From assembly GCA_965218425.1 (NCBI GenBank), contig OZ244621.1, positions 1,856,001-1,920,000 of the forward strand: 64,000 nucleotides of DNA, written 5' to 3'. A program made the translations under genes and the position numbers. Source of the stretch: an uncultured Candidatus Binatia bacterium (GTDB lineage Bacteria; Desulfobacterota; Binatia; UBA9968; CAXXLF01). Position 1 is the stretch's first letter. Each line of letters opens with the position of its first letter. The notes under the pieces are model-generated. The model worked only from the letters and a program-made list of their open reading frames with translations, had not been told where the DNA came from and searched no databases. Shown here piece after piece: positions 1 to 64,000 of this stretch.

Positions 1-1293
1 AGGATGTCCCCGGCAAAGCGCGGTGAATTGCTTCAGGAAACCGTTCGTTTAATAAGGGAAAACGAAAAGGAGCTCAGTTCCACCCTGACCAAAGAGCAGG
101 GAAAACCCATTCGAGAATCTATACTGGAAATACGCCGATTTGCTCATACCCTGGAACATTACGCCGGCATGGCCAAGACTCTGCGAGGAGGCTATGTCAA
201 CCTGGATGACGGTCGTTATGGATTCATACTAAAGAAACCCATGGGGGTCGTCGGGGCGATTGTCCCGTGGAACTTCCCTGTTTCTCTGATGGGTAACAAG
301 GTGGGTCCAGCCCTGCTGGCGGGCAACACCATGGTCATAAAACCCGCGGGGAGCACTCCCTTGACGGCCAGTCGGTGCGTGGAGCTGATCCACCGGGCGG
401 GGCTTCCCAAGGGTGTGATCAATATCGTTACTGGACCCGGTGGAGTCGTGGGAGAAGAGATCCTCCAGAATCCTAAGATTAGAAAAATAGGCTTTACGGG
501 CGAGACCGGCACCGGCAGGCATGTCATGGAGGTGGCTTCCAAGGAGGTCAAGCGGGTAACCCTCGAACTTGGAGGAAGCGATCCCATGATCGTGTGTGAT
601 GATGCGGACCTGGACAGGGCGGTGAGTGCCGCATCGGTGGGCCGCTTCTTCAATTGCGGTCAGGCCTGTCTTGCGGTGAAACGACTCTACCTATTTGAGA
701 AGATCGCGGATACCTTCATGGAGCGATTGACGGAAAAGGTAAAGAAATTACGGATCGGTGACGGGGTCAAGCGCGAGACCCTGTTGGGACCGTTGCATAC
801 CAAGGGACAAAGGGAAGAAGTGGAAGAAATGGTCGAAGACGCCGTCAAAAGAGGCGCCAAGGTTCTCACGGGAGGAAAGCGGCCGCAGGGTTCGGAGTTT
901 GATAAGGGATTCTTTCTTCAGCCCACACTCCTGGCGGACGTGGATCCGGACGCGCGTATCGTTGTGGAAGAGTGCTTTGGGCCGGCGCTCCCCATCCTGC
1001 GAGTCAAGGATCTGGACCAGGCCATCACTCAGGCCAACCGTTCGATCTTTGGTCTTGGTTCGTCCGTTTGGACCAGGGATATCGATAAGGCCATGAGAGC
1101 GGCGGAGCAGATTGAGGCGGGATACACCTGGGTTAACTCCGCCCAGATTATTTATGACGAGTTACCCTTCGGGGGCGTCAAGCAGAGCGGCCTGGGTAAA
1201 GAGCATGGCAACGAAGCCATTGACTATTACACCGAAGCCAAGTCTATTGTGGTGGCGACAGAAAAGAAGTCTGAGGTGGTTGGCGGAGAATAA
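1..1293 (+). CDS. NAD(P)-dependent aldehyde dehydrogenase (5' end probably outside the window)
   Basis: Motifs PWNFP, FTGE, LELGG (catalytic Glu), GQAC (catalytic Cys), EECFGP, PFGGVKQSG; frame is open from base 1 and the usual ALDH N-terminus is missing. Confidence 0.93.
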   Translation, partial: RMSPAKRGELLQETVRLIRENEKELSSTLTKEQGKPIRESILEIRRFAHTLEHYAGMAKTLRGGYVNLDDGRYGFILKKPMGVVGAIVPWNFPVSLMGNKVGPALLAGNTMVIKPAGSTPLTASRCVELIHRAGLPKGVINIVTGPGGVVGEEILQNPKIRKIGFTGETGTGRHVMEVASKEVKRVTLELGGSDPMIVCDDADLDRAVSAASVGRFFNCGQACLAVKRLYLFEKIADTFMERLTEKVKKLRIGDGVKRETLLGPLHTKGQREEVEEMVEDAVKRGAKVLTGGKRPQGSEFDKGFFLQPTLLADVDPDARIVVEECFGPALPILRVKDLDQAITQANRSIFGLGSSVWTRDIDKAMRAAEQIEAGYTWVNSAQIIYDELPFGGVKQSGLGKEHGNEAIDYYTEAKSIVVATEKKSEVVGGE

Positions 1294-1313
1294 GAGAGTC
1301 TCCAAGCTGGGCA

Positions 1314-2861
1314 ATGAAAGTGGAACTACCCTCCATCTATAACGCCGCCACCACGTTTGTGGACGAGAACCTAGAACTCGGACGGGGAGGTAAGATTGCC
1401 ATCCACTATTTGGACCAACAACTCACCTACCAGGATCTATTTCAACGGGTCAACCAAGCCGGGAATGCCATTAAAGAACTCGGGGTGGGCGTTGGTGAGC
1501 GGGTGCTCATCGGTTTGCCTGACAGCCCGGAGTTCGCATTCGGGTTTTTTGGTGCCATCAAGACGGGTGCGGTTCCCATTCCAATCAATCCATGGATGAA
1601 GGCGCAGGACTACGAATATCTTCTTGAAGACAGCAGCGCGCCACTGATGATCATTCACGAATCGGTCATTCCTGACGTGGAGAAAATCTGGGATCGTCCA
1701 CGTCATCTGAAAAACGTCCTGGTGGTGGGCACCCCAAAAGGACGTGGCCTCTCCTATGAGTCCATGGTTGGTCGAGCCTCCACTGAACTCGCTGCGGAAC
1801 CGACCCACAGGGATGATATTGCCATGTGGCTTTACACATCGGGCAGCACCGGTTTCCCAAAGGGTGCCGTTCACCGCCACAGGGACATGATCACCATTAC
1901 GGATCTGTTTGTGAAGCCTGTCCTGGACATGAACGAAGACGACATCTGTTTTTCCGCCTCCAAGCTTTTTTTCGCATACGGCTTAGGCAATTCCCTCTAT
2001 TTCCCTTTTCGCTTTGGGGCATCCACGGTCCTGTGGCCGGATCGACCTGAACCGGAAAAGATCTTGCAGGCAATCGACAAATACCGGCCCACCTTTTTCT
2101 TCTCTGTGCCCACCCTCTATAGCAGGCTGCTTCGTGTGGAAAAGGAATACAATCTGGGATCTCTCAGGATCTGCCTGTCCTCCGGAGAGCCTCTGCCCCC
2201 GGCCCTTTTCCATCAGTGGAAAGAAAAGTTCGGACAAGAGTTATTGGATGTAGTGGGCTCGACTGAGGCCACCCATGATTTTCTGGCCAACCGTCCAGGT
2301 AAGGCAAAACCGGGCAGCAGCGGGCAGGTAACCCCGGCGTTCGAGGCTAAGATAATTGATGATGAAGGAAGAGAAGTCCCTGTGGGTGAAGTGGGGCATC
2401 TCATGGTGAAAGGTGACGCCACGGCCCCCTACTATTGGAATAAGGAAGAGCAGACGAAAAGGACCATGCAGGGGGACTGGCTCAAGACGGGGGATACCTA
2501 CTACCGGGACCAAGAGGGATACTTCTGGTACTGTGGGCGCTCCGACGACATGTTAAAAGTGGGAGGACTGTGGGTCTCTCCCATCGAAGTGGAAAACACC
2601 CTTATGGAGCATCCGTCGGTGCTGGAGGCTGCGGTTACCGGGGAAGCCGATCAGGATGGGTTGATCAAACCCAAGGCCTATGTGTTGTTGAAAAGCGAAT
2701 ATCAGGCGAGCGAACAGTTAAAGGAAGAGCTTCAATCCTTTGTTAAGAGCAAACTTGCCCCGTACAAGTATCCTCGTTGGCTTCAGTTCGTCGAAGAGCT
2801 GCCTAAAACGGTGACAGGAAAAATTCAGCGGTTTAAGTTGCGGGAGAAATCACAGTCATAA
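1314..2861 (+). CDS. Benzoate-CoA ligase family protein (AMP-dependent aryl-CoA ligase)
   Basis: YNAA..FVD N-terminus, WLYTSGSTGFPKG P-loop, KLFFAYGLGN, GSTE, GRSDDMLKVGG, PKTVTGKIQR. Confidence 0.88.
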   Translation: MKVELPSIYNAATTFVDENLELGRGGKIAIHYLDQQLTYQDLFQRVNQAGNAIKELGVGVGERVLIGLPDSPEFAFGFFGAIKTGAVPIPINPWMKAQDYEYLLEDSSAPLMIIHESVIPDVEKIWDRPRHLKNVLVVGTPKGRGLSYESMVGRASTELAAEPTHRDDIAMWLYTSGSTGFPKGAVHRHRDMITITDLFVKPVLDMNEDDICFSASKLFFAYGLGNSLYFPFRFGASTVLWPDRPEPEKILQAIDKYRPTFFFSVPTLYSRLLRVEKEYNLGSLRICLSSGEPLPPALFHQWKEKFGQELLDVVGSTEATHDFLANRPGKAKPGSSGQVTPAFEAKIIDDEGREVPVGEVGHLMVKGDATAPYYWNKEEQTKRTMQGDWLKTGDTYYRDQEGYFWYCGRSDDMLKVGGLWVSPIEVENTLMEHPSVLEAAVTGEADQDGLIKPKAYVLLKSEYQASEQLKEELQSFVKSKLAPYKYPRWLQFVEELPKTVTGKIQRFKLREKSQS

Positions 2862-2876
2862 AAAAAGGTCAATGGG

Positions 2877-3575
2877 ATGAGCATCGATGAGCTTAAAGAG
2901 AAAGTCGCCTATTCATGCAATATCTTAGCCATCGAGGGCCACTGGGATCAGATCCTGGGCCATGTCTCGGCCCGGATTCCAGGCGAGCAGGCTTTTTTGA
3001 TGAAGCCCCACAGTTTCGGATTCGAGGAGATCCGCCCCTACCACCTAATCGTGTGTAACCTCGAAGGGGAGAAGATTCGTGGCGACTACATGCGACATTC
3101 AGAGGTTTTTATCCACTCGGAAATCTACAAGGCCAGACCCGATGTCAACTGTGTGGTTCACAGCCACCCCCCCTATGCCATCGCCTTTGGATCGCTACGC
3201 CAACCGCTGCGTCCCATCAGTCACGAAGGGAGTATTTTCCAGGACAACCTTCCATTATTCGATTATACGACCGCGTTGATTCGAACTCCTGAACTAGGCT
3301 CCAGAGTGGCAGAGTCAATAAGGAATTGCCGTGGTCTTCTCATGAAAAATCACGGATCCACCGTGGTGGGGGAATCGGTAGAGGTGGCAACCCTCTACGC
3401 CGTTTTCCTGGAGAAAGCGGCACGAATCCAGCTCTCAGCCATGGCGGCGGGGGAGCCAACGTGGAGCAGCGATGAAGAGGCAAAACTAAAATTCGAGCAG
3501 ATTTACCACCCCCAGCGTTTGTCTGCTATGTGGGATTATTTTGTCCGTCGCGCCAAGAGGGGGTCCATTGATTAG
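2877..3575 (+). CDS. Class II aldolase/adducin family protein
   Basis: GHVSAR, SEVFIH, VVHSHP, LMKNHG metal-binding His motifs. Confidence 0.9.
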   Translation: MSIDELKEKVAYSCNILAIEGHWDQILGHVSARIPGEQAFLMKPHSFGFEEIRPYHLIVCNLEGEKIRGDYMRHSEVFIHSEIYKARPDVNCVVHSHPPYAIAFGSLRQPLRPISHEGSIFQDNLPLFDYTTALIRTPELGSRVAESIRNCRGLLMKNHGSTVVGESVEVATLYAVFLEKAARIQLSAMAAGEPTWSSDEEAKLKFEQIYHPQRLSAMWDYFVRRAKRGSID

Positions 3576-3615
3576 GCAGGTTTAGGGCGAAAGCAATAAG
3601 CCGCACAGGTTTCCC

Positions 3616-4608
3616 ATGTCACAAAAACTCCACCTCACTCTAGCCACGGGTGACTACGAAATTGTTCGAGCCATTAAAGAGGGGATTGTCAGGCCGGATG
3701 GGATTGAACTCACTGTCCTGACCGATATGGACTCGCCAACGCGCCATTGGAGAATGGCGCGCAATCGCGAGTTCGACATCTGCGAGTTCTCCTGGTCCAC
3801 CTATCTGCTGGAAAAAGACAGAGGAACAGACCTAACCGCTATCCCGGTGTTTCTTCACCGGAGGTTCCGCCATGGTTTTGTCTTTATCAACACAAGTAAG
3901 GGAATTAAAAAGCCGACGGACCTAATCGGGCGCGCTGTGGGACTTAAAAACTTCCAGGCCACCGCCTTGGTTTGGATCCGGGGGATCTTGGAAGATGAGT
4001 TTCAGGTCCCATTCAAAGAGATTCAATGGAAGGCCGAACGGGACGAGGATGTGCCCTTTACGCCCCCACACGGGTTGAGCCTTGAGCGTACTCCTCCTGG
4101 CAAGAGAGTTGAAGACATGCTGGCCGAGGGCGAACTGGACGCCCTCATTCATCCAGATATCCCCTCGCAGATTTTAGACGGCGACCCGCGGGTACACCGC
4201 CTGTTTGAAAATCACAAAGAGCTTGAGATGGACTACTACAGGAAGACCGGGATCTTTCCTATTATGCACACGACGGTGATCAAGCAGGAGGTAGTTGACC
4301 GGTACCCTTGGGTTCCCATGAACATGCTCGTGGCCTTCGAGAAAGCCAAACAATGGGCCTATGGAAAAATGGAAAATCCCAGGCGGGTTGCCCTGGCCTG
4401 GTTCCGTGAGGCCCAGGAGGAACAGGAGAACGTCCTCGGTCGAGACCCCTGGATGTACGGTCTAGGGGAAACGAACTTGAATAACCTCGGCGCTTTGGTT
4501 AGGTACTCCCATCACCAGGGATTGATTTCCAAAGAGCCTGCCGTTAAGGACCTTTTCGATCCGTCCACCTGGGGCGACCAGTGGAGGCTTCCCACCTCGC
4601 GGGGCTAG
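3616..4608 (+). CDS. 4,5-dihydroxyphthalate decarboxylase-like protein (periplasmic-binding-protein fold)
   Basis: L.LTLA.GDYE, FDICE, IPVFLHRRFRH, GIFPIMH, DPW.YG motifs of the Pht5-like family. Confidence 0.8.
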   Translation: MSQKLHLTLATGDYEIVRAIKEGIVRPDGIELTVLTDMDSPTRHWRMARNREFDICEFSWSTYLLEKDRGTDLTAIPVFLHRRFRHGFVFINTSKGIKKPTDLIGRAVGLKNFQATALVWIRGILEDEFQVPFKEIQWKAERDEDVPFTPPHGLSLERTPPGKRVEDMLAEGELDALIHPDIPSQILDGDPRVHRLFENHKELEMDYYRKTGIFPIMHTTVIKQEVVDRYPWVPMNMLVAFEKAKQWAYGKMENPRRVALAWFREAQEEQENVLGRDPWMYGLGETNLNNLGALVRYSHHQGLISKEPAVKDLFDPSTWGDQWRLPTSRG

Positions 4609-4902
4609 GGGCAGGACTGACCTGATTCCATCATCCCGATCTAACAACCGTGGGTCTCCCCTGCACTCGATACGCCCTCAATATGTGGTTAAAAAACCAG
4701 CACCAAATGGCTGAAATTTAGCCAAGATCCGGTGCAGAATTGGCGGTCCTAGCCTGCGAACACGAGGAATCGAAACTTGGGGATGCCTGATCCCATAGTT
4801 TTAAACCCTTCCCCCTGACTATCACACCAAAAGAGGGATGACAGACTGGCCTGTGCCTGGATCTTCTTTCCCACAGATATGTTTTCCCTGTTGCGTCTGC
4901 GG

Positions 4903-4911
4903 TGTTATAAT
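4903..4911 (+). promoter_or_regulatory. Extended -10 promoter (TGnTATAAT) upstream of the methyltransferase
   Basis: TGTTATAAT, about 75 nt upstream of ATG 4986. Confidence 0.5.
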
Positions 4912-4985
4912 GCGGTTCGATTACGGTGTCCCTGATAGGTTAGCGTGTAAGGAGACAGACGGCTGGTCCTAGAAAGCAGCAATAA

Positions 4986-7196
4986 ATGATTGAACAAAAT
5001 TTTGATATCCCGTTCATCGCTGACCTTGCTCTGCGTGAAAAGCAGATTCAGCAGAACTACAGGCCAATTATAGCCGTTCACAAATGGTTTGCACGGCGTC
5101 CCGCTACACTATTTCGCGGTTTGTTGCTCTCTGAGTTCCTCGATAAGCCTCTTGCCGAGGCATTTTATCAAGCCAACTGCCTACGAGGAATTAAAGTGGC
5201 TGATCCATTCATGGGTGGAGGCAGCCCGCTAATAGAGGCAAATAGACTAGGCTGTGATGTTAGCGGGTTCGACATTAACCCAATCTCCTATTGGATCGTG
5301 AAACAGGAGATCGAACATCTCGATTTGGACGCGTATGATCAAACGGCCAGCTCGTTAAAGGAGCAGGTCGAGAAAGATGTCGGGCATCTTTACCGGACCC
5401 GCTGTACTAATTGTGGAAGCAATAATGCGCACGTGAAGTATTTTCTCTGGGTGAAAACAATTCCTTGTCGGAAATGTAAGAAATCCATTGATTTATTTCC
5501 TGGTTATCTTCTGGCTTCGGACTCAAGACACCCAAAGAACGTTTTTTTATGTCAGGCATGTGGACAATTAACCGAAACGGCCGACCGAAACCGTCCAGGT
5601 CAATGCCAAAACTGTGGTGCTGGCATCTCAATAAAAGGGCCCGCCAAGCGAAACCACTGTCAATGTACCAATTGCGGCACAGTCAATTCATTTCCAAACA
5701 GGTTATTGGGAGCACCCCGGCATCGGCTATTCGCAATTGAATATTACTGCCTCTCTTGCAGAAAAAGACATGCCGGCAGGTTCTTCAAGGTACCTGATCC
5801 CAAGGACCTGGAAAAAGTGCAGGAGGCTGAAGCACGATCGGCGGGTATGCGAACGAAGTATGTGCCGATGGACGAGATTCCCTCCGGCGACGAAACAAAT
5901 CGACTCCACCGGTGGGGGTACAAAAGATACCGTGAGATGTTCAACGGCCGGCAACTCCTAGGTTTGGAGTTATCAGCACGGATAATCAGTCGGATGGATA
6001 ATGAACGTGTTCGGAACGCCATGGCCACGAATCTCTCAGACTTGCTGCGTTACCAGAACATGCTTTGCCGGTATGATACGATGGCGCTTAAGTCACTGGA
6101 TATTTTCTCAGTTCATGGATTCCCGGTGGGGCTCGTTCAGTGTGAGTCCAACTTGCTCGGCATTATCGATCCGAATAGACAGAGCTGTGTGGGTAGCGGT
6201 GGTTGGGCAAACATCATTGAGAAGTTCCGTAAGGCGAAAGAATATTGCGACTCCCCTTTCGAGATTAGACATCGAGGGACGAGAAAGGAGATTGTTCCGA
6301 TCCAAGGGGAATGGATCGGAGACAAACCCAACGGGAAGCACCAGGGTCAAAGACGCAAAGTTGCACTTTATTGCCGTGATGCCGCCACACTCCAAATGCC
6401 TTCTAACTCATTGGATGCAGTTTTTACCGATCCACCGTATTTTGGGAACGTGCAATATGCCGAGTTAATGGATTTCTGTTATGTGTGGCTGCGTCGCCTT
6501 GTTAAAAGCGAAGATGAAGTCTTCGCCAGTCCCTCAACTCGTAATCCGCAAGAGCTGACAGGAAACGAAGATATGGGTAGGAGACTTGATCACTTTGCAC
6601 AAGGCCTGTCGGCCGTTTTTCAGCAGACAGCAAAGGCGCTAAAACCCGGCGCGCCACTTGCTTTCACGTATCACCACAATGACCCGGAAGCATACCTTCC
6701 GGTTGCCGTGGCAATCCTTGACGCTGGTTTAACCTGCTCGGCGTCTCTGCCTTGCCCTGCAGAGATGGGAGCATCGATTCATATAAATGGAACAGGCTCT
6801 TCGATTATTGATACCGTTTTCGTATGCAGATCAACCGGGTCTGTTCCACGAAAATGGGTAGTGAATTCAGTGGATGGCATAGCACGACTTGTCGAAGAGG
6901 ATTTAGCAAAACTCCAGGCCGGGGATGTCAAGCCAACGATGGGAGACACAAGGTGTATCGCTCACGGCCATCTTATCCGAACGGCAATATGGAACCTTCG
7001 AGCGACTTGGGACAAGGACGCCGAAATTAGAAAGCGATTGTCAACGGTATCTTCCTGGCTTGCGAAATTTGGAGGATGGGGCGAAATCGAGGCCCGCCTT
7101 ACCAAAACTAAGGGTGCATCCTCTAATGGACCGTTATTCGCAGTGCGTGAAAAACCTAACGGATACAGGGTCTCCCATGCCGCAGTATCCTTTTGA
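4986..7196 (+). CDS. DUF1156-type amino (probably N6-adenine) DNA methyltransferase with multiple Zn ribbons
   Basis: N-terminal HKWFARRP, SAM-binding motif I DPFMGGG, catalytic motif IV TDPPY, several CxxC pairs between them. Confidence 0.88.
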   Translation: MIEQNFDIPFIADLALREKQIQQNYRPIIAVHKWFARRPATLFRGLLLSEFLDKPLAEAFYQANCLRGIKVADPFMGGGSPLIEANRLGCDVSGFDINPISYWIVKQEIEHLDLDAYDQTASSLKEQVEKDVGHLYRTRCTNCGSNNAHVKYFLWVKTIPCRKCKKSIDLFPGYLLASDSRHPKNVFLCQACGQLTETADRNRPGQCQNCGAGISIKGPAKRNHCQCTNCGTVNSFPNRLLGAPRHRLFAIEYYCLSCRKRHAGRFFKVPDPKDLEKVQEAEARSAGMRTKYVPMDEIPSGDETNRLHRWGYKRYREMFNGRQLLGLELSARIISRMDNERVRNAMATNLSDLLRYQNMLCRYDTMALKSLDIFSVHGFPVGLVQCESNLLGIIDPNRQSCVGSGGWANIIEKFRKAKEYCDSPFEIRHRGTRKEIVPIQGEWIGDKPNGKHQGQRRKVALYCRDAATLQMPSNSLDAVFTDPPYFGNVQYAELMDFCYVWLRRLVKSEDEVFASPSTRNPQELTGNEDMGRRLDHFAQGLSAVFQQTAKALKPGAPLAFTYHHNDPEAYLPVAVAILDAGLTCSASLPCPAEMGASIHINGTGSSIIDTVFVCRSTGSVPRKWVVNSVDGIARLVEEDLAKLQAGDVKPTMGDTRCIAHGHLIRTAIWNLRATWDKDAEIRKRLSTVSSWLAKFGGWGEIEARLTKTKGASSNGPLFAVREKPNGYRVSHAAVSF

Positions 7197-8214
7197 AGTG
7201 CCCTTTTATCAAATACTGGCAGATACTGAATCGTACGTGGATGCCGTATTTTCATGCCTGGAATCCGAATTCCTTGTGATGCCAAAAGGGATAGGATTCG
7301 TTGAGTATCCCGTATTTGAAAGGGGATACGAGGCGTTAAAAGCTGCAACAAACGGGTTCTCCGGATTCGAGCCGGCAAAGGTCGTGCCGGTAACCTTATC
7401 AGAACCTATTGCTATTGTGGTTCTGCGCGCAATGCTCGGTTTGACACCGCCTGAATGGGGTTATCTCACCTCCCAACGAACCGGTGTAAGCGTAACCCAA
7501 GGGTTTGTTAGGTCCCTCGATAGAAAAGTTAGAATGTCCCCGAAAACACCGCTTAAGACCAACGGGGTAACCACAAAAAGGCTCGAAGCATTGGTGAAGA
7601 CCGCGTGTATTATGCTTGCCGAGGGTGTGCCGCAGGTTGAAGACAATCAACTGCACCGTTTGAACAAGGCCGACACGAGACGTGGGCTCGACAGCCTAAA
7701 GAATATAGCGTCGATGGGCGCACCCTATGCAATGGTGCTTTACGAGCGATTTCTTGGAAGGCCTTTCGCTGGACATCGGGATTCGGTAAGCGAATTGGTT
7801 GGTGATATCCTTGAATCGGCGATCGAAGATGTGTTGACGAAGGCTGGTATTAGCTTTCGTAAAACAAAGCGAGCCGAACGTATCGAGGGCTTCGATCAGA
7901 CTCCTGATTTCATCATCCCGAGTGAGTTTAACCCGCAGGTCGTAATCGAGGCCAAGATAACTGAGGACGACGGTACAGCGAGAGACAAGGTGACGCGCGT
8001 TCAGCATCTGGGTGAGTTGAGTCGTGCAGGTCGTCAGGAGGAAAATCCAAAATTTGAGGTCATCGCATGCATCGGCGGACGAGGCTTCGGTGTTCGCCGT
8101 GAGGACATGAAAAAGATGATCCTAGCTACCAGAGGCAAGGTTTTTACCGTAAAGACCTTGGGCCAACTCGTTGAACATACAGGCCTAAAAAGATTCAAGC
8201 GAAGTGACATGTAA
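7177..8214 (+). CDS. Putative restriction-type PD-(D/E)xK endonuclease
   Basis: C-terminal E...PDFII...IEAK motif; ATG 7177 overlaps the MTase end by 20 nt (ORF track extends to 6925). Confidence 0.7.
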   Translation: MPQYPFEVPFYQILADTESYVDAVFSCLESEFLVMPKGIGFVEYPVFERGYEALKAATNGFSGFEPAKVVPVTLSEPIAIVVLRAMLGLTPPEWGYLTSQRTGVSVTQGFVRSLDRKVRMSPKTPLKTNGVTTKRLEALVKTACIMLAEGVPQVEDNQLHRLNKADTRRGLDSLKNIASMGAPYAMVLYERFLGRPFAGHRDSVSELVGDILESAIEDVLTKAGISFRKTKRAERIEGFDQTPDFIIPSEFNPQVVIEAKITEDDGTARDKVTRVQHLGELSRAGRQEENPKFEVIACIGGRGFGVRREDMKKMILATRGKVFTVKTLGQLVEHTGLKRFKRSDM

Positions 8215-8899
8215 TCCAAAATATAACAGAACAATGCACTGCCTGGTGATTCTTGGGGTGGGATGCAGCCTAACGAGATAGATTTTGGATACTCAACGTG
8301 CGAAGTTTGCAAGCTGTGAGCTATTGAGACGAAAAAATTATTCGGGCGGATTATACCGCGCAGTGCTACGTGCCAATAATGGCCCCGTAGTCCCAGGAGC
8401 GATCAAACAAAGATAAACATTTCCAGCAGCAACTTAACCGGCTCGGTGGCCGCTCGACACAGTTCAAAACATCAAAAGCCTGGCCCCCACTGGTTTGCAG
8501 TGTTTGGAGAGGATATTGAAGAGTCTCCGAGAAAACGGTTTAGCAAGCTTGGATACCGGGAACAGGAAGATTCGGCTAGGGAGTCTTTCGGACCTATAAA
8601 ACCGCTAGTAGCAAGGGAAGTGCACCGCTTTTGGCTAAGGAAGGCACGGCTGGCAAGAGCTGTGGCCCTATTAAGAAACCTAGCGCGAAATTCGCAGAGA
8701 TGGTTGTACGCACTGAAAGTGGGCACAACCGGTTTTGAAGCGGTAAAGAACCAGATCAACGGGGTGAAATAACAAAGGGAGCAGTTAATGAGAATTGAAG
8801 TTGATACGGAAAACCGGCAGTTCGGATTTGATCTAATAACACCTTAGAAGATCCCCGGACGTAAGTCCGGGGAAATTTACTTGACCTGGACGAAACATC

Positions 8900-9130
8900 A
8901 TGACCTTGACTGCCAATAGAGAAGTCATTGCTGATCCCGAAATTCAATCGGTCGCCCAACGGTTGGGTACTGGTTTCCCCCAAATAATTTTTCGGTTTGC
9001 CATGCAAATCGGGATGGTCCCGTTAACCGGAGCCACGAGCCAACAACATATGAGAGAAGACCTACAGGCGGAACAGCTTTCACTCTCCACCGAGGAAATT
9101 TTCGTATTGAAACCATCGCACTGTAAATAG
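8900..9130 (+). pseudogene. C-terminal remnant of an aldo/keto reductase
   Basis: LTAN...QIIFRFAMQIGMVPLTGATSQQHMREDL resembles an AKR C-terminus; N-terminal portion absent. Confidence 0.6.
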
Positions 9131-9225
9131 AAAAATGCCGTGGTGGAGTCAGGGATCGAAGCATCCCGGGAGTAGCTACCGACTTTCGATCCACGCTTGG
9201 GTCTTTTGGATAAACCAGGCTAGAC

Positions 9226-9622
9226 TCATAGGCAGGATGCGGGGCTGTGGTATTCAATCGCGCCCGCGTCATCGGGATATTCGGTGTGCCATGCATTGCT
9301 AGATGAGGTGTCCATGATGTGTATGTGAACTGTCTCCCCGCCATTTTCCAATCGATACTTGGTAAAGCACACATCTTTGGAAAAAATTAAATCCATTGGT
9401 CAACAGATCAGAATGGTTTGCCGGATAGCTTTGGTTTGCCACGAAATAGTTCTCGATCGCAGTCAGAGCGCTCTTGAGATCCGACTTTGCGGTAGTGTGG
9501 TAGGCTTGATTCTTGTAGTCGCGGTATTGCGTAATTGCTATGGCAGCCAGTATGGAGAGGATTGCTATGGCCACCAGCAACTCGATCAAGGTAAAACCAA
9601 ACTCTTTGTTTAGCCTCCCCAA
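9226..9622 (-). pseudogene. Type IV pilin/prepilin, frameshifted at a T6 tract
   Basis: G|FTLIELLVAIAILSILAAIAI prepilin motif; removing one T at 9381-9386 gives a C-terminus ...SKDVCFTKY...SPASCL* with a Cys pair. Confidence 0.75.
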
Positions 9623-9930
9623 TTCTTAAGCCTCTTGCGGATCAATAAGGCGACAATCAACTGATCTTCCCGGTTCTTGAGTAACCAATGCGGCCCCGTC
9701 GAAGCAACCCTTTTTCCTAGGTTCGCTTTTTTAGGACCCGTGAATATTGGAGGATGAAACAACAAAGGTGCGAGACAGAACAACATAAGCGGATCGAGAC
9801 TGATCTAGCCCCAGTCTCACGGCTTGAGGGTTAATTGATATTTCGCATTAATCCAAGGGGAGTCAATTTAATGATCCTGTCGATAGGATCCAGACGAGAA
9901 AGTTAGGCTGTGCCGGGCTTGAGGACTAAC

Positions 9931-11124
9931 CTATTTCCGGTAAAACTCAGCGATCCTCTGAACGACCGTATCCTGCTGCTCTGGGGTGAGCTCCGGATAC
10001 ATGGGCAGGGCGAGCGCCTGCGTGGAGACGAGTTCTGAGATGGGCAGGTCACCCTGATGGTAGCCCAGGTATTCAAAACTGGGTTGGAGGTGGAGGGGGA
10101 GGGGGTAGTATACGAGGGTTTGAATGCCCTGCTTGGCTAGATGCTGCTTGAGTTCGTCCCTCCGCTCTGCCCGGATGACGTAATAATTGTAAATATGGGA
10201 CCGCTCGGTGCCTGAGAAAGGGAGGAGAATTTTCTTTTTCATCACCAGTCCACCGGAAGAAAAAAGATCTTTATAGTATCGGGCATGTTGGATTCTCTGT
10301 TCACACCACTGGTCCAAGTAACGAAGCTTGACTTGCAGTATGGCCGCCTGAAGGGCGTCCAATCTCGAATTGATGCCCACGGCTTCGTGATAATACTTGG
10401 TCCCCTGTCCATGAACCCTAAGCTTCCTAATCCTCTCGACCAGTGATTCGTCGTTGGTTGCCGCCAGCCCCCCGTCGCCGAATCCTCCTAGGGATTTGGT
10501 TGGGAAGAAAGAAAAGCAACCCAGGTCTCCTATGGTACCGGCCGCCCTTGGTTCCCCTTTGCCCAGTTGGAGCTTGGAACCGAAGGCCTGGGCGACATCC
10601 TCTACAATTTTAAGCTTGTAACGATCGGCCAAGGCGAGAAGTTCACCCATGGGGCAGCATTGGCCAAAGAGGTGAACGGGCAAGACCGCTTTAATTTGAG
10701 TGTGGTTCCTGGGGGAACGGTTTTCCAAAAGGGTTTCCGCCTGTTTGGTGTCCAACAAGTAACTGTCAGGGTCAATGTCTACGAAGACAGGTGTTGCTCC
10801 TAAGCGCGTGATACAAGAGACGGAGGAGAAGAAGGTGAAGGTGGGGACCAGAACCGCGTCTCCCGGTCCGATTCCAAGGGCCATGAGTGAAAGAAGAAGC
10901 GCATCGGTTCCAGAGGCGACACCCACTGCGGAACGACACTCAAGATAAGTGGCCACCTGCTCTTCGAATTCACGCACCGTGGGCCCAAGGATAAAGGCCT
11001 GGGAGTCTAACACTGCTTCCATGGCCTCCAGGATCTCCCCACGAATATTTCGGTATTGAGCCTTGAGGTCCAAAAAAGGGATTTCCTGAAAGCTACTCTT
11101 ATGTTTTTTTACCGTCTCAGCCAT
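9931..11124 (-). CDS. DegT/DnrJ/EryC1/StrS family PLP-dependent sugar aminotransferase
   Basis: IPFLDL, SGTDAL, VHLFGQ, EDVAQ, SFFPTKSLGGFGDGG, NSRLD. Confidence 0.93.
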   Translation of the reverse strand: MAETVKKHKSSFQEIPFLDLKAQYRNIRGEILEAMEAVLDSQAFILGPTVREFEEQVATYLECRSAVGVASGTDALLLSLMALGIGPGDAVLVPTFTFFSSVSCITRLGATPVFVDIDPDSYLLDTKQAETLLENRSPRNHTQIKAVLPVHLFGQCCPMGELLALADRYKLKIVEDVAQAFGSKLQLGKGEPRAAGTIGDLGCFSFFPTKSLGGFGDGGLAATNDESLVERIRKLRVHGQGTKYYHEAVGINSRLDALQAAILQVKLRYLDQWCEQRIQHARYYKDLFSSGGLVMKKKILLPFSGTERSHIYNYYVIRAERRDELKQHLAKQGIQTLVYYPLPLHLQPSFEYLGYHQGDLPISELVSTQALALPMYPELTPEQQDTVVQRIAEFYRK

Positions 11125-11215
11125 GAATGCATGCCGTCGAGTTAACTCCAATAAATCAACCTACGCACAGCACAGCAACCTTGTAACCATATGGGTTACT
11201 GTATGGGGGGTTGTT

Positions 11216-12607
11216 TCAGGATCTCTTTTTTGCTCCGTATGGTCTATCCTTCAGGGCCTCTTCGGCCGTTTCAGCTAACATTTGGTCGTTTTCGTGATCC
11301 AGGGCAAAGACCCGGAATTGGACCACTTTTGAAGGAATGAATTCAAAGAGGTCAGCAAGGGATTCCTTGGCGATCTCTCGAGTGGACGGATCGAAGATGT
11401 AGATCTGTTTCTTGCCCATGGCAAAGGGACTCTCCGGCCTCGGATCTTGTGTGGCCATGTCCACGCGAAAGACCACGGAACGCGCCGAGGGGGGAAGAGT
11501 ATCGAGGATTCGTTTTTCCCAATCCGTCCTTTCCACGGAGGTCGTTCCATAGTGCAACTCGTTCAATGACAGGGTTCGGTCATAGGCCATTTTCCATTTC
11601 ACGTCCCGGTCCAGGATTCTTCCCCACTCTTGAGCCAGTTCGCCGTTAGCTTTTTTTCCCCTGCGCCAGCGGGAGACCTCTTCCAACAACGACCAGTCGG
11701 TAAGGTAGAGGTACTGGTCCATGTGGTGGAGAGGGTTGCCGGGAAATATCCTGCGGATTGTCTCAGGAAATATTTCTCTTAAATGGAGGTCAATGGCCCG
11801 TGTGGTGCGGTGATAATAAACATTGGTGTAAAGATAGAGCCGAGCATTCAAAAACATAGTAAGTGCCGCGTTTCCAGCCTTGTGAAGGGTTAATCCCTTG
11901 GGGGAAAGGAAGGTATAGTGAATCAAACGGTCCCGGTCGATGGGTCCCACCGATACACCACACATATAAGAGTCCCTAGAGACATAATCGAGGTTGTCAA
12001 AAGTATAGATTCCGCTGGTCAGGGGCTGGAGGAGCCTGAGCCATTTGGGTTTAAGTTTATCCTCTTTTCCGTCCTTCTTGATGGGAAAGGCGATTTCCTC
12101 TGGTTTGAGCTCCTCACCCGGTGCAAAAGGACCGCTGGGGCTGCGGCGTAACTGGCGAATGAGCTGTCCAAGCTTGTCCCGAATGATAACCTGGCTAATA
12201 TCTTCGTGGATGATCCCGAAGTCCTCGAGAAAGTTGTGATCGAAGAAATGGCCGAAGGGGCCATGACCCACGTCGTGGAGGAGGCCGGTTATTCTTAAAT
12301 ACTCCTCGATGAAGGGTCCAGAAGGGCATTCGTGTCCCAAGATACGGCGAAGCGAGGGGTAGAGGTGTTTTGCGAATTCCCCAGCGAGGTGCATGGCTCC
12401 CAGGGAGTGTTGAAAACGGCTATGTTCCGCTGAGGGATAGACCCAGCGAGCGTTTTGGAGTTGATAGATATGACGAAGCCGTTGGACCCAGGGGGAATCC
12501 ATGATTTCTTTTTCAGTGATCTCCCCTTTCCTTTCGGGTACCGTAAACTGGATGTAACGGTGAATGGGATCGGCAATTAAAGCGGTTCCCTCGTATTGGC
12601 TTTCCAT
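11216..12607 (-). CDS. HD-domain phosphohydrolase (dNTP triphosphohydrolase/SAMHD1-like family)
   Basis: DPIH, QRLR..YQL, HSRFQHSLG, LLHDVGHGPFGH, LDYVSRD, VYYH. Confidence 0.85.
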   Translation of the reverse strand: MESQYEGTALIADPIHRYIQFTVPERKGEITEKEIMDSPWVQRLRHIYQLQNARWVYPSAEHSRFQHSLGAMHLAGEFAKHLYPSLRRILGHECPSGPFIEEYLRITGLLHDVGHGPFGHFFDHNFLEDFGIIHEDISQVIIRDKLGQLIRQLRRSPSGPFAPGEELKPEEIAFPIKKDGKEDKLKPKWLRLLQPLTSGIYTFDNLDYVSRDSYMCGVSVGPIDRDRLIHYTFLSPKGLTLHKAGNAALTMFLNARLYLYTNVYYHRTTRAIDLHLREIFPETIRRIFPGNPLHHMDQYLYLTDWSLLEEVSRWRRGKKANGELAQEWGRILDRDVKWKMAYDRTLSLNELHYGTTSVERTDWEKRILDTLPPSARSVVFRVDMATQDPRPESPFAMGKKQIYIFDPSTREIAKESLADLFEFIPSKVVQFRVFALDHENDQMLAETAEEALKDRPYGAKKRS

Positions 12608-12626
12608 TCCTTGTATAGGTTTCCTC

Positions 12627-13046
12627 TCACAGTCCGAAGGTCGCCTGACCTGTCCACTGTTCTCCTGTTTTTCCCATGCGACATTGGTGGGCGACTACGG
12701 AACTAATCTCACACTGGATTTCGTGTCGGTCGGGATCGAATTTCTCTCCTCTGACCTCGGCTCGGACCGCGGGCCCCTTCATCTCGTGGATCTCAAATTC
12801 CTTGAGAATATAACCACTACCCTGGAAGAGATAGAGGAGTTCGCGCATCCAGTTCACCATCAATTCGTCGTCCACGCCTTCCACTTCCAAGGGGAGGCTT
12901 TCCTGCACTTCGACCTTATTGAGATCCGTCATGAGGTCAAACAGGGCAAAGGCCGACTGGGTGAGGACATCCTCCTGTGTCCTTGCGGAGACCCTTACTG
13001 CAAGGTCTGAGGAACGCTTTATCGTACGGTAACTCGGTTTGTCCAT
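12627..13046 (-). CDS. Archease family protein
   Basis: D.AVRV.A, ALFDLMTD, LMVNW..ELLY, GEKFDP.RH; the canonical HTAD and KAVTYH motifs appear degenerate (RSSD, SSVVAH). Confidence 0.75.
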   Translation of the reverse strand: MDKPSYRTIKRSSDLAVRVSARTQEDVLTQSAFALFDLMTDLNKVEVQESLPLEVEGVDDELMVNWMRELLYLFQGSGYILKEFEIHEMKGPAVRAEVRGEKFDPDRHEIQCEISSVVAHQCRMGKTGEQWTGQATFGL

Positions 13047-13086
13047 GATTCAGGCCTCTCCAACCATGATTGAGTGCACCCTCGCG

Positions 13087-13839
13087 TTAATTGATCCGAT
13101 TTATCAGGCTGGCCGCGAAACCGGCCCCAAAGCCGTTGTCAATGTTAACCACCGTCACGCCTGCCGCACAGGAGTTCAGCATACCCAGGAGAGCGGATAG
13201 GCCATGGAAACTCGCCCCGTATCCGACGCTGGTGGGGACTGCGATCACGGGTTTATCCACCATCCCGGCAACGACACTGGGCAAAGCCCCCTCCATACCG
13301 GCGACGACGATCAGGACGGAGGCGGAAAGGAGCCTCTCTCTGTTTTCCAGGAGGCGATGGATACCGGCTACTCCGACATCGAAAAGGCGTTTCACTTGAT
13401 TGCCCATCATTTCGCCAGTTAAAGCAGCCTCTTGGGCCACTGGAATATCGGAGGTGCCCGCACAGACTACCAGAATCTGTCCTTTTCCCTTAAGGGGAAT
13501 CCGTTTACCATTCCATGTGGCGGCTCGGGCGTCCTCATGATACTGCAAACCCTTGGTTTTTTTTTTGAGGGCCGTCATTTTTTCCGGTGAGAGACGAGTA
13601 ATCAGGACATTGGTGCCGCGCTTTTGCATAGCACGAGTGATTGCAGCAATGGCACTGACAGGCTTGGACTCTCCCAAGATTACCTCGGGGAATCCTTGTC
13701 TCAAAGACCGGTGGTGATCCACCTTGGCGAAACCTAGATCTTCATAGGGCAGGTGGTTCAATCTCTTGAGCGCTCGGTCCACGCTCACCCGGCCTTTACG
13801 AACTCCCTCTAAGAGTTCCGCAAGCCTTTCGGTGTCCAT
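13087..13839 (-). CDS. larB: Nickel pincer cofactor biosynthesis protein LarB (PurE-like)
   Basis: DLGFAKVDHHR..RQGFPEV, AGTSD, DVGVAGIHRL, AGMEGAL, PTSVGYG, NIDNGFGA. Confidence 0.93.
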   Translation of the reverse strand: MDTERLAELLEGVRKGRVSVDRALKRLNHLPYEDLGFAKVDHHRSLRQGFPEVILGESKPVSAIAAITRAMQKRGTNVLITRLSPEKMTALKKKTKGLQYHEDARAATWNGKRIPLKGKGQILVVCAGTSDIPVAQEAALTGEMMGNQVKRLFDVGVAGIHRLLENRERLLSASVLIVVAGMEGALPSVVAGMVDKPVIAVPTSVGYGASFHGLSALLGMLNSCAAGVTVVNIDNGFGAGFAASLINRIN

Positions 13840-13868
13840 CTCCTGTCCTTTCCTCGTTCTGCTAAGGT

Positions 13869-14903
13869 TTAGTTCGAGTGACGGTTCATAGCGATTGCAG
13901 GTGATAATCGACTCTTGAATTTGAAGTGATCATGACCCTTTTGCGGCAGGGCAAGCGGAGTTCCCTTGCCGTTGACTACCGTAATTCCGGCACGGGCGGG
14001 CACGCACCTCCCAATGTGAGTAACGGGTGCGCCCAATCGCTTGCGGATTCTTTGTAAACGAGCGCGATCCCTCGCCCGAAGGGAAAATAATAGCTCATAA
14101 TCTTCCCCCCCCGACAATGAGTACCTGATCCCTTTCCCGACGGCCAAGCGTCGATAAGGGCCCGAGAGAGGAAGTGCGTCTTGCCAGATAACGGCTCCCG
14201 TTTCGCTTGCCTTACACAGATGAGTCAAGTCCTGAATGAGGCCATCGCTTATGTCAATCATCGCCCTGGCGAGTTTTTCCTTCGCTAAGATGGCTCCCGC
14301 CTTCACACGGGCGGTAGGGAAGCGATGGCGGGAAATCAGGTAGGTGACATCATCTCTCCTGAGCCTCCCTTTAGATTTCCTGAGAAGATCCAATCCTAAG
14401 GACGAGTCTCCCAGGGTTCCGGTCACATACAGATCATCCCCCACCTTCGCCCCGCCCCGAGTGACGGGTCCGTAGGGCGCATGCCCAACAAGAAAGGCAC
14501 TGATGAAAAATCGATTGGCAGAGCTGGTATCCCCTCCCACAAGGGACACCCCACTCTGGGCTGCCAACGTTCTTATCCCCCGGTAGAATTCTTCTACTTC
14601 TTCCACCTTGAAGTCAACGGGTATGCCCAAAGAAATGACCAGATAATCGGGGGCCCCTCCCATGGCGGCTATATCGCTCAGGTTTACAGAAAGGGTTTTG
14701 TGACCCAGTTCATAGAAGGAGGTCCAGTTGAGGTCAAAATGTACGCCTTCGATCAGCAGATCCGATGTGAAAAGAAGGGGAGCCCTCTTTGATCTCACCC
14801 AAGCGGCATCGTCTCCTATTCCAAGGACCACTCCTGTGCCTTTCGAGGTGAATTTTTTGATCCTCTCGATAAGGCCAAACTCCCCTATCTCTCGCAACTT
14901 CAT
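13869..14903 (-). CDS. thiL: Thiamine-monophosphate kinase
   Basis: GEFGLI, GIGDDAA, EGVHF, NLSDIAAMG, GGDT, DISDGL, GGEDYEL. Confidence 0.95.
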   Translation of the reverse strand: MKLREIGEFGLIERIKKFTSKGTGVVLGIGDDAAWVRSKRAPLLFTSDLLIEGVHFDLNWTSFYELGHKTLSVNLSDIAAMGGAPDYLVISLGIPVDFKVEEVEEFYRGIRTLAAQSGVSLVGGDTSSANRFFISAFLVGHAPYGPVTRGGAKVGDDLYVTGTLGDSSLGLDLLRKSKGRLRRDDVTYLISRHRFPTARVKAGAILAKEKLARAMIDISDGLIQDLTHLCKASETGAVIWQDALPLSGPYRRLAVGKGIRYSLSGGEDYELLFSLRARDRARLQRIRKRLGAPVTHIGRCVPARAGITVVNGKGTPLALPQKGHDHFKFKSRLSPAIAMNRHSN

Positions 14904-15034
14904 TTACCCCGTACCACCTGTCCAGAGCCACCAAGTCGAACGATAAGACGTCCTGCGCAAGACGGGGTGCATGTTTTGGATTTCCCCAAAGGGTAGTGTC
15001 CTAGAGCCCCGGACAAAGTTCCGTGGTACAGGGT

Positions 15035-17527
15035 TTAAGGCCTGAGGGGAAGGATCCTCTCTCTGCGCACCTTTGCCTGGTTTTGCCCCCTCTTTTTAAA
15101 TCGTTTTTCCTTGGCTGGCGTCAAGGGTTTTTCTTTAGCCGAGACTCTAGCAGTTTTCTCCCGCTTGGGTACAAGCGCGCAATCCAGGACGTCCCACATG
15201 GTCTTAGCGGTCACGAACCGCAGCCGGCGTCGTAGCGGCTTTGGGATTTCATCCAAGTCCTTCTCGTTGCGGTCGGGGATAATAATGGTTTTGATTCCCG
15301 CTCGGTAGGCCGCCAGGCATTTTTCCTTTAGGCCGGCAATGGGTAAGACTCTACCCCGCAGGGTTATTTCGCCCGTCATGGCCACGCCTCGACTGACAGC
15401 CCTTCGGGTGAGCGCTGAAATGAGGGCAGTGCCCATGGTGATGCCGGCGGAGGGTCCGTCCTTGGGAATGGCTCCGGCTGGGACGTGAATGTGGATGTCC
15501 AGTTTTTGGTAGAAGTCCTCTTCGATGCCAAGTTTCTTAGCCTGCGAGCGGGCGTAGCTCACCGCAGCCTGGGCCGACTCCTTCATGACATCCCCTAGTT
15601 GACCTGTCAGTGTAAGGGTACCTTTCCCCTTGGACAGGGATGCCTCCACATGGAGGATCTCTCCACCCACGCTGGTCCAAGCGAGCCCAACGGCAACACC
15701 GACGTCGCTTTGTTCCGCCTCTGTTTCAGGAATATACTTCGGTGGTCCCAAGTAAAGGTGGATATTTCCACGTGTGACACGGGTAAACTCTTTTTTCCCT
15801 TCGGCAACTTTGCGTGCGACCTTTCGGCAAATGGAAGCGATTTCACGCTCAAGATTTCTTAGCCCTGCCTCCTTTGTATACTGGGCGATGGTACGCAGGA
15901 GCGCATCATCTGAAATGTCTAAAATTTCAGCGGAAATCCCGTTGGCTTCCAGCTGTCTGGGAATGAGATAGGTGCAGGCGATTTCTAGCTTCTCTTCGTT
16001 GGTATACCCAGATAGGGAAATGATTTCCATACGGTCCCTCAGGGTGGTAGGGATGGGATCGAGCATATTTGCGGTACAAATCATCAACACGTTGGAAAGG
16101 TCAAAGGGGAGATTCAGGTAATGATCGCTGAAGGCGTGATTCTGCTCGGGGTCCAACACCTCCAGAAGGGCCGCGGATGGGTCCCCCCGAAAGTCGGTTC
16201 CAATTTTATCGATTTCGTCCAACATGAAAACAGGGTTTTTGGACCCCGCTTGTTTGATCCCCTGAATGATTCTGCCAGGCAACGCCCCCACATAGGTTCG
16301 TCTGTGTCCCCTGATCTCTGCCTCATCCCGGATGCCGCCCAGGGAAACACGGGTGAAATTTCTTCTCAGGGACCTGGCTATGGATTTCCCTAGGGAAGTC
16401 TTTCCCACCCCCGGTGGTCCCACGAAGCAGAGGACGGGTCCTTTGAGCTTCTTTTTGAGCTTGTTGACGGCCAGGTATTCGAGGATTCGTTCCTTGACTT
16501 TCTCCAGATCGTAGTGGTCCTCGTCGAGGACCTTTTTGGCCACTTGGATATCTAGGTTGTCTTTGGTCTGTTTACTCCAAGGAAGATCCACGATCCAGTC
16601 CATATAGGTACGGACGAGGGATGCCTCAGAGGACTCGGGATGCATTTGTTCCAGACGTTTTAATTGTTTTTCGGCTTCCCGTTTCACTTCTGAGGGCATT
16701 TTGCCCTTTTCGATTTGTTTTCTTAGCTCGTTGAGTTCTTCGGTTCGCTCGTCACCTTCGCCTAATTCCTGATGGATCTGCTTGAGCTGTTCCCTTAAGA
16801 AATACTCTCGCTGGGTCTTACTTATCTCCTCCTTTGCCTGATTTTGGATCTGGGCCTGCATGGTGGACAGTTCCAGTTCACGGCTGAGGAGCTCGTTAAC
16901 TTTTTTCAGTCGATCCAGCGGGTCAAAGATTTGCAGGATACTCTGGCTCTCTTCAATCTTTAAACGTAGATTGGAGGCCACCAGGTCCGCCAAGACGCCA
17001 GGGTCGCTCACGTTGTCCGTGACCATGGTAATTTCAGGAGGAAGGCTCTTGAGGTTCAAGATCTGCTCGATTTTTTCCTTCACGTTGCGCATCAAGGCCT
17101 CCACCTCGATGGAAACCTCCGGCGCCGAAGGTTCGATGACCTTGCGGATGGTTACTTCAAAAAACGGGTTTTCTTTGAGAAAGTTTTGAACCTCTCCCTT
17201 GGCGAGCCCCTGTACGAGGATTTTGACTTTGCCGTCGGCTAGCTTCAACATGCGCAGAATGGTGGCCACGGTCCCAACCTCGTAAATATCCTTTGGGGCA
17301 GGGTTGTCCTGCGCCGAGTTCATTTGAGCCACGAGAAAAATGAGGCGGTCCCGCGCAAGGGCCTCTTCCACGGCGCGAATGGAGAGGTCTCTCCCCACAA
17401 AAAGCGGCAGCATCATATAGGGATAGATTACGATGTCGCGTATGGGCAAGAGTGGGATGACATCGGGGATCTCGGCGGGAGGATCTTTCCAATCCTGGCT
17501 TTCAGGGTTGTCTGCTATTTCGTTCAT
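15035..17527 (-). CDS. lon: ATP-dependent Lon protease
   Basis: Lon N domain, Walker [15 protein letters not shown], catalytic PKDGPSAG. Confidence 0.97.
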
Positions 17528-17543
17528 AAATCTCCTTATAACA

Positions 17544-17573
17544 ACGTTAACTCGGGCCCGTTGTCCGCGTCAA
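17544..17573 (-). promoter_or_regulatory. Putative sigma70-type promoter of lon
   Basis: Minus strand TTGACG-N18-TAACGT followed by an AAGGAG RBS. Confidence 0.45.
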
Positions 17574-17634
17574 GAAAATATCATTCAACCACGGTAGACA
17601 AACGGTCGGAGGGATGGTCAATGGGGACAGGAAA

Positions 17635-18750
17635 TTATCCAAATATTTCCTTAACTTTCTCGAAAAAACCCTTAGAGAGGGGGTGAATCTCCTCTCCGCC
17701 CAGCGCGGCGAATTCCTTTAAAAGCTCCTTTTGCCTGGCTGTGAGGTGGGTGGGTGTCTCTATACTGACCCGGACATGTTGGTCTCCCTGATGATAGCTG
17801 TGGACTTCTTTTAACCCTTTTCCTTTAAGGCGGAATACTTTACCGGACTGAGTTCCATAGGGGACCTTCAACTTTACCTTTCCGTGCAAGGTGGGGACCT
17901 CAATCTCTGCCCCCAACGCAGCCTGATGAAAACTGATGGGGACTTCGCAAACGATTTCCAGACCGTCTCGGACGAAAATCGGGTGAGGCTGGACATTGAT
18001 CGCCACGTAAAGATCTCCAGAGGGCCCCCCCAGTGACCCGCTCTCACCCTCCCCGCGCAGTTTAAGGAGAGAACCAGTATCAACGCCGCCAGGGATTTTC
18101 ACTCCGAGTGTATGGAACTTACGTACCTTTCCGGCCCCCTTACAGGTGGGGCAAGGATCCCCAATGATGGTTCCCTGCCCTCGGCACTGGCTACAGGTCC
18201 GTGAGACACTAAAAAAACCCTGTTGGAAACTGACCTGCCCTCTCCCGTGGCAAGTGGAACAAGTCCGAGGCGAGGTTCCAGGCTTCGAACCGCTGCCTTT
18301 GCAGGTTTCACAGTTGCTGTGCCGCGGAATCTTGATTTTCTTTTCTGTCCCAAAGGCCGCTTCTTCGAAACTGATGTCCAGATTGTAGCGTAGGTCCTCC
18401 CCACGTTGGGATCGAGCGCGGCGCCTCCCGGTGCCGCTGCCGAAAAAGTCGCCGAATATGTCTCCAAAGATGTCTTCGAAACCAGAGCTAAAATCAAAAC
18501 CTGCTCCGAAAGGACTGCCGCCGTCGAAGGCGGCATGCCCGAACTGGTCGTATTGGGCCCTCTTTTCCGGGTCGGCGAGGACCTGGTAGGCCTCTGAAAC
18601 CTCTTTGAACTTCTCCTCGGCCTGCTTGTCTCCCGGGTTTTTGTCGGGATGGAACTTTAACGCAAGCTGGCGGTAGGCCTTCTTAAGTTCATCATCATTG
18701 GCGTTACGACCCACGCCAAGCAGATCATAATAGTCCTTTTTCGCGTTCAA
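17635..18750 (-). CDS. dnaJ: Chaperone DnaJ
   Basis: J domain HPD, G/F-rich region, four CxxCxGxG repeats. Confidence 0.97.
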
Positions 18751-18783
18751 TTGTAAATTCCCCTTGAAGGATCTTATATAACA

Positions 18784-18824
18784 AAAAAAGCCCCTCTCCT
18801 GAAACGACCGGGAGCAGGGGCTTT
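18784..18824 (-). terminator. Intrinsic terminator between dnaK and dnaJ
   Basis: Minus strand AAAGCCCCTGCTCC...GGAGAGGGGCTTTTTTT hairpin followed by a U-tract. Confidence 0.75.
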
Positions 18825-18858
18825 AAATTACTTTAAGGAAAGCTTGTCCCGTCCCGCT

Positions 18859-20778
18859 TTAGTCCTTGACCTCCTCGAAGTCGGCATCCACCACATCCTC
18901 CTTCTTACCGCCTTGCTTGTCACCCTGCCGGTCGGCGCCGCCCCCCTCGGGTGGGGGAGGTGGTTGTTGTTGGGATGCTTTGGCGTACATCGCCTCGGCT
19001 AATTTATGAGACGAGCGGCCTAGTTCATCGGCCGCAGAACGGAGGGTTTGGGGATCCTCACTCTCCACGGCTTTCTTGGCCTTTTCCAGTGCCGATTCGA
19101 TTTCCGCCTTTACGGATGCGTCCAATTCCCCGGAGTAATCCTTAAGCGATTTTTCAGTTGTATAGATCAGAGAATCCAGCTGATTGCGGGCCTCCACTAC
19201 CTCCTTCCGCTCCTTGTCCTCGGCAGCGTGGGCCTCGGCATCCTTCACCATTTGGTTGATCTCTTCCTCACTGAGGCCGCTAGAGGCCGTGATCTGGATG
19301 GACTGTTCTTTATTGGTGCCCAGATCCTTGGCATTGACATGAACAATCCCGTTGGCGTCGATGTCAAAAGTCACCTCGACTTGCGGAACACCCCTTGGCG
19401 CTGGTGGTATACCCACCAAGTCAAATTGCCCCAGGAGTTTGTTGTTTGCCGCCATCTCCCGCTCCCCCTGATGGACACGGATGGTAACAGCGGTTTGATT
19501 GTCTGCGGCGGTAGAAAAAATCTGACTTTTTTTAGTCGGTATGGTGGTATTTTTCTCGATGAGCTTGGTAAACACGCCACCTAGGGTCTCAATTCCCAAG
19601 GAAAGGGGAGTTACGTCCAGGAGCAGGACATCTTTGACTTCCCCTTTTAGTACGGCGGCCTGGATCGCGGCCCCCACGGCCACCACCTCGTCTGGATTGA
19701 CCCCTCTGTGGGGCTCTTTACCAAAGATCTTTTGCACTCGTTCCTGCACCACGGGCATGCGCGTCATTCCGCCCACCAGGATCACCTCATCGATATCCGC
19801 CGAAGAAAGGCCCGCGTCCTTGAGTGCCTGGCGACAGGGACCTTCCGTTCTGTCCACCAGCTCCGAACAGAGGGCCTCCAGTTTGGAACGACTGAGCTTG
19901 ATGTTGAGGTGTTTCGGCCCGTTTTGGTCCGCCGTGATGAAGGGGAGGTTGATGTCCGTCTCCATGGTGGAGGATAACTCGCATTTGGCCTTTTCCGCCG
20001 CTTCCTTTAAACGCTGCAAGGCCATGCGGTCCTTACGCAGATCAATCCCTTGGTCCTTTCTAAATTCCTCCGCTAGGTAGTCCATCACTTTTTGATCGAA
20101 GTCTTCACCCCCGAGGAAGGTATCCCCATTTGTGGCCTTGACCTCGAACACCCCCTCTCCAAGTTCGAGGATGGAAATATCGAAAGTCCCTCCGCCAAGG
20201 TCAAAGACGGCGATCTTTTCATCCTTCTTCTTATCCAAGCCATAAGCCAATGAAGCGGCGGTGGGTTCGTTGATGATCCGAAGGACATTGAGACCCGCGA
20301 TTCGGCCCGCGTCCTTGGTGGCCTGTCGCTGGCTATCGTTAAAATAGGCGGGGACTGTGACCACGGCTTCCGTCACTTTTTCTCCTAGGTAGTTCTCCGC
20401 CGTTTGTTTCATCTTTTGAAGAATAAAGGCAGAGACCTCAGCGGGGCTGTACTGCTTCCCTCTCATTTCTACCCAGGCGTCGCCATTGTCCGACTTAACG
20501 ACCCGATAGGGGAGAACCTTCAGGGCCTTCTGAACCATGGGATCATCGTGCCGTCTTCCAATGAGTCTCTTGACCGCGAAGATGGTGTTTTCGGGGTTTG
20601 TGATGGCTTGCCTTTTGGCAATCTGACCCACCAAACGCTCGCCGCTGTCAGAGAATGCGGCCACCGAGGGAGTAGTGCGGGTTCCCTCCGCATTGGCCAG
20701 CACATTGGGATCGCTTCCTTCCATTATGGCCACACAGGAATTGGTGGTCCCTAGATCGATACCTATCACTTTAGCCAT
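18859..20778 (-). CDS. dnaK: Chaperone DnaK
   Basis: [33 protein letters not shown]-terminal DADFEEV. Confidence 0.98.
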
Positions 20779-20828
20779 GGTTAGCTCTCCTCAAAGGGTG
20801 AGACCTCAGATCGGTCATGGTGAGTCAT

Positions 20829-21455
20829 TTAATCATCCGTCTCGGTCTTTTCAAATTTTGTTTGTTCGCTGCTCTCCTCTTTAGTTTCCGGTACCTTGGC
20901 AACGCTTACCAGGGAAGGGCGGAGGAGCCGGTCGGCCATAAAGTATCCTTTATGGAGCTCTTGCACCACGGTGTTGGGTTGGTGATCCTTGCTTTCCACC
21001 CGGGCAAAAGCCTCGTGCTTTTGCGGGTCAAAGGGCTCTCCCTTGGCAGAAACCTGTTTGACGCCGTGCTTTTCGAGGACCTCGAGAAAACCCTTGAGGA
21101 CCATCTCAACGCCCTCCAGCAGTGGAGTTTCGTTGCCCTCTGGACCGGCATGCTCCACGGCCCGTTCCAGGTTATCGAGCACTGGTAGTAGGTCCTTAAC
21201 TAGGCTCTCATTGCCGAATTTGATGGCCTCTTGTTTCTCCCGTGCGGCCCGCTTTTTAAAGTTTTCCAACTCTGCGCTTTGGCGGAGCAGAAGGTCATAG
21301 TTTTTTTGGGTCTCAAGCTCCTTCGCAGCGATCTGTTCACGTAGTTTTTCTATTTCTGGAGCGGGCTCTTCCTCATTGTTTTGCTGCTCAGAATGGCTTA
21401 ACGTTTCCTGTGCCTCGGCAGGCTGCGCGCTCTCTCGGCTATCTTTCTCGTTCAT
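20829..21455 (-). CDS. grpE: Nucleotide exchange factor GrpE
   Basis: AELENFKKR, LLPVLDNLERA, FDP..HEA, KGY...RLLRPSLV.V; directly upstream of dnaK. Confidence 0.96.
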   Translation of the reverse strand: MNEKDSRESAQPAEAQETLSHSEQQNNEEEPAPEIEKLREQIAAKELETQKNYDLLLRQSAELENFKKRAAREKQEAIKFGNESLVKDLLPVLDNLERAVEHAGPEGNETPLLEGVEMVLKGFLEVLEKHGVKQVSAKGEPFDPQKHEAFARVESKDHQPNTVVQELHKGYFMADRLLRPSLVSVAKVPETKEESSEQTKFEKTETDD

Positions 21456-21491
21456 TGATTCCTCAGGCTCGCGAGGTGTATTGAAAATTAG

Positions 21492-21520
21492 TATGTAATC
21501 ATCACTTGCCGGCTTGTCAA
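21492..21520 (-). promoter_or_regulatory. Putative sigma70-type promoter of grpE-dnaK
   Basis: Minus strand TTGACA-N17-TACATA. Confidence 0.5.
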
Positions 21521-21612
21521 GGTGAAGTGCTTCTCAGAACCCGTTGATTTTTCAAAGAGTTTGCGCGTTTTGGTTCGAAATGATATCTGTCTTGGGGAGG
21601 AACAATTGGGAC

Positions 21613-22422
21613 ATGCCGGTTCTCTCTGTTAGTCCTGCAATTGTATTGCGGACGCGGTCCTTCGGGGAATCCGATAAGATCGTCTCTCTTCTCTCTCGAG
21701 ACTTCGGAAAGGTCACTGGAATCGCCAAGGGTGCGAAGCGGTCGCGGAGGAGGTTCGTCAACACCTTGGAACTGTTCTCGCTGGTCAACCTTCGGTTTCA
21801 AGAACGCGCCCAGAGTTCATTGGTCTTTATTCATGCCTGCGATTGGCTACAGGTCTTTAAGAATTTGACCACTGACCTGGAGAGGATTGCCATGGCGTCG
21901 TACATGGTTGAGATCACCGATGAGCTCACTCGAGAGCGGGAGGAGAGCCGCACCACCTTCGAACATTTAAAGCAAGGGTTGCTCTTTCTTGAGGAACGGG
22001 GCAGTTCGGCATCCTATTTAACCTTTTTTGAGATGAGGCTACTCACGCTATCGGGGTATCAGCCCATGCTAGAAGGATGCCGTAGGTGTGGAAAAAAGAG
22101 ATCCCAATCTAGGGACGCATTCATGGTTAAGGATCCGGAGGAAAACCGTGACTACCTCTCCCGTTGGAGTTTTAGTCCACGGGATGGCGGTATCCTGTGC
22201 CGTTCCTGTCTTCCTTTCAGGCAGGAAACTCTGCCTCTTTCCCAGGAGGCCTTGAACGCCCTGGCCCGGCTTCAAGAACCCGAGGAATGGTTGCTATCTT
22301 TTTCAGACTTGTCCGGTCTCGCTCTCAAGGAAACTCGTTCTATTTTACCTCGTTTCATCCAGTACCAGATTAACAAGGAATTGAAATCGGTTCCCTTTCT
22401 AGAGACATTCCGCATGACTTAG
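21613..22422 (+). CDS. recO: DNA repair protein RecO
   Basis: AIVLR..FGESDKIV...GKV..IAKGAKRSRRRF OB fold; CxxC...CxxC Zn site. Confidence 0.92.
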   Translation: MPVLSVSPAIVLRTRSFGESDKIVSLLSRDFGKVTGIAKGAKRSRRRFVNTLELFSLVNLRFQERAQSSLVFIHACDWLQVFKNLTTDLERIAMASYMVEITDELTREREESRTTFEHLKQGLLFLEERGSSASYLTFFEMRLLTLSGYQPMLEGCRRCGKKRSQSRDAFMVKDPEENRDYLSRWSFSPRDGGILCRSCLPFRQETLPLSQEALNALARLQEPEEWLLSFSDLSGLALKETRSILPRFIQYQINKELKSVPFLETFRMT

Positions 22423-22529
22423 ATTCTTTTCTGATGCAGCGGGAATTCGTTTCCCTCCTTAAGAATAGGGTTCACGGAATGAGACCATTCAAACGGTAGA
22501 GAGGAATCGAGCCGTAAAGAATTTGTACA

Positions 22530-23861
22530 ATGAAAACTAGAGTAACAATGGAAAGCATTGTTAACCTGTGCAAGCGTCGAGGGTTTGTATTTCCCTCCAG
22601 TGAGATCTATGGGGGATTCGCCAGCACGTGGGATTACGGTCCTTTGGGAATTGAGTTGAAACGCAACATCAAAGAGGCCTGGTGGCAGGATATGGTCATG
22701 TCCCGTGAGAATATCGTGGGTATCGAGAGCGCCGCGCTCATGCACCCCAAGGTATGGCAGGCCTCCGGTCACGTGGAAGGATTTGCCGACCCATTGGTGG
22801 ACTGCCGCGCATGTAAACAGCGGTTTCGGGCAGATCATATCGCCGATGGTCTGTGTCCCGGCTGCGGCAGCAAAGACCTAACAGAATCCAGGCAGTTTAA
22901 TCTCATGTTTAAAACCTTTGTGGGTCCGGTGGAAGATGAGGCGGCCACGGCTTATTTGAGGCCGGAGACAGCCCAGGGGATGTTTGTCAATTTTCAGAGC
23001 GTGCTTCAATCCACGAGGATGAGACTGCCCTTTGGCATTGCTCAGGTGGGAAAATCCTTTCGCAACGAAATTACTCCCGGAAATTTTATCTTCCGTACGC
23101 GCGAGTTCGAGCAAATGGAAATGGAGTTCTTTGTCAAACCGGGAATGGACCAACAGTGGTTCGAGTACTGGCGCGAAGAGCGGTTGTCCTGGTACTCTAG
23201 GCAGGGACTAAAAAAGGAAAACCTTCGTTTTCGTCACTATCCAAAGGAGGAGTTGGCCCATTATGCTAAGGCCTGTTCGGACATCGAGTACAATTATCCC
23301 TTCGGCTGGGGAGAGCTTGAAGGAATCGCCAATCGGATGGATTTTGATCTGAAACAGCATATGAACTCCAGTGGAAAGGACCTCACTTATTTTGATGAAG
23401 AGAATCGAGAGCACTACCTTCCCTACGTGATCGAGCCCGCGGTGGGAGTGGACAGAATATTTCTGATCTTGCTGATTGATGCATACGATGAGGATGAAGC
23501 GGAAGGGGAAAAGAGGGTTGTCTTACGTATCCATCCCAAAATGGCACCCATTAAGGCGGGGATCTATCCACTGCTCAGGAAAAATGGACAACCGGAGAAG
23601 GCCCATGAGATTCAAGATATTCTCAAGCGGCACTTTTCCGTGATCTATGATCAAGCGGGCTCCATTGGTCGTCGATACCGCAGGCAAGATGAAGTGGGCA
23701 CCCCCTATGGAATTACGGTGGACCACCAAACCATGAAGGATCAAACCGTAACCCTAAGAGACCGAGACCTTATGACGCAGGTGAGGATCCCTATTGATCG
23801 GCTGGTTGAGGAAATGAGAGGCCGCATTGAGGCGCCCGGTGGAGAGAAGGAAAATGGCTAA
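22530..23861 (+). CDS. glyQS: Glycine--tRNA ligase, homodimeric alpha2 type
   Basis: [56 protein letters not shown]. Confidence 0.95.
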
Positions 23862-26571
23862 AGCGAAGAAAAGAGTTTTCTCCTTCGGCGGTGGGAAGTC
23901 GGATGGAAGAGCAACCATGAGGGAACTCCTGGGGGGGAAAGGCGCGGGCCTGCACGAGATGACAAAGATGGGAATACCGGTCCCCCCTGGATTCACCATC
24001 TCCACTGAGGTGTGCGCTTACTTCGATGGCCATGGGGAGCGATATCCAAAAGGATTGGAGAAAGACGTTGCAGGCGCTCTGGGTCGGCTCGAGAAGGATA
24101 TACGAAAGCGGTTTGGGGACCCCGCCAATCCCTTGTTGGTATCCGTTCGATCGGGGGCCCGGGAATCCATGCCTGGTATGATGGACACGGTTTTGAACTT
24201 GGGTCTCAATGATCAAACCGTTCAAGGGCTCATTGCGCGAACCGCAAACCCCCGTTTTGCCTATGATTCGTATCGCCGATTCGTGCAGATGTACGGCGAT
24301 GTGGTCCTGGGTCTCAAACCCACTGGAAGAGACGAACGCGATCCCTTTGAGATTATCCTTGAACGCAAGAAAGAAACCAGGGGAATCCGCTTCGATACCG
24401 AAATGACCGAGGAAGACTTGAAAGAGCTGGTGGCGGAGTTTAAGGCGGAGATCAAGAGTAAGCTGGGAAAGGAATTTCCAGAAGATCCCCAGGAGCAACT
24501 CTGGGGAGCCATAGGGGCGGTGTTCGGCTCGTGGAAAAATGATCGTGCCATTGCCTATCGTGAGCTTTACCATATCCCGCACAGTTGGGGTACGGCAGTG
24601 AACGTTCAGACCATGGTGTTCGGCAATATGGGTGACAAATGCGCCACGGGGGTTGCCTTCACCCGTAACCCTGCCACAGGTGAAAAGCGACTTTATGGCG
24701 AGTTCTTGGTGAACGCCCAAGGTGAAGATGTTGTGGCCGGCGTTCGCACCCCTCGATCCATCGCCGAACTGAAGGACGCTATGCCGAAGGCCCACGGTGA
24801 GTTGGTCCGGCTCTGTAAGGTCTTGGAAAAGCGTTACCAGGAGATGCAGGATATTGAATTCACCATCGAGGACGAGAAGCTCTGGATGCTCCAGACCCGC
24901 GCGGCAAAAAGGACCGGCTTTGCCGCCGTGCGTATCGCGGTGGATATGGTGGAGGAACGGATCATATCGAAGCGGGAGGCGCTGCTTCGGATCGAGGCGG
25001 ATCAATTGAACCAGCTGTTGCAACCCATCTTCGATCACCAGGATAAGCAACGCGCAGGTGAGGAGGGGCTTGTTCTTGCAAAAGGCCTGCCTGCGGGACC
25101 CGGTGCGGCCTCCGGTCGCATAGTCTTTCACGCCGAGGACGCTCAGGAGTGGAAGCAAAGGGGGCAGAAGGTGATCCTTTGCCGCGTGGAGACGAGCCCG
25201 GAAGACATTCGGGGCATGGAGGCGGCCCTGGGAATTCTCACTGCCAGAGGGGGGATGACTTCCCATGCCGCCTTGGTCGCTCGCCAAATGGGCAAGGTTT
25301 GCGTGGTGGGCTGTGACGCCTTGAATATGGATTATGCCGCGCGTGAAATGCGGGTGGGAGATGCGATTCTTCGAGAGGGGGATTGGATCTCGGTGGATGG
25401 GACCACCGGGGAGGTGATCCGCGGCGAGTTGAAGACTCTGCCCTCGGATATCTCTCGGGTGTTGATTGACCGGACTCTGGATCCCAAGGAGACTCGTGTC
25501 TACCAGCAGTTTTCGAAACTCATGAGATGGGCCGACGAGGTCCGAAAGATTGGTGTTAGAACAAACGCCGATCAACCGGGACAGGCAGAGATTACGAGGG
25601 CCTTTGGCGCCGAGGGGATCGGGCTCTGCCGCACGGAACACATGTTTTTTGAGGGAGAGCGCATTAACGCAGTACGAGAAATGATTCTGGCAGGCGACGA
25701 AACCGGGCGGCGCAGGGCACTGGACAAGCTCCTGCCCATCCAAAAGGAAGATTTTAAGGCCATCCTCAAGGTCATGGGAAAATTGCCCGTGACGATTCGA
25801 ACGCTGGATCCACCCCTTCATGAATTCCTGCCGAAGACCGAAGGGGATGTGGAGGAGCTTGCCCGCGCCATTTCCATCCCGGCAGAGGTTCTCCGGGAGA
25901 AGGTAGAAAGCCTTCACGAGATTAACCCGATGCTTGGCCATCGGGGATGCCGTCTCGGTATCTCGTTTCCAGAAATCACAGAAATGCAGGCCCTGGCGAT
26001 TTTTCAGGCCGCCTGCGAGCTACGCAAGGAAGGGAATGATCCGTTTCCAGAGGTGATGATCCCTCTAGTGGGGAGCCAGGAGGAGTTAGGAGCGCAGAGG
26101 GAGATCGTTGAGCGGATTGCCCGACAAACCATGAAAGATTACGGCGTCAGGGTCCGATACATGATTGGGACCATGATTGAGCTCCCGCGTGCCTGTCTGG
26201 TGGCGGACCAAATCGCCCGGCAGGCGGAGTTTTTCTCCTTCGGTACGAACGATTTGACTCAAACCTGCCTTGGACTTTCCAGGGACGATGCCGGGAAGTT
26301 CCTTCCGAGCTACCTTTCCCAGGGACTCATCTCCCAGGACCCCTTTGTGAGTATCGACCGGGAGGGGGTCGGTGCCCTAATGCGCGTGGCCATCGAAAAA
26401 GGCCGCAAGGCACGCCGGACACTGGAGATTGGGGTTTGCGGCGAGCATGGAGGGGACCCCAAATCCGTTGTCTTTTGCCATGAAATCGGCCTGGACTACG
26501 TGAGTTGCTCGCCCTACCGTGTCCCGGTGGCCAAGCTGGCCGCAGCCCAAGCCGCCATCAAGAAAAAGTAA
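23854..26571 (+). CDS. ppdK: Pyruvate, phosphate dikinase
   Basis: [19 protein letters not shown] (phospho-His), [24 protein letters not shown]. Confidence 0.97.
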
Positions 26572-26822
26572 ACGTAGTGACGGATTGGTTCGATGTGGTT
26601 AACTCATTGTTCGTCATCCGTCGCAACGATGCTAAGAAGCAGTATCGCGAGGATTGTAGAATTCTTGGGGATGGTTAATGGCTGTACGGTGCCCTTTTTA
26701 GGTGGGTTCGTATGGGGTCGTGGTGACGGTAGAATTAGCCGGACCGGTGAAACGGTGGGGGGTGACGCCTGGAACCAATTCCCGCTTACCCAGAGCTGCG
26801 GCTATAGTCGGGCATTCGGAAC

Positions 26823-27032
26823 CTATTCGTGCTTGGCGCCCGGTTTCTCCTCTTTGATAAACGCATGGACCAGCCGGGGAACGGCGCCGCAGCTAAAACA
26901 CTTGGGGGATTCGGGCTTGGTTCCGTCCGGGTATCGCATGAACTTTAGATAGAAAGGCTTCTCGGTTCCGACGTAGTCGTCGTAGTAAAACGCAATCTTT
27001 TTGCATTCGCTGCACTCAAGGAATTTAGCCAT
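26823..27032 (-). CDS. Small hypothetical Zn-finger protein (CxxC...CxxC)
   Basis: CSEC and CFSC pairs; AGAAAGG RBS; starts 20 nt after the cupin stop codon. Confidence 0.65.
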   Translation of the reverse strand: MAKFLECSECKKIAFYYDDYVGTEKPFYLKFMRYPDGTKPESPKCFSCGAVPRLVHAFIKEEKPGAKHE

Positions 27033-27052
27033 GGGCGCCTTTCTCGCTAGCG

Positions 27053-28153
27053 TCAATTTTCAAACTTGCCCGTAACCTTTTGATGACCTTCGTTCTCCTC
27101 ATAGGGCTCCTCACGGTATAAGCCTAGGGCCTTCGTGACAGGGGTGTCCTGAATGGAGAAGAGGATCGCTTCCTGCTGGTCTTCATTGGCATGTTCATGC
27201 CAGGCCCAAGGGGGCACCACAAAGAAATCTCCTTGCTCCCAGTCGAACCGCCGGCCGTTGATGATGGTGTAGCCGCTTCCCTCGAAGGCATGGTACACGG
27301 CGCTGTTCACTTGCCGGTGGGCCTTGGTGTGGACTCCAGCCCTAATGGCTTGAATATAACAGCCCATGGTCGGGAGAACGGGTCCACCCGTGTTGGGATT
27401 CAGATACTCGAAACAGACATCGTCGTAGGGGCTCGCCGGCCTCTCGCCAATCTTCTTTAGCGCCTCGTAGGTGGGCTCCCACTTGTAGTTGAGAAGAGGC
27501 GGAATATCCTGTACCGGTTTTTCCCAGGTGGGCCTGAGTTGAGGCCCGCCGAATTTGCTTTCGGAATCGTTGAGCAGCGTTATGGGGTAGCGTGACTCCT
27601 GGTAAGGCTGAAAAAAAATCGCATCCAGGTCCCCCACCAATGGAAGGTCCAGGCCGTCCATCCAGATCATGGGCTTATCGGATTCGCATCCGTGGTCATG
27701 CCATGTCCAGTTTGGAGTCAGCACCAGGTCCCCTCGGCTCATGACGCACTTGTCGCCGTTGACGTTGGTATAAGAACGGTCTCCCTCGATAATGAAGCGG
27801 ATTGCCGAAGCCGTGTGCCGGTGGGCTGGAGCGATCTCTCCCGGCTTCACGATCTGCACGGCCCCCCATAGGGTATGGGTGGCAGCGTACTTGCCGCCAA
27901 GCCCCGGGTTCACCAGTGCCAGGACCCTTCTCTCGCCACCGCGCTCGATAGGCACCAGTTCTGCCGCACGATAGGCCAGATCCCGTAAATCGGCCCATTT
28001 CCAGAGGAAGGGTTTCACCTTGGTCCGCGGTTCCGCCGGCAGGAGGCGGGAGGTGATGTTCCACAGGGGAATCAGGTGTTTGTTTTCTACCTCATTGTAG
28101 AACTTTTCTTCCTCTTTGAGTTTACCGTTGACAGCCACTTTGCTTTCGGCCAT
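27053..28153 (-). CDS. Gentisate 1,2-dioxygenase-like bicupin ring-cleavage dioxygenase
   Basis: ERRVL.L.NPG, APAHRH...AIRF, TPNWTWHDH, DGLDLP, second cupin PPWAWHEH. Confidence 0.88.
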   Translation of the reverse strand: MAESKVAVNGKLKEEEKFYNEVENKHLIPLWNITSRLLPAEPRTKVKPFLWKWADLRDLAYRAAELVPIERGGERRVLALVNPGLGGKYAATHTLWGAVQIVKPGEIAPAHRHTASAIRFIIEGDRSYTNVNGDKCVMSRGDLVLTPNWTWHDHGCESDKPMIWMDGLDLPLVGDLDAIFFQPYQESRYPITLLNDSESKFGGPQLRPTWEKPVQDIPPLLNYKWEPTYEALKKIGERPASPYDDVCFEYLNPNTGGPVLPTMGCYIQAIRAGVHTKAHRQVNSAVYHAFEGSGYTIINGRRFDWEQGDFFVVPPWAWHEHANEDQQEAILFSIQDTPVTKALGLYREEPYEENEGHQKVTGKFEN

Positions 28154-28326
28154 GGCGTCCCTCCAGTGGGAAAGATAGCAGAATAGAAATTGCCTTTCCA
28201 GGGTCCGGTTGAAGCGGAACCAGTAATTTAATTCCCCTGCTGTGATTCATTTCCACTGAGCTTTCCCTAGTAACGAACCGCCGAGTAAGACTCGACTCAT
28301 AGGTTCGATGCGGTTAATTGGGGACC

Positions 28327-28390
28327 ATGGAGGATTTTGATGTTATTACCTTCGGTTGCTACGGGACTTTAATCCATTGGGAGGAGCGGA
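28327..28390 (+). pseudogene. N-terminal remnant of a haloacid dehalogenase (HAD type II)
   Basis: DFDVITFGCYGTLIHWE versus consensus TFDCYGTLIDWE; catalytic Asp lost and similarity ends after about 20 codons. Confidence 0.55.
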
Positions 28391-28602
28391 ATGAGGGTGA
28401 AGGTCGTGGGCATCGAACGTTCGGCTTCAGATATCCAAAGGCCTGTTGCCTACGGCCTGAGGCTCGTTCCCCGAGGAAAGTTTTAGTGTTCTCGCAAACA
28501 CTTTTTTTCAATGCGTTGTTAGAAAAATTCGGTTTGAGAATGAAGGCTCGGGGGCCTGCCCCTTAGCGGGAGCCGGAAGTGTTGATTGATGTGACGGCGT
28601 GC

Positions 28603-29544
28603 CTAGAGACCCGGTATGCTGTTCAGTTTGATGTTTTTCTTTTGGACCTGGTCCCAAACGTAACGGGCCACAGCCAAATCCTCGTCGGCTATTCCATTTG
28701 ATTGGAAAAGGATTCTTTTCCCCCGACCCGTGGGCCCTTCGCCGCCGACTATTCTTTCCAGGGGTATGATGTCCTCCCATCGGGTCAACCCCGCTTCGCA
28801 TGCCTCCACTAGATCGCCGCTGCCATATTGTGCTGTGGGAATGTCGTCGGTCACCACGAGATCCATTCGCCGGATGAGATTCGTTGAGATCTCGTGTTTG
28901 GCGGTGGCGTTTGCCCCCATGGTGATGACCAGCACCTCGTCCTTCAGATGACCGCCGTCCGTGATGGATGTGGTGGAGTCCGTGGCCAACACAAAGACGT
29001 CCGATTCTTTTTCCACTGCCTCGATGGACGGTGATTCTTTTAGCTCCACAGGAATCACTGTGCTCAATTGCCGGACAAAGTCCGTTCTTCTCTCTGAATT
29101 GCGTCCGTAGACCAGCACCTGGCGGACGTTGCAGGCGCTCACGATGGCCTCTACCTGGTAGGTGGCTTGCTTGCCCGTTCCCACGAGTCCGAGGACATTG
29201 GTGCTCTTGGGAGCGAGATATTTCGCCGCCACTCCGCTGGCGGCCCCAGTGCGCAAACTGCTAAGGTACCGTGCGTTAAGGATCAGGCTCAGCTCACCTG
29301 ATTGTCCGTTGTATAGGGTAATCGTATTGGCTCCGCCCATATAGGCCCTCAGGGCGACTAAATCCCAATCCGCCTGCCATGCGGCCATGACGTTGAGTTG
29401 GCGGGAGCCGCTCCTCAGCCTCCTTCTGGGAAGACTCCTTACCTTTCCCTCGGCCCGGTCTTTGAACATTTTTTCCACTACCGTGAGAGCCTGGCTCATT
29501 TGGATCAGTTCTCTCGTCTCTTTTTCTCCAATTACCAGGGCCAT
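28603..29544 (-). CDS. Ornithine cyclodeaminase/mu-crystallin family protein
   Basis: LRTGAASGVAAKYLA, GTGKQA Rossmann motif, F.SNG...DLA. Confidence 0.88.
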   Translation of the reverse strand: MALVIGEKETRELIQMSQALTVVEKMFKDRAEGKVRSLPRRRLRSGSRQLNVMAAWQADWDLVALRAYMGGANTITLYNGQSGELSLILNARYLSSLRTGAASGVAAKYLAPKSTNVLGLVGTGKQATYQVEAIVSACNVRQVLVYGRNSERRTDFVRQLSTVIPVELKESPSIEAVEKESDVFVLATDSTTSITDGGHLKDEVLVITMGANATAKHEISTNLIRRMDLVVTDDIPTAQYGSGDLVEACEAGLTRWEDIIPLERIVGGEGPTGRGKRILFQSNGIADEDLAVARYVWDQVQKKNIKLNSIPGL

Positions 29545-29591
29545 CTTGCCTCCCTTTAATTTCCTCTTATCCTACGGTTTTATTCATAGAT

Positions 29592-30935
29592 TTAAGCGGC
29601 GCCGGGCTCTGGTTCGTCCTGGATCAGCTCGCCATGATCGATTTTGTTGATCACGAGACCGCTCAGGATCTTGGGATAAAAATAGGTGGACTTCTGAGGC
29701 ATTTTCTCTCCGCCCAGTGCAATGGCTAAAATCTCCTGGGCCCGTGGCGGGCCTAGGATAAACGCCGCCTTGTACTCTCCCTTTTCCACCGCCTTCAGTG
29801 CTTCCTCTTCATCTTGCGGGTAGCTGATGGCGTCGCCCATGACCTGCCTCTCGGGCGCGAGCCCGAGAACTTGTTCAAGGATTAAATGGTGCAGGATCGT
29901 CACGTCCAGTTCCAGCAGCGCAGCGCTCATTTCCTTGCCTAGGTTTTGCATGGCCTTTTTGTTTTTCAAGCGGAGAATGAGATAGCGGGGATCCCCCTTG
30001 AAGGATGCGCCGATAAGCCGGTGTTTTTTCCCTCCCTTTTGCAGCTCCTGAAGAAACGAGCGCCTCCCATCCTGGTTCTTGGGAAACTGGTCAACGTTGA
30101 AGTATTTTTGCAGCGATCCCTCCAATTGTAAAAACGGCATGGAGTCAAAGTCTCTGACGAGTCGATGGGTAGGAAGAATCACCAATCCGTCCTCGGTCAT
30201 GTTGGAGAAATACATCATCACATAGTTGTAAGCCTCTCGACCGGTCCATTGGGATTGCTCGGCGCGCAGCTGGTTGCGGTAATTCATGGCCGCCTCGTAT
30301 CGATGATGCCCGTCGGCGATGAGTAGAGGCTGGTCCTGCATCTGCCGTTGAACCTGGCCAATGATGTCAGAGTCGGTGATTTGCCAGAGGGTGGAAGATC
30401 CCTTGCCCTCTTCTTTGACGTGAATGTCAGGGGAAACCCCCCGGACGTGTTCTTCCAGCGCTTCGGTAATGGTCTGCCTCGGCTGCGAATAAAGGCCAAA
30501 GATGGGACTCAAGTTGGCCTTGCAGGCATGGAGGAGGTTCATCCTGTCGTCCCGGGGGCCTTGAAAAGTGTTCTCGTGGGGATGAATGCTTCCGTCGGAA
30601 AAGTCTTCAATCCGAGTGAGGGCAATAAATCCCAAGCGCTCTATTTGTTTACCGTTCTTCAGGGGGAAACGCTGACTCAAAAAATAGATGGCCGGCTGAT
30701 CGGCCCGAACCAAGACGTCATCGGTTTGCCACTGCTCGAAAAGGCGGGCCGCCTCATCGTAGGGGTTGGGCTCTTGATTGAGAATGAGCCGCACGACGTT
30801 GTGGGGTGATTTCCGGTGGAGTCTTTCCTGCTCATGGGCTGAAATTACGTCGTAGGGAGGAGCCACCACCTTGGATGGGTCGCGAACTTTTTTGGAATTA
30901 TAGAGGATGCCGCGGAATGGGGCGATGCGTACCAT
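29592..30935 (-). CDS. DUF1015 family protein
   Basis: PFRG, PPYDVI, PHENT, IADGHHRYE, PTHR, MPQKSTYFYPK. Confidence 0.9.
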   Translation of the reverse strand: MVRIAPFRGILYNSKKVRDPSKVVAPPYDVISAHEQERLHRKSPHNVVRLILNQEPNPYDEAARLFEQWQTDDVLVRADQPAIYFLSQRFPLKNGKQIERLGFIALTRIEDFSDGSIHPHENTFQGPRDDRMNLLHACKANLSPIFGLYSQPRQTITEALEEHVRGVSPDIHVKEEGKGSSTLWQITDSDIIGQVQRQMQDQPLLIADGHHRYEAAMNYRNQLRAEQSQWTGREAYNYVMMYFSNMTEDGLVILPTHRLVRDFDSMPFLQLEGSLQKYFNVDQFPKNQDGRRSFLQELQKGGKKHRLIGASFKGDPRYLILRLKNKKAMQNLGKEMSAALLELDVTILHHLILEQVLGLAPERQVMGDAISYPQDEEEALKAVEKGEYKAAFILGPPRAQEILAIALGGEKMPQKSTYFYPKILSGLVINKIDHGELIQDEPEPGAA

Positions 30936-30971
30936 TGTAGTTTTGTTACTCGGCAGGTGTGGGAAGCCGGC

Positions 30972-31628
30972 TTAGCGAGAGTTTGCCAAGGTTCCGTCCA
31001 ACTCCTGCGAGCTGATTTCTCCTTCCCGAATGATTTTGTATTGGTCTCCATGACATTCCACAATGGTGGATCCCTTTTTGCCCGTGAGTTCTCCAGCGTC
31101 GATGAAAATTCTAAGATTGTCGGCAAAATACGCCTGAGCCTTTGCGATAGTTCTTGCCGGTTCGGCGCCCGAAGGGTTGGCGCTGGTTGCAGTGATGGGG
31201 TAGCCCAAGCCACGGACCAGGGCGGAGGCAATCGGATGACTTGAAACCCGCACCCCGATACCCCCGTGGGGGTTGCAAAGTAGCGGTGAAAGCCCTTTCT
31301 TGGCTGGAAGGACCAGGGTCAGAGGCCCCGGCCAAAAGTGTTGCATGAGTCTTTCCGCTATGGGCGGAAAATCCTTGGTAACCTCTTTGAGCATGTCCAT
31401 GTCCGCAATGATCAACGCAATGGGATTTTTTGCATCTCGGCCCTTGAGGTTTGCGACCCGCTCCACCGCGTCCTCATGGAGGGCATTGGCCCCCAATCCG
31501 TAAAAGGTCTCGGTGGGAAATACAATAACCTCCCCGGATCTCAGGGCCGTCACGGCCCGACCCGACACCGTGGGACTATTTGTTTTGCTAGCTGTTGAGA
31601 TTTCGGTCCTTCTCTTCGACACCTGCAA
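30972..31628 (-). CDS. tsaC: L-threonylcarbamoyladenylate synthase (TsaC/YrdC)
   Basis: [13 protein letters not shown]...P, FWPGPLT, TSANPSG, STIV, REG. Confidence 0.92.
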
Positions 31629-32097
31629 CCAGTTCTTCTTTCAGCTGTGCCAATTTAGCGGAAACCCGAGAGTCGTTGCGGGCAATTATTTGCGCAGCCA
31701 GTATTCCGGCATTGGCGGAGCCCGCCTTGCCGATCGCCATGGTGGCCACCGGCACTCCCGCGGGCATTTGCACCGTGGCCAGCAGGGCGTCCATGCCCTT
31801 GAGTGGCGAGCTATCGATGGGAACTCCGATGACGGGTAACGTCGTGTGCGCGGCCACTACGCCTGCCAGATGGGCCGCCGCTCCGGCCCCCACAATGATG
31901 ACCTCCAGGCCTCTTTGCCGTGCGGAGCTTGCGTAGCCCGCGGTAAGGGCAGGAGAGCGGTGGGCGGAGAGGACTCTCGTTTCATGGGGGATACCAAAAT
32001 AATCGAGCCGCTTTTCCGCCTCTCGCATCACCTCGAGATCGGAGTCGCTGCCCATCAAGATTCCCACCTTGGGTTGGTTTGCGGAATTTGCTTTCAC
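31588..32097 (-). CDS. purE: N5-carboxyaminoimidazole ribonucleotide mutase
   Basis: [38 protein letters not shown] start overlaps the purD TGA. Confidence 0.95.
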
Positions 32098-33389
32098 TTT
32101 TTTGATTCTCCTTTGGCCTGGGGATGTGGTAGGGCGCGGGACGCGATATCTCTGCGGTAATGCGCTCCGTCCCAACCGATCTGGCCGGCGGCACAATAAA
32201 CTTCTTTAACGGCTTCTTCGATACTGTTCCCAAGAGCGGTTACACCCAGTACTCTACCTCCGGAGGTGAACCAGCGGCCATCCCTTCTCGTGGTTCCTGA
32301 ATGGAAGACGAAACCGCGATTCCATTGGTTCAAGTGATCCAAGCCTCGGATCTCTTTTCCTTTCTCATGGGGTCCCGGGTACCCTTGCGAGCATAAGACG
32401 ACGCAGACGGAGGAGGCCTCTTGCCACTGGGCTTCAAGCCCGTTCAATTTTCCTTCGACGGTGGCCTCCAGCAAGGGCACAAGGTCACCTTTCAAACGCA
32501 TCATTAGAGGCTGGCATTCGGGATCGCCAAACCTCGCGTTGAACTCCAATACCTTGGGTCCCTCCTTGGTTATCATCAGCCCCACATAGAGCACCCCCCG
32601 GTATAAGACTCCTCTCTTTTTTAGCCCGGAGAGAAGAGGGTTCAAGATCTTTACCAAAACCTCTTGGTGGACTTTCGAGTCAACCACGGGTGCGGGGGAA
32701 TAGGCTCCCATCCCACCCGTATTGGGTCCTTGATCCCCGTCAAAAACCGGCTTGTGATCTTGTGAAGATGCAAGGGGCAGGAAGTGGTCTCCATCCATCA
32801 GGGCCATGAAGGAGGCCTCTTCCCCCGTGAGAAGCTCCTCAATGATCACTTTGTCTCCCGCGGCGCCAAATACCTTGCGTACCATGATGTCATCAATTGC
32901 CGCCTCTGCCTCCCGTAGGGAGAAGCAAAGGGTCACGCCCTTTCCAGCCGCGAGGCCGTCCGCTTTCACAACGCAAGGCTGGATCTGGCCGGCAAATTGT
33001 TTTGCGTCCTTGGGGTCTGAGAAAGTTGCGAAGGCGGCCGTTGGGATTCCGTTCTCCTTCATGATCTCCTTGGCGAAATCCTTGCTGCCCTCCAATCTCG
33101 CCGCCTCCCGATTGGGGCCAAAGATTTTTAACCCTTTTTTTTCGAAGTGATCACTGATACCGCGGATCAGGGGAATTTCCGGGCCCACTACGGTGAGATC
33201 GATCTTTTCTTGGTTGGCGAAGTCGCCTAATTCTTCGATTTCTTCCGGCCCTAGGGCAACCAGCTCTGCCATCTCACCGATGCCGGGGTTACCGGGCGCG
33301 CAGTAGAGCTTGCTCACCAAAGGACTTTGCCTGAGCTTCCAGACAAGAGCGTGTTCTCGACCTCCGCTGCCGAGCACCAATATTTTCAT
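32094..33389 (-). CDS. purD: Phosphoribosylamine--glycine ligase
   Basis: GSGGREHA, LEGSK, KADGLAAGKGV, QDHK, NTGGMGAY, EFNARFGDPE. Confidence 0.97.
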   Translation of the reverse strand: MKILVLGSGGREHALVWKLRQSPLVSKLYCAPGNPGIGEMAELVALGPEEIEELGDFANQEKIDLTVVGPEIPLIRGISDHFEKKGLKIFGPNREAARLEGSKDFAKEIMKENGIPTAAFATFSDPKDAKQFAGQIQPCVVKADGLAAGKGVTLCFSLREAEAAIDDIMVRKVFGAAGDKVIIEELLTGEEASFMALMDGDHFLPLASSQDHKPVFDGDQGPNTGGMGAYSPAPVVDSKVHQEVLVKILNPLLSGLKKRGVLYRGVLYVGLMITKEGPKVLEFNARFGDPECQPLMMRLKGDLVPLLEATVEGKLNGLEAQWQEASSVCVVLCSQGYPGPHEKGKEIRGLDHLNQWNRGFVFHSGTTRRDGRWFTSGGRVLGVTALGNSIEEAVKEVYCAAGQIGWDGAHYRRDIASRALPHPQAKGESKK

Positions 33390-33544
33390 GATTGCCTTTT
33401 ATAGCTGGAAGTCAGCAGGCTGGGAAGCCAAAAGATCTCCGGCCTCCGGGCCTTACAACCGGATATTAAGATTAGGATATCCGCGTTTGATGGCGATGAT
33501 GGATTGCTAGGCAACTCTATTTCTGCCACCTACCTGGACTGCTT

Positions 33545-35119
33545 TCAATGTCTGAAATGCCTAATGCCGGTGAAAAGCATGGCGATTCCATGCTCATTGG
33601 CGGCTGCGATGACCTCTTGGTCTTTAATGGATCCACCCGGTTGGATAATGGCCTTGGCCCCCGCCTTGGCGGCTTCATCCACCCCATCACGAAAGGGATA
33701 AAAGGCGTCGGAGCCCACCGCCGAACCGGTGAGGTCGAGTCCGTTGGCGTTGGCCCGCATCACCGCCAGCTTGGATGAGTCTACCCGGCTCATTTGTCCT
33801 GCACCCACTCCCAGGAGCTGATCCCGGGAAGTGAAAACAATGGCGTTCGACTTAACGTGACGACAAATCCTCCAGGCAAAATCCAGGGCATCGTATTCCT
33901 CCTCCGTGGGCGTGCGCTCAGTGGCCACCTTACAGGTCCTGACATGGAGAGGAGCCTGGTCCCAGTCTTGTACCAACAGGCCCCCGTGGACCCGTCTGAG
34001 ATCATAGCCACGCTCCTCCTTGGGCGCCATGTCCAATTCCAAGAGCCGAATATTGAGAAGGCGCTTGGCAGAGGAGAGAACCGCCTTTGCCTCTGGAGTG
34101 AACGATGGAGCTATGACGATCTCTAGGAAGATCTCCTTGAGCTCGTTGGCGGTCTCCTCATCCACGCGGCGGTTAAGTGCGATGACGCCACCGAAGATGG
34201 ACACGGGATCGGATGCCCGTGCCCTGCGGAAAGCGTCGGCGAGAGACATCCTTGATACGGCCGCGCCGCACGGGTTGGTGTGCTTGATGGCCACCGCAGC
34301 GGTTTCATTGAACTCGAGGCAACAGCGCAGTGCGGCATCGGCATCCAATATGTTGTTGAAGGAAAGCTCCTTACCCTGGAATTGATGGGCTGCGGCGATG
34401 GATGGACCGTGGTTCTCAGGCGATCTGTAGAAAGCAGCCCGCTGGTGGGGGTTCTCCCCGTAGCGCAAATCTTGGATCTTGGTAACCTGCAGGTTATAGG
34501 TGTCGCTCCAGGAGGTAGGTTCCTTATTGGCGTCCAGGGAGCCCAGGTAGTTAGCGACGGCGTCGTCATAGCGAGCCGTTTGCTGAAAGGCGGTGCGCGC
34601 GAGGCGGAATCGGGTCTCGGCGCAAAGCTCTCCCCCTCGTTCTCTCAGCTCCGCGGCCACGAGGCTGTAATCATCAGGGTCCGCCACGGTGGCTACGTGA
34701 GCGTGGTTTTTCGCCGCGGCTCTCAGCATGGAAGGGCCTCCGATATCTATATTTTCTACCACTTCCTCGAAGGGGGCCTTTCGCGCCACGGTGGCCTCGA
34801 AGGGATAGAGGTTCACCACCACTAGATCGATGGGCACAATGCCGTGCCGCTTCATCTGTTCCTGGTGGTGGGGGTTATCCCGGATCGCCAGGATGCCGCC
34901 GTGGATTTTGGGTTGGAGCGTCTTTACACGCCCGTCCAACATTTCCGGGAACCCAGTAAACTCAGAAACTTCTATCACGGTGATCTTATTTTCCCTAAGC
35001 AGGTTTGCAGTCCCGCCCGTGGAAAGAATTTCAACACCGAGGTCCGATAATTGTTTGGCAAACTCGATGACACCTGTTTTGTCGGACACGCTGATTAGAG
35101 CCCTTTGAATCTTGGCCAC
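33545..35119 (-). CDS. purH: Bifunctional AICAR transformylase/IMP cyclohydrolase
   Basis: [48 protein letters not shown]. Confidence 0.97.
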
Positions 35120-35139
35120 AGCCGTTCAATCGCCCCCTT

Positions 35140-36270
35140 TTATCTGTTGTGGATGCGAGGCACCCTCGCGCTGATGGATGTCAGAACTTCGTAGGAAATG
35201 GTATTGGACCAGCCTGCCATCTCATCGGCCGAAATAGCAGCCTCGTTTTGCTGACCCAAGAGCACCACTTCATCTCCCTGGCTCACCCCGCGTATATCGG
35301 TAACATCCACCATTGTCAAATCCATACAGATGGTCCCCACAATCGGCGCCCTCTGACCCCGCACCAACACGCATCCGCGGTTCGATAACGACCGCTTGTA
35401 GCCATCGGCGTAACCTAAGGGAAGGGTCGCAATGGTGCTCTCCCTCTGTGTCGTAAAGGTCTGTCCATAACTGATATGGAAGCCTTTTGGAACCTTCTTT
35501 AACTGGTGTATGGATGTTTTCCAGGTCAATGCCGGCTTCAGTGAGGTCTCCTTGACCATCTCCGGTGATGGGTAAACTCCATAGAGCATTAGGCCTGGTC
35601 GTACCATGGTAAAATAAGCCTCTGGAAGTGTGATGATGGCGGCACTGTTCGCCAGGTGAACGAAACTGGGTTGGTGGCCGTTTGCCTGGAGCCGGTGTAG
35701 GACCCGTCTAAAAGACTCGAGTTGTTTTCTTGTGTGTTGATGGGAGACGTTTTCTGCCCGAGAGAAATGGGAAAATACGCCTTGGAGGTGGAGCATCTCC
35801 AATCCACTGAGTTCGGGAAGCCAAGAGTCGGCCTCTTGAGAGAGAAATCCAATCCTGCCCATGCCCGTATCCACCTTCAGGTGAAAGTTGAGCGGGCTCT
35901 TTCGCTTCTTTGTGAGCTGTTTCAGTCTGCCAAGGACTTCCGCCTCGCAGACCACTGGTGTCAAATCGTATCTCTCGACTTCTTCCAACTGGTCGGGGTA
36001 GACACCGGCGAGAACCACCACCGGAGCGTGGATGCCTCGTTGTCTGAGTTCAATGCCTTCTTCCACAGTTGCAGTGCCAAAGGCATCGCCGCCCTCGTCT
36101 TGAAGAACTTCGGCGATTTCGCACGCACCGTGCCCGTATGCATTGGCCTTTACCACGGATAGTATTTTGACTTGTGGTCCCACCTTTATCCGAACTTGGC
36201 GGAAGTTCCAGCGCAAGGCGCCTAGGTCAATGAGACAGACGGTGGGTCGTCCTTTAGGGAAGGGAGTCAT
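35140..36270 (-). CDS. alr: Alanine racemase
   Basis: VVKANAYGHG (PLP Lys), HLKVDTGMGRIG, SYG, GYADG, CMD, TISYE. Confidence 0.96.
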   Translation of the reverse strand: MTPFPKGRPTVCLIDLGALRWNFRQVRIKVGPQVKILSVVKANAYGHGACEIAEVLQDEGGDAFGTATVEEGIELRQRGIHAPVVVLAGVYPDQLEEVERYDLTPVVCEAEVLGRLKQLTKKRKSPLNFHLKVDTGMGRIGFLSQEADSWLPELSGLEMLHLQGVFSHFSRAENVSHQHTRKQLESFRRVLHRLQANGHQPSFVHLANSAAIITLPEAYFTMVRPGLMLYGVYPSPEMVKETSLKPALTWKTSIHQLKKVPKGFHISYGQTFTTQRESTIATLPLGYADGYKRSLSNRGCVLVRGQRAPIVGTICMDLTMVDVTDIRGVSQGDEVVLLGQQNEAAISADEMAGWSNTISYEVLTSISARVPRIHNR

Positions 36271-36813
36271 TAAAAGTCGGGGGGAACCTTAGACGATCAC
36301 TAAGCAACCCGATAACAAATCTACCTAAAGTTGTAAAGCCGAGGTCGGCCCTAAGACCGCTGGGCTTAGAACGGAGCCATGAGGCGTAGCTCGCTTTATT
36401 CATGATACGAGGAAAAACAATGACACAGTGTCGGTCGAGGGAGCGAGCCATGACGGGCGAGGGCACCGAGCGTGAAGATCCGATGATTTCCACGGTGCCT
36501 GAAACAGCGCGGGAACGCTTGACGCGAAGGTCAGAGCATCGGCGCTCTCATGATAAAAGAGTGGCTTCTCCCCCAACCGATCCCTGGCGAGCCAGAGACA
36601 TTGCTACCGGGTATCGTATAACGCGAAGGCCCACTGCCCCACTATCCGTTCCAAGGCTTGTTTGCCCCACCTTTCCCATGCCAGGAGGATAACCTCCGTG
36701 TCCGTACCCGAACGGAGCTTGGATTTTTCCACACTTTTTGCACTCCAGCCCAATTCAAGTTGACATCATAGGTCCAATAAGAGAAAACTTCTATTAGAAG
36801 CAAGGAGATTTTA

Positions 36814-37161
36814 ATGCACAAAACCACTATCGTCTTGGGCACTTGCCATGGCCGGGGTAGTGGTGCTGGCGGCTTGTGGGGAAATGCGAATGTCAAAGAA
36901 CCAACCTACGAAGGCGGTGGCAATTTCAAACTTCAAATCCGTGGCCGGAAATTGGAGCGGTCGGCTCCGAAAGGTAGGTGGGGATTCGCTTGCGCCCGCA
37001 CAATCAGTGTCTTCTCAGGTGGCGGCAATTTAACGACACAAGACGGGAAGCTGGTGGCGGAAGACGCCAACGGGAGGGCTACCTTTACTTTTTACGAGGA
37101 GGGAGGCAAGCGGATGTTGGGTGTTGTTTCAAGGGAAAAGGGTGGGGAGGTGCCGGGGTAG
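36814..37161 (+). pseudogene. Degraded lipoprotein gene
   Basis: AAGGAG RBS plus ATG 36814; lipobox signal (ALAMAGVVVLAAC) is in a different frame from both the start codon and the beta-rich C-terminal half. Confidence 0.5.
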
Positions 37162-37374
37162 AACGCCGACCTCTTCCCTGCCAAGTAGCATAAGGGTTAA
37201 AACCAACGGCCAACACAGGCGGCCCTTGAACCGTTTCCGTACTACCATCAATTCTTTGAACGCGTGCTGACAGCGTAGGACCGCCGATTCCATGACGGTT
37301 CCCATCTTCGGGGTGAGTTAGCTTCGTAATGAGGGGCCGCTAGCCCTTGGAGAGCGCCCACTTCCGGATTCCTG

Positions 37375-38667
37375 GTGACCAAACCTCAAGAGCAGATTCC
37401 TATCACATTGACCGTTGCGATTGCTTTAACCGTTGCAATCGTTTTGGGGCAGGTATTTAGTTATCCCAGCGACATCAAAGACATTGTCACGGGCCAATTT
37501 AACCACGGTATCAGGCTGCACTATCCCTTGCCCTATGTCTTGTTCGCACCATTCTTTCAAATTGCAGATCATTTAACCATCCTCAGTGCTAGACAACACA
37601 TCGCCGTCGGTATTGCCATTAATTTGTTTTGGCTCGGCTGCCGGTTGTTGAAACTATACCGAAACCCATTCACCATTAGCTTATTTCTGATTGAAGTTGG
37701 CAAGGTTGTGTTGCTTAACCTGGGGTTTTTTATTGTATTCCTGATGGCGGTCCTCATTCCTCGTCCCATGGCCAGACTCCAATTGGATGACAAGCGCCTG
37801 TTGGCCTTTAACATCCATTCCCACACCCATGCCTCGCACGATGCGCGAAGATCCTTTTCACCTTTGCGGAACATGCTCTGGCACAAAAGGGGCGGCTTCC
37901 ACGCGAATTTTATTACGGACCATAATGTGATCCACGGATCGATAGAAGGCAGAGACATCTCGCTCGGTCATAAACCGCGTCCCGGCATTATCTCCATGCG
38001 GGGAGAGGAGATCAGTCTGTTCAGGTCCCACTGGATCTTGCTGGGCAATAAGACTCTCCTCAAAAAAGAAGTGTATGACACGGGGTACAGGGGAATAAAA
38101 CCGTTTCTGCAAAAGGTCTCCCAAACATGGGATCAGGTTGTCATTGCAAGCTTGCCTCAGTACTGGCAGGACCACTGGGAGAATCTGGACGATTTTCTGG
38201 CGTGGGGACTTCAAGGATTTGAGATTGTGACGAGCTCTCCACGCGCCCTTGATTTTCCCCCACGTCTTAGGTCTCGAATTGTCAAAGTGAGCGGAGAAAA
38301 CAATCTCCTTATGACCGGCGGATCGGACAGCCATGGTTGGGGTTCCACAGTCTATGTCTGGAACCTGGTTCGTTTCCCTAACTGGCGAGGGATTGCGCCG
38401 GAGCGACTTGAAGGCGAGCTCATTCAGTTGCTGAAGCGGGAACGCTTTAACGCCGTTCAAGTGGTGGTTCGCCATAAGGCCGAGTCCCCCAATGATGCTT
38501 GGATGCTCGCGGTGGATCCGTTGCTACAGATCTGGGAAGGGTCGAGGTCACTTCCTTTTGCGCAAGCTGTAAGTGTTCTAGTGTGGATTTGGCTTCCCTT
38601 GGGGTTATATACAATCATTGGAAGAATGAGAGCGCACGCCCCCCTTGGATCGGCCAATCTCCCCTAA
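37375..38667 (+). CDS. Membrane-anchored PHP-domain phosphoesterase-like protein
   Basis: N-terminal hydrophobic helices, HSHT..SHD, ITDHN, GEE, GGSDSH PHP motifs, C-terminal hydrophobic helix. Confidence 0.75.
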   Translation: MTKPQEQIPITLTVAIALTVAIVLGQVFSYPSDIKDIVTGQFNHGIRLHYPLPYVLFAPFFQIADHLTILSARQHIAVGIAINLFWLGCRLLKLYRNPFTISLFLIEVGKVVLLNLGFFIVFLMAVLIPRPMARLQLDDKRLLAFNIHSHTHASHDARRSFSPLRNMLWHKRGGFHANFITDHNVIHGSIEGRDISLGHKPRPGIISMRGEEISLFRSHWILLGNKTLLKKEVYDTGYRGIKPFLQKVSQTWDQVVIASLPQYWQDHWENLDDFLAWGLQGFEIVTSSPRALDFPPRLRSRIVKVSGENNLLMTGGSDSHGWGSTVYVWNLVRFPNWRGIAPERLEGELIQLLKRERFNAVQVVVRHKAESPNDAWMLAVDPLLQIWEGSRSLPFAQAVSVLVWIWLPLGLYTIIGRMRAHAPLGSANLP

Positions 38668-38758
38668 AATTGTCGCCATCCAGTTTCGCACACCTTATCA
38701 ACCGGCGGGATTCACAACCTAACCCGAAAGACAGGCAAGGGTTCAACAATCAAGCGCT

Positions 38759-39985
38759 TCACGCTTGATGGATGATACCTTTCACTGTGTTATATACGGT
38801 GTCCACATCAATGGTTTTAAGGCACTGATTGTCGTTACAAGCGCTCAGTCTTTGATTGAACGCGGATACGCAGGGGCTGCAGGCGAAATTAGAATACATG
38901 ACGGTACAATTTTCCGTGAGGGGTTTATAGAGTTTCGGGGTCTCGGGTCCAAAAAACACAATGATATGAATCGGGGTCAAGGCCGCGAAATGTGCAGGAC
39001 CGCTGTCGTTGGTGATAAGCACACGGCCCAAGTTGAAGAGGTCCAGCAGGTTGCTCAAACTCGTCTTCCCGGTAAGGTTGAGAACCCTTGGATCTTTTAC
39101 CCTATCGCAGATGTAATCGGCGTCCGGTTTCTCTGAGGCCACTCCCGTAATAGCCACAAACACGTCTTTGTCCTGCAAAAGGTTTTGAACCAGCGCGGCA
39201 TAGTTTTCCAGTGGCCATTTTCTTATGGTGATCAACTTGCTTGCGTTCGGATTGAGAATGATCAGTTTTTTGTTTGGGTCGATGTCCGGGTTTTCGGCCT
39301 TGAGTATGTTCCAAATTCTGCTTTGAGCCGCTTCGTCGGAGACCCTCTTGGGGATCTGGAGCTTTTGGTTGTCCACCGCTACCTTCACCAATGGCACCTG
39401 GTCCACCGGCGCATCGAGTGCATCAAGGAGATTGATGAACGAGTGAGCCGAGTGAATATGAGGATTGTAGCTCACCTTGTGTGTCAAGAGATCACCCGCG
39501 TAAAGGCCCTCCTGGTGGTACCGGTGAAACCCTACTCGTTTTCTGGCCCCGCTCAAATAGCTCAAGATGGTTCCAAACCGCGTGAACATCTCGAGGTTGA
39601 TGGCGGTATCGATTCCTTCCCGCCGGCTCAACCACATCATCTTCGCCGTGTCCCTTGACATGGAAAATAAGGAAGAGTCATCGATGGTAAAGATATTTTC
39701 CTTGGATATGTAGTCGACGATGTCCATGCTTGCCCTGATCTGTTTGAACAATAGAAAATAGATATTGCAGTCGGGGTAGACTCGCCTGATTTGATTCATA
39801 GCGGGATAGGCCAGTACGGTACTTCCCATTTCCGCCAGTTCAATGAAAAGGAAATTTTTTGGTTTCTGGTTGTTCCGTGGGTTCTTCAGTCCCACGAGTC
39901 TTTGTAACTTGTAAAGTATCGTTAGCAGAAGACAGATGGGTCTTCCGATCCAATAGTCGATCTTGCGCATGCTGTTGGGATTCAT
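38759..39985 (-). CDS. Glycosyltransferase family 9 (ADP-heptose:LPS heptosyltransferase-like)
   Basis: MG..VLA.P, RKWP, NLTGKT, TNDSGPAHFA, FGPE, CSPC...C. Confidence 0.9.
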   Translation of the reverse strand: MNPNSMRKIDYWIGRPICLLLTILYKLQRLVGLKNPRNNQKPKNFLFIELAEMGSTVLAYPAMNQIRRVYPDCNIYFLLFKQIRASMDIVDYISKENIFTIDDSSLFSMSRDTAKMMWLSRREGIDTAINLEMFTRFGTILSYLSGARKRVGFHRYHQEGLYAGDLLTHKVSYNPHIHSAHSFINLLDALDAPVDQVPLVKVAVDNQKLQIPKRVSDEAAQSRIWNILKAENPDIDPNKKLIILNPNASKLITIRKWPLENYAALVQNLLQDKDVFVAITGVASEKPDADYICDRVKDPRVLNLTGKTSLSNLLDLFNLGRVLITNDSGPAHFAALTPIHIIVFFGPETPKLYKPLTENCTVMYSNFACSPCVSAFNQRLSACNDNQCLKTIDVDTVYNTVKGIIHQA

Positions 39986-40208
39986 CTACGCGCCCCTATT
40001 TGCGGACCAGATTGAGTTGGAATAGCCAAGTCTGTGACAATTCAGGGATTGATAGTAAGTTTGACTCTGAGATGCCGTCCATTTAAACTTCCCAAAACCC
40101 CATCTGTTTAAGGTCCAGGTTTTAGCTAGATTGTCTCAATGTTTCAATGAGTGAAGATTTCCGCCTCATCGTATTCCTAGAAGCAACGGTTTAACCTATT
40201 TGTAACAA

Positions 40209-41804
40209 GTGATGTCCAAGAGTGAAAGAAACCTCGTTCTGATTCTTCTGGGCGTTTGTCTGACGCTTCTTTTCTTCCGTCTCGGGGCTAGACCCCTATG
40301 GGACAGGGACGAAGGGTTGCATGCCGTCACCTCCAAGGAAATGGTTTTGACCGGCGACTGGATTACAACGACTTTCAACGGTGAAAATTTTTACGACAAG
40401 CCGATTCTCTATAACTGGTTTGCCGCCATTGCTTTCCTCATTTTCGGGTTCACAGAGTTTGCCGCGCGACTTCCTGCGGCGATTTTGGGTTTCGGGTGCG
40501 TGGTGTTGACCTATCTTCTGGGAAAAAGGATGTTCAGTCCCACTACCGGGTTTCTGGGAGGGATGATACTCACGACGAGCGGGTTATTTCTCGCCCTTTC
40601 ACGGTCCGTGGTCCATGACATCTCCCTCGCTTTTTTTGTAACCCTCGCGTTGTATTTCTTTTACTTGGGTTATACCAGCGACGCCCGACGAAAGATTTAT
40701 TTCCTCATTTTTTATGCCTCCATGGGTTTCGCCGTGCTGGCGAAGGGGCCCCTGGGCGTTGTGCTTCCGGGTCTAGTCATCGGTTTGCTTCTCCTGCTGA
40801 AAGGCCGGTTGAGTTTCCTGAAAGAAATGCAAATGGGTTGGGGAATCCTAATAGTTCTGGTAATCGCTGCACCCTGGTATGCGTTGATCAGCTTAAACAA
40901 CAGCGACTACGCAGAATATTTCTTTATTCACAACAACGTCATGCGGTTTCTCTCCCCAAAGGCCCATCACGCCCGCCCCTTTTGGTTCTATTTGCCGGTC
41001 TTGTTGGGCGGTTTTTCCCCCTGGTCCTTCTTGCTCCCTTTGGTGTTCATCAATGCGTTTCGGGGCGGGTGGAGAGCCATCAACGAGGGGACCTTTTTTC
41101 TTATCCTTTGGTTCAGCGCGATCTTCCTATTCTTTTCCGTGGCAAGCTCAAAGGGCAATGCCTATCTGCTGCCCTTGTTCCCCGCTGTTTCTTTGCTGGT
41201 GGGCAATCTTTGGCATCAGTTATTCGAGGCCCCCGCTCCATGGCTGCGCAAGGGATTTATTTACTCCTTTCTCCCCCTGGTTCTGACCTTTGTTGGTGGA
41301 ATGATTTATCCCCTGGTGGACCCCCCCCTGGTGGTTGAGCAGAGGTACGGAGTGGAGCTGGCTAAAACACACCTGATCGGCTTCGTCGCGGTGGGTATCG
41401 TGGTCTTCTCCTTCGTGACTTTGTGGAAAAAATATTATGGCGTCTGTTTTGGAGTCACTTCGGGTTTGATGGTCGTGGGGTTCCTTGTTTTCATCATTCT
41501 GGTTGCCCCGATGATTAATCCCTATCGATCCACCATGAAACTCGCCCAAAGATACGACCAACTGGCGGCCCCAGGAGAAAATATGGTGTTTTTTCGGCGG
41601 ATACGGGACTCCGCCCTGTTCTATTCCGATCGCAAAGCAGTGCGTATCTCAAGCGATCAGAAACTCATTGAATTCCTGCGTCTTAACCCCAGCGCTCTCG
41701 TCATCATGCACAAAAGGCATATCGAGCGGGTTCCATTACTGAAACACATCAGCTACGTGGTAGACTCGGCAGGAAACGACCTGCTCGTCGCGCCAAAGCA
41801 ATAA
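40209..41804 (+). CDS. ArnT/GT39-like GT-C membrane glycosyltransferase
   Basis: LWDRDEG, KEM...GDW, DKP.L..W, EFAARLP, LAKGP, APWY, YLLP. Confidence 0.88.
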   Translation: MMSKSERNLVLILLGVCLTLLFFRLGARPLWDRDEGLHAVTSKEMVLTGDWITTTFNGENFYDKPILYNWFAAIAFLIFGFTEFAARLPAAILGFGCVVLTYLLGKRMFSPTTGFLGGMILTTSGLFLALSRSVVHDISLAFFVTLALYFFYLGYTSDARRKIYFLIFYASMGFAVLAKGPLGVVLPGLVIGLLLLLKGRLSFLKEMQMGWGILIVLVIAAPWYALISLNNSDYAEYFFIHNNVMRFLSPKAHHARPFWFYLPVLLGGFSPWSFLLPLVFINAFRGGWRAINEGTFFLILWFSAIFLFFSVASSKGNAYLLPLFPAVSLLVGNLWHQLFEAPAPWLRKGFIYSFLPLVLTFVGGMIYPLVDPPLVVEQRYGVELAKTHLIGFVAVGIVVFSFVTLWKKYYGVCFGVTSGLMVVGFLVFIILVAPMINPYRSTMKLAQRYDQLAAPGENMVFFRRIRDSALFYSDRKAVRISSDQKLIEFLRLNPSALVIMHKRHIERVPLLKHISYVVDSAGNDLLVAPKQ

Positions 41805-42025
41805 CTGCCGCAACCATCACCCCCCAGATCAGCCTTCGTTGGCGAAAATACATAGAGGAAACGGCAAAGCGCTAAGCGCAGGACGGCTACGGACTAATGA
41901 CCACAGGACTATTGTTCCTCGGTCTTCAATACTCAAACTTCGATCTCGGCTCCTCAGCGCTCAGTGCTTTCTACTGGTTTGCCGCCCGCTGCCAACTGCT
42001 CACCGCGGTCTCTCTTGACGGTGAG

Positions 42026-42346
42026 TCAAGACACCCTTGCCCCCGGGCTAACAGGCTTGTCCGGATTCAAGATCGCAAGCTTATCGTCATCTGTGGCGGC
42101 AAGCAGCATTCCTTGGCTTTCTATGCCTCGGAGCTTGGCCGGCTCGAGGTTTGCGATCACCACGATCTGTTTACCAATCAAGTCCTCTGCTGGATAGTGT
42201 CCTTTGATTCCAGCCACCAGCTGACGTTCCTCCGAGCCCAAGTCGATTTTCAAAACCATGAGCCTGTCGGCGTCGGGGTGGGGCTCCGCCTGCTTAATCG
42301 TGGCGACTTTGATTTCTATTTTTCTAAACTCATCAATGGAGATCAT
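42026..42346 (-). CDS. Stand-alone tRNA-binding domain protein (MetRS C-terminal/Trbp111/CsaA-like)
   Basis: ISIDEF.K, HPDADRL, RQLVAGI, NLEPAKLRGIESQGMLLAA. Confidence 0.9.
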   Translation of the reverse strand: MISIDEFRKIEIKVATIKQAEPHPDADRLMVLKIDLGSEERQLVAGIKGHYPAEDLIGKQIVVIANLEPAKLRGIESQGMLLAATDDDKLAILNPDKPVSPGARVS

Positions 42347-42613
42347 TTCAACCTCGGATCGCGTTTTCCTGCCACATAGCAAAATGTCGCTAAATGCTCA
42401 AGGGGGCGAATGGTCTGGGCGCGTTTACCCATCATCCGCTTGAAAGGTCATGAAATGGCGATACAATAGCCGGCGCCCATGAACGGAACACAGATATTGC
42501 GTTTAGGTGTGTTGCGTGGCCGCCATTCTGGGAGCGTTAGCGATATAGGTGGAGGACATAGTTAAGACCTATGCCTCCAGCCTTAAGGGCGGAACCTAGG
42601 GAAGAATCTTGTC

Positions 42614-43996
42614 ATGCGTGTTACGCTGTTAGGTCATGCGGCTCTTCTGGTAAAAATGGGGCCGATGACGATCCTCATGGATCCGGTCCTTCAAGACCCT
42701 TTCGAAGACGGGATTGTCGTCTCTTGTCCCAAGAGAGAAATCGATGTCCAGCGACTTCCTCCTGTCGACGTCATCATTCTGTCGCATCGGCATCCAGATC
42801 ACTTTGATTTGCCTTCTCTGGACCGCCTCTCGAGGAATTGTCAGGTCTGCTGTCGAGTAGATCCACTGATCGCCCATGGTCTGAAGCGACTGGGGTTCCA
42901 GCACGTGACTTTCCTGGAGCCTGGCAAGCCGTTGACCCTGGGGGAAAAGAAGATCTTTCCCACTCAGTCCGAGAATCGAGACGTCCGGGAATGCGGCATT
43001 GTATTTCGGGATGAATCCGGGACGTTCTGGAACCAGGTCGATACTGGAATCTCTCCAGCCACGGTTCACACGGTGCTCGAGCGTTGCTCTACGGTGGATC
43101 TGCTGTTTGCCATGTACGCGAGTCAAAATTTTGCGTTCTTCGAAAGCCTTGATAAGTCTTACCCATGCGAAACTCATCGTCAGAATCTACAGAACGTTCT
43201 TATGATCCGTGCCAGGCTAACGGTGCCCGACTCCGCCGGCTTCAGGTTTTTTGGCGATCATGAATGGTTGAATCGCTTTCTATTTCCGATTTCCCGACAC
43301 CTCTTTCTAGATGATCTCAGAGCACTTGATGCGACGCTTGAGACGGCAATGTTGAATCCAGGCGACGTTGTGACATTAACGGGGGTGAGGTGAAGGTTCA
43401 ACAGGCCGCATCTCCATTTTGCAGGACTCTGGAAGATGACACCCATCAGATTGGTTTTAATCCGACCAACGCGATTCCCCCTTTGTATGACTCCAATCCA
43501 GATGGATACGATTCAGGTGAAATGAAACGTAACGTCTCTCAGGTCATTGAACAGGAGTTATTTAAGTACTGTTTGCGACATGCCCGAGACCGGCTACAGG
43601 TAGCGGGGAGGTACTTTGACTGTAAAGCCATATACGCACTCGAGGTTATCTTTTCGGATTTTAGTATCGAGTGAACTATCGACTTTAGCACTGATGCCGG
43701 TCCGGCTTTGCCGTACGAGAAATCCGCAAGCAAACGTCGTTCATCGAATCGCAGCATCGGCCCTCTATGGATGGATTCTGCGGCGCAAGAGCTTCTTCTA
43801 CGTTCGGGCGTACTCGCGCCGATTTACCGCGTCCCACAGAGTTTACCGAGATGATGCCGGAGCGCATGTGATCCCGGTCCAGCTCCCCGATCTATTGATT
43901 CACTACCTAATTTATGCTGCACAAGACTCATCTGATTCAGCTCTTCGGCGGATTGATTACGAGGTCATGCAGATGAAGCGGACATATTCCTCTTGA
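42614..43996 (+). pseudogene. MBL-fold metallo-hydrolase (UlaG-like), apparently split into three fragments
   Basis: LGHA, DP, SHRHPDH in 42614-43393; continuation in 43390-43674 and about 43700-43996 in other frames; in-frame TGA at 43672 in the context IE*TIDF. Confidence 0.6.
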
Positions 43997-44045
43997 CATG
44001 AAGTATGGGGCTTGCTAATAACAGTAGCAATTATTAATAAATTAA
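43993..44045 (+). promoter_or_regulatory. Putative katG promoter with AT-rich inverted repeats (candidate Fur/PerR site)
   Basis: TTGACA at 43993; TTGCTA-N7-TAGCAA at 44012-44030; palindrome TTATTAATAA at 44031-44040. Confidence 0.5.
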
Positions 44046-44091
44046 GTAAGGAATTACGATAACAAGCGACATTCCCCATTTCAAGCGGTAA

Positions 44092-46281
<2,190 letters not shown>

Positions 46282-46494
46282 TCTCAGCGAGGTGCTCGTA
46301 ACGGTCGTCCTCCCGTGCATCCGACAAGTTGAGGTAGTTGCAGACTGCAAAGGCATTAGTCCACAGATGCCGCTGTGGAATGTGGTCGGAGGCGCCACCA
46401 CCTACACCTACTGGGGCAAACCGACCTACTAGGGTACACCAACCTGTCCCAAGGCGAGATAATGGCTGATGCCCGGCTTAAGACCGCATCTCGC

Positions 46495-46770
46495 TTCGCC
46501 ACCGAGTTGCTGAAATTCCTGGGTGTGGATGAGGCCGTCTTTCTCAAAGTGGGGAACAAAGAAGCCGTCCGCGCTCGATTTGAAGAAGGTCGTAGCAGGG
46601 AAGATAAAATTAGCGCCGTACAGTACGTGAGATTCCCGGTTGGAAAAGACTTGGGTAAGGATTTTGCTGACAGAGAAAATGAAATAAAATTGGTAATGGA
46701 GCACCCGAATTGCCGGGCTGAGACGAAACTTGAACCGGACACCCGGCAGTCACTTGCAAAAGATATCTAG
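46495..46770 (+). pseudogene. C-terminal fragment of a DUF3501 family protein
   Basis: L.GVDE.VFL.VG...EGRS.EDKISAVQYVRF...HP.......L....R.SL..D; N-terminal half absent. Confidence 0.65.
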
Positions 46771-46784
46771 CCCTAGGAAAACCA

Positions 46785-47171
46785 ATGGAGAAAAGCGTCG
46801 GCAGAAATACCAAGCAGCTTGAAGTTGTGTGGCACGAGGTTGCCAACGACAGCTCCCATCCCACGGCTGACCAGATTTACGAACGGGTGCGTAGAAAAAT
46901 CCCCAACATCAGCCTGGGTACGGTCTATAGGAACCTCCAAAAGCTGGTGGCCGAGGGGAAACTCCAGGTGCTAACCCTGGGCCGGACCCAACATTTTGAT
47001 CCGTTAGTGGACCGGCACCAGCACTTCATTTGCGAGACCTGCGGGCGGGTGTACGACGTCTTTGTCGGTGCGTACGAAGAAATCCTACCCTCCTCCCTGC
47101 CTCGGGGAGGTTTCACCGTGACCTCTCATCAATTGGCATTCTTTGGCGAGTGCAAGATGTGTTCAGGATAG
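46785..47171 (+). CDS. Fur/PerR family transcriptional regulator
   Basis: HPTA..IY, ISLGTVYRNL, HQHFICETCG, C-terminal CxxC. Confidence 0.93.
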   Translation: MEKSVGRNTKQLEVVWHEVANDSSHPTADQIYERVRRKIPNISLGTVYRNLQKLVAEGKLQVLTLGRTQHFDPLVDRHQHFICETCGRVYDVFVGAYEEILPSSLPRGGFTVTSHQLAFFGECKMCSG

Positions 47172-47253
47172 AAAAATCACCGGGGACCATGGTTAACGCC
47201 CTTGTAGGGGAATTGGATCAGCACTAGACTCTTCCACCACGGAGGGGAACGCA

Positions 47254-47814
47254 ATGGGGGCCATTTACCTTCCCTTCGAGTCTCGCAGAAGGCTTCTAGA
47301 ATTTGCCCGTTTCGCTCTGGAAGGTGTTATTTACGGAACCAAAGGGCAATTGGGCCGGGTGGACGATCCCTATCTGCTGAGTTCCGAGTATGGTTCCTTT
47401 GTGACCTTGCACAAGAGGACAGAGCTGCGCGGTTGCGTAGGGACCTGTTTCCCCACGAGCCCCCTCCATGAGACCGTGGCGGAAATGACTCAAGCCGCCG
47501 CCACCCAGGACCATCGGTTTTCGCCCATCACAAAAGATGAAATTCACGAAATACGTATCGACATATCGGTTCTATCACACCTGGAACAGGCACCTGAGCC
47601 ACTCTCCCTGATCGTTGGAGAACATGGGATTTACGTGGCCCAGGGGGATAAGAGAGGAGTTTTACTCCCACAGGTGGCCACGGAATACGGTTGGGATGTA
47701 CGAACCTTCCTATGCCAGGTTTGCCTTAAAGCAGACCTGCCGCAAGACGCTTGGAGATCGAAGGATACTCAGGTATCAAGTTTTACTTCCTTGATCATTG
47801 AGGAGGGAAAATGA
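47254..47814 (+). CDS. AMMECR1-domain protein (AmmeMemoRadiSam protein A)
   Basis: FVTL....LRGCVG, AA..D.RF, ISVLS, G.HG, LLPQVA, C.KA. Confidence 0.9.
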   Translation: MGAIYLPFESRRRLLEFARFALEGVIYGTKGQLGRVDDPYLLSSEYGSFVTLHKRTELRGCVGTCFPTSPLHETVAEMTQAAATQDHRFSPITKDEIHEIRIDISVLSHLEQAPEPLSLIVGEHGIYVAQGDKRGVLLPQVATEYGWDVRTFLCQVCLKADLPQDAWRSKDTQVSSFTSLIIEEGK

Positions 47815-48662
47815 AACGGCGAGGATTTATCGGCTTGCTGTTGGGGATTTTCCTGCTGCCGCTAAGAGGTTTGGCTGAGGCCATCTGTAACCCGCATCTG
47901 GCTCGTCTGTTGGGGCGCCATCGCAAATTGGCCCAGGTCCGAGGCGGTGGGAGAGTTACGTCGAGGCGCTACTTTGTACAGTGGTTCGGCCATTCGAGTT
48001 TCCTCATTCATTCCGCTAACGGGGTCAGGATCGTCACGGATCCTAACTTTAATGTGACGCCCGGTATCAAGGCCGACGCTGTCACTGTGAGCAATGACCA
48101 TTACACCCATAACAACATCGGTGCAGTGGGTGGAGACCCCTTGATCCTCAGAGGGATAACGCTGGAGCAGACCTGGAACCCCATTAGTACTCGGGTGAAG
48201 GACATCCTGATCGTTAACCTGCCTAGCCAGCGCGGGTTCGAGTGGAGCCAAGTTGCGAACTCAATTTTCATTTACCAGATGGGGAGCCTCTGCGTCGCCC
48301 ACCTGGGGAACATCGGTCACCTTCTAACCCTGGAGCAGCGACGGTTGATGCGTAAGGTGGATGTGATGATGATCCCCATCGATGCCAGGTTGAATTTGGA
48401 CTTTGCGGATCTAGTGAGGGTCATCGAGCAGGTGAATCCCCCCGTAGTGATTCCCATGCATTATGACGATGTCGTCCAAGCGGAGATCTTCACCGAGTTT
48501 ATCGGGACGCGATACCCCGTTCGACATATGAACGTTTCTCAGCTGCAGTTAAGCCGAGCCACTCTTCCGAGGTCTACGGAGATTGTGGTTCTCGCGCACC
48601 CCAGTCCGGTTTATCCCTTCAGTGATCCGTGGTCTTCTCCGGATACCGACACAGAGAGTTAA
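47811..48662 (+). CDS. MBL-fold protein with predicted Tat signal peptide
   Basis: MKRRGFIG twin-arginine motif, WFGHSSF, TDP, HLG, IPMHY. Confidence 0.75.
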   Translation: MKRRGFIGLLLGIFLLPLRGLAEAICNPHLARLLGRHRKLAQVRGGGRVTSRRYFVQWFGHSSFLIHSANGVRIVTDPNFNVTPGIKADAVTVSNDHYTHNNIGAVGGDPLILRGITLEQTWNPISTRVKDILIVNLPSQRGFEWSQVANSIFIYQMGSLCVAHLGNIGHLLTLEQRRLMRKVDVMMIPIDARLNLDFADLVRVIEQVNPPVVIPMHYDDVVQAEIFTEFIGTRYPVRHMNVSQLQLSRATLPRSTEIVVLAHPSPVYPFSDPWSSPDTDTES

Positions 48663-49293
48663 TTGTGCATTCCGGGCAGCGTGGCCTCCTTGCCAGGCAA
48701 ACGCGCCTTCCGTGGTACTGAAGCAAATGGCAAAAGCGGACCCGCTCTTTTTCAGGTACCAGGTCCGCGAGGTCGGATTCAATCTTGTCTGGGTTGGTAT
48801 TTCGGGTAAGGCCGAGTCTCTGCGAGAGCCGCATCACATGGGTGTCCACTCCAATGGCCTGTCTCCCAAAGGCGTTGCCGAGCACGATGTTCGCGGTCTT
48901 TCTCCCTACCCCGGGTAGAGACGTAAGCTCGCCCAACTTGTCCGGTACTTTACCGGCAAACCGCTTCTCAATCTCTTGGCAGCAGTTTTGGATCATCCGG
49001 GCTTTATTACGATAGAAATTTATCTTGCGGACCTGTTGCTCGAATTCTGCCAAGGGAGTGTTCGCATAGTCCCTGGCCGCGCGAAACTTGGGGAAAATCC
49101 GGGCTGTGACCTGATTGACCAGGTCATCCCTGGCCTGGGCGGCCAGGATGAGCGCCACGAGGAGCTCCAGAGGATTGGAAAAGTTAAGATCCAACTTGGC
49201 GTCGGGATGAACCCGATTCAACTCGGCTATGATCCTTTTAAGGGGAACCTTTTTTCCCGGCGAGGCCGCCTTTTTTTTCTTCCCCGGTGCCAT
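48619..49293 (-). CDS. nth: Endonuclease III
   Basis: HhH LPGVGRKTAN, VDTHV, C-x6-C-x2-C-x5-C [4Fe-4S] motif. Confidence 0.93.
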   Translation of the reverse strand: MAPGKKKKAASPGKKVPLKRIIAELNRVHPDAKLDLNFSNPLELLVALILAAQARDDLVNQVTARIFPKFRAARDYANTPLAEFEQQVRKINFYRNKARMIQNCCQEIEKRFAGKVPDKLGELTSLPGVGRKTANIVLGNAFGRQAIGVDTHVMRLSQRLGLTRNTNPDKIESDLADLVPEKERVRFCHLLQYHGRRVCLARRPRCPECTINSLCRYPEKTTDH

Positions 49294-49352
49294 TTTCGTT
49301 TTAGGAAGGATTATGATAGCAGTAAGGACAGAATTTCAATAGGAGGAAATCT

Positions 49353-49799
49353 GTGGATTTAACCGAGCTGAAGAAGATGACGGCACCCAAACTGAGAGAG
49401 AAGGCCAAGGAAATACCGGACCTTCAAGGTGTGGTGGGGATGAAGAAGGACGAGTTGATTCAAGCCATCGCCAGGGCTGAAGGTATTGCCCTGGGAACTC
49501 AGGAAAAGGATGTCTCCATTGGCTCGGTGAAGCAGGAAATCCAGGAGTTAAAAAAACAAAAAGCGGAATCATTGGCCTCCCCTGAGGGCCGATCCAAGGT
49601 AAAGCGGATTCGCCGGAAGATTAAAAGGCTCAAGCGCCAAACCCGAATTCTGGCCCAAGTGGCCGCTCGCCAAAAGGCCGCAGTGGCAGCCAAGGCAGCC
49701 GCCGCCCCGCCGGCGCCAGAAACCCCTCCGGCTTCCGAAGCACCACCCACGTCAGAGGCCCCTCCAGCACCCGAGACGCCCCCCGCGCCGGCAGGTTAG
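49353..49799 (+). CDS. Small basic protein with Rho-N-like helical domain and Pro/Ala-rich tail
   Basis: LKKMT..KLRE.AK....GV.GMKKDELI pattern; AGGAGG RBS; basic coiled coil. Confidence 0.65.
   Translation: MDLTELKKMTAPKLREKAKEIPDLQGVVGMKKDELIQAIARAEGIALGTQEKDVSIGSVKQEIQELKKQKAESLASPEGRSKVKRIRRKIKRLKRQTRILAQVAARQKAAVAAKAAAAPPAPETPPASEAPPTSEAPPAPETPPAPAG
49700..49795 (+). repeat. Degenerate 18-nt coding tandem repeat
   Basis: Encodes APPAPETPPASEAPPTSEAPPAPETPPAPA. Confidence 0.7.
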
Positions 49800-50032
49800 T
49801 AGCCTAGCCGGATCGAAAATAACGCTCTCGCACCAAATCCAAAAGAAGCGCCTGCCGGAGAGGATGTGGGCGTGGGAGCCTGTCCCCAAGTGAGGAACGA
49901 GTTAAAAGTGCGGAGTAATGAGTGAGAAAAAACGTTAAGGCGACGGGGAAATCGGGGCTAGTGGAAATGAGAAGAAGAACCCCTCGCGCAAGGACGCCAA
50001 GGGAAACGCGCCAGGCGCAAAGCGCTAGGAGC

Positions 50033-50151
50033 AATTAACCGCAGATGGACGCAGACGGACACGGATTTGATTTCGGCCGAATGGGCCGAAAAATGCCCGA
50101 GGGGCATAAAAAATTGTATCTGCGTTAATCTGCGTGGGTCTGCGGTTAATT
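50033..50151. repeat. Palindromic REP/MITE-like element with 34-bp imperfect terminal inverted repeats
   Basis: AATTAACCGCAGA...TCTGCGGTTAATT (13 bp perfect, 26/34 overall), 9-nt periodic arms, two internal hairpins. Confidence 0.75.
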
Positions 50152-53100
50152 ATCCCCTATGGGGTGCGTTCTGTTTGCGGGGTAGCTTGCTGAGGACGGC
50201 CCCCAGGGGACCAATCTCCTCCGGTACACCGTTCCTGTAAGCAATTGCCATGTTGGAGTACGGAGAAACCCGAGGGCTTGGGGTCAGGATGCCCACAAGG
50301 TTCAGAGGGTCGGAAGAGGATACAATCAACGCCTCGTGATCCGGTTCCCCACGGCGAACGCTTCGCAGTGCCTCCACAGCCTCGGGCAAGGCAAATTGCT
50401 CGCCCACGAAACCATCGACAAAACGGCCCCCTCGAATCTCCCCTCGCGCTTCAAGACGACGATAAATTTGCAGTAGGGTTCGCCAAGGCGGTGTTCTTGA
50501 CTCGCGTGCCAATAGGTCTCGGAAAACTACGCCGTAGCGATAGAGAAGCTGGCGAGCCATCGTCTCGTTGACCCGTTCGGGGTCAACTCCTTCCATACCA
50601 CTCCTGCCACCTCTCCATAGAGACCAACGACCGGTGGGCATCAACCTTGTGGTGCTCCGTCCACCAGAGACGCCGCGCAGATGACGGGTCCTCTTTTGTC
50701 GTTTCACCTCAGGTGTGAGGAGGGTACGAAGGCCGGCGATCCCGTCCCCGGTTACTTGCCCCCGGGTCACCAGTTCCCAAAGGGCTGCTTCCGTCTGGGT
50801 CTTGAGCCGTCCAAGGTCTCGGGCAATGTCCAATAGAAACGATGCGCCGTTGTGTTGCAGATATTCTGCCACGTCCCGAGCGGTAGCGGACAGGCCTTCC
50901 ATCTTTGACCATCGGTTCCTGCCCGGTTCCATGAAGTAGTGCAGGTCCTCCCGCAGCACAAAGGCGATGGGCGCTATCCTTGTGGGGGCCCGCCGCCGAC
51001 CCTTCCTGGGTCTTAGGTCCAGCCGTGCGTCCGATTCAGCCATCTCAATTTCATTGTTTCGATGGCCCGCGGGACTGGCATTGAGTTTTAACTTTCCCCA
51101 GGTTACCACCCCCGCAAGACAGAGGTCTTCCAAGTCCGCGGGGTCGTATTGAGCAATCCGTGCAGGCAACACATGCTCCTCCCAGGCAGGCGCCGGCAAC
51201 TCTAGCCCCTGGAGTTGTTTGATGACTTGCAACACTCCTTCTCGACCATGGAGCCGTGATCCGGGTTCCACGTGTTGCCAACCGAGCAAGAAGCGAATGA
51301 AATCGGCGGCCGTGATGGGCTCAATCTCGCGGCGTAGTCGCCCTAGTGTAAGGCGATGAATTCGGGCGAGGAGGCGTCGATCGCACCATTCCACCTCCTG
51401 CTCTCCCCTTGCACCCGGGTTGAAGTGACCCTGTAACACGTTGCCGGAAGATTCTAAGGCGGCAAGGGCTAGTCTCGTTTCCGCAGGGGAGAGTCCCACC
51501 CGGCCTGCGAGGGATGTGGCGGTGGTAGGTCCTACTACCTCCATCCAACCTCGTACAACGTGGCAGATGGTCCCCTCTCGTGAGGGGAGGGCGGTCTCTC
51601 CCGCACTAAGTGCCGGAAGGTCAAGCTCAGGGTGAATTCGCATCTCGGGGAAGACCCTTCGAGCCATGCCGAGTCGCTCCGCTGCAACGTAACCTGAGCG
51701 TTCTTCTTTTCCTGGTTCGGGCCGCCATCGGGCCAGGGTGGCCCGGTGTGCGGCCATGAGTTCCTCTGCCAATCCTGGCCAATTGCGCGCTTCCTCCAAT
51801 GGCAAAATCCCGACGCTGAGTAGGAAATCGTGCAGTTCATCAAGGTCGCGGATATCAGGGCATGCTTCCTGGCGAACCTGATGGATGGCCTCCGGACTCA
51901 AAGCGCCAATTCCACGGGCCAGGTCTGGGTCTGTCCTTCTTAGGGCCACAGCCCGGGCCCGGCGCTCCTCTAAAGGGGCGTCATCGAGGAATGCATAGGG
52001 GTTGGCATTGAGGATCTCGTGGGCCATGGGGGAAGGAGCGGAAGTCTCCACCGCCACGGTGGATATCTGGCGCTGCTCTATTTTGCAGAGGACCTCGCAC
52101 AGACCCACCAGATCCATGGCCTCATGGAGGCAGTTTTGAATGGTTTCGTTGACCAAGGGATGATCTGGAAGCTCGATGGGACCGGTGCGGTTGTCTTGAC
52201 ACATGGCCTGTTGAGGAAAGACGGCCGCAAGCAAGTCCTCAGCACGCATACGTTGAATTGCCATGGGGACCCTTCGTCCCCCGCTAAATCTTAGTACCGC
52301 AAGGGCACGGGATGCGTTCCACCTCCACCGGCTGGTGAAGAGCGGGGCCGCAAGCATCGCTTGGACAAGATCCTTTTCTACGGTTGAAGGGAGGAGATAG
52401 GAAAAAATACTTTCTAGGGGAAAGGAGTGCTGCTCACCCAGGGACAGTACGATCCCGTCATCGGTGGCGGCCGCCTGAAGTTCAAAATCGAAAGTTATAC
52501 AGAAACGCTTCCGGAGTGCCAATCCCCAGGCCCGGTTGATTCGACCCCCCAGAGGGGTGTGGAGGATAAGCTGCATTCCCCCGGACTCATCGAAGAACCG
52601 CTCGGCCACGATGCAATCATTGGTGGGTACACAACCGAGCGCAGCCTGGGTTTCGCGGATATAGCCAACCACCTGATCCGCCCCTTCCTGGGGCAGACCT
52701 GTCTCTTGTTTTAACCAGCTAACGGCTTCAGGGACGTTATGATGTCGTAGCGCAACTTCCGATCGGAGTTCCGAAACCGCTTTAGAGAGTTCCGTGGTGC
52801 GCGCGGGCGCCTCGCCGAGCCAGAAGGGTATGGTTGGCGGGGCCCCATGGGCATCCTCCACCCATACTTTTCCAGACGCCACCCGCCTGATCTTCCAGGA
52901 TTTGTTGCCCAGGAGGAAGATATCGCCGGCAAGGCTCTCGACGGCAAAGTCTTCATTTACTTTGCCGACGAAGGTTTCCTGGGGGGCCTCGATGACGTCG
53001 TAGTCCGCGGTATCCGGAATGGCGCCGCCATTGGTAATGGCTGTGAGACGTGCTCCTCTGCGCGCTCGAAGTCGATTGTGGACACGGTCACGGTGAAGGT

Positions 53101-54571
53101 AGGCGCTTTTTCTCCCTCGGCGCGGTGCCACCCCCTCACAGAGGATCTCAAGGGTCTGTTCGAATTCCTCCCGAGTGAGATTGCGGTAGGGATAGGCCCT
53201 ACGCACCATGTGCCAGAGTTCGTCTTCAGTCATGGCGGAACTGCGGGACTGTTCTTCAACTAACGGAAGACTCCCTTGGGCACTGGTCTGGGGCAGGAGG
53301 GCGGCTACCGTGGCAACCATCTGCTGCGCCAGGACATCCAAGGGTTTGTCAGGGATCTTCAGCTGATCCAGATCGCCGCCCCGCACGGCACGGATGGCGG
53401 CAGCGCACTGCATCAAGTCATCGCGCGTTAATGGGTAGAGGATTCCCTTCGGGATGGCGCCTAGCCAATGCCCCGACCGTCCCACTCGCTGGAGGAGGGT
53501 CCCCAGGGCGCGTGGAGCGCCCAAGTGGCAGACCAGGTCCACGTGCCCGATATCGATGCCCAGTTCCAACGAGGCGGTGGCCACCACCACGGGGACCTCC
53601 CCTGCCTTCAACTTTTGCTCAGCCTCCAGGCGCGTCTTGCGAGACAGGCTGCCGTGATGCGCAGCCACCTTGCCTTCGCCCATTCGACTACTGAGCTGGT
53701 GAGAGACACGCTCCACCAGGCGCCTGGTGTTCACGAACACCAGGGTTGTCCGGTGGGCTCTCACCTGGCCTGTAATCCCATCGTAAACATCGGCCCAGAG
53801 TTCCTGGCTGGCAATGGGACCAAGCTCCTGATCGGGCAACTGGATGGATAATTCGAGGTCTCGCTTATGCCCCACGTCCACTATGGTGCAGGCGGTAGTG
53901 CCATCCGGTTCACGTCGACCGTTTCCCACCAGCAAGTTGGCCACCTCCTCGATTGGCTTTTGTGTGGCGCTTAGCCCCACCCGTTGAAGGCGGCGGCCCG
54001 CCAAGGCATCGAGACGCTCCAATGAAAGTGCGAGGTGAGCCCCTCTTTTATCGCCGGCCACCGCATGGATTTCGTCCACAATAACCGTCTCGGCGGTCTT
54101 CAAAATCTGCCGGCTTCGCTTGGCGGTGAGGAGTATATGAAATGATTCGGGTGTGGTAATTAGGATGTGGGGTGGGCGGCGGATCATTAGTTGCCGTTCC
54201 CGCGTGGGCGTGTCACCGGAGCGTACTGCCGCACGAATCTCGGGGAGATGGATACCCATGGTCTGCGCCAAGCCCATGATCTCGGAAAGCGGTTGCTGGA
54301 GGTTTTTTTGGATATCGTTTCCCAGCGCCTTTAGGGGGGAAATATAAACGACGCTGGTCATGTCATCGAGTCTGCCCCTTGCCCCACGGCGTACAAGCCG
54401 GTCAATGGACCACAGGAACGCCGCAAGGGTCTTCCCGGAACCCGTAGGCGCCGCAATGAGCGTGTCATTGGATTGCGAGATATGCCTCCAGCCGTTTTCC
54501 TGCGCAGCCGTGGGATTACCAAAGCGACCACGGAACCACTGCCATACCACAGGATGAAATTGAGCGTTCAA
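50150..54571 (-). CDS. lhr: Lhr-family DEAD/DEAH-box helicase (long form)
   Basis: APTGSGKT, TTPES, DEIH, SAT, HHGSL, SLELGID, QRVGRSGH, Lhr-type C-terminal domains (RYGVV.R, G.FV.G..GEQFA). Confidence 0.92.
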   Translation of the reverse strand: MNAQFHPVVWQWFRGRFGNPTAAQENGWRHISQSNDTLIAAPTGSGKTLAAFLWSIDRLVRRGARGRLDDMTSVVYISPLKALGNDIQKNLQQPLSEIMGLAQTMGIHLPEIRAAVRSGDTPTRERQLMIRRPPHILITTPESFHILLTAKRSRQILKTAETVIVDEIHAVAGDKRGAHLALSLERLDALAGRRLQRVGLSATQKPIEEVANLLVGNGRREPDGTTACTIVDVGHKRDLELSIQLPDQELGPIASQELWADVYDGITGQVRAHRTTLVFVNTRRLVERVSHQLSSRMGEGKVAAHHGSLSRKTRLEAEQKLKAGEVPVVVATASLELGIDIGHVDLVCHLGAPRALGTLLQRVGRSGHWLGAIPKGILYPLTRDDLMQCAAAIRAVRGGDLDQLKIPDKPLDVLAQQMVATVAALLPQTSAQGSLPLVEEQSRSSAMTEDELWHMVRRAYPYRNLTREEFEQTLEILCEGVAPRRGRKSAYLHRDRVHNRLRARRGARLTAITNGGAIPDTADYDVIEAPQETFVGKVNEDFAVESLAGDIFLLGNKSWKIRRVASGKVWVEDAHGAPPTIPFWLGEAPARTTELSKAVSELRSEVALRHHNVPEAVSWLKQETGLPQEGADQVVGYIRETQAALGCVPTNDCIVAERFFDESGGMQLILHTPLGGRINRAWGLALRKRFCITFDFELQAAATDDGIVLSLGEQHSFPLESIFSYLLPSTVEKDLVQAMLAAPLFTSRWRWNASRALAVLRFSGGRRVPMAIQRMRAEDLLAAVFPQQAMCQDNRTGPIELPDHPLVNETIQNCLHEAMDLVGLCEVLCKIEQRQISTVAVETSAPSPMAHEILNANPYAFLDDAPLEERRARAVALRRTDPDLARGIGALSPEAIHQVRQEACPDIRDLDELHDFLLSVGILPLEEARNWPGLAEELMAAHRATLARWRPEPGKEERSGYVAAERLGMARRVFPEMRIHPELDLPALSAGETALPSREGTICHVVRGWMEVVGPTTATSLAGRVGLSPAETRLALAALESSGNVLQGHFNPGARGEQEVEWCDRRLLARIHRLTLGRLRREIEPITAADFIRFLLGWQHVEPGSRLHGREGVLQVIKQLQGLELPAPAWEEHVLPARIAQYDPADLEDLCLAGVVTWGKLKLNASPAGHRNNEIEMAESDARLDLRPRKGRRRAPTRIAPIAFVLREDLHYFMEPGRNRWSKMEGLSATARDVAEYLQHNGASFLLDIARDLGRLKTQTEAALWELVTRGQVTGDGIAGLRTLLTPEVKRQKRTRHLRGVSGGRSTTRLMPTGRWSLWRGGRSGMEGVDPERVNETMARQLLYRYGVVFRDLLARESRTPPWRTLLQIYRRLEARGEIRGGRFVDGFVGEQFALPEAVEALRSVRRGEPDHEALIVSSSDPLNLVGILTPSPRVSPYSNMAIAYRNGVPEEIGPLGAVLSKLPRKQNAPHRG

Positions 54572-54625
54572 TGGGTTACCCTTGTTAGATCAATTCTATA
54601 AGCTCGCTTTTATTTGAGATCTATC

Positions 54626-55177
54626 ATGCAGCTTGTCTTTACGCCGCAAATGAAAAAGCGCCTGACCCCCAGGGTCATGCGTATGCTGGGAACCTCTTTG
54701 CGGGAGTTTCCCGAGCTTGAGGGGAAGACCCTCACCGTAGGATACACCCGGAGCTACCTGGGCGCCGCGTTTACTCCCGCCCGAGTGGGCGTCAATGCCC
54801 CAATGGGGATCCGGCTAAGATCCCGCAACCTTGCATACAATACCATAGGTCATGAGTTGACTCACCTGGTGCAGGGGTTATCCCAGGTCCCTCACAATAG
54901 AACCAGTCGCCCGGTAGCAAATATACCTGGAGGAGAGAAACAGTGCGACATCTGGACCCTGGCTCGCAGTGAGCTCTTTTGTGACGATGCGCCCACGTAT
55001 ATCAGGCTGCCGCGGGTGGTGCGGGAAAACTGGCCACGGTACGCCGGGTCCATCCGGTTCCTTTGCATCGCCGCGATCGAAAAGCGCCGAACCCATCGCT
55101 TTTATATCCGTTGGCTGGAGGAACAAATTCGTCGGCTCTCTCGTGGGACGACTCCAGAGGTTGATCTTAGCCGGTAG
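54626..55177 (+). CDS. Hypothetical zincin-like (HExxH) protein
   Basis: NTIGHELTHLVQ with a downstream E..CD candidate third ligand. Confidence 0.6.
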   Translation: MQLVFTPQMKKRLTPRVMRMLGTSLREFPELEGKTLTVGYTRSYLGAAFTPARVGVNAPMGIRLRSRNLAYNTIGHELTHLVQGLSQVPHNRTSRPVANIPGGEKQCDIWTLARSELFCDDAPTYIRLPRVVRENWPRYAGSIRFLCIAAIEKRRTHRFYIRWLEEQIRRLSRGTTPEVDLSR

Positions 55178-55186
55178 GTTTCGTTT

Positions 55187-55522
55187 CTAGTCCATACCTT
55201 TTAGTACGACGACGGTTGAACCCCATCCACCGGACTGTGGCGGCGCGTCTTTGAAGGAAGAAACTAGAGGGTTCTTTGCGAGGACCGACTGGACGATTCG
55301 CCTTTGAACGCCCTTGCCCTTTCCATGGATAACGCGGACTTCAGATAATCCTGCCTGGTGACACTGATGAATGTATTCTTCCACCACGCTGGGGATATCT
55401 CTGGGGGCGAAGGCGTGCAAATCAATGGAGTCCTCTAGAGGTAGGACAATGGGCTCGTCGAAGGGAGAATCATCCGATTCAGTAGCAGGGGGTTGCGGTG
55501 GATCTGTCCTCTTCCGGCTCAT
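55187..55522 (-). CDS. Smr/MutS2 C-terminal domain protein
   Basis: IDLH, RVIHGKGKG, GGWGST.V. Confidence 0.92.
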   Translation of the reverse strand: MSRKRTDPPQPPATESDDSPFDEPIVLPLEDSIDLHAFAPRDIPSVVEEYIHQCHQAGLSEVRVIHGKGKGVQRRIVQSVLAKNPLVSSFKDAPPQSGGWGSTVVVLKGMD

Positions 55523-55534
55523 TTTCAAAAAGTT

Positions 55535-55685
55535 TTTCGCGCCAAGACGCAAAGAGCGCCAAGATTTATTAACCGCGGATTAACGCGGATGAGCACGGAC
55601 AAAAGCCGGGCCTTTTGCCCGATCGTCGTCTCCCGATTGGGCAAAAATTTTTCCCTCAGCGTACTTTGCGTCTGTGCGGTGAATC
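55535..55685. repeat. Second composite element with 9-nt-periodic inverted repeats
   Basis: TTCGCGCCAAGACGCAAAGAGCGCCAAG pairs imperfectly with CTCAGCGTACTTTGCGTCTGTGCGGTGAA; the nested ATTAACCGCGGATTAACGCGGATGAGCACGGA resembles the left arm at 50034. Confidence 0.6.
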
Positions 55686-55768
55686 ATGATCTACGATAGT
55701 CGGGGAAAATTGCGGTTGATTGATCCTAACGCTTTGCGCTATGCGCTTTGCTCCTTTCATGCCGGCCG

Positions 55769-56077
55769 CTAATCCAGATCGATATCCTTCAACGGTTTTG
55801 TGATGGGTTCCTCCTTGGCCTTCTTGAGGAGGTCCTGAAATTTACGATCCAAGACTTTCCCCTTGCTCTTTTCCGCTTCCTTTAATTGTTGGTATTTCTC
55901 GTCACGGCGGGTGGCCTCTTCCTCAAGCATCCTGGGGGCGTCCTTTAGCTGAGCCACGGGGTGGGGTCTGGCGGGGACTTTGTGTTCCAGCACTGCCGCC
56001 AGCGCCGTATCTATGGTGAGGGTGGCTTCGCAGCAAGGGCAGGTCACCTGTATGGTAGAGGCGTTTTTATTTGACAT
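55769..56077 (-). CDS. Hypothetical protein, N-terminal CPCC ribbon plus coiled coil
   Basis: V.CPCC.A.L.ID, helical C-terminus ending DIDLD; GAGGAG RBS. Confidence 0.7.
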   Translation of the reverse strand: MSNKNASTIQVTCPCCEATLTIDTALAAVLEHKVPARPHPVAQLKDAPRMLEEEATRRDEKYQQLKEAEKSKGKVLDRKFQDLLKKAKEEPITKPLKDIDLD

Positions 56078-56101
56078 TGGTCAGTTCTCCTCATTCGCCC
56101 A

Positions 56102-56470
56102 TTATCCCCTGATTTCGATCAGTTCTCCATCGGGGCCTCGAAAGACTACCCTTCGCCAACCCTCTTCCCTCTTCTCCCGTGCAGCCGTGGGGTGAGATTT
56201 CTGTGCGATTTCGACGCCTTTGTTCTCGAGCTCGGCAACCGCCCCATCGAAATGGTCCGTTTCCAGACAGAAATGAAAGCCTTTCATGGGGCCATCGGAC
56301 CGATGAGTGAGTTCCAGCACCGTGTCACCCAGCTTGAGATAGGCGATCTTCATGCCGTTACCCGCTGCATGTTGGAAGTATTTCTTAAAGCCGAATGTGA
56401 GTTCATAAAAATCCACCGAGCGGTCCAAGTCTTTCACATGCAGCGCCACATGGTCGATACGCTTGTACAT
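56102..56470 (-). CDS. VOC/glyoxalase family protein
   Basis: IDHVAL.V.DL..S..FY..FG, LEL, HFCL, F.GPDGELIE. Confidence 0.9.
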   Translation of the reverse strand: MYKRIDHVALHVKDLDRSVDFYELTFGFKKYFQHAAGNGMKIAYLKLGDTVLELTHRSDGPMKGFHFCLETDHFDGAVAELENKGVEIAQKSHPTAAREKREEGWRRVVFRGPDGELIEIRG

Positions 56471-56707
56471 GACGTCTCACCTCCCGTTCAGCATACTATT
56501 TCGTATGCCGGTTTTGCAAAACCGTCCATCTCTTGGACGCTTGATTGATAAGCGTAAAATTGGTACTGAAATGTAAGGGTGAAGCTAACACAGAGAACTT
56601 CTCCCTTCAACGCCGTTTGCGGCGCCCGAGCGCCTAACTGTTGATTTCAGTCACAGGCAAAGACCAACTCCAAATTCGCCACAGCAATAAAAAGGCTATT
56701 GGACGCC

Positions 56708-57406
56708 ATGCCGATTTATAAGTTAATCGATGATGTCGTGTTTCCGCACCCCAGTGACGCCCAACAGGACGGGCTCTTGGCCGTGGGTGGAGACCTGAGT
56801 GCAAAGCGGGTCTTGGCAGGCTACCAGATGGGTATCTTCCCGTGGTACTCGGACGGACAGCCCATTCTATGGTGGTCTCCCGACCCCCGCACGATCTTCG
56901 AACCCGATAGTATCATCATCTCCAAAGCGCTGCGCCAGACGCTGAAAAAGGGTGTCTATGAGGTCACCTTCGATAAGGCTTTTGTGGATGTCATAAAAGC
57001 CTGTAAAGAAGTGCCTCGAAAAGGGCAGCAGGGAACCTGGATCACGTCGGAGATGCAGAAGGCCTATATCCATTTGCACGAACTGGGATATGCCCACTCG
57101 GTGGAGAGTTGGTCCGAGGGGGAACTGGCGGGAGGTCTTTACGGGGTGTCCCTGGGAAGGTGCTTTTTCGGTGAGTCGATGTTTTTTCGCAAGACGGATG
57201 CCTCGAAGGTCGCGTTGGTGGTTTTACTGCAGCGATTAAAGGCATGGGGCTTTCAAGTGATCGATGCGCAGATGACCAATCAACATCTTTTGAGCCTGGG
57301 GGCCAAAAATGTGCCGCGGGATGTATTTCTCAGTCGGTTGAAAGAGGCGCTGCGCTTTCCCACCCTCAAGGGGGGCTGGGACGGAACCACGGGATCCTAC
57401 ATGTAA
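56708..57406 (+). CDS. aat: Leucyl/phenylalanyl-tRNA--protein transferase
   Basis: GLLAVGGDL, GIFPW, WWSPDPR, TWIT, AHSVE, GGLYG, FFGESMF, ASKVA. Confidence 0.95.
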   Translation: MPIYKLIDDVVFPHPSDAQQDGLLAVGGDLSAKRVLAGYQMGIFPWYSDGQPILWWSPDPRTIFEPDSIIISKALRQTLKKGVYEVTFDKAFVDVIKACKEVPRKGQQGTWITSEMQKAYIHLHELGYAHSVESWSEGELAGGLYGVSLGRCFFGESMFFRKTDASKVALVVLLQRLKAWGFQVIDAQMTNQHLLSLGAKNVPRDVFLSRLKEALRFPTLKGGWDGTTGSYM

Positions 57407-57705
57407 TGGGGCCGGACCCCGGCTTCCACGGTCTCCGCGGGGGACGAGTCTTCCGGTCGCGGGCAACAGGCCGTTGAATATCTGAAGCTCTACGTTCCAT
57501 GCCCGCGCCCTTCATCCTCATTCCCCTCGTCGACTTGCATTCTCTGTCACTCAGTACTCAGCACTTTTTACTCGTGCCTAACTTAGGAGCGAGCCCCGGT
57601 TCGGCAGTGGTCAACTCTAAGGCTCAGACCCGAAACGAGTCCGCCGTCGGTGCCCGGCCGCGGGCAAACTGTGAGGGTAGGTACTAGATGAGTGAATGAG
57701 TTCGC

Positions 57706-58965
57706 TTAGCTGCCTGGGCAACGGCCGGTGTTTAGATGAGACTCGAAATCGCCGTGGAATAGCTTCACGGCGCTCTCGATGGGCGGTCCGGGCATGTTAA
57801 TCAGTGCGCAAAATCCCTTTCCCCTGTTGAAGGCAAGGACTTTGCCCGGTTGATCCAGGAGGGCTGCCTGCCCCTCACCCTGTTGGACCTTCTTGAGGAT
57901 TGCCACCAGCATGTTGGTTTCCATGCGGCAGGCTGGGCATTGATCGCAGGACTCCCGCGCAAAAAATTCCGCAATGTTCAGGGTATCCTCAACAAGGCAC
58001 TGTCCCTCGGTGATAAAGCGGACCACACCGCAGCCGATGGAAGAGCCCATATCGCGGTAACTCTGGTGGTCCATCGGTGCGTCCAGCGTATCGGGCAGGA
58101 GAAAGGCCGTAGAAGGGCCGCCGGGCTGGATAGCCTTGATGGTCTTGTTGCCCTTGATTCCACCGCCGCATTCCTCCAGCAAAAAGCGTAGTGGAGTGCC
58201 GAAGGGCAGCTCGTAGACTCCCGGTCGTTCCACTTCCTCATTCAAGGAGAAGATCATGGTGCCCGGGCTCTCCGCGGTTCCGAAGCTCCGGTACCACTGT
58301 GCGCCTTTAGCCAGGATTGGCGCCAGGTTCGCCAGTGTCTCCACGTTGTTGACGGTGCTGGGCTTGGCAAAAAGCCCCGCGGTGGCGGGGAAGGGCGGCT
58401 TCTCCCGGGGCTTTGGTTCTCTGCCCTCCAGTGCCTCCAGTGCCGCGGTATCCTCCCCGGCCACATAGTTGGTGGACGCCGCGTGAACGACAATATCGAG
58501 GTCAAAATTGCCGCCCAGTATCTTGCTTCCCAGATAGCCGGCCTTTTCCGCTTCGGCCAGGGCCTCGGTCATGCTCCGGGTCGCGGCCTTGTAGTCCTGA
58601 TTGATGTAGAGATAAGCCTTCGACGCCCCGACGGCATAGGCGGCGAGGACAACGCCCTCCAGCACCAGGTGAGGGAGGTTTTCCATCAGGAGACGATCTT
58701 TTTTGCTTCCCGGTTCGTCTTCGCCGCCATTGAGCACGACGTAATGAGGTTGCTCCCCGCACTCGGCGGTAATAGCCATTTTCTTTCCCGTGGGAAATCC
58801 GGCCCCTCCACGGCCCTTGAGTCCGGACTCGGTCACCTCTTTGATGATGGCGTCAGGAGAGCCCTTAACGGCTTTTTTAAGGGCGCCGTAGCCGCCCCGC
58901 GCCTGGTAGTCTTTAAGTCCCTCTTTTCCTTCCACGATCCCCCGTGGGAAGAGAATTCCCTCCAT
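57706..58965 (-). CDS. Stand-alone NuoF-like FMN/[4Fe-4S] NAD(P)H oxidoreductase subunit
   Basis: SGLKGRGGAGFPTG, EDEPG..KDR, YVAGEDTA, KPPFP, NNVETLAN, ESCDQCPACR...C; no other nuo genes adjacent. Confidence 0.9.
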   Translation of the reverse strand: MEGILFPRGIVEGKEGLKDYQARGGYGALKKAVKGSPDAIIKEVTESGLKGRGGAGFPTGKKMAITAECGEQPHYVVLNGGEDEPGSKKDRLLMENLPHLVLEGVVLAAYAVGASKAYLYINQDYKAATRSMTEALAEAEKAGYLGSKILGGNFDLDIVVHAASTNYVAGEDTAALEALEGREPKPREKPPFPATAGLFAKPSTVNNVETLANLAPILAKGAQWYRSFGTAESPGTMIFSLNEEVERPGVYELPFGTPLRFLLEECGGGIKGNKTIKAIQPGGPSTAFLLPDTLDAPMDHQSYRDMGSSIGCGVVRFITEGQCLVEDTLNIAEFFARESCDQCPACRMETNMLVAILKKVQQGEGQAALLDQPGKVLAFNRGKGFCALINMPGPPIESAVKLFHGDFESHLNTGRCPGS

Positions 58966-58973
58966 GGGCCCTC

Positions 58974-59294
58974 CTAGAAAATACCGGTATCGAGTAGCTG
59001 GTAGATGAGGTCTTTGAGTGAGCTGTCGATCGTGTCGAGTCGTTTGACGTCGGGTCCGCCCGAGAGATGCTCAACGATTTCATCCACGTCCTCCATCTTG
59101 ACTCCGGCGTACCAGGTCTTTTCGGGGTAAAGGACGATGTTGGGGCCTTCCTGGCAGGCGCCGAAGCACATGTACGATTTGACCTCCACATCGCTGAGGC
59201 CCTTTTCATTCGCCTTCTTCTCGATCTCTTTCATGATCTCTTCAGAACCCCGACTCTTGCAATCGATATTCTGACAGACTAGACAGATGGACAT
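58974..59294 (-). CDS. Thioredoxin-like [2Fe-2S] ferredoxin (NuoE C-terminal-like)
   Basis: C-x4-C...CFGAC..GPN..YP...WY..V...D..EIV.H. Confidence 0.88.
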   Translation of the reverse strand: MSICLVCQNIDCKSRGSEEIMKEIEKKANEKGLSDVEVKSYMCFGACQEGPNIVLYPEKTWYAGVKMEDVDEIVEHLSGGPDVKRLDTIDSSLKDLIYQLLDTGIF

Positions 59295-59347
59295 CGCTGA
59301 ATAATCTCCTTCCCTGGGGGCTGAACTCGAGGGTGGCTCTTCGGGGA

Positions 59348-60448
59348 TCAGTTCATCTGCAGAACCCAGTCCTTGTCCTTGAAGATTTCGCTCAACCGGC
59401 GCTCATCTTCCTCCGTAGGCAACGACTCGGTCAAGTGCTTCTCATAGTCCTGTTGAGAGAGTAGCCGGCCGTCCACACCGTATGTCTTGCCCGCATGCTC
59501 GCCGATGGAGCGATGGAACTTCAAGTCAGGAACGGTCAACTTGGGTTCCCCCTCAGGAATAGACTGGTTTAGGGATTCCACCAAGCCTCGAGCTTCCTTA
59601 AGGTATTGCTCCAACGCCAGCTCGTTGAGGCGTCCCTTGTCCGGTTCTTCCTTGCGTTCATGCTCATCGTAACGGCCCTTGAGGCCCCAGACATAGGCCC
59701 ACTGTGCAGAGGAGGATTGAGTGGTGCCGAAGAGGTCGTAGGCCGTGGACAGCCACTTGTTAAAGTATTTCTGAACGATGGGGAGGGGAATTTTTTGCGC
59801 CTTGACGATGCGGGTCAGTCCCGTGTTCCCGGTAAACATGTGGAAGAACTCTTCCTTCAGCATGGCCGTTACGCTCTCGGCAAGCGGGGCGAAGGCGGAG
59901 TGGCTCAGCATGGTGAGCTGGTACTTCCCGTCGCGGTCCACGAACTGAGTGTAGGTAAAGAAGTCGAGCCAGTTGCTCACGGGCCGGTTAAAAGAGCCCA
60001 GGAGACGATTTCCCTGTCCCGCACGGCGTTGCAGCAGCTTTTCCGCCTCGCGTTTCCCGGTATCGCCGAAATAGGTTACCAGCAAGTAGCACATCTGCCA
60101 TCCGTGGCGCATCTCCTCGCTGTTGACCCGGATGAGCGCGGCGCGGTCGTAATCCGTGGGCGCGGCATCCAGGAGGTTCTTTTGCTGTTCCACCGAGGCG
60201 AATTCCGTGTCTCCCTGATAAACGATCAGGTTCAGCAGGGCGTCCGTAATGGTTTGGTTGGGGATCTGAGTCGTCCTTTTCCACTTCGGCTGTCCTTTAA
60301 AATCGCCGAATTCGATTTCAGCGGCATGGAGCTCGCCGAGCTTGGTCTCGAATTTGTAGTCTCCCAAAAGCGTCGCGTCATAGCCGATGTCCCTATGCCA
60401 TTCGTGGAAACAGTCGATCCAGTCATCGAAAGTAGCGATTCTCGCCAT
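59348..60448 (-). CDS. BoxB-like di-iron aryl-CoA epoxidase (PaaA/BoxB ferritin-like family)
   Basis: QGDTE.ASVEQQ, EEMRH, DRDGKYQL, PLA...ML.EEFFHMF.G, DLFG...S, GLKGR: BoxB-type di-iron ligand pattern. Confidence 0.85.
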   Translation of the reverse strand: MARIATFDDWIDCFHEWHRDIGYDATLLGDYKFETKLGELHAAEIEFGDFKGQPKWKRTTQIPNQTITDALLNLIVYQGDTEFASVEQQKNLLDAAPTDYDRAALIRVNSEEMRHGWQMCYLLVTYFGDTGKREAEKLLQRRAGQGNRLLGSFNRPVSNWLDFFTYTQFVDRDGKYQLTMLSHSAFAPLAESVTAMLKEEFFHMFTGNTGLTRIVKAQKIPLPIVQKYFNKWLSTAYDLFGTTQSSSAQWAYVWGLKGRYDEHERKEEPDKGRLNELALEQYLKEARGLVESLNQSIPEGEPKLTVPDLKFHRSIGEHAGKTYGVDGRLLSQQDYEKHLTESLPTEEDERRLSEIFKDKDWVLQMN

Positions 60449-60476
60449 TGGCTTTCCTCCTCCGGGGTCTAATTAG

Positions 60477-60494
60477 TTCGAACGATCGTTCGAA
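60477..60494. promoter_or_regulatory. Perfect 18-bp palindromic operator
   Basis: TTCGAACGATCGTTCGAA, 28 nt upstream of the boxB-like start. Confidence 0.8.
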
Positions 60495-60521
60495 TGTATG
60501 AACTGGAGCCGTGAAAGTCAA
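60493..60521 (-). promoter_or_regulatory. sigma70-type promoter of the boxB-like operon
   Basis: Minus strand TTGACT-N17-TACATT. Confidence 0.7.
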
Positions 60522-60682
60522 CCCCGTCGGCGGCACTTGATCCCAAGACGTATTGGTGACTGGAACTTTAAGGATTTTTTCTTTTGATGTCAAATAGTTG
60601 GCAGCTTCACCCCAAAGCGTTCCCATGAGCTGGGAACGTCGATCCGGCCGGATAGTTGAGCCGATGCCGGAACGGCCGTCCC

Positions 60683-62770
60683 TTACTCCGGTAGAGGCCC
60701 CCGTTTCTTTGCCAGTTCGGCCTTTGCGGCTTCAACGACGCTCGCCGCAGTGAAGCCGAACCTTTTCTGAAGGTCCTTGAGCGGGGCGGAAGCCCCGAAA
60801 GACTTCATGCCGATCATCCGGCCCGTGGGGCCGGCGTACTTGGCCCACCCGAAGGTGGAGGCCTGTTCCACTGAAACTCGCGCGGTCACCGAGGGTGGAA
60901 TCACACTGTCCCGGTAGGCTTCCTCCTGTTCGTCGAACAGCTCCCATGACGGCATGCTGACCACCCGTGACTCGATTCCCTCGGTTTTGAGCTGCTCGTA
61001 GGCGTCCACGCATAGCGGGACCTCGCTGCCGCTGGCCAGCAAAAGGACCTCGGGTTTGCCGTCGTCCGCATCGGCCAGGACATAGGCGCCTCGTTTCACC
61101 CCCTCGGCGCAGGCGTACTTGGTGCGGTCCAGCGTGGGCAATGCCTGACGGGTCAGGATGAGGGCCGCGGGTGCATGGCGGAGGTTCATGATGACCTTCC
61201 AGGCCTCCACCACTTCATTGGCGTCCCCCGGGCGCACCGCGATGAAACCGGGTATGGCGCGGATGGAGGCCAGCTGCTCCACGGGCTGGTGGGTTGGTCC
61301 ATCCTCGCCCACGCCGATGCTGTCATGGGTAAAGACGTGAATGGTGGGTATTTCCATCAACGCGCTGAGCCGGATCGCGGCCCGGCTGTAATCACTGAAG
61401 ATGAGAAACCCCGAACCATAGGCCCGCACCTTCACCAGCGCCATCCCGTTCAATATGCAGCCCATGGCGTGTTCCCGGACGCCGAAGTGAAGGTTCCGCC
61501 CGCCGTAGTTCTCAGCATTGAAATCCCCGGCATGGTCAAAGGCAAGCCGGGTTTTGGTGGATGGGGTCAGGTCCGCGGAGCCTCCCATCAGCCAGGGCAG
61601 GTTCTTCGCAATGGCGTTTAAGACGGCGCCCGATGCCTCTCGACCGGCCAGACCCTTGGCGTCCGCCGGAAAGCTCGGCAGGTCTTGATCCCAACCGGAC
61701 GGCAACCGGCGGTGCTGCATCCTGTGGAGGTGGTCCGCCAGGTCCGGGTGCTTCAGGCGGTATTCCTTGAGCCGCTCAAACCAGGCGTCTCGCAGGGTTT
61801 TGCTCCGTTTGCCCATGCCGCCGGTAAAATGATCGTAGACCCCGTCGGGTATCAAAAACTTCGCCTCTTGCGGCCAGCCGTAGTTGCGCTTCGTCAACCT
61901 GATCTCTTCTTCGCCCAGCGGCTCGCCGTGGGCTCCGTGGGTGTCTTGTTTGTTGGGTGAACCGTAAGCTATGTGGCTGTCCACGATGATCAGCGTGGGT
62001 CGATCCGGCGTGTTTTGAAAGGCTTGGAAGGCGCGTCGCAACGCCTCCATGTCATTTGCGTCTCCCACCCGTGTGACGTTCCAGCCGTATGCGATGAAAC
62101 GCGCGCCCACGTCTTCGCTGAACGCCAATGCGGTTTTGCCCTCGATGGTGATCCTGTTGCTGTCGTAGATCCAGCACAGATTGGAGAGCTTCAGATGACC
62201 CGCCAGGGATGCCGCCTCGCCCGTTACCCCTTCCATCATGCACCCGTCTCCGCATAGGGAATACACGTTGAAATTGATCAGGTCTTCAAAGCCGGGTCGG
62301 TTGAAGTATGCGCTCATCCACCTGCCGGCCATTGCCATGCCGACGCTCACGGCCACGCCCTGTCCCAAGGGGCCGGTGGTGGTCTCGACGCCCGACGTCA
62401 AGCGGTACTCGGGGTGGCCCGGGCAGCGGCTGTCCAGCTGGCGGAAGTTCTTGATGTCTTCCAGCGGCACCGACGGCTCGGCAAGGGTTTCGTAATCTTC
62501 GCTTACCGCCCTCGTGCCCGTCAGGTGAAGCAGCGAGTACAGCAGCATGGAGGCATGCCCTATGGAAAGTACGAACCGGTCACGGTTGGGCCAGACGGGG
62601 TCCCGGGGGTCGTAGCGGAGAAAATGCTGCCACAGGCTATAGGCCACGGGCGCCATGGCCATGGGGGTCCCGGGATGGCCGGACTTCGCCGCCTGGACCG
62701 CGTCCATGCTGAGAGTCCGTATCGTATTGATGCATAGCTCGTCGAGGTTGCTTTGAGTTGCGCGTTCCAT
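60683..62770 (-). CDS. tkt: Transketolase
   Basis: SGHPG, RDRFVLS.GH, GPLGQG, GDG...N ThDP motif, [19 protein letters not shown] before ATG 62770. Confidence 0.96.
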   Translation of the reverse strand: MERATQSNLDELCINTIRTLSMDAVQAAKSGHPGTPMAMAPVAYSLWQHFLRYDPRDPVWPNRDRFVLSIGHASMLLYSLLHLTGTRAVSEDYETLAEPSVPLEDIKNFRQLDSRCPGHPEYRLTSGVETTTGPLGQGVAVSVGMAMAGRWMSAYFNRPGFEDLINFNVYSLCGDGCMMEGVTGEAASLAGHLKLSNLCWIYDSNRITIEGKTALAFSEDVGARFIAYGWNVTRVGDANDMEALRRAFQAFQNTPDRPTLIIVDSHIAYGSPNKQDTHGAHGEPLGEEEIRLTKRNYGWPQEAKFLIPDGVYDHFTGGMGKRSKTLRDAWFERLKEYRLKHPDLADHLHRMQHRRLPSGWDQDLPSFPADAKGLAGREASGAVLNAIAKNLPWLMGGSADLTPSTKTRLAFDHAGDFNAENYGGRNLHFGVREHAMGCILNGMALVKVRAYGSGFLIFSDYSRAAIRLSALMEIPTIHVFTHDSIGVGEDGPTHQPVEQLASIRAIPGFIAVRPGDANEVVEAWKVIMNLRHAPAALILTRQALPTLDRTKYACAEGVKRGAYVLADADDGKPEVLLLASGSEVPLCVDAYEQLKTEGIESRVVSMPSWELFDEQEEAYRDSVIPPSVTARVSVEQASTFGWAKYAGPTGRMIGMKSFGASAPLKDLQKRFGFTAASVVEAAKAELAKKRGPLPE

Positions 62771-62809
62771 GTCTGACTCCTTCCATACGTAGTCGCTGTC
62801 GGTGGAACC

Positions 62810-63031
62810 GGCGCCGGCCGTTGATTGCGGGCGTATCCTCTCCATGCTCGCGGAGGTGCCGTTCGTGTTCCGTGAGTATAGTGCGGATGGCCCGCTCGGC
62901 ATAGGCGGCTCGGGCGCCCGGGCGAGGCGCCCGGTCGATTACGTCGTTGACCGGGTGAAAACGGTCTAGACCATTCGACGCGCACATGTCAAAGGGAGCG
63001 GTGGTGCTCCCTCCTTCTTGTAGCCCCGCAA
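62810..63031 (-). pseudogene. C-terminal remnant of phosphoketolase (Xfp)
   Basis: RGYKKEG/(frameshift)STTAPFDM...N.LDRFH...DVIDR.P...ARAAY...EH...EHGED. Confidence 0.75.
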
Positions 63032-63281
63032 GCCTTGAGTTCTTTTTCGGATATTTCACCCATGATCCCCTACTGAACCGACGTTGAGATGCGGGATTGT
63101 CTAAGACCCGGTGCTCTTGAACCGCCCCTGGTGGTTTGTCGCCCGTTAAAACTACCAGTTTTTGAGCCGGGACTCTACGTTGTCGAGACGACTCCGGGCG
63201 CGCGGCGGAGGTCGGAGTCCGGCAGCATGGGACGGGGATCCGGCAGGGCATGCGTCCTTGTCATATGCACAGCCCCGTGCG

Positions 63282-64000
63282 CTATCCCGGGAAGCGGGGC
63301 TCGGGCAGACCGCGAACTCCGGGAACCACGGCGAACAGTCCGCCGGAGAGAGGCGCCCGGGCCAGTTGTTCCGCGGTCAACGTCTCCCTGGCGGTGGTCA
63401 CATACAACACGTCGAGGTCGTCCCCGCCGAAGGTGCAGCTTGTGGGGCGCGGCACGGGAAGCTCGACGACGCGGTCCACCTCGCCGCTTGGACTATAACG
63501 GACGACTTGACCCAGCCCCGGCTGAGCGTTCCACACGCAACCTTCGCCGTCCACCGTGAGTCCGTCGGGGACGCCCCCGGATTTTTCATCCACCGAGGCG
63601 AACAGGCGTTGATTGGAAAGCGTTCCTTCGGCCGCGTCGAAATCAAAGGCGTGGATGCAATGGCGAAAGCTCTCGGCGAAGTACATTGTGCGATTGTCGG
63701 GACTCCAGCCCAGGCCGTTGGACAGTCTAACCCGGCTCAGAGCCCGTGTGATGCGGCCGCCGGGGTCGAACCGGTACAGGTTCCCCGAAGGCGCATCGCA
63801 TCGCGCTAGGTTCATGGTGCCGGCCCAGAATCGTCCTTGCCGGTCGCACTTGCCGTCGTTGAAGCGGCACTCCGACATGTCCGACCGCGGGCCGCCCAGA
63901 AGGTCCAGTATCCCGGTGCCGGGATCGAAAAAGGCGAACTTGTCCTTGACGGTGACGATCAAGCCGCCCTGCTCCCGCAAGGCGACCGAGCTGACGGTTT
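63282..64000 (-). CDS. SMP-30/gluconolactonase/LRE family protein (5' end outside the window)
   Basis: RFNDGKCD..GRFWAGTM, SNGLGWSPD, PDG..VD.EG..W, PTSCTFGG. Confidence 0.92.
   Translation of the reverse strand, partial: TVSSVALREQGGLIVTVKDKFAFFDPGTGILDLLGGPRSDMSECRFNDGKCDRQGRFWAGTMNLARCDAPSGNLYRFDPGGRITRALSRVRLSNGLGWSPDNRTMYFAESFRHCIHAFDFDAAEGTLSNQRLFASVDEKSGGVPDGLTVDGEGCVWNAQPGLGQVVRYSPSGEVDRVVELPVPRPTSCTFGGDDLDVLYVTTARETLTAEQLARAPLSGGLFAVVPGVRGLPEPRFPG

Follow-up and report, generated by a model that had tools for sequence, protein, structure and literature searches.

Three genes and a putative operator

The window analyzed here, a 64,000-nucleotide stretch of a genome of an uncultured Candidatus Binatia bacterium, carries near its end three minus-strand genes (the trio) and, upstream of them, overlapping promoter and operator candidates; a ligase gene at the other end also enters the argument.

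57706-58965, minus strand: NuoF-like FMN/[4Fe-4S] NAD(P)H oxidoreductase (NuoF'), 419 aa, with Complex1_51K, SLBB and NADH_4Fe-4S domains
58974-59294, minus strand: thioredoxin-like [2Fe-2S] ferredoxin, 106 aa, with C7, C12, C43 and C47 and a conserved C-terminal tail
59348-60448, minus strand: open reading frame for a short BoxB-like di-iron oxygenase, 366 aa, family PaaA_PaaC with BoxB as the best match
60477-60494, strandless: 18-bp palindromic putative operator, CNAACGNNCGTTNG, assigned to the PaaR (TetR) consensus by sequence match only
60493-60521, minus strand: sigma70-type promoter candidate, TTGACT-17-TACATT, 9/12 matches
1314-2861, plus strand: benzoate-CoA ligase family gene, unlinked to the trio (TIGR02262, 591 bits; cut-off, 375.25)

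The sequence-only reading took the three genes for a self-contained operon. The frames, their Shine-Dalgarno-like sites and the intergenic distances (53 and 8 nt) bear out the operon, and, as had been stated, neither boxA or boxC nor any paa or further nuo gene adjoins the locus; its neighbors are tkt and aat. The locus is thus self-contained, but the pathway is not, as its remaining genes lie elsewhere in the genome. Intact frames and invariant ligands rule out a pseudogene. A scan performing at chance level found no terminator-like site 3' of the NuoF' gene. Two metatranscriptome runs contained 5 to 6% of the words, and each yielded a single short exact piece within the oxygenase gene; as contigs cannot show cotranscription, the runs carry no weight here.

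The same reading gave the operon its own promoter and operator. The promoter candidate is weak by itself because the scan returned 2 sites, near the level in shuffled sequence (1.0 ± 1.0); the perfect palindrome overlaps its −10 box, and overlap with a conserved operator supports it. Among the 28 close relatives whose upstream DNA is available, 27 have the palindrome core 33 to 99 nt 5' of the oxygenase gene, and the other one has it with a single mismatch. The strict pattern occurs twice in the 4.46-Mb genome, and in a search with a position weight matrix built from 51 sites, the trio operator is the top site (32.3, versus 14.9 for the runner-up); that search found no site 5' of eight other candidate pathway genes of this genome. 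The palindrome equals the Thermus PaaR consensus, of the phenylacetyl-CoA type, as given in PMC6651687.

Oxygenase, ferredoxin and flavoprotein

The oxygenase scores 245 bits against TIGR03225, under the equivalog cut-off of 499.1, and 41 bits against the PaaA model TIGR02156 (cut-off, 280). Its iron ligands E82, E112, H115, D171, E200 and H203 correspond to BoxB E120, E150, H153, D211, E240 and H243 and are invariant in 126/126 short BoxB sequences. The predicted structure (pLDDT, 95) aligns to BoxB with a TM score of 0.90 by query length and 0.70 by target length; against PaaA, the score is 0.53, with ∼18% identity in the structural alignment. These results uphold the assignment as a BoxB-like di-iron protein.

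The BoxAB system of Azoarcus (Aromatoleum) evansii (BoxB structures 3PER, 3PM5, 3PF7 and 3Q1G) shares with the trio the fold, the six ligands and five of the seven listed benzoyl-pocket residues; like the trio, it has no structural subunit, and its reductase is a separate gene. Q116, T119, S123 and F193 are invariant in the 126 short BoxBs and F203 is kept in 125 (numbering after PMC5489048, with positions counted by hand on the alignment). The other two are F and T in 80/80 canonical BoxBs but fixed as F206Y and T210V/I in the short forms; V at the latter position matches PaaA. Together with P121F, these two substitutions, which lie close to the metal site, occur in almost every one of the 126 sequences. 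The 366-aa protein has ∼105 aa less than Azoarcus BoxB, a difference that had been read as a sign of a possibly different substrate. The length is no such evidence: all deletions of at least 4 residues fall outside the ligand-bearing stretch and its helices, and most of the pocket is retained. In a quick-method tree of 54 rows, canonical BoxB forms one long-branched group whose place among the short forms is not settled, and therefore we claim no direction of evolution; the trio label requires at least three changes, on the starred branches. The only PF05138 members in this genome are the trio oxygenase and one distant 238-aa gene, and in many genomes short BoxB is the sole member.

The ferredoxin best matches the Aquifex ferredoxin 1f37 and the N-terminal domain of HydB, and covers only positions 68 to 144 of the 145 in the NuoE-type profile. 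It lacks the N-terminal domain of full-length NuoE and resembles free Aquifex-type ferredoxins and the N terminus of HydB more closely. NuoF' scores 428 bits against TIGR01959, below the cut-off of 558.65, and the motifs NGGEDEPG and YVAGEDTA set its subfamily apart; the N3-type cysteines C340, C343, C346 and C386 are present in 27/27 sequences. Residue 172 is Asp in 27/27 and occupies the E. coli NuoF E183 position, which we take to have a role in the choice between NADH and NADPH; this is only a hint that NuoF' might use NADPH. The respiratory nuo operon lies elsewhere in the genome, with a canonical nuoF, 40% identical to NuoF', next to nuoE. NuoF' is thus a NuoF-like flavoprotein, as first read, in a subfamily of its own. 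The full nuo operon and the distinct motifs rule out a fragment of complex I.

NuoF' shares with NuoEF and HydB/FdhB/BamH the FMN/NAD(P)H domain, SLBB, the N3-type four-cysteine cluster and a thioredoxin-like [2Fe-2S] partner. Unlike NuoF of NuoEF, it stands alone: none of 80 NuoF' loci has a NuoG-like gene, including the NuoG-like partner BamI. BamH, from class II benzoyl-CoA reductase, provides a precedent for a NuoF-like subunit in aryl-CoA metabolism (PMC8805022). That enzyme is reductive and anaerobic, whereas the presumed acceptor of the NuoF' chain is an O2-activating di-iron enzyme.

Multimer modeling, suggested with the original reading, weakly supports contact between ferredoxin and oxygenase (0.39, versus 0.00 for the best control); runs agree in at least 88% of contacts, and partner pLDDT is at least 85. 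The mark used was reached by 116/157 solved pairs and 2/215 mismatched pairs, but values of ≤0.60 account for just 18 of the solved pairs and for both of the mismatched ones.

Linkage across genomes and the genomic background

At close loci, the ferredoxin gene lies 3' of the oxygenase gene in 29/29 cases and that of NuoF' in 28/29. Seen from the flavoprotein, 80 loci of the NuoF' subfamily contain ferredoxin in 79 and neither boxA nor nuoG in any; among the 72 with room, the oxygenase is intact in 65 and missing or a remnant in 7. BoxA is found at 0/80 short boxB loci and exceeds its cut-off in 0/32 short-BoxB genomes, whereas 80 canonical boxB loci contain BoxA in 75, BoxC in 77 and the ferredoxin in none. 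Neighbors were counted by targeted tblastn, which replaced a clustering of reading frames made noisy by antisense frames. The counts are not independent, because most loci come from Candidatus Binatia-like relatives and some contigs recur between locus sets. Reciprocal linkage across several phyla rules out chance neighbors. The expected linkage of fdx-nuoF to short BoxB, without boxA, thus holds in both directions at loci that have the module, but not across short BoxB as a whole: 22/32 genomes that encode a short BoxB yielded no member of the NuoF' subfamily, and outside Binatia the module is missing for most short BoxBs.

Exceptions to the linkage were also observed. Where the oxygenase gene ahead of fdx-nuoF was lost, all five genomes tested retain an intact paralog elsewhere; the operator core is missing upstream of NuoF' loci without oxygenase (L226, L243, L245, L246, L253 and L254). 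Second copies of the ferredoxin gene adjoin another PaaA-like gene at L098 and nuoF' by itself at L096.

In Acidobacteriota, Tectomicrobia and one unclassified genome (L191 to L193, L196, L203 and L240), the trio adjoins a single-domain BoxC-like crotonase, and four of these six loci also have aldehyde dehydrogenases. The 51 more distant short boxB loci include a crotonase with motifs of the BoxC N-terminal domain in 31, a PaaG-like crotonase in 26, an HcrA-like gene in 9 and a BzdR-type regulator in 3; the lower-pathway genes resemble paaF/G/H/J.

The genome itself (97% complete) contains no BoxA and no two-domain BoxC; instead of the latter, it has a single-domain crotonase (contig C1, 3337771-3338553) that resembles the N-terminal half of BoxC. 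Neither PF14759 nor the FNR domain PF00175 was found in it, hence no PaaE-type reductase domain. PF00175 occurs in 12/12 genomes without the module and 10/27 with it, a contrast confounded by phylogeny and incomplete genomes. The genome has 93 Rieske matches and 84 long frames with a Rieske motif; another possible electron chain would run through an FprA-like reductase (C1, 2446902-2448407) and a Rieske ferredoxin (C1, 3101947-3102255). LigXa_C-type oxygenases occur in 5/5 Binatia-like genomes and 0/8 other module-bearing genomes. A benzoate-CoA ligase family protein exceeds the cut-off in 17/24 genomes; PaaK, whose cut-off is strict, does so in 0/24 and falls below it here. The ligase gene at 1314-2861 sits behind an aldehyde dehydrogenase gene whose orthologs flank short boxB elsewhere (66% to the neighbors at L041 and L049), and is a candidate supplier of the oxygenase substrate.

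Proposed electron supply to the oxygenase and competing readings

To our knowledge, the aryl-CoA epoxidases described so far depend on reductases of the FNR family (BoxA, PaaE). The trio looks like a new way of supplying electrons to a BoxB-type oxygenase, and its 366-aa protein is probably an epoxidase of the benzoyl-CoA type that receives electrons from NAD(P)H through NuoF' and the ferredoxin. We infer that the FMN of NuoF' would accept hydride from NAD(P)H in place of BoxA, an FAD protein with two [4Fe-4S] clusters that uses NADPH (PMC4498308). The ferredoxin would pass single electrons to the di-iron site, where the oxygenase would use O2 to epoxidize the aromatic ring of either benzoyl-CoA or a benzoyl-CoA substituted on the ring. 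A PaaR-type TetR repressor, the operator suggests, may control the operon, probably by sensing an aryl-CoA; a TetR gene at C1, 1251730-1252440, is a candidate for it. Ring opening would fall to unlinked genes for BoxC-N-half-like and PaaG-like crotonases, aldehyde dehydrogenases and beta-oxidation enzymes. The trio would thus differ from BoxAB in having NuoF' and ferredoxin for BoxA, single-domain crotonases for BoxC, and a PaaR-type operator.

For benzoyl-CoA, we counted the ligase (17/24), PaaK (0/24) and the BzdR-type and HcrA-like neighbors; against it, F206Y and T210V/I, the PaaR-type operator and its absence from the eight other pathway promoters. Against a dedicated chain, we counted the 22/32 genomes without the module, the 7/72 NuoF' loci without an intact oxygenase and the FprA-like alternative.

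The same chain could instead serve a single-subunit phenylacetyl-CoA 1,2-epoxidase replacing PaaABCE, in which PaaZ would give way to a separate hydrolase and aldehyde dehydrogenase, together with a PaaG-like isomerase. With the PaaABC(D)E/PaaR regulon, the trio and its relatives share the PF05138 family, the PaaR consensus operator, and PaaG-like and paaF/G/H/J-like neighbors, and V at the T210 position is PaaA-like. However, the oxygenase is far nearer to BoxB in sequence and fold, PaaB and PaaC are not adjacent, the genome lacks a PaaE-type domain, PaaK stays below its (strict) cut-off, and the BzdR-type and Hcr-like neighbors favor benzoyl-CoA. Moreover, a TetR regulator of this type can change the effector to which it responds, MbdR being an example (PMC4424350). 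We consider a phenylacetyl-CoA epoxidase quite unlikely. Just as improbable, in our estimate, is that ferredoxin and NuoF' are a shared NAD(P)H-to-oxygenase supply, used in Binatia mainly for the many orphan oxygenases of the Rieske and small di-iron kinds, with a merely historical position behind short boxB. The many Rieske proteins in a genome without PF00175 or PF14759, the survival of fdx-nuoF without oxygenase or operator core, and the second ferredoxin copies agree with such a supply. Yet the LigXa_C split indicates that the module tracks short BoxB, not the Rieske expansion; genomes without a local oxygenase retain a paralog, the FprA-like reductase could, with the Rieske ferredoxin, supply the Rieske enzymes, and one putative operator of the aryl-CoA type governs the operon here.

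A module-fed di-iron protein might also perform other aryl-CoA chemistry, whether it hydroxylates the ring or, as a safety valve, chiefly takes the oxygen off epoxides. Close to the metal site, P121F, F206Y and T210V/I would fit, as would the missing two-domain BoxC, and PaaAC removes epoxide oxygen, with the same computed for BoxB (PMC5489048). The BoxC-N-motif crotonases, as expected for epoxide/oxepin hydrolysis, and genomes in which short BoxB is the sole PF05138 member leave this reading highly doubtful. Broader still, NuoF' and ferredoxin may be a new type of oxygenase reductase that descends from the diaphorase module of complex I and hydrogenases, having arisen as the partner of short BoxB and, in Binatia without any FNR- or GR-type oxygenase reductase, also feeding dozens of orphan Rieske oxygenases (∼84 in the present genome) as well as small di-iron enzymes; we offer this tentatively, as unlikely but not far-fetched. 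If the pair does feed them, it would explain how the ∼84 are powered in a genome without a classical reductase domain.

A literature search, with journal supplements outside its scope, found no published description of the trio, and passages of PMC9927371, PMC13186573 and PMC13556243 contain nothing on it. If the benzoyl-CoA epoxidase reading is correct, NuoF' and the thioredoxin-like ferredoxin would bring a new class of electron input to the di-iron oxygenases, and a new role to stand-alone copies of NuoF and to thioredoxin-like ferredoxins that occur free. The findings also suggest that uncultured Binatia, Acidobacteriota and Gemmatimonadota have a Box-like pathway for aromatics, which boxABC profiles miss because BoxB, BoxA and BoxC all fall under their cut-offs. 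With three small soluble proteins, the trio is directly testable. Stand-alone NuoF copies are easily annotated as complex I.

The operon and its distribution

Three genes form the operon, with gaps of 53 and 8 nt, as the sequence-only reading had stated and as re-reading the window confirmed. It is flanked by tkt upstream and by a convergent aat downstream.

59348-60448, minus strand: 366-aa short BoxB-like oxygenase
58974-59294, minus strand: 106-aa ferredoxin
57706-58965, minus strand: 419-aa NuoF-like protein (NuoF')

The genome is assembled as one contig (C1; 97% complete), and its nearest relatives are Ca. Binatia-like genomes. The 366-aa protein best matches BoxB (3PER, E 4.7e-55), with PaaA far weaker (E about 1e-6), and scores below the BoxB profile cut-off (245 versus 499.1 bits). 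With four conserved cysteines, the 106-aa protein belongs to the thioredoxin-like [2Fe-2S] ferredoxins, its closest matches being a free Aquifex ferredoxin and the N-terminal domain of HydB. NuoF' contains the full set of three NuoF domains plus the four cysteines of the cluster, and scores below the NuoF cut-off; a separate canonical nuoE-nuoF, 40% identical to the trio protein, lies in a long operon elsewhere.

A GTDB scan with the oxygenase returned at least 594 relatives, of which we took the best 80: 29 closest loci (73-81% identity) and 51 distant ones. The proposed linkage of ferredoxin and nuoF to the short BoxB holds among the closest loci (ferredoxin next in 29/29; NuoF' in 28/29, the sole exception stopping at a contig edge) and is rare among the distant ones, with a ferredoxin nearby in 4/51 and a broken NuoF' in 1/51. 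Reciprocally, NuoF' subfamily motifs retrieved 146 loci. Among the best 80 of these 146, mostly Binatia-like and with some contigs common to both scans, 79 have the ferredoxin and none has nuoG; where at least 1.7 kb of upstream DNA is available (72 loci), the oxygenase is intact in 65, a C-terminal remnant in 3, and missing in 4. By comparison, 80 canonical boxB loci contain BoxA (75), BoxC (77), no ferredoxin, and NuoF in 4 as weak matches only. At 54-64% oxygenase identity, the trio recurs in Acidobacteriota (L191, L192, L193, L240), Tectomicrobia (L203), an unclassified genome (L196), and L257; a BoxC-like crotonase adjoins it in all but L257, and aldehyde dehydrogenases are also present in four of these six.

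Other neighbors were noted. After the operon come aat, a gene of the glyoxalase family, and one for a 102-aa protein that matches no Pfam family (window 55769-57406), likewise in about 10 close loci; this is probably unrelated synteny. Directly upstream, ptsP (enzyme I-Ntr) occurs in 19/29 close loci (e.g., L038:3495-5894) and is located elsewhere in this genome. In 15/51 distant loci (L067:7134-8396 and 14 others), and also in L192, a GlpC-like CCG/Fe-S protein is encoded convergently to short boxB genes of a second clade.

The oxygenase and its substrate

An AlphaFold model of the oxygenase (pLDDT 95) gives TM 0.90 to BoxB and 0.53 to PaaA. With BoxB residue numbers from parts of PMC5489048, hand-counted on the alignment, the six iron ligands are invariant in 126/126 distinct short sequences, as are Q116, T119, S123, and F193; F203 is kept in 125/126. 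Fixed changes relative to 80/80 canonical BoxBs are P121F, F206Y, and T210V/I, and PaaA has the same V at the T210 position. Compared with the canonical BoxB P0153, stretches of 19, 24, 19, 20, 4, and 16 residues are absent, all outside the ligand-bearing residues 30-215; thus, the periphery was trimmed and the active site spared, and reduced length loses its value as a hint of a different substrate. A second short boxB is present as a 98-codon remnant (L093:5085-5351; C1:332084-332350), 57-62% identical to the family and containing a stop, downstream of a UbiD-like gene.

Among the 51 distant loci (within the best 80 of at least 594), neighbors include TetR (25), BoxC-like (31) and PaaG-like (26) crotonases, aldehyde dehydrogenases (15 and 2), CoA transferase (10), thiolase (7), an HcrA-like Mo enzyme (9), and a BzdR-type regulator (3). 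Homologs elsewhere in this genome are a crotonase (60%), aldehyde dehydrogenases (80% and 66%), TetR (43-45%), and a thiolase (59%). The best match of BoxC here is the BoxC-like crotonase, and motifs of the BoxC N-terminal domain are common to both; catalysis by BoxC is confined to that domain, according to part of PMC4498308. A benzoate-CoA ligase family gene scores above cut-off in the window and in 17/24 genomes tested, versus PaaK in 0/24 (two were near cut-off). Together with the neighbor genes, these counts favor a putative benzoyl-type substrate; phenylacetyl-CoA is a real rival.

Three further features concern this genome. A 238-aa PaaA-like di-iron gene with intact ligand motifs, followed by etfB and etfA (L094:7067-9859; C1:897066-899858), has a 54% homolog within the L196 box cluster and possibly encodes an ETF-fed enzyme. 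At E ≤ 1e-60, the genome encodes 32 large subunits of xanthine-dehydrogenase/HcrA-like molybdoenzymes. A cluster at C1:4353855-4370373 contains a PaaK-like ligase (208 bits), HcrCAB-like genes (848 bits, below cut-off), a Rieske oxygenase, an acyl-CoA ligase, and, from their N termini, three UbiD-like genes.

Proposed electron supply without BoxA

That the trio lacks boxA was borne out: none of the best 80 of 146 NuoF' loci has it, and a profile search found BoxA neither in this genome nor above cut-off in 32 short-BoxB genomes. Neither PF14759 nor PF00175, the FNR domain shared by BoxA, PaaE, and phthalate dioxygenase reductase, was found in this genome. PF00175 occurs in 12/12 genomes without the NuoF'-ferredoxin module versus 10/27 with it (one more genome, of uncertain module status, was left out), a contrast that fits substitution for an FNR reductase, with relatedness of the genomes and incompleteness of the assemblies as confounders.

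Where nuoF' is elsewhere (L042, L057, L061), the ferredoxin stays with the oxygenase, suggesting that it may be the direct electron donor. A two-chain model of this pair scored 0.39 (runs 0.24, 0.39, 0.45) versus 0.00 for the best control, with contact agreement ≥88% and partner pLDDT ≥85. Such a mark was reached by 116/157 solved and 2/215 mismatched pairs, but at ≤0.60 the solved pairs reaching it number only 18, and the two mismatched pairs fall there as well. The model weakly supports a complex. The lack of NuoF' in 22/32 short-BoxB genomes argues against a strict need for it. BoxB requires its reductase only transiently and substoichiometrically (PMC4498308, in part), so an exchange of reductase is plausible. 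With moderate confidence, the best explanation is a benzoyl-CoA-type epoxidase that would be supplied by NAD(P)H through NuoF' and the ferredoxin.

The module might also feed orphan Rieske oxygenases, which we regard as unlikely. The genome has 93 Rieske-domain matches (100 candidates scored; 84 long frames with the Rieske motif, oxygenase alpha type) without any PF00175 or PF14759 domain, as a shared supply would have it. The genome's only classical donor candidates speak against this: a reductase resembling FprA (E 1.7e-32; C1:2446902-2448407) and a single Rieske ferredoxin (C1:3101947-3102255). So does the absence of LigXa_C-type oxygenases from 8/8 module-bearing genomes outside Binatia. 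Three kilobases from the FprA-like reductase, a 291-aa open reading frame (L277:3186-4061; about C1:2443185) with two E-x-x-H-like motifs looks, by eye, ferritin-like/di-iron.

Where fdx-nuoF has no oxygenase before it, an intact 60-61% paralog exists elsewhere in 5/5 genomes tested. Oxygenase gene and operator were lost before an intact fdx-nuoF in Binatia-like L226, L243, L245, L246, L253, and L254.

Judged by sequence, the trio is a variant that would work like BoxAB and lies outside its membership, because it departs from that system in reductase, BoxC, and profile score. Public annotation calls the oxygenase "benzoyl-CoA 2,3-dioxygenase component B" or "phenylacetic acid catabolic protein." Full-text searches of a literature that takes in few subscription journals, judged by listed entries and abstract openings, gave no description of a NuoF/ferredoxin reductase paired with a short BoxB; the nearest aryl-CoA precedent for such a subunit, from part of PMC8805022, is BamH, the NuoF-like subunit of the class II (reductive) benzoyl-CoA reductase.

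The putative operator

An 18-bp palindrome precedes the oxygenase gene and overlaps the -10 box of the candidate operon promoter.

60477-60494: 18-bp palindromic operator

By sequence, it fits the Thermus PaaR consensus CNAACGNNCGTTNG (PMC6651687, in part). Within the best 80 of at least 594 loci, its core lies closely upstream in 27 of the 28 close loci whose upstream DNA is available; in 23/51 distant ones it occurs somewhere in the locus, mostly 3-5 kb upstream, heading TetR-crotonase-oxygenase operons. Across the genome, the core alone has 67 occurrences versus 59 expected. A PWM of the operator found four identical 18-bp matches (C1:695310, 728383, 740836, and 4375300), which probably belong to a repeated element.
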